Shown: positions 1 through 19,378, counted from the stretch's first letter. The stretch is DNA of 19,378 nt from a virus (IMGVR_UViG_3300029337_000248:1-19378); one strand, 5' to 3'. The notes: generated from the sequence alone by a model not told the origin. Program-made: numbers and translations.

Positions 1-258
1 ATGCAAACCGTTATTTTTGGTCGTCCGGGTTGCCCTTACTGTGTGCGTGCAAAAGATCTGGCTGAGAAATTGAGCAATGAACACGATGATTTTCAGTATC
101 ACTATGTAGATATTCGTGCGGAAGGGATCACTAAAGAAGATCTACAACAAAAGGCAGGTAAACCCGTAGAAACCGTGCCGCAGATTTTTGTCGATCAGCA
201 ACATATCGGCGGCTATACCGATTTTGCTGCATGGGTGAAAGAAAATCTGGACGCCTGA
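1..258 (+). CDS. grxA: Glutaredoxin 1
   Basis: 85 aa ORF with the CPYC active-site motif (GRPGCPYCVRAK); sequence recognised as E. coli glutaredoxin 1 from memory; complete from ATG at 1 to TGA. Confidence 0.95.
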   Translation: MQTVIFGRPGCPYCVRAKDLAEKLSNEHDDFQYHYVDIRAEGITKEDLQQKAGKPVETVPQIFVDQQHIGGYTDFAAWVKENLDA

Positions 259-267
259 TCGTCTGAC

Positions 268-300
268 AAGCCCTCGCGTTGAGGGCTTTACTGATTTTTT
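268..300 (+). terminator. Hairpin (AAGCCCTC-gcgtt-GAGGGCTT) followed by a T-run, lying between convergent grxA and ybjM; probable intrinsic terminator
   Basis: Perfect 8-bp inverted repeat at 268-288 with a 5-nt loop, T6 at 295-300; the T-run is several nt from the stem, so moderate confidence. Confidence 0.45.
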
Positions 301-665
301 CTGTGCTGTGGTTTAAACAAACTACTGATAAATAAGAAACACAGTGCCCCCAGCGCACACCAGAACACCGCACTTAATAACCATGCCAGCTCTTGCCAGA
401 ATGAGCGCGTCGGTGAAAAAAACAGCCGCATAATGAGCATCGAACAGGGTGCCGCCAGCATTGCGCCAAACAGAGGTTTCAGGACTTCTCTACGCTGTGA
501 AAAGAAGCTGGCGACTGCTCCAGGAAGAATGAAAAATAGCAAGCCGATTTCAGGATGCCCGGCAGCCCGAAAAGCGCCTTTCATGTGCGTCGCCAGAAAA
601 AGGCACACCACAATGAAGAGGACAAAACAGCAGATTGCCCCCGCCCAACGTTGTTTATGTTTCAC
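288..665 (-). CDS. ybjM: Inner membrane protein YbjM
   Basis: 125 aa hydrophobic ORF convergent with grxA; sequence (MKHKQRWAGAICCFVLF...) and position between grxA and ybjL match the E. coli ybjM locus as I recall it. Confidence 0.8.
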   Translation of the reverse strand: MKHKQRWAGAICCFVLFIVVCLFLATHMKGAFRAAGHPEIGLLFFILPGAVASFFSQRREVLKPLFGAMLAAPCSMLIMRLFFSPTRSFWQELAWLLSAVFWCALGALCFLFISSLFKPQHRKNQ

Positions 666-934
666 TCGTTCCTCCTGACACTGCGTCTATCGAACACATT
701 TTTCGCCAGTGTGGCGTTCAGTAAGATAAAGCCGCTTCGCATTCCATGCTAATATAGGCCAACGCAATTCATATAGCCGTTGATACCTAATGTGATTACA
801 CTAGTAAAATATATTGTTACTTTACTATCGTTTAGGTGCGCTGAATGAATCTGCGCCCTGAATTCTGGTAAAAAACATTATCGTAAATTACCATTTCTTT
901 CAACAGCTTACTAGTAAACAAGAAGTTAGCCTCC

Positions 935-2620
935 GTGAATATAAACGTCGCCGAATTGTTAAATGGGAATTACATTCTGTTATTATTTGTGGTCCTCGCG
1001 CTTGGGCTATGTCTCGGAAAGTTACGACTTGGTTCGATCCAACTGGGTAATTCCATTGGCGTTTTAGTCGTATCGCTGTTATTAGGCCAACAACATTTCA
1101 GCATTAACACCGATGCGCTTAATCTTGGCTTTATGCTGTTTATTTTCTGTGTTGGGGTTGAAGCCGGACCGAACTTTTTTTCCATTTTTTTTCGCGATGG
1201 GAAAAATTACCTAATGTTAGCACTGGTGATGGTTGGCAGTGCGCTGGTGATCGCCTTAGGGTTAGGTAAGCTGTTTGGCTGGGATATTGGCCTGACGGCC
1301 GGTATGTTAGCAGGCTCTATGACGTCGACACCGGTTCTGGTCGGTGCTGGCGATACACTGCGTCATTCCGGCATGGAAAGCAGGCAGCTCTCACTGGCAC
1401 TGGATAATCTGAGCCTCGGGTATGCCTTAACCTATTTAATCGGTCTGGTGAGTTTGATTGTTGGTGCGCGTTACTTGCCGAAATTGCAGCATCAGGACTT
1501 ACAGACCAGCGCCCAGCAAATCGCCCGCGAACGTGGCCTGGACACTGATGCCAACCGTAAGGTTTATTTACCGGTGATCCGCGCCTATCGCGTCGGCCCG
1601 GAGCTGGTGGCCTGGACCGACGGCAAAAATCTGCGTGAACTGGGTATTTATCGACAAACCGGCTGCTACATTGAACGTATTCGACGTAACGGGATTCTGG
1701 CAAATCCAGACGGTGATGCCGTGCTACAAATGGGCGATGAAATAGCGTTGGTAGGCTATCCCGACGCCCATGCCCGACTCGATCCCAGCTTCCGTAACGG
1801 TAAAGAAGTTTTCGATCGTGACCTTCTCGACATGCGTATCGTCACTGAAGAAGTGGTCGTTAAAAACCATAACGCTGTAGGTAAACGTCTCGCACAACTG
1901 AAGTTGACCGATCACGGTTGCTTCCTTAACCGCGTCATTCGTAGCCAGATTGAGATGCCGATAGATGACAACGTCGTGCTTAACAAAGGTGACGTTTTAC
2001 AAGTCAGCGGTGATGCCCGTCGCGTAAAAACCATCGCCGATCGCATCGGCTTTATCTCGATTCACAGCCAGGTCACTGACCTGCTGGCATTTTGCGCCTT
2101 CTTTGTTATTGGGCTGATGATCGGGATGATCACCTTCCAGTTCAGCACATTCAGTTTCGGCATGGGGAACGCTGCCGGGTTGTTATTCGCCGGAATTATG
2201 CTGGGCTTTATGCGTGCTAACCACCCGACCTTCGGTTACATTCCGCAGGGTGCATTAAGCATGGTGAAAGAGTTCGGCTTGATGGTGTTTATGGCAGGCG
2301 TTGGTCTGAGCGCCGGTAGCGGTATTAATAACGGCCTGGGCGCGATTGGCGGTCAGATGTTGATTGCCGGATTGATTGTCAGTCTGGTGCCCGTGGTTAT
2401 CTGTTTCTTGTTCGGTGCTTATGTATTGCGAATGAACCGCGCGCTGTTGTTCGGCGCAATGATGGGCGCACGTACCTGCGCGCCGGCAATGGAGATCATC
2501 AGTGATACAGCTCGCAGTAACATCCCGGCGCTGGGCTATGCGGGCACCTATGCAATCGCCAACGTCCTGCTGACGCTGGCAGGGACAATCATCGTCATGG
2601 TATGGCCAGGATTAGGATAA
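935..2620 (+). CDS. ybjL: Putative transporter YbjL (AAE-family membrane protein with central soluble domains)
   Basis: 561 aa ORF with N- and C-terminal hydrophobic halves flanking a soluble central region; sequence ([20 protein letters not shown]...) and synteny with ybjM-grxA recognised from memory. Confidence 0.9.
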
Positions 2621-2726
2621 AACTGAAGTTGCCCTGAAAATGAAATTTTTTTGCACAACCGCAGAACTTTTCCGCAGGGCATCAGTCTTAATTAGTGCCA
2701 CTGCTTTTCTTTGATGTCCCCATTTT

Positions 2727-2772
2727 GTGGAGCCCATCAACCCCGCCATTTCGGTTCAAGGTTGATGGGTTT
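2727..2772 (+). terminator. Intrinsic terminator downstream of ybjL; probably the last host-type feature before the prophage end
   Basis: Perfect 10-bp stem CCCATCAACC / GGTTGATGGG with a structured loop, followed by TTTTTTGTT on the + strand; no U-run in the minus-strand reading. Confidence 0.6.
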
Positions 2773-2855
2773 TTTGTTGCCTGAAATTTATACCTTTTAA
2801 AATCATGATGTTAGAAGCACTGCTTTTTAACGATGGCGACAAAATGGCGGCAGCG

Positions 2856-3074
2856 TCAAAGAGAGAGCGCCACCTGTCCTGATTTCATTGGATGCGGCTG
2901 AACCGGATTTGACTCTTTTGGCGTTGCAATCGAACGAACAAAAGTTTCATGGGTAACAAAAGTATGGCTGCAGTTAATGTTCTGGCACTGGTTGTAACGC
3001 TCTTTGGTCAATGAAGATACCTGAAAACTGCTGCGAGTATGGGCGGCACTTCCACACAGTGGGCAAATCATCAT
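2856..3074 (-). CDS. ogr: Ogr/B-family zinc-finger late-gene transcription activator
   Basis: ~72 aa product from the internal Met (MMICPLCGSAAH...ERYNQCQNINCSHTF) carrying the CPLC...CQN.NC zinc-finger pattern of P2 Ogr / 186 B; immediately downstream of D as in P2. GGGGAG lies ~10 nt upstream of the chosen ATG. Confidence 0.85.
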   Translation of the reverse strand: MMICPLCGSAAHTRSSFQVSSLTKERYNQCQNINCSHTFVTHETFVRSIATPKESNPVQPHPMKSGQVALSL

Positions 3075-3164
3075 TTTTCGAGTTCTCCCCATTTTTGCTA
3101 AATTCACAATAATGATACCGTATTATTCCATTTTGCAAACTTAAAAGTTCTCCATTGCGAAGAA

Positions 3165-4265
3165 TCATTCCATTTCGAAATCATCAATCCTCACTTCAAG
3201 CTCCAGACTGGTCGTAAAACCGTTATCCGGGCTGACGGTATGTGTCAGAGTCGTAATGGTCCATTCCGCATCATCTATCGGCTGTTTAAAACCACTGACT
3301 TTCACTGGCATTTCCGTGTAGAGATCTGCCCGACCTTCCGCCAGTTGTAGCGAGAATGACGCAACGCCGCGTTGCAGGCGTTCCCACTGCATTTTCGCCG
3401 CTCGTTCGGCGTTGCTCCGGTTGGCATAAGTGCGATTAAGTACCAGCACGTTTTCATCCGTACCCACCAGGTAATCGCCCTGCTTCGCTTCCGGCTCTTT
3501 CGTCTGCTTCTTAGTCCTGCGCTTACGCTTCACCGTGGTGCTTTCTTTCTTCGAGGGTTCGCGAGTATGCAACCAGCTGGCAATTACGCCCGTGTAAGCT
3601 CCGCGATCTGCCAGGGTAAAGCGGTGACTGTCGCCGTCCTTACGTGTGATAGTGATCACCGGTAGTGGTTTACCGCTGGCGCTTTTACCCTGTCCCTGTC
3701 GGATGAATAACAGATTGCCATTTTTCACCGACGCAATAGCACCGTACTGGCGCGCCAGCCGCATCAGAAAACTGCCGTCACTCTCATTGGTCTGGTCTAA
3801 ATGTTCCACGGTTTTATCTGACAGGTCTTTACCCAATGCCATCTTCAGTTTGTGCCGCGCAGCTATTTCCTTCACCACTTCCCCAACGGTGGTCTTGTGC
3901 CACGACTTTTCACGGCGGGTATTCAGCGTTTCACGAAAATCAGCACTTCGCGCCCGGATAGTCAGGCGGTCCGGTGCGCCAGTGTGTTCAATCTCGTCCA
4001 CCGTGAATGTCCCTTTCGGGAAAAGCGGCTGCCCCTTCCAGCCCAGCGCCAGCGTAATGACCGCACCACGGCGCGGCAGCACGATTTTTCCGTCGGCGTC
4101 GTCCAGCTCCAGATCAAGCTGGTCCGCTTCAAAGCCCCGATTGTCCGTCAGCGTCAAACTCATCAGGCGGTTATCCAGCACAGTGGTGATATCCCTGCCC
4201 TCAATACTGATGCTGAATGCGGGAGTTTTGTTGCCTTTGTTAAGCAGTTCAGAGCTGAAATTCAC
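3165..4265 (-). CDS. D: Phage late control / tail protein D (P2 gpD family)
   Basis: 366 aa ORF, the last gene of the T-U-D order, read on the minus strand; size and sequence character fit P2 gpD (recalled ~387 aa). Confidence 0.85.
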   Translation of the reverse strand: MNFSSELLNKGNKTPAFSISIEGRDITTVLDNRLMSLTLTDNRGFEADQLDLELDDADGKIVLPRRGAVITLALGWKGQPLFPKGTFTVDEIEHTGAPDRLTIRARSADFRETLNTRREKSWHKTTVGEVVKEIAARHKLKMALGKDLSDKTVEHLDQTNESDGSFLMRLARQYGAIASVKNGNLLFIRQGQGKSASGKPLPVITITRKDGDSHRFTLADRGAYTGVIASWLHTREPSKKESTTVKRKRRTKKQTKEPEAKQGDYLVGTDENVLVLNRTYANRSNAERAAKMQWERLQRGVASFSLQLAEGRADLYTEMPVKVSGFKQPIDDAEWTITTLTHTVSPDNGFTTSLELEVRIDDFEME

Positions 4266-4747
4266 GACAGCAGCCCTCCCACCGTTTTACTGATATCGCT
4301 TAAAGCAGACGTTGCCATGTCCTGCAGATTATTCAGTTGCGCACTGAGATCACCGAACATATCGGACAGGGATTCATCCACCCGTTTGAGCGACAGGGTG
4401 AACTCAATCCGGCGCGGCATACCGTCGCGGAAAAACTCCGTTTTAGTCTGATTCAGTCCCTCAATCACATACATGCCATAAATCGTGCCGCTGCCTTCAA
4501 TCAGGGGCCATGCTTTCCCCTGTTCTGCCATCTGCTCCAGCGCCAGCAGCGACAGCCTGCCACCTGTTATCTCCGGCATAAGAACACCGGAAAGCGTCAG
4601 CATGTCGTTGTCCGGTCCCAGAAACTGCGTGGACGGACGTCGGTTTACCCGGCTGTTTGCCGCATGTCGCCAGTTGCGTTGATACTGCAGCTCCTGATAC
4701 GGCACGGTGCGCAGCATAAACACGTACAATCCCAGCACCATCATCAT
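4262..4747 (-). CDS. U: Phage tail protein U (P2 gpU family)
   Basis: 161 aa ORF whose stop overlaps the D start by 4 nt (ATGA), between the T fragment and D; size matches P2 gpU (~160 aa). Confidence 0.85.
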   Translation of the reverse strand: MMMVLGLYVFMLRTVPYQELQYQRNWRHAANSRVNRRPSTQFLGPDNDMLTLSGVLMPEITGGRLSLLALEQMAEQGKAWPLIEGSGTIYGMYVIEGLNQTKTEFFRDGMPRRIEFTLSLKRVDESLSDMFGDLSAQLNNLQDMATSALSDISKTVGGLLS

Positions 4748-5448
4748 GCGTCGTATCCCCCCTGATCGCTGTAGTTACTCCTGGCTTTTGCCTTCAACCT
4801 GCGTTCACGTTCATCAAGCTGGCGGGCCACCTCCCGCGCAATATCCTGCGCACTTTGTCCTGGCTGCGTCTGGATGATGATCTGCGTCGGTGCCTCAATC
4901 CTGTAAACGGGCGGCACAGTGGCTGCGCGACTCACAATTGCTTCTCCACCTTTCGCGGGAAGTGCCAAAGGGTGCAACGGTGGAAGCTCTGCTGGTGCGG
5001 CAGCAACGCCCATCATTCCGGCAACAACGGCAGCCAGTGCAGCTGTATTTCTCCGGCTAGTCACATTTGCCGGGCCGTTAACAATTTCCGGCCCGTTTTC
5101 ACCGACGATGCCAAACTGCCCGCGCGGGATATACCCGCCGCTGTCATACATCCCCGCAAAGCCATATCCCCATGATGGAAAACCACCCGATGGCATCATC
5201 ACTTTACCGTCTGCATTCACCGTCGCAGGTTGCTGACGCGTCACGCTTTCCGGCAGTTTTGCCTTTGCGGCCTCTTTACTGACAATGCCGAGCTTCTCCA
5301 GCAACCAGGAAACGCCGGATTTCAGGGAGTCCAGCGGATGCATGACCATATTCAGCCCTTCCGCCAGTGCCTCCCCGAATCTCCGCCCCATTGCCGCTGC
5401 ACTCTGCAGTTCGGCAGAGGTCGACTTAACGGGCGTCAACCGTAACAA
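4744..5448 (-). pseudogene. T: Tail tape-measure protein T, C-terminal fragment only (5' part deleted)
   Basis: 234 aa ORF directly upstream of U in the T-U-D order; P2 gpT is ~815 aa from memory, and the reading frame runs straight into the terminase fragment on the opposite strand with no E/E' or other tail genes upstream. Confidence 0.7.
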
Positions 5449-6865
5449 AGGCCCGCGCCGTCAGCCGGAAAAGAACGTTTTCACCGATGAACAGATTGAG
5501 AAGCTGGAAGAAATCTTCCATTCCTCCATGTTCAACTACCAGCGCCACTGGTGGGAAGCCGGAAAAACCAACCGCATCCGCAACCTGCTGAAGTCACGCC
5601 AGATCGGCGCGACCTTCTATTTTGCCCGTGAAGCCCTGATTGACGCCCTGCTAACCGGGCGTAACCAGATTTTCCTTTCCGCCAGCAAGGCTCAGGCCCA
5701 CGTCTTTAAGCAGTACATCATCGACTTCGCCAAAGAAGTGGAGGTGGAGCTGAAAGGCGATCCGATGGTGCTTCCTAACGGGGCCACGCTTTACTTCCTC
5801 GGCACCAATGCCCGCACTGCCCAGAGTTATCACGGCAACCTGTATCTGGATGAATATTTCTGGATACCGAAATTCCAGGAGCTGCGCAAAGTGGCTTCCG
5901 GTATGGCTATTCACAAGAAATGGCGACAAACCTATTTTTCCACGCCATCCAGCCTGACTCATAGTGCTTATCCGTTCTGGTCCGGTGCGCTGTTCAACCG
6001 TGGGCGCAACAAAGCCGATAAGGTGGACATCGACCTGTCCCACAGCAATCTGGCCCCCGGCCAGCTGTGCGCCGACGGGCAATACCGCCAGATAGTCACC
6101 GTGGAAGATGCGGTGCGCGGCGGCTGTAACCTGTTCGACCTTGACCAGTTGCGCATGGAGTACAGCCCGGACGAATACCAGAACCTGCTGATGTGCGAGT
6201 TTGTGGACGATCTCGCGTCCGTGTTTCCGCTCAGCGAGCTGCAGGCGTGCATGGTGGACAGTTGGGAAGTCTGGACCGACTTTCATGCTCTGGCCCTGCG
6301 CCCATTTGGCTGGCGCGAAGTGTGGATCGGTTATGACCCGGCAAAAGGTACGCAGAACGGCGACAGCGCCGGATGCGTGGTGGTGGCACCGCCAGCCGTG
6401 CCAGGCGGTAAGTTTCGCATTCTCGAGCGTCACCAGTGGCGCGGGATGGACTTCCGTGCCCAGGCGGACGCAATCAAAAAACTGACCGAGCAGTACAACG
6501 TGACCTACATCGGCATCGACTCAACCGGCGTTGGTCACGGGGTTTACGAGAACGTGAAAGCGTTCTTTCCTGCCGTCCGGGAGTTTGTCTACAACCCCAA
6601 CGTTAAAAACGCCCTGGTACTCAAGGCCTACGACATTATCAGCCACCGCCGTCTGGAGTTTGACGCCGGACACACCGACATAGCGCAGTCCTTTATGGCA
6701 ATCCGTCGCTCCACCACCGCCAGTGGCAACCGCCCGACCTATGAAGCCAGCCGCAGCGAAGAAGCCAGCCACGCCGATCTGGCATGGGCAACGATGCACG
6801 CACTGTTTAACGAACCGCTGCAGGGCGAATCCGCCAATACCAGCAATATTGTGGAGATTTTTTGA
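5449..6865 (+). pseudogene. P: Terminase large (ATPase/nuclease) subunit P, N-terminally truncated
   Basis: ORF 5285-6865 translates to a terminase-like protein (C-terminal nuclease-type segment ...YIGIDSTGVGHG...) and is followed by portal Q with a 4-nt overlap. Its first ~55 codons overlap the T fragment on the other strand, so the homologous part starts near 5450-5475, well short of the ~590 aa I recall for P2 gpP. Boundary is approximate. Confidence 0.7.
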
Positions 6866-7890
6866 TGGGAAAGAGTAAGAAAAACCGCGCAGCGGCGATG
6901 AATCAGATCCAGCATAAAAGCCAGACTTCAGCCGAAGCATTCAGCTTCGGCGATCCCGTTCCTGTTCTGGACCGTCGCGAACTGCTGGACTATGTGGAAT
7001 GCGTACAGATGGACCGCTGGTATGAGCCGCCTGTGAGTTTCGACGGCCTGGCGCGAACATTCCGCGCCGCCGTACACCACAGCTCACCGATTGCAGTAAA
7101 GTGCAACATTCTGACCAGCACCTATATCCCTCACCCACTGCTCAGCCAGCAGGCTTTTTCACGTTTTGTGCAGGACTATCTGGTATTTGGTAACGCCTAC
7201 CTGGAGAAACGCACGAACCGCTTCGGTGAAGTTATCGCCCTTGAACCTGCGCTGGCAAAATACACCCGACGCGGGTTAGACCTGGATACCTACTGGTTTG
7301 TGCAATACGGCATGACTACGCAGCCGTATCAGTTCACGAAAGGCAGCATCTTTCATCTGATGGAACCGGATATCAACCAGGAGATCTACGGCCTGCCCGG
7401 TTATCTTTCTGCCATTCCGTCAGCCCTGCTCAACGAGTCCGCCACGTTGTTCCGCCGTAAGTATTACATCAACGGCAGCCATGCAGGCTTCATCATGTAC
7501 ATGACCGATGCCGCGCAGAATCAGGAGGATGTGAACAACCTCCGCAACGCGATGAAAAGCGCCAAAGGTCCAGGCAACTTCCGCAACCTGTTTATGTACT
7601 CACCTAACGGCAAAAAAGACGGGCTTCAGATCATCCCATTGTCAGAAGTCGCGGCGAAGGATGAATTTCTTAACATCAAGAACGTGAGTCGGGATGACAT
7701 GATGGCAGCGCACCGCGTGCCGCCGCAAATGATGGGGATTATGCCGAATAATGTTGGGGGGTTTGGGGATGTGGAGAAAGCAAGTAAAGTGTTTGTACGA
7801 AACGAACTTATACCATTACAAAAACGCTTAGGAGAGATAAATGAATGGCTTGATAAAAAAATAATAGAATTTGAAATATATTCATTCTGA
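6862..7890 (+). CDS. Q: Portal (capsid vertex) protein Q
   Basis: 342 aa ORF immediately downstream of P with overlapping stop/start, matching the P-then-Q order and ~344 aa size of P2 gpQ. Confidence 0.85.
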   Translation: MMGKSKKNRAAAMNQIQHKSQTSAEAFSFGDPVPVLDRRELLDYVECVQMDRWYEPPVSFDGLARTFRAAVHHSSPIAVKCNILTSTYIPHPLLSQQAFSRFVQDYLVFGNAYLEKRTNRFGEVIALEPALAKYTRRGLDLDTYWFVQYGMTTQPYQFTKGSIFHLMEPDINQEIYGLPGYLSAIPSALLNESATLFRRKYYINGSHAGFIMYMTDAAQNQEDVNNLRNAMKSAKGPGNFRNLFMYSPNGKKDGLQIIPLSEVAAKDEFLNIKNVSRDDMMAAHRVPPQMMGIMPNNVGGFGDVEKASKVFVRNELIPLQKRLGEINEWLDKKIIEFEIYSF

Positions 7891-7947
7891 TACATTTACA
7901 TAACTTAATAGGACATCCATCGCTCAACACATAATAAGAAAAAAACT

Positions 7948-7965
7948 ACGGCACTACCGTGCCGT
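7948..7965 (-). terminator. Intrinsic terminator for the three-gene cargo operon (possibly bidirectional with Q)
   Basis: Stem ACGGCAC / GTGCCGT with loop TACC; in the minus-strand reading the hairpin is followed by AGTTTTTTTCTTATT, and it lies 10 nt past the stop of the 7975-8472 gene. Confidence 0.6.
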
Positions 7966-7974
7966 AACAAATTA

Positions 7975-8472
7975 TCACTTTAAGAATTTTTTCTGATAAG
8001 ACTCATCAATTAGAGATTTAATTATTTTCGCCCTTTTTGACACTAATACACTAATTCTTGTCCTTTGACTTTTATCATACTCCTGTGCTTTTTCAATATT
8101 AGATGTAGCATCTTTGAATAAATCAGCAATCAAAGGTTTATAGTCACCTTCGATATTAATGCGTTGTTTTAGATGATTCAACCACCGCTCGGTCTCCGCA
8201 AGAAGTGCTGTTATCTCATTTTGAAATGACATTGCATCAATTTCTTTTGAATCTCCCGGTATCCAAAACTTTCTTGATGCAGATTCAATTTCCTTTAAAT
8301 TATCTGAAACATTTTTTACAATTGCCCATGTTTCACTCCTCTTTTGCAACGCACGGGAGTTTCTATAAACAAAAACCCAACCAATCAAGGCTGTTAGAAT
8401 TGCAATCACACCTGAACTAGCAAGGTATTGTAATAACCGCAGATAAACCGGAAGTTCATCCATGAACATCAC
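7975..8472 (-). CDS. Single-pass membrane protein of unknown function (candidate effector), third gene of the cargo operon
   Basis: 165 aa ORF; one predicted transmembrane helix near the N-terminus (LLQYLASSGVIAILTALIGWVFVY), then a charged, likely helical domain; start overlaps the stop of the upstream gene by 4 nt; AT-rich codon usage. Confidence 0.75.
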   Translation of the reverse strand: MMFMDELPVYLRLLQYLASSGVIAILTALIGWVFVYRNSRALQKRSETWAIVKNVSDNLKEIESASRKFWIPGDSKEIDAMSFQNEITALLAETERWLNHLKQRINIEGDYKPLIADLFKDATSNIEKAQEYDKSQRTRISVLVSKRAKIIKSLIDESYQKKFLK

Positions 8473-8789
8473 TCCTTTTTAGCATCAGAAATATATCCCC
8501 ATATACTATCCTTGAGGAAATCCAAATCAGTAAATATTTTTAATTTTTTCCTAATTATAGCTTTATCTATATTATTTGTTCTATAAAGTCCACCAAACGC
8601 CTCTTCCAAGAATGAAGAACCATAACCCATAGCACCATCAAGGTACACGTGCACCTCATCATAATCTTGGATGGCTTTCAAAAGATACTTTTCACGGAAA
8701 CGTTGTCCATTATCAGGACCATCCTCATCATAGCGGCCATAGGGAACATCTGAAAAATCTTCAGCAACATGTATCTCTTTGATTTTCAT
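8469..8789 (-). CDS. Small acidic protein, candidate STAS-like (anti-sigma-antagonist-like / DUF4325-like) partner, second gene of the cargo operon
   Basis: 106 aa ORF translationally coupled (4-nt overlaps) to both neighbours. Size and a ...LDGAMGYGSSFLEEAF... segment with adjacent serines resemble the phosphorylatable region of STAS/SpoIIAA-like proteins. The family call is by eye and tentative. Confidence 0.7.
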   Translation of the reverse strand: MKIKEIHVAEDFSDVPYGRYDEDGPDNGQRFREKYLLKAIQDYDEVHVYLDGAMGYGSSFLEEAFGGLYRTNNIDKAIIRKKLKIFTDLDFLKDSIWGYISDAKKE

Positions 8790-9853
8790 TCAGCACCTCT
8801 CAAACTTACATTCCATTGAATAAGGGTTCCACCTATGGAGTATGGCAGATCAAATTTATCTTCAACATTATTTTCAGCATCATAAGAATATCGTCCCATT
8901 CCACTAAAAATATGTAACTGCCCCTCAGGGTTATCTACAACATACCTTTTCATATCAGGTAATCCTTTACCATGCTTCTGACTATTCATTCTTGTCTCAC
9001 CATACTGTACAGCCGCGAATATTTTATCAGAATCCGTCTTAGGATTAAATATCTGAGCGATAAATGTGAAAAAGTCTTTTTTAACCAATGTAACTGGGAT
9101 ACCTTCTCCCATATCATACACCATCAAAAATAGTTGTTCTTCGACTTTGTGTGCCAATATCCACCATCTTTTACCAATGTCCTCAATAAATTCAGAGAAC
9201 TGTTCTTCATTTGAATACGCATGTAGACCAACATTGCTAATAGATTCAGTTAAGGCTGCATATAATTTCACACCATCCGAAGCGGAAATCTTACCTTCAT
9301 AAATGGTATCTTTTATATAACGTAGAATATTTTTAATTTTTTGTCTTGCTTCGGCACTTTCATGATCATCTCTAGTTTTGCCTGCAACAGCGGAAACAAT
9401 TTCCATTGAATTAAGCTTATCTGCAGCTATACGCTGAAACCCTGTAATCCCCCAAATACCACATATTTTAAACCAGTTATTTGCCCTGGATGAACCGCAC
9501 GTAGTAATAGAAATTATATTTTTATCTTTTGTTTGCCTTTGTAAAAAGTCAATATGTGCATACAATACGATTACTGCACATGCTTTCAGAGATTTTGTAT
9601 TTCTGAAATCTATTAAAATTTTCTCACCATCATTGATGTAATCTCTGATTAAAGTGATAAACTCTATAAATAGTTTGTAATTTTTAGTATTAAATAAGTC
9701 CAATGACGCAGGCGCGGGTATTCTCACACGAGAGAATACCCGCATGGGCTGTAGCATCCGTCTTCCACCAGAAAGCTTTCTTGACTCCCGCTTCGCAATC
9801 TTCCTTGCTCTGATCAAAGAATGTTCAATTTGTTCTTCAGTTAGCCGCTTCAT
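8786..9853 (-). CDS. GHKL-type (histidine-kinase-like / anti-sigma-kinase-like) ATPase with an unassigned ~190 aa N-terminal domain, first gene of the cargo operon
   Basis: C-terminal half carries Bergerat-fold motifs in order: N-box TESISNVGLHAY (E-x3-N-x3-H-[GA]-Y as in SpoIIAB/RsbW), G1 box YDMGEGIP (DxGxG), G2 box HGKGLPD, G3 GGTLIQW. Start placed at the internal Met (MKRLTEEQ...) because GAGGAAAGG precedes it; the longer ORF reaches 9898. Confidence 0.75.
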   Translation of the reverse strand: MKRLTEEQIEHSLIRARKIAKRESRKLSGGRRMLQPMRVFSRVRIPAPASLDLFNTKNYKLFIEFITLIRDYINDGEKILIDFRNTKSLKACAVIVLYAHIDFLQRQTKDKNIISITTCGSSRANNWFKICGIWGITGFQRIAADKLNSMEIVSAVAGKTRDDHESAEARQKIKNILRYIKDTIYEGKISASDGVKLYAALTESISNVGLHAYSNEEQFSEFIEDIGKRWWILAHKVEEQLFLMVYDMGEGIPVTLVKKDFFTFIAQIFNPKTDSDKIFAAVQYGETRMNSQKHGKGLPDMKRYVVDNPEGQLHIFSGMGRYSYDAENNVEDKFDLPYSIGGTLIQWNVSLRGAE

Positions 9854-10000
9854 ATCCTTTCCTCGATAGTTGTTGAAGCTTATCAGTTCACGCAACAACT
9901 ACAAACATCTACCTGCTATCTTAAAGCAACAATTTGAAAGAACATTGAAAATCATAGTATCTGTTTGTAAACAAACGACTGTTTCTATACCTTGCGCGCG

Positions 10001-10019
10001 CTCGTATCCCCGCCACGCC
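10001..10019 (-). other. cos-like cohesive-end site
   Basis: Minus-strand reading GGCGTGGCGGGGATACGAG; the first 12 nt match the cohesive-end sequence I recall for 186 (GGCGTGGCGGGGAAAGCAT) and P2 (GGCGAGGCGGGGAAAGCAC). Located in the A-to-Q interval where cos is expected. Confidence 0.6.
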
Positions 10020-10050
10020 TGCCCGCTTTATGTAGTAGTTTTCATGCACC

Positions 10051-10151
10051 TGCATGACATGAGCAAAAGCCCGCCAGTTCTGGCATGTCTTAGCCAAACC
10101 GATCCTCAAACGATCATGCGAACCCATGCAGCATAGACATGCATGACATGA
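10051..10151. repeat. Direct repeats of TGCATGACATGA (10051-10062 and 10140-10151) flanking cos, within a CATG-rich cluster
   Basis: Two exact 12-bp copies 89 bp apart, read directly from the sequence; TGGCATGTC also occurs twice (10081-10089 and 10252-10260). Confidence 0.7.
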
Positions 10152-10201
10152 AAATCGGTCAAACCTTGAAACCAGTCATAAATATGAGCCAGCTTAATAC
10201 A

Positions 10202-10387
10202 CACTAAATAGCTGCGTCTAATACTGCTACACCTGCCGTTTACTGACATGTGGCATGTCGCGTAAGGACAACATACTGTAGGCCAGATACAGCAGGATCA
10301 GGCGAAGAAAACGGCCCCACGCCTTACCCAGCAAGGGCCAAGGGCTAACCGAAAGTGGAGCATTATTCCGCGCAGTTATTTAGTGTC
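10202..10387. repeat. ~186 bp segment bounded by 16-bp inverted repeats (ACACTAAATAGCTGCG ... CGCAGTTATTTAGTGT, 15/16 match)
   Basis: Inverted repeat read directly from the sequence; the interior is non-coding, relatively GC-rich and holds a small hairpin (GACATG-tgg-CATGTC). Nature unknown: structured RNA or MITE-like relic. Confidence 0.5.
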
Positions 10388-10492
10388 AGCTCTTTTGAGC
10401 TAAAATCAAGTTTCAACATGAGGGTCTGTGCAGGCTTTCTCATCCCGCTAATTTATACAGCACACCTATATGGCTATGAGTTTGTCATGCCC

Positions 10493-10524
10493 GCTAATCC
10501 TGTTAGGATTAGCCTTGTTTTTTT
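10493..10524 (+). terminator. Terminator-like hairpin immediately upstream of the lipoprotein gene
   Basis: Perfect 9-bp stem GCTAATCCT / AGGATTAGC with loop GTT, followed by CTTGTTTTTTT; ends 17 nt before the ATG at 10542. Confidence 0.5.
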
Positions 10525-10541
10525 ACGATTGGGATAGGGAT

Positions 10542-11348
10542 ATGAAGAAATTAACTGGCGTAATTGCTTTTGCTCTGCTGCTTACTGCTTGTGACAAACC
10601 GAAGATCGATGCATCAAGCGATCAGTCGATGAAAGAGTCCATTCAAAAAGTAAGAGAGTCCTTACCTGCAGATAAAAAAGCTCAGTTTGATGATGCAGTT
10701 AAAGTCGTTGCCTTTAGCCAAATCAACATGAGAGAGCTAATGCAGGCTGGAACGTCTTCTGGGGACGTCTACGAAACAAAAATTAAGTCAGCGTTGGAAG
10801 GTAAAACTGGTGATGAGGTTATAAATTACGCACAAACTATTCGCCTTGAGCGTGAGAAGAGAGAGAAAGAACAGGCTCTGCAAGAAATAAAAGAACTGGA
10901 AGCCAAACAAACCTCTGCAACACAGGCTGCGGAAAAAATGAAAGCCTTCAAGGTCGAACGTTCCCGTTTTTATTTCCAGAAAGAGGATTACGGCAATGAT
11001 CAGCCAATTCTGGATATTAGCGTTGAAAACGGAACAGACAAAGCGGTTGCCAGAGTATTCTTCAAAGGAGTTATTGCCAGCCCAGGAAGAAGCGTCCCTT
11101 GGTTCTCTGACGTCTTCAACTATAAAATTTCTGGAGGTCTGGAACCAGGTGAGAAAGCCAACTGGAAATTAGCCCCTAATAGATACTCTGATTGGGGAAA
11201 ACTTAAAGTTCCGGCTGATGCTATATTTACCGTCACAGTCATTGGCCTTGAAGACGCAGATGGGAAATCGATCTATGGTGACGCCGAGTTTTCAGAACGC
11301 GATGCTGACAGACTGAATCAACTTAGAGATAAGTACCTTTCTAAATAA
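10542..11348 (+). CDS. Lipoprotein of unknown function (~268 aa), candidate superinfection-exclusion or lysogenic-conversion protein
   Basis: Start chosen at MKKLTGVIAFALLLTAC with a lipobox (LLTAC); the track ORF starts upstream at 10470 but that part covers the terminator hairpin. Central lysine/glutamate-rich predicted coiled coil, then a C-terminal globular region. Confidence 0.75.
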   Translation: MKKLTGVIAFALLLTACDKPKIDASSDQSMKESIQKVRESLPADKKAQFDDAVKVVAFSQINMRELMQAGTSSGDVYETKIKSALEGKTGDEVINYAQTIRLEREKREKEQALQEIKELEAKQTSATQAAEKMKAFKVERSRFYFQKEDYGNDQPILDISVENGTDKAVARVFFKGVIASPGRSVPWFSDVFNYKISGGLEPGEKANWKLAPNRYSDWGKLKVPADAIFTVTVIGLEDADGKSIYGDAEFSERDADRLNQLRDKYLSK

Positions 11349-11456
11349 TCAAAATTAAAGCTACTTCAGCATAGTCCCTGAGAATATATATCAGGGACTA
11401 CCAAATCACGGCAGATACCCCTTAGTTAAATAATGCTAAACGCTTAGAAAGAGACC

Positions 11457-11756
11457 ATGAAACGTATAACTTTCTCCTTTACGTTAGTAGCAATCATCAT
11501 AGCCTTAGCTGGATGTGCTTTGCCAGATAAAGACGGCGACTTCGGAGCTTATGTTCATGCCTGTCAGCAATATGCATACGGAAAATCCTATGCCTTTGAG
11601 AATAGAGACTTCGCGTATAAGGTCTGTAAGGACGCGGCGAAACTGTGGAGTGAAGAAGTTCCTGGCTATATCATCAGGCAAATTCAACTACATCCTGAAA
11701 TACCCAGCGAAGAAATTAAATATGCAGCCATGGCCGGCTCTTTGGGTAACAACTAA
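11457..11756 (+). CDS. Small lipoprotein of unknown function (99 aa)
   Basis: Signal peptide with lipobox (IALAGC), mature ~80 aa with 4 Cys; co-directional with the upstream lipoprotein gene. Confidence 0.7.
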   Translation: MKRITFSFTLVAIIIALAGCALPDKDGDFGAYVHACQQYAYGKSYAFENRDFAYKVCKDAAKLWSEEVPGYIIRQIQLHPEIPSEEIKYAAMAGSLGNN

Positions 11757-11770
11757 ATCAACTTATGAGA

Positions 11771-11793
11771 AAGGGGCTTAATGCCCCTTTTCG
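11771..11793. terminator. Bidirectional intrinsic terminator between convergent genes
   Basis: Stem GGGGC / GCCCC with loop TTAAT; flanked by T-rich sequence on the + strand (TTTTCGG) and, more weakly, on the minus strand (TTTCTCAT). Confidence 0.6.
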
Positions 11794-11823
11794 GTTCCCT
11801 TATCAAGTCCTAACGAAACAAGC

Positions 11824-12010
11824 TCAACTGATTACATCCATCGACCTACTGTATTCATGGCTTCGAATTTTCGCCATCAACTCATCAGTCAATTCAGAAA
11901 CCCACTGCAGAGCTAGCCCCTTCTCTTCATCACTACACTCACTAGCCGCTACAAGCTTAAGAAAAAAATCAATGCGCTGGAGCTTCAAAGACTCCAAAAA
12001 ATAGTCCTGC
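11824..12010 (-). CDS. Small hypothetical protein (62 aa) downstream of replication gene A
   Basis: Strong RBS (AGGAGGAAAG) directly before ATG (MQDYFLESLK...); the track ORF extends to 12114 but lacks an RBS at its first Met. Sits where P2 carries orf91/tin/old. Confidence 0.6.
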
Positions 12011-12165
12011 ATCTTTCCTCCTATAACACCATACGCAATACTGTACATATAACCACTGTTTATATTTACAGTATATAATAATCTTACTGATGTAAAACGT
12101 TTTTTTACGTTCATCAGCCTGATATGCCTGGTATTATTAAGAGCACGAATTGTTAACCCGCGTGA

Positions 12166-14580
12166 TTAATACAGGTTCCGCCACTTATCATCTTCCTGCA
12201 AACGCTGGTTCCGATAGAAGATACGCAGGCCTGCTCCTGACGGAATACTGCCACCGCAAAGGAGCAAATCGACCTCTTTCTCGCTGCCATCAAATCCTCT
12301 GGACTTCAGTTCATAGACGAGCTGCTGACGCTGATACTCTGTAATTCGCTGTTTGTAGTCTTTACGCCGTTTCGGTTTAACCAGGCGCAATCTTGCTGCC
12401 AGTTCCCGGCGCTCTTTTTTGCTCATACTGTGCAGGTAATCGTGCAATTCCTTGTCATCCATGCAGGTAATGTCCGTTCTGGTATCCCCATCTGCTGATT
12501 CATCTTTCTCATGTTGGTTCAAATTTTCAGCAAGGGGACAGTTATTGCCACGAGTCCAAGGGGCGCAAGCGCCCTGGTCGGCTGCCGCCTCCTGAACGTC
12601 AACGGCTTTACGAACCATTTTCCACTTCACTGCATGAGTGCAGATCTTGCCCTCTGCAATGGGTGACCAGATGCCATAAATACGAATGCCGTGATCGCCA
12701 TAGGCGGTCGGCTCTTCGTTGATTTCATAAGCGGTTCTGATGAGGTGATATTTACGGGGAACCAGTACGCCGCCCTGTTTCATGATGTAGGTGGCAAAAC
12801 AACCAGCATCAGCAGCAGCCAGAATGGCATCAAGACGCGGGTTATCCAGTACCGGCGCACCTGCTTTTTTGTCACCCTGTTGCCTTGCCGCCTGACCAGC
12901 CAGCAAGCGAAGTTCACGGTAAGCCTGACGCCCCGGAATACCAAAGAAGCGGAATTGCTGAACACGATGCAGAGACGCCCAGGCATTCACGTATTCAGCG
13001 TTATCACGCAGAGATTTACCCGTTTCCTTGCTGATCTCGCCAACCAGACCACGACCGTCAATGTTCTTACTGATATATTTCGCGATGTAGCTTGTCGGCG
13101 TTCCTTTGCGCGGGTTAATCAACTCAGACTTAAAGCGCGGCCCAGTGTTATTGCCCAGCTCCTCGCGGTCTTCACGGATGGCAAACTTACGCAGTAATGC
13201 AGTGATGGCACGGCGGTCTTTTTTGCGCATGAAACACAACAGGTGCCAGTGAACTGTGCCATCATGATGCGGCTCAGCCACCCGCACGCCATACCAGCGC
13301 AACCCGGCTTTGTGCATCGCCTTACGAAATGCAGCAAACATGCCGACCAGATAATCGCTGCTTTGTCTTACCGTCGCGTTTGTCCAGGTCGGGTTTGGTC
13401 TGCCGTTATTTAGCGTGGAATGGAAACGCGACGGACAGGTGATAGTGTAGAAAACGGCGCAGTCACCGCGCATTTCCGCGATAAGCTCCAGACCTTTAAC
13501 ACAGGCCATCATCTCATTGCGGCGATGCGCAGGGTTGCTGCTGCTGGCGTTTACCACATCCTCCATGTCCAGCGTGTCGCCGTCTTCGTTCACCAGTTCA
13601 TGAGAACGGAAAAACTCCAGCGACTTACGGCGCTGCTCACGTTTATGCATCACGGCTTCATAGCTGACATAAGGAGATGCTTTTTTGCTGACCAGGCAAA
13701 CAGCGCGCAACTGCTCTTCCCGCCATTCGCAACGCATCTTCCATAATTTCCGATACCACCAGTCGGCGCACAACATACGCGCCAGCGAACCCGGAATGAG
13801 TTCATAGGGCACGGGTTTGCGGCGGTTTCTTTTCCGACGGAGTTGCTCAAACGCAGGTGGGATGACATCCAGACGCAGGGTTTCCGCTGCCACCTTTTCC
13901 CATGTCTTGCGGATTTCTTCTGGCTTAACGTCATCGGTGGCATACAAATCACCACAAGCTGCATCAAGGCACATACTCATATGCGCAGCTACCAGGGTGG
14001 ACAGGCGTTTCACCTGATCCTGACTCATTTCAGGCAGGATCAGCAGGCCGTCCAGCCCTTCATGGCTTGCCATAAAGCGAAAAGATGCAGATAGCTGACT
14101 GTCGCGTACATGCTCCAGTCGTTCCAGACATGGCTTAATCGTCTCACGTAAATAGCGGGAATAAGCCTTTGGCCTGCCCAGGCTGCTGAAGTATTCAATA
14201 CGTTGCATCAGCGGCTTGCTGATATGGGAAGGCTGGGCGTTGACGTCCGCCAGAATGACCATGTCTGAATTAAAACGCTGCTGCTCATGCGCCAGCTTTG
14301 CCCGGCTAATGAGCTTATCCTGCTCCATTTCGCGCTGGACAGGATCACGTGATTCATTAAAGAAATAACGCTCCCAGACCTGATCACTCAGTGCCTCGCG
14401 GCGCAACTGTTCCTGCTCGTTATCGGCAGCGTACAGAGTGATCAGGTTTGAAAGCGTAGAAACCGGCGCAACTTCCGCCGGGTCCAGATAAGGGTTAATG
14501 GCCTTTTTCGGGCTGTTCCATGAGAATGCTGCGGCAGCCTCGTTAAAGCCGCAGCAGTTGTTCATATCGGCATGACTCAT
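12166..14580 (-). CDS. A: Replication initiation protein A (rolling-circle replication endonuclease, P2 gpA / 186 A family)
   Basis: 804 aa ORF containing the rolling-circle active-site tyrosine motif ([16 protein letters not shown]); position at the end of the early operon matches P2/186. Confidence 0.9.
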
Positions 14581-15434
14581 GCACGTACTCCGTACACGGC
14601 AGAACTATCCACGCCACGCGAATAATCAAATCCCATCCAGCAGCGCGGCCCGGAAACAGCAATGATTTCTGTTGCTGATTTACCCTCGCCAGCTGCCACA
14701 CCGATGCTGCGTTTTACCTTGATATAGTGGTGAGTAAAATTGCGATACAGCGAACGGATCAGGGATGTGTCACTGTTAGAAACAATGACCGGATGTCCTT
14801 CTGATGACCGATGTTCAAGAACGGATGCCAGGTGATACTGGTCATCTTCAGTGAAACCATCAGTGTGATAACCGGAAAACGTACCGTCATATGGCGGATC
14901 GCAATACACCACATCTCCCGCCTTCAACATCGTCAGCGTTTCATCAAAGCTGGCGCAGATAAACGTTGCTCGCTGGGCTTTTTCTGCAAATGTGCGAAGT
15001 TCTTTTTCAGGGAAATACGGATTTTTATAATTACCGTAGGGAATGTTGAAATGCCCGCTCTTGTTATAGCGACATAAACCACGGTAACCGTGACGATTGA
15101 GATACAGGAAATATACCGCTTTCATGAAATCAGTAATTTCAGTTGAGCAGTTAAACTCCTGCCTTATGTTGTAATAAGCCACCTCCCTGTTTGCGATCTC
15201 AAATAAAACTCTGGCGCGAGATATAAACGATTCACAATCAGCGGCAACCTTTTTATAGAGGTTGATTAAATCAGGATTAATATCCGCAACCAGATAGCTG
15301 GGATAATCCGTTTCCATCATCACAGCACAGGAACCCGCGAAAGGTTCAACCAGTCGCGGGCCAGCAGGAAGGTATTTTTTCAGTTCTGGCATAATGGCGG
15401 TTTTATTTCCCGCCCATTTCAGGATGGTGCTCAT
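14577..15434 (-). CDS. DNA adenine methyltransferase (Dam-like, N6-adenine class)
   Basis: Motif I region ILKWAGNK...FAGSCAV and catalytic DPPY ([10 protein letters not shown]). Start set at the internal Met (MSTILKW...) preceded by GGAGGTG; stop overlaps the A start (ATGA). Confidence 0.85.
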
Positions 15435-15658
15435 ACAGCACCTCCGTTGTAATGTTTGCCTTTCAGTTCTGCGATTTCCTGACAGGTAATGCAAAGCTGC
15501 ACTCCCGGAATGGCGCGGCGTCGTGCTGGCGGAATTGGCGCTTCACATTCAATGCAAAGTACGCGTGACACGCCCGGTGATTTGGCACGGGCTGCACGGA
15601 TATGGCGCTGGCGTTCTTCTTCAACGCGCTGCTGTACGAGATCCATTGCATCAGCCAT
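15431..15658 (-). CDS. TraR/DksA-family C4 zinc-finger protein
   Basis: 75 aa with CxxC...CxxC (CIECEAPI...CITCQE); a small protein of this type is typical of the P2/186 early region; stop overlaps the Dam start. Confidence 0.75.
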   Translation of the reverse strand: MADAMDLVQQRVEEERQRHIRAARAKSPGVSRVLCIECEAPIPPARRRAIPGVQLCITCQEIAELKGKHYNGGAV

Positions 15659-15897
15659 TAGTGGATCTCCTGCGCTTCGTTCTGGATTGCTTCAGCAGTC
15701 ACGCGCAGCAGTTCTGCCGCTTCCACGTGGTTTAGCTGGCGGGATGAGATATAACACGCCAGGCTATCAAGGCGAGCAGCCATTGCTTCAGCCCTTGCCC
15801 GGCGTTCTTCCAGACGAGCCTCTGTCAGTAAAATATTAAGCCCTGCGTCATCCGGTCCGGTTTTAGTCATGAGGGTTTCAATATTACGCATAATCAA
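15658..15897 (-). CDS. Hypothetical phage early protein (79 aa)
   Basis: ORF in operon register with its neighbours in the early (minus-strand) operon; no recognisable motif. Confidence 0.55.
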   Translation of the reverse strand: MIMRNIETLMTKTGPDDAGLNILLTEARLEERRARAEAMAARLDSLACYISSRQLNHVEAAELLRVTAEAIQNEAQEIH

Positions 15898-15958
15898 TTC
15901 TCCTGAATTTAGATAAAGGGATGCCCGGCGGGTTTACGCCATTAATTTCATTAGTTGG

Positions 15959-16300
15959 TTAATTCGGCATGGTTAGCCGTCTGGGAAATAAGCTCACCAC
16001 TGCACGAAAATGATTCATTGCTTTAATCAACTCCCGCTTTTCGTCAGTGGTCAGCTCATTAATGCTGATGCTATGACGTTCAGCTGGAATTTTTGCCATA
16101 AAGAATATGGCAGCCAGTGCCCTTTTATTTTGTTCATTATTGATATCCCATGGATCACGCATATCTTTAATAAACCGCTCAAGCTCTGACTCAATATTCA
16201 GGCCAAAAACTTTCGCCCTTAACTCCGCAATGTGATTAAGTCCATTCAGGCGTTCACCGGGGCTTAATGGAACAGTTGCTGCAGTGCCTTCAATAGCCAT
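15959..16300 (-). CDS. Hypothetical phage early protein (113 aa)
   Basis: ORF with GGGGGA RBS ~6 nt upstream of ATG; lies where 186 carries early genes such as fil/dhr, but no specific assignment is possible by eye. Confidence 0.6.
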   Translation of the reverse strand: MAIEGTAATVPLSPGERLNGLNHIAELRAKVFGLNIESELERFIKDMRDPWDINNEQNKRALAAIFFMAKIPAERHSISINELTTDEKRELIKAMNHFRAVVSLFPRRLTMPN

Positions 16301-16464
16301 TTGTTCCCCCGTTTTTTCGTAGATAGTTCTGCCAGCAATTCATCTTGTGAACGGCACGGATGCCAGCGTTTACCATCCTCCCCCATGATCCAGCCGTGAC
16401 CGTAATGCATTGCCGGGCTTTGTTTAACCAGCAGCGATGCAAATGATGGTTCTTTCGTCAGCAT
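16264..16464 (-). CDS. Hypothetical phage early protein (~66 aa)
   Basis: Start placed at the internal Met (MLTKEPSF...) preceded by GAGGTG, which avoids overlap with the cII stop; the track ORF extends to 16494. Confidence 0.5.
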   Translation of the reverse strand: MLTKEPSFASLLVKQSPAMHYGHGWIMGEDGKRWHPCRSQDELLAELSTKKRGNKWLLKALQQLFH

Positions 16465-16471
16465 AAGCACC

Positions 16472-16981
16472 TCACAGCAAACCAAATGAAGCACCGAGGC
16501 CAGTCACGGTATCAACTGCACTCGCCATCGCAGGATTAGCCTGTAAACGGGCCTGCAATGAAACAGCCGCCAGCGCCATCAGTCGTGTTACAGAGTTAAT
16601 GCTGCTGATAGCATCACGACGACCGGCACAGGTTTTTACATCGCCAGACACCGCACCTGCAGCAACACGCCCGATCTCTGCGGTTGCACTCATGACGTAA
16701 TGTGGCAGTTTCTCTTTTGCCACCTCATTAATCGGTACACATGGCAGACAATGAATCTGTGCCAGAAAACCATCTACCAGCGTTGAATCTTCAGTCAGAT
16801 CGGTAAGCAGCCAGATTTCTGGTGCGGTTAATAAATGAGGCTGAGCTGGGTTCAGCTTGTTCCGCAGAATCTGCACATTCATGCCTGCACGTTCTGCCAG
16901 TTGCACCAGATTGTGGCGCAGTGCAAATGCACGACAGGCTTCATCAAAATGTGGATGTTTGGAAACTTGGTAATCAAACAT
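16472..16981 (-). CDS. cII: CII-like lysogeny establishment activator (186 CII family)
   Basis: 169 aa from the Met at 16981 ([19 protein letters not shown]...); length and sequence closely match 186 CII as I recall it; AGAGG RBS 7 nt upstream. Confidence 0.85.
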
Positions 16982-17013
16982 GGTCAATGCCTCTGATGTA
17001 TTTCAGAATCGAA

Positions 17014-17235
17014 CTAATTAAGGTTTAGATTGCATTCTGAAAGCGCATCAACGGTCATTGCTGCTATGTTGATCATCACTTTTTCGCGTTTTTTATCTTT
17101 GCGCAGACGGTGACGGATAAGGCGTCCATCAGCCAACATATCATTGATGGTATCGATGGATAGCCCTGTCAGCTCGCTATAGCGTTCAATAGTCACATGA
17201 GGCGTGGTAAGAGTGATTGAAATGTTAGGTCTCAT
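17014..17235 (-). CDS. apl: Apl/Cox-like excisionase and transcriptional regulator
   Basis: 73 aa HTH-containing protein, first gene of the minus-strand early operon and divergent from cI, as apl in 186; GAGGAA RBS upstream. Confidence 0.75.
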
Positions 17236-17307
17236 GATGCAACATTCCTCGTTTAATGATGATTAATCAGGACGAATACGGATCGTTTGTATTTTGTGAA
17301 CACCATA

Positions 17308-17336
17308 AACATACGATCGCACAGTGAAATCGTCAA
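17308..17336 (-). promoter_or_regulatory. Candidate early lytic promoter (pR-like) for apl-cII
   Basis: Minus-strand TTGACG - 17 nt - TATGTT in the cI/apl intergenic region, oriented toward apl. Confidence 0.4.
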
Positions 17337-17354
17337 GATAAAAGTTCACTTGGA

Positions 17355-17930
17355 GTGACCATGAATTTGGAGAAAGGCGGACGAGGCGCCATAGAGCGCA
17401 TGGTAGAAGCTTATGGATTCAAGACTCGACAGGCGTTGTGCGATCATTTAGGAATCTCTAAAAGTACACTCGCCACACGCTACATGCGTGACTCATTCCC
17501 AGCAGAATGGGTAATCCAGTGCGCCCTTGAAACAGGCACCTCGCTTAATTGGCTCACAACCGGGCATGGTTCAAAGCAAACTTCAGGTAATACAAATACT
17601 ATGGAAGTTGCTAAATATGTATTATCTGATGGGGCCTTGTGTGAAGACGGTTTTTATATTTTCGATAGAGAATTTCTACCGTCGGCATTCAAGAATCTTT
17701 TTGTAATCACAGATAATAATTCTGAATTTATTTGTGATAAGGAATTTGATGATATACGTGATGGTAAATGGGTAATAAGTATTGATGGCGAAATAACGAT
17801 CCGTGACATTACTCGTTTACCCGGTGGAAGAATCTTCGTCGAGGGTGGAAACAGAGCCTTCGAATGTAAGATAGAAGACATTGAAATAATTGGTAAAATT
17901 ATAAGTTTAACAGTCAAGTATGTTAAATAG
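17355..17930 (+). CDS. cI: CI-like immunity repressor (186 CI family)
   Basis: 191 aa (186 CI is ~192 aa) with an N-terminal HTH region (QALCDHLGISKSTLATRYMR); divergent from apl and upstream of int; GGAG RBS. Confidence 0.85.
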   Translation: MTMNLEKGGRGAIERMVEAYGFKTRQALCDHLGISKSTLATRYMRDSFPAEWVIQCALETGTSLNWLTTGHGSKQTSGNTNTMEVAKYVLSDGALCEDGFYIFDREFLPSAFKNLFVITDNNSEFICDKEFDDIRDGKWVISIDGEITIRDITRLPGGRIFVEGGNRAFECKIEDIEIIGKIISLTVKYVK

Positions 17931-17945
17931 TACCGGGAGGAAATT

Positions 17946-18137
17946 ATGCTTGGTAAGGTATTTTTTGTGGTTTTGTCATGTTCTTTGTTATTAAACCCAC
18001 TAGCTACCTATGCTAGAAATTATCCCTGCTCAGGGAAAAAGGGAGGTGTTTCTCACTGTACCTCTGATGGCAAATTCGTTTGCAATGATGGAACTATTAG
18101 TAAATCCAAAAAAATCTGTACTAAAAACTCACGATAA
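17946..18137 (+). CDS. Small secreted cysteine-rich protein (63 aa precursor) between cI and int
   Basis: Strong RBS (GGGAGG, 7 nt spacing); N-terminal signal peptide ([23 protein letters not shown]) and a ~40 aa mature part with 4 Cys. Confidence 0.7.
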
Positions 18138-18325
18138 CTTTTGCTTTTATATCTGCGCCTAAAATAAAAATGAGCCACAGGTTAACCGCAAAAGTTACAT
18201 GATCACATAGCAAAAAGAATAGCCTACTTCATTATGGCTTCAGTGAGATGTATGGTCGCAGGATTTCATACATTGACACTGGTTATACATACAGTAAAAA
18301 TGCTCTCTATTGGAGGGCATTTTTT

Positions 18326-19378
18326 ATGGCTGTACGAAAACTCACCACAGGAAAATGGCTTTGCGAATGTTACCCCGCCGGACGTAGTGGGCGTCGTGTG
18401 CGTAAACAATTCGCCACCAAAGGCGAAGCACTGGCTTTTGAGCGTCACACGATGGAAGAAACCGAAGCAAAGCCCTGGCTAGGTGAATCAGTGGATCGTC
18501 GAACACTGAAAGACGTGGTTGAGCTATGGTTCAAACTACATGGTAAATCACTGACTGCTGGGCAGCATGTCTATGACAAATTGCTGCTGATGGTTGACGC
18601 TCTGGGCAATCCCCTTGCAACTGATCTCACCTCTAAAATGTTTGCCCACTATCGAGATAAACGCCTGACAGGTGAGATCTACTTCAGCGAGAAATGGAAG
18701 AAAGGAGCAAGCCCGGTCACCATTAACCTGGAGCAAAGCTATCTAAGTAGTGTTTTTAGCGAACTATCCCGCCTGGGCGAATGGTCGTATCCGAACCCAC
18801 TGGAGAACATGCGAAAATTCACCATCGCAGAAAAAGAGATGGCATGGCTTACCCATGAGCAGATTGTTGAATTACTGGCTGATTGCAAACGTCAGGACCC
18901 AATTCTGGCACTGGTAGTTAAGATATGCTTAAGCACAGGCGCACGCTGGCGAGAAGCCGTAAATCTTACTCGTTCACAGGTGACCAAATACCGAATTACC
19001 TTTGTAAGAACGAAGGGGAAGAAAAACAGAAGCATCCCTATCAGTAAAGAGCTTTACGAAGAGATCATGGCGCTTGATGGGTTCAATTTCTTCACAGACT
19101 GCTATTTTCAATTTTTATCCGTGATGGAAAAAACGTCTATCGTGCTCCCTCGCGGTCAACTCACACACGTTCTGCGCCATACGTTTGCGGCGCACTTCAT
19201 GATGTCGGGTGGAAACATTCTGGCCTTACAAAAAATTCTCGGACACCACGATATAAAAATGACTATGCGTTACGCACATCTGGCACCGGATCATCTGGAA
19301 ACGGCGCTCCGTTTCAATCCTCTGGCAACGCTGCCAAGTGGCGACAAAGTGGCGGCAGCGGTTGGCATTACCCCGTAA
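18326..19378 (+). CDS. int: Tyrosine integrase (P2/186 Int family)
   Basis: 350 aa from the Met at 18326 (MAVRKLTTGKW...), preceded by GGAGG; catalytic signature residues in order (...GARWREA..., ...HVLRHTFAAH..., ...MRYAHL...); located at the prophage end next to cI. Confidence 0.9.
   Translation: MAVRKLTTGKWLCECYPAGRSGRRVRKQFATKGEALAFERHTMEETEAKPWLGESVDRRTLKDVVELWFKLHGKSLTAGQHVYDKLLLMVDALGNPLATDLTSKMFAHYRDKRLTGEIYFSEKWKKGASPVTINLEQSYLSSVFSELSRLGEWSYPNPLENMRKFTIAEKEMAWLTHEQIVELLADCKRQDPILALVVKICLSTGARWREAVNLTRSQVTKYRITFVRTKGKKNRSIPISKELYEEIMALDGFNFFTDCYFQFLSVMEKTSIVLPRGQLTHVLRHTFAAHFMMSGGNILALQKILGHHDIKMTMRYAHLAPDHLETALRFNPLATLPSGDKVAAAVGITP

What the first reader, a model, noticed from the sequence alone, without database searches (positions are those of the whole stretch)
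17946..18137. Small secreted cysteine-rich peptide gene between repressor and integrase
A 63 aa precursor with a clear signal peptide and four cysteines in the ~40 aa mature part has a strong RBS and sits in the lysogenic operon between cI and int, so it would be expressed in the lysogen. I do not recall a gene at this position in P2. It may be a moron: a lysogenic-conversion factor, a periplasmic exclusion peptide or a bacteriocin-like product.
Basis: partly seen in the sequence, partly recalled or inferred. Interest (0 to 1): 0.5.

Follow-up and report, generated by a model that had tools for sequence, protein, structure and literature searches.

The report
Prophage-borne YdcA-family secreted mini-protein
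The 63-codon gene just after the prophage repressor is real and under strong selection; it encodes a tiny exported, cysteine-bonded, basic protein of the known but uncharacterised YdcA family, a common accessory gene of E. coli P2/186-like prophages whose function is untested.

Summary
ORF 17946-18137 (+) has a strong ribosome-binding site, a Sec-type signal peptide and four cysteines. It lies between a 186-type cI and int.

It is not an orphan. It scores above the curated cut-off of NCBIfam NF007463 (YdcA family) and matches PHROG 6000. RefSeq already annotates identical copies as "YdcA family protein". About 11% of complete E. coli genomes, including BL21 and ATCC 8739, carry the same cI-ydcA-int module.

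Purifying selection is extreme: 9 synonymous and 0 non-synonymous differences from the BL21 copy in the mature part.

Phage 186 and SopEPhi have no gene at this position. Related phages carry defence genes there (PD-Lambda-1, PDC-S20). Vibrio phage K139 carries glo there, a non-homologous periplasmic exclusion gene. Haemophilus phage HP2 has an unannotated YdcA gene overlapping the cI stop codon. So it is a moron tied to the immunity module.

Two new leads came out. A profile and Foldseek link the domain to Legionella Dis2, an outer-membrane-proximal type IV secretion component. The domain is also fused to three unrelated secreted nuclease families.

My best guess is a periplasmic factor that protects lysogens against incoming DNA. 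That is inferred, not shown. A bacteriocin role is unlikely.

The parts
17361..17930 (+). cI repressor gene (186 type), first gene of the lysogenic operon. The longest ORF starts at GTG 17355; RefSeq homologues use the ATG equivalent to 17361.
   Evidence: Pfam PF07022 (E 2.8e-33) and PF16452 (E 2.7e-27). RefSeq annotates 'phage repressor protein CI' at the same place in BL21 and ATCC 8739.
17935..17940 (+). Shine-Dalgarno sequence GGGAGG of the small ORF, 5 nt upstream of the ATG.
   Evidence: Read directly from the sequence.
17946..18137 (+). ydcA-like gene: 63 codons plus stop, encoding the precursor of a YdcA-family protein.
   Evidence: ORF list. NF007463 at 114.6 bits, above the cut-off of 93. 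PHROG 6000. PF27300 is precomputed on nearly all homologues. RefSeq product name is 'YdcA family protein'.
17946..18014 (+). Predicted Sec signal peptide, residues 1-23 ([23 protein letters not shown]). Cleavage is predicted after Ala23.
   Evidence: A23 is invariant across the family while the rest of the leader diverges freely. There is no lipobox, and Cys12 is not conserved. Inferred only: no predictor or experiment.
18015..18134 (+). Mature 40-aa peptide [40 protein letters not shown]: 4.29 kDa, pI 9.7, 9 Lys/Arg against 2 Asp, four invariant Cys.
   Evidence: Alignment A1. Charge and pI. dN/dS. AlphaFold2 model with pLDDT 78 and two short strands.
18135..18197 (+). Stem-loop in the 3' untranslated part of the cassette: 15-nt arms at 18135-18149 and 18183-18197. 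No U-run follows it.
   Evidence: Inverted repeat I4. RNA fold -15.6 kcal/mol, z = -3.0. Its function is unknown.
18296..18324 (+). Perfect 13-bp hairpin flanked by an A-run and a U-run, ending 2 nt before the int ATG. Its 3' arm contains the int Shine-Dalgarno GGAGGG (18312-18317). It is a likely attenuator or terminator, or a translational block, that separates the cI-ydcA message from int.
   Evidence: Inverted repeat I1. RNA fold -21.1 kcal/mol, z = -5.4, 0 of 200 shuffles as stable. It belongs to the int module: similarity to Klebsiella phages with other cargo starts at about 18268.
18326..19378 (+). Integrase gene. The window ends at its stop codon.
   Evidence: Pfam PF24624 and PF00589. 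RefSeq annotation of homologues.

Best explanation
What it is (shown): a prophage-borne paralogue of the YdcA family. It sits as a roughly 340-bp cassette (17931 to about 18267) directly behind cI in a 186-like prophage that is itself defective.

How it is made (inferred):
- It is transcribed with cI from the lysogenic promoter pL. There are only 16 nt between the genes, and no promoter-like or terminator-like signal between them. In phage HP2 the equivalent genes overlap as TAATG.
- The message mostly ends, or int translation is blocked, at the hairpin at 18296-18324. Lysogens would therefore make CI and this protein but little Int.
- The precursor is exported by Sec and cut after Ala23.
- The four cysteines are oxidised to two disulfides.
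- The product is a 40-residue, strongly basic mini-domain in the periplasm, probably close to the outer membrane as its distant relative Dis2 is in Legionella.

What it does (best guess, not shown): it protects the lysogen against incoming foreign DNA. That means superinfection exclusion of phages, and possibly interference with conjugative or transforming DNA. It would act by binding a polyanion (most likely DNA) or an outer-membrane-proximal entry complex.

My confidence by tier:
- Real YdcA-family exported protein: about 0.95.
- Expressed with cI in lysogens: about 0.7.
- Exclusion or DNA-entry mechanism: about 0.3.
For: Identity and selection:
- Family assignment.
- Purifying selection.
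- Prevalence: 590 of 5,426 complete E. coli genomes, including BL21 and ATCC 8739.

Linkage to the immunity module:
- Every record in a spread sample that matched the 3' half of this cI also matched the ORF.
- A YdcA gene also follows diverged cI alleles in E. coli ST131 and strain 23CRST044 and in Yersinia.
- Haemophilus phage HP2 has one that overlaps the cI stop codon.
- Phage repressors are the commonest immediate neighbours across 78 species loci.

The slot is used for inter-phage competition:
- PD-Lambda-1 and PDC-S20 occupy it in relatives.
- K139 glo, annotated as 'periplasmic protein; involved in phage exclusion', occupies it in a related peduovirus (PMC3952083).
- Rousset et al. describe a cI-int defence hotspot in K139-like phages (PMC9122126).

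Polyanion or DNA link:
- The domain follows a signal peptide and is fused to Endonuclease_NS, SNase and PLD-type nuclease domains.
- The core domain has net positive charge in 98 of 102 cases.

Outer-membrane-proximal periplasmic location:
- The profile hits Dis2 (7MUC chain AN) at E = 3.3e-6.
- Dis2 is the Foldseek top hit for both models.
- Dis2 lies next to the outer membrane and is held together by disulfides (PMC8486379).

Carriage on other mobile elements:
- 505 IMG/VR contigs, 27 phage genomes and 58 plasmids, including a 3.9-kb MOBQ plasmid.

Operon structure:
- No promoter or terminator between cI and the ORF, and the hairpin before int.
Against: - No experiment or expression data for this gene were found.
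- There is no PADLOC hit and no homology to Glo (hhalign probability 1%).
- The E. coli K-12 chromosomal paralogue lies in a non-phage context (cybB-ydcA-hokB-trg). It has been linked to acid and 3-hydroxypropionate tolerance, not to phages (PMC7642389).
- Deleting dis2 in Legionella gives only subtle phenotypes (PMC12716638).
- DNA binding rests only on domain fusions and charge. Those same fusions could equally mean a localisation tag for secreted enzymes.
- pL was not located by the consensus scan.
- Neighbourhoods across species are very diverse, with no conserved partner.
Confidence: 0.35

Rival explanations
1. Lysogenic-conversion factor for host fitness. The prophage copy does what chromosomal YdcA does, a periplasmic role in tolerance of envelope, acid or organic-acid stress. 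It is kept because extra dosage, made constitutively from pL, benefits the host rather than blocking phages.
For: - It shares 57% identity with the K-12-type YdcA.
- Deleting ydcA sensitises E. coli W to 3-hydroxypropionate, and ydcA is reported to be acid-induced under YdcI (PMC7642389).
- The gene stays intact in decayed prophages. BL21 has truncated cII and gpA, and this window lacks the head and tail genes.
- The family also occurs in many non-phage chromosomal contexts.
Against: - The phenotype of K-12 ydcA is a single indirect report.
- It does not explain the tight and repeated placement behind phage repressors and inside a defence hotspot.
- It does not explain the nuclease fusions.
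- This ORF fails the cut-off of the K-12 equivalog model NF007462 (68.5 against 118 bits), so equivalent function is not assured.
Confidence: 0.3
2. Passive structural adaptor of an outer-membrane machine. Like Dis2, it docks onto outer-membrane lipoproteins or peptidoglycan-associated proteins and slightly tunes a secretion, pilus or uptake apparatus, with no direct role in DNA exclusion.
For: - Dis2 is the only solved relative.
- Dis2 contacts DotK, DotC and DotD near the outer membrane (PMC12716638).
- A homologue lies next to a TraD-like gene on a small mobilisable plasmid.
- UniRef names one cluster 'Conjugal transfer protein'.
Against: - There are no type IV secretion genes in this window or in most family neighbourhoods.
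- Dis2 has two lobes and five disulfides, whereas this protein has one lobe and four cysteines.
- The very high conservation of the mature peptide across orders argues for a universal ligand rather than a lineage-specific machine.
Confidence: 0.15
3. Periplasmic metal-binding or redox mini-protein that uses its four Cys and one His.
For: - C28, C38, C46 and C58 are invariant, and H37 is nearly invariant.
- In Atlantibacter and Citrobacter the gene sits beside DUF2946 and PepSY_TM genes. From my own knowledge, those families are often found in metal-uptake clusters.
Against: - The DUF2946/PepSY context comes from one narrow lineage.
- The cysteines of the relative Dis2 form disulfides in the cryo-EM map (PMC8486379).
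- Periplasmic cysteines are normally oxidised by DsbA.
Confidence: 0.07
4. Bacteriocin-like or defensin-like antimicrobial peptide released to harm competitors.
For: The product is small, cationic (pI 9.7) and predicted to be disulfide-stabilised.
Against: - The leader is an ordinary Sec leader, not a double-glycine leader.
- No immunity, processing or export gene is adjacent, either here or in 78 other loci.
- E. coli genomes carry a chromosomal paralogue with no immunity partner.
- The domain also occurs as an N-terminal module of larger enzymes.
Confidence: 0.04

Closest known systems
YdcA of E. coli K-12 (b1419) and the YdcA family (NCBIfam PRK10040 models, Pfam PF27300, PHROG 6000)
   Same: Same architecture: Sec leader plus a single domain of about 35 residues with the motif PCSGxKGG(V/I)SHC...[17 protein letters not shown] and four Cys. 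It shares 57% identity with the K-12-type protein and scores above the cut-off of NF007463.
   Different: It is a paralogue, not the K-12 equivalog (NF007462: 68.5 bits against a cut-off of 118). It is carried on a prophage directly behind cI, not in the chromosomal cybB-ydcA-hokB-trg context. The family has no established function.
[quoted passage not shown]
   Same: The family profile matches Dis2 at E = 3.3e-6 through the CS-K-GGI--C ... VCN-G--S motif. Dis2 is the top Foldseek hit for both models (probability 0.77-0.80, 36-38% identity). Both are exported and cysteine-rich. Dis2 is outer-membrane-proximal and disulfide-pinned (PMC8486379).
   Different: Dis2 has two tandem lobes, five disulfides and 124 aa, and is a stoichiometric part of a secretion machine. 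This protein has one lobe and no secretion-system genes nearby. Published work calls Dis2 Legionella-specific with no homologues (PMC12716638). The link made here is statistically modest.
Glo of Vibrio phage K139
   Same: Same slot in the same kind of operon of a related peduovirus (PL -> cI -> ... -> glo -> int). It has a signal peptide and is annotated and cited as a soluble periplasmic protein involved in phage exclusion (PMC3952083).
   Different: No sequence relationship (hhalign probability 1%). Glo has 137 aa, its translation is not cysteine-rich, and it is separated from cI by orf2. It is an analogue by position and compartment only.
DUF3761 (Pfam PF12587)
   Same: One three-domain YdcA relative (P0065) carries precomputed hits to both PF27300 and PF12587. 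From memory, DUF3761 shares a C-x-DG-x-x-S ... GGV type motif. A phage-encoded, signal-peptide-bearing DUF3761 protein has been noted in a lysis cassette (PMC11131426).
   Different: The window protein itself gives no PF12587 hit at E <= 1. The function of DUF3761 is also unknown.

Membership tests
YdcA family (NCBIfam NF007463 / Pfam PF27300 / PHROG 6000) | Score above the curated whole-protein cut-off of a family model | tested here: met
   NF007463: 114.6 bits against a cut-off of 93, E = 1.3e-33. PHROG 6000: E = 3.1e-34. PF27300 is precomputed on the identical database protein P0001.
YdcA family (NCBIfam NF007463 / Pfam PF27300 / PHROG 6000) | Conserved four-Cys motif PCSGxKGG..C...FxCxDGxxSxSKxxC | tested here: met
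   Invariant P27 C28 S29 K32 G33 G34 C38 F44 C46 D48 G49 S52 S54 K55 C58 in 25 sequences. Still nearly invariant in 120 sequences.
YdcA family (NCBIfam NF007463 / Pfam PF27300 / PHROG 6000) | N-terminal cleavable signal peptide, giving periplasmic localisation | tested here: inconclusive
   Sequence features and the invariant Ala at -1 fit. No signal-peptide predictor or experiment was available.
E. coli K-12 YdcA equivalog (NF007462) | Score above the equivalog cut-off | tested here: not met
   68.5 bits against a cut-off of 118. It is a paralogue with 57% identity.
Dis2-type T4SS outer-membrane-cap component | Detectable homology of the domain | tested here: inconclusive
   [not shown]
Dis2-type T4SS outer-membrane-cap component | Two tandem lobes with five disulfides | tested here: not met
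   Single domain, four Cys in the mature part. Tandem forms exist elsewhere in the family.
Dis2-type T4SS outer-membrane-cap component | Encoded in a genome with, and assembled into, a Dot/Icm system | tested here: not met
   The window holds only prophage genes and one host permease gene.
Periplasmic superinfection-exclusion protein of the K139 Glo kind | Gene in the lysogenic operon between cI and int | tested here: met
   for the window; for K139.
Periplasmic superinfection-exclusion protein of the K139 Glo kind | Sequence homology to Glo | tested here: not met
   hhalign probability 1%.
Periplasmic superinfection-exclusion protein of the K139 Glo kind | Lysogen excludes superinfecting phage after adsorption | not testable with these tools
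   Needs plating and injection assays.
Known anti-phage defence systems (PADLOC-DB 2.0) | Match to a defence protein model | tested here: not met
   0 families at E <= 1.
Lipoprotein exclusion factors (Cor, Llp, Ltp type) | Lipobox with a conserved +1 Cys in the leader | tested here: not met
   VLSC at residues 9-12 does not fit the lipobox. Cys12 is absent from most homologues, while the Ala23 site is invariant.
Class II bacteriocin / microcin | Double-glycine leader, with adjacent immunity and ABC-export genes | tested here: not met
   Ordinary Sec-type leader. The neighbours are cI and int. No such neighbours in 78 loci.

The most novel reading that the evidence does not exclude
The YdcA domain is a previously unrecognised periplasmic DNA-binding (or DNA-entry-complex-binding) mini-fold. 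Mobile elements place it behind their repressor, or carry it as cargo on small plasmids, to block entry of rival DNA. That would make it a new and very widespread class of superinfection or entry-exclusion protein. Its tandem form, Dis2, was recruited into the Legionella type IV secretion channel, and its fused forms arm secreted nucleases.
Probability: 0.15. Interest if true: 0.7.

Novelty: new member of a known kind. Interest (0 to 1): 0.38.

Why it matters
The gene is in about one in nine complete E. coli genomes, including the workhorse strain BL21, and in many phages and plasmids of other Proteobacteria. Neither it nor its core-genome paralogue ydcA has a known function.

This analysis gives the family three concrete handles:
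- A fixed place in the immunity module of 186-like prophages, at the repressor-proximal end of a slot that otherwise holds anti-phage genes.
- A likely structural relative, Dis2, that sits under the outer membrane and that the literature treats as Legionella-specific.
- Repeated fusion to secreted nucleases.

Together these turn an annotation of 'hypothetical protein' into testable ideas: exclusion of incoming DNA against stress tolerance. The strains needed to test them are already in most laboratories. If neither idea holds, it is simply one more conserved prophage moron.

Tried and rejected
- **Pfam on the ORF.** The local copy gave only a sub-threshold chance hit (GULLO2-like, E = 0.076). 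PF27300 is newer than that copy.
- **PADLOC.** No hit.
- **Single-sequence searches of tandem family members against the PDB.** Weak or empty. Only the profiles reach Dis2.
- **IMG/VR scan.** All 80 returned loci were near-identical copies of this same prophage, so it gave no diversity. It was still useful for the polymorphism count.
- **Neighbour survey in 78 species.** No conserved partner gene, so no operon-based inference.
- **Homology to K139 Glo.** Rejected.
- **Lipoprotein reading of the 'LSC' in the leader.** Rejected, because the Cys is not conserved.
- **Rfam search of 17000-19378.** Nothing relevant.
- **Consensus scan for promoters and terminators.** It found no + strand promoter for pL and no terminator between cI and the ORF. 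It also missed the hairpin before int, which folding later showed.
- **Literature on ydcA.** Most hits concern unrelated genes with the same name: a B. subtilis rhomboid, a plasmid methylase, and a gonococcal island gene.
- **Nesper et al. 1999 on K139 Glo.** The paper is not held.

Full report
**1. The observation**

The ORF 17946..18137 (+) exists exactly as described: 63 codons, product [63 protein letters not shown]. A GGGAGG Shine-Dalgarno sequence lies at 17935-17940, 5 nt before the ATG. The ATG is 16 nt after the stop codon of the upstream gene.

The upstream gene is a phage-186-type CI repressor (PF07022 and PF16452). The downstream gene (18326-19378) is a P2-type integrase. On the other strand, to the left, are an Apl-sized gene and a CII/CP76 gene.

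**2. It is a real gene under strong constraint**

Family matches:
- NCBIfam NF007463 (PRK10040.1-2): 114.6 bits against a curated cut-off of 93.
- PHROG 6000, function unknown: E = 3e-34.
- A search of 5.8 billion proteins returned 64 relatives. Nearly all carry the precomputed Pfam family PF27300, and several are named 'YdcA family protein'.

In a 25-sequence alignment the leaders differ freely. The Ala at the predicted -1 cleavage position and the mature motif [12 protein letters not shown]..[17 protein letters not shown], with its four Cys, are invariant or nearly so.

Evidence for purifying selection:
- Against the BL21 copy, the mature region shows 9 synonymous and 0 non-synonymous differences (dS 0.48).
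- Against a copy behind a different cI allele, synonymous sites are saturated, with 3 amino-acid changes.
- Among 87 copies from IMG/VR and E. coli genomes, all are intact. Eleven mature-region codons are polymorphic, and only one changes the residue (K24R).

**3. Prevalence and prior annotation**

The 395-bp stretch from the cI stop to the int start is present at >= 80% coverage and about 93-100% identity in 590 of 5,426 complete E. coli genomes. These include BL21 and ATCC 8739. RefSeq calls the gene 'hypothetical protein' or 'YdcA family protein'. The entity is therefore already catalogued, but nothing is known about what it does.

**4. It is a moron tied to the immunity module**

What related phages have in the same slot:

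| Phage or strain | Between cI and int |
|---|---|
| Phage 186 | nothing (cI abuts int) |
| SopEPhi | nothing (cI abuts int) |
| Escherichia phage vB_EcoM-813R9 | 558-aa protein matching the defence model PD-Lambda-1 (E = 3e-120) |
| Klebsiella phage 4LV2017 | 349-aa unknown protein |
| Two E. coli prophages with diverged cI alleles | cI - YdcA - KAP P-loop NTPase (PADLOC candidate PDC-S20) - int |

Similarity to int modules that carry other cargo begins at about 18266-18268. The cassette is therefore about 17931-18267. Its G+C content is about 31-39%, against about 47-55% in int.

In a spread sample of the 1,107 E. coli records matching this region, every record that matched the 3' half of this cI also matched the ORF, whereas the int side varied. 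Yersinia prophages have the same cI-ydcA-int order, although their cI is only about 40% identical.

Haemophilus phages HP2 and S2 contain an unannotated 60-codon YdcA gene. Its ATG overlaps the cI stop codon (TAATG), and it is followed by another secreted ORF and then int. HP1 gave no hit.

Across 78 species loci, the commonest immediate neighbours are phage repressors (PHROG 4, nine times) and integrases. There is no conserved partner gene.

**5. Expression logic (inferred)**

No promoter-like or terminator-like site separates cI from the ORF. In 186 the lysogenic operon runs from pL through cI and int.

Immediately before int there is a perfect 13-bp hairpin at 18296-18324. It folds at -21.1 kcal/mol (z = -5.4), is flanked by an A-run and a U-run, and buries the int Shine-Dalgarno sequence. 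A reasonable reading is that lysogens make a cI-ydcA message and little Int. The consensus scan did not find pL itself.

**6. What the protein looks like**

After cleavage at Ala23 the product is 40 residues, 4.29 kDa, pI 9.7, with 9 Lys/Arg and 2 Asp. The core domain is net positive in 98 of 102 family domains.

AlphaFold2 gives a small two-strand fold at moderate confidence (pLDDT 75-78).

The leader Cys12 is not conserved and the lipobox does not fit, so it is not a lipoprotein.

**7. Relatives that say something about function**

(a) Dis2. A family profile hits one solved protein, chain AN of 7MUC. [quoted passage not shown]
- The hit is E = 1.7e-4, improving to 3.3e-6 with a 120-sequence profile.
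- Dis2 consists of two similar lobes pinned by five disulfides. It lies under the outer membrane and contacts DotK, DotC and DotD (PMC8486379; PMC12716638).
- The literature regards Dis2 as Legionella-specific, and its deletion has only subtle effects.
- Tandem two- and three-domain YdcA proteins exist elsewhere.

(b) Nuclease fusions. In an exhaustive profile search (459 clusters at 50% identity), several longer members have a signal peptide, then the YdcA domain, then a nuclease:
- Endonuclease_NS in five proteins, plus a complete Crenothrix gene.
- SNase in one.
- A PLD-type domain in one.

Three unrelated nuclease folds sharing this N-terminal module point either to nucleic-acid binding or to a shared localisation function.

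(c) Other mobile elements. The family is found on:
- 505 IMG/VR contigs.
- Moraxella and Acinetobacter phages, among tail genes.
- 58 plasmids, including a 3.9-kb MOBQ plasmid where it lies next to a TraD-like gene.

(d) The K-12 chromosomal paralogue. It is 57% identical and has only indirect links to acid and 3-hydroxypropionate tolerance (PMC7642389).

**8. A positional precedent**

Vibrio phage K139, a related peduovirus, has PL -> cI -> orf2 -> glo -> int. Glo is annotated as a periplasmic protein involved in phage exclusion and is cited as a soluble periplasmic exclusion protein (PMC3952083). Rousset et al. noted a defence hotspot between cI and int in K139-like phages (PMC9122126). Glo is not homologous to YdcA, so this is analogy only.

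**9. Interpretation**

- Shown: a real YdcA-family gene under strong purifying selection, placed as a moron behind cI.
- Inferred with good support: it is exported, disulfide-bonded and periplasmic, and expressed with cI in lysogens.
- Best guess (about 0.3): it protects the lysogen against incoming DNA, by binding DNA or an outer-membrane-proximal entry complex.
- Nearly as likely: a host-fitness role like that proposed for chromosomal ydcA.
- Less likely: a Dis2-like adaptor role or metal binding.
- Poorly supported: a bacteriocin, because it has an ordinary Sec leader, no immunity or export genes, and a chromosomal paralogue in E. coli.

**10. Verdict**

The finding is correct as an observation and largely correct as 'moron in the lysogenic operon'. 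The gene belongs to a known, uncharacterised family, so it is a new member of a known kind. Interest is moderate. The value lies in the testable leads (immunity-module linkage, the Dis2 relationship, the nuclease fusions) and in the fact that BL21 carries it.

Noticed in passing
window 2856-7890: The prophage is defective. gpD (3165-4262, -), gpU (4262-4744, -) and a truncated ORF (4744-5445, -) run straight into terminase gpP (5285-6862, +) and portal gpQ (6862-7887, +). The whole capsid, lysis and tail block that lies between these genes in P2 is therefore missing. A host permease gene (935-2617, Asp-Al_Ex + TrkA_C) flanks it. In BL21 the related element also has truncated cII and gpA.
   Followed up: partly
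window 18296-18324 (and the promoter-like site at 18273-18301): A perfect 13-bp hairpin (-21.1 kcal/mol, z = -5.4) sits between an A-run and a U-run. It buries the int Shine-Dalgarno sequence and ends 2 nt before the int ATG. A TTGACA-17-AAAAAT promoter-like site overlaps it. The hairpin belongs to the int module shared with Klebsiella phages. It could be an attenuator or a translational control of int.
   Followed up: partly
[not shown]
   Followed up: yes
L004 4091-5764; L012 3839-5167; L010 3255-4586: The cI-to-int slot of related E. coli 186-like prophages holds defence genes. One is PD-Lambda-1 (E = 3e-120). The L012 KAP P-loop NTPase matches PADLOC candidate PDC-S20 (E = 1e-171); L010 holds a similarly placed P-loop NTPase gene that was not scanned. 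In both L012 and L010 the NTPase gene lies just downstream of a YdcA gene.
   Followed up: partly
window 7975-11348: Four cargo ORFs lie between portal gpQ and replication gene gpA, which is the classical P2 defence hotspot. They are 165, 106 and 370 aa on the - strand, and a 292-aa DUF6694 protein on the + strand. None has a PADLOC match.
   Followed up: partly
PDB 7MUC chain AN (Legionella Dis2/Lpg0823) against alignment A4: Dis2 is described in the literature as Legionella-specific with no structural or sequence relatives. Here it appears to be a tandem duplication of the widespread YdcA domain: profile E = 3.3e-6, and Foldseek top hit.
   Followed up: partly
P0095, P0133, P0149, P0160, P0172, P0186, P0212; L138 1732-2655: After a signal peptide, the YdcA domain is fused N-terminally to three unrelated nuclease families: Endonuclease_NS, SNase and a PLD-like domain.
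   Followed up: partly
L175 728-904 (Acinetobacter pittii plasmid pApiMCR53a, 3,916 bp): A YdcA homologue is one of only five genes on a small MOBQ mobilisable plasmid, next to a TraD-like gene. In all, 58 PLSDB plasmids carry homologues.
   Followed up: no
P0065 (197 aa, three YdcA domains): It carries precomputed hits to both PF27300 and PF12587 (DUF3761), which suggests the two families of unknown function are related.
   Followed up: no
window 17898-17926 (- strand): A near-consensus sigma-70 promoter-like site (TTAACA-17-TATAAT, 11 of 12 matches) points antisense into the 3' end of cI. The number of such sites in the region is no higher than in shuffled sequence.
   Followed up: no
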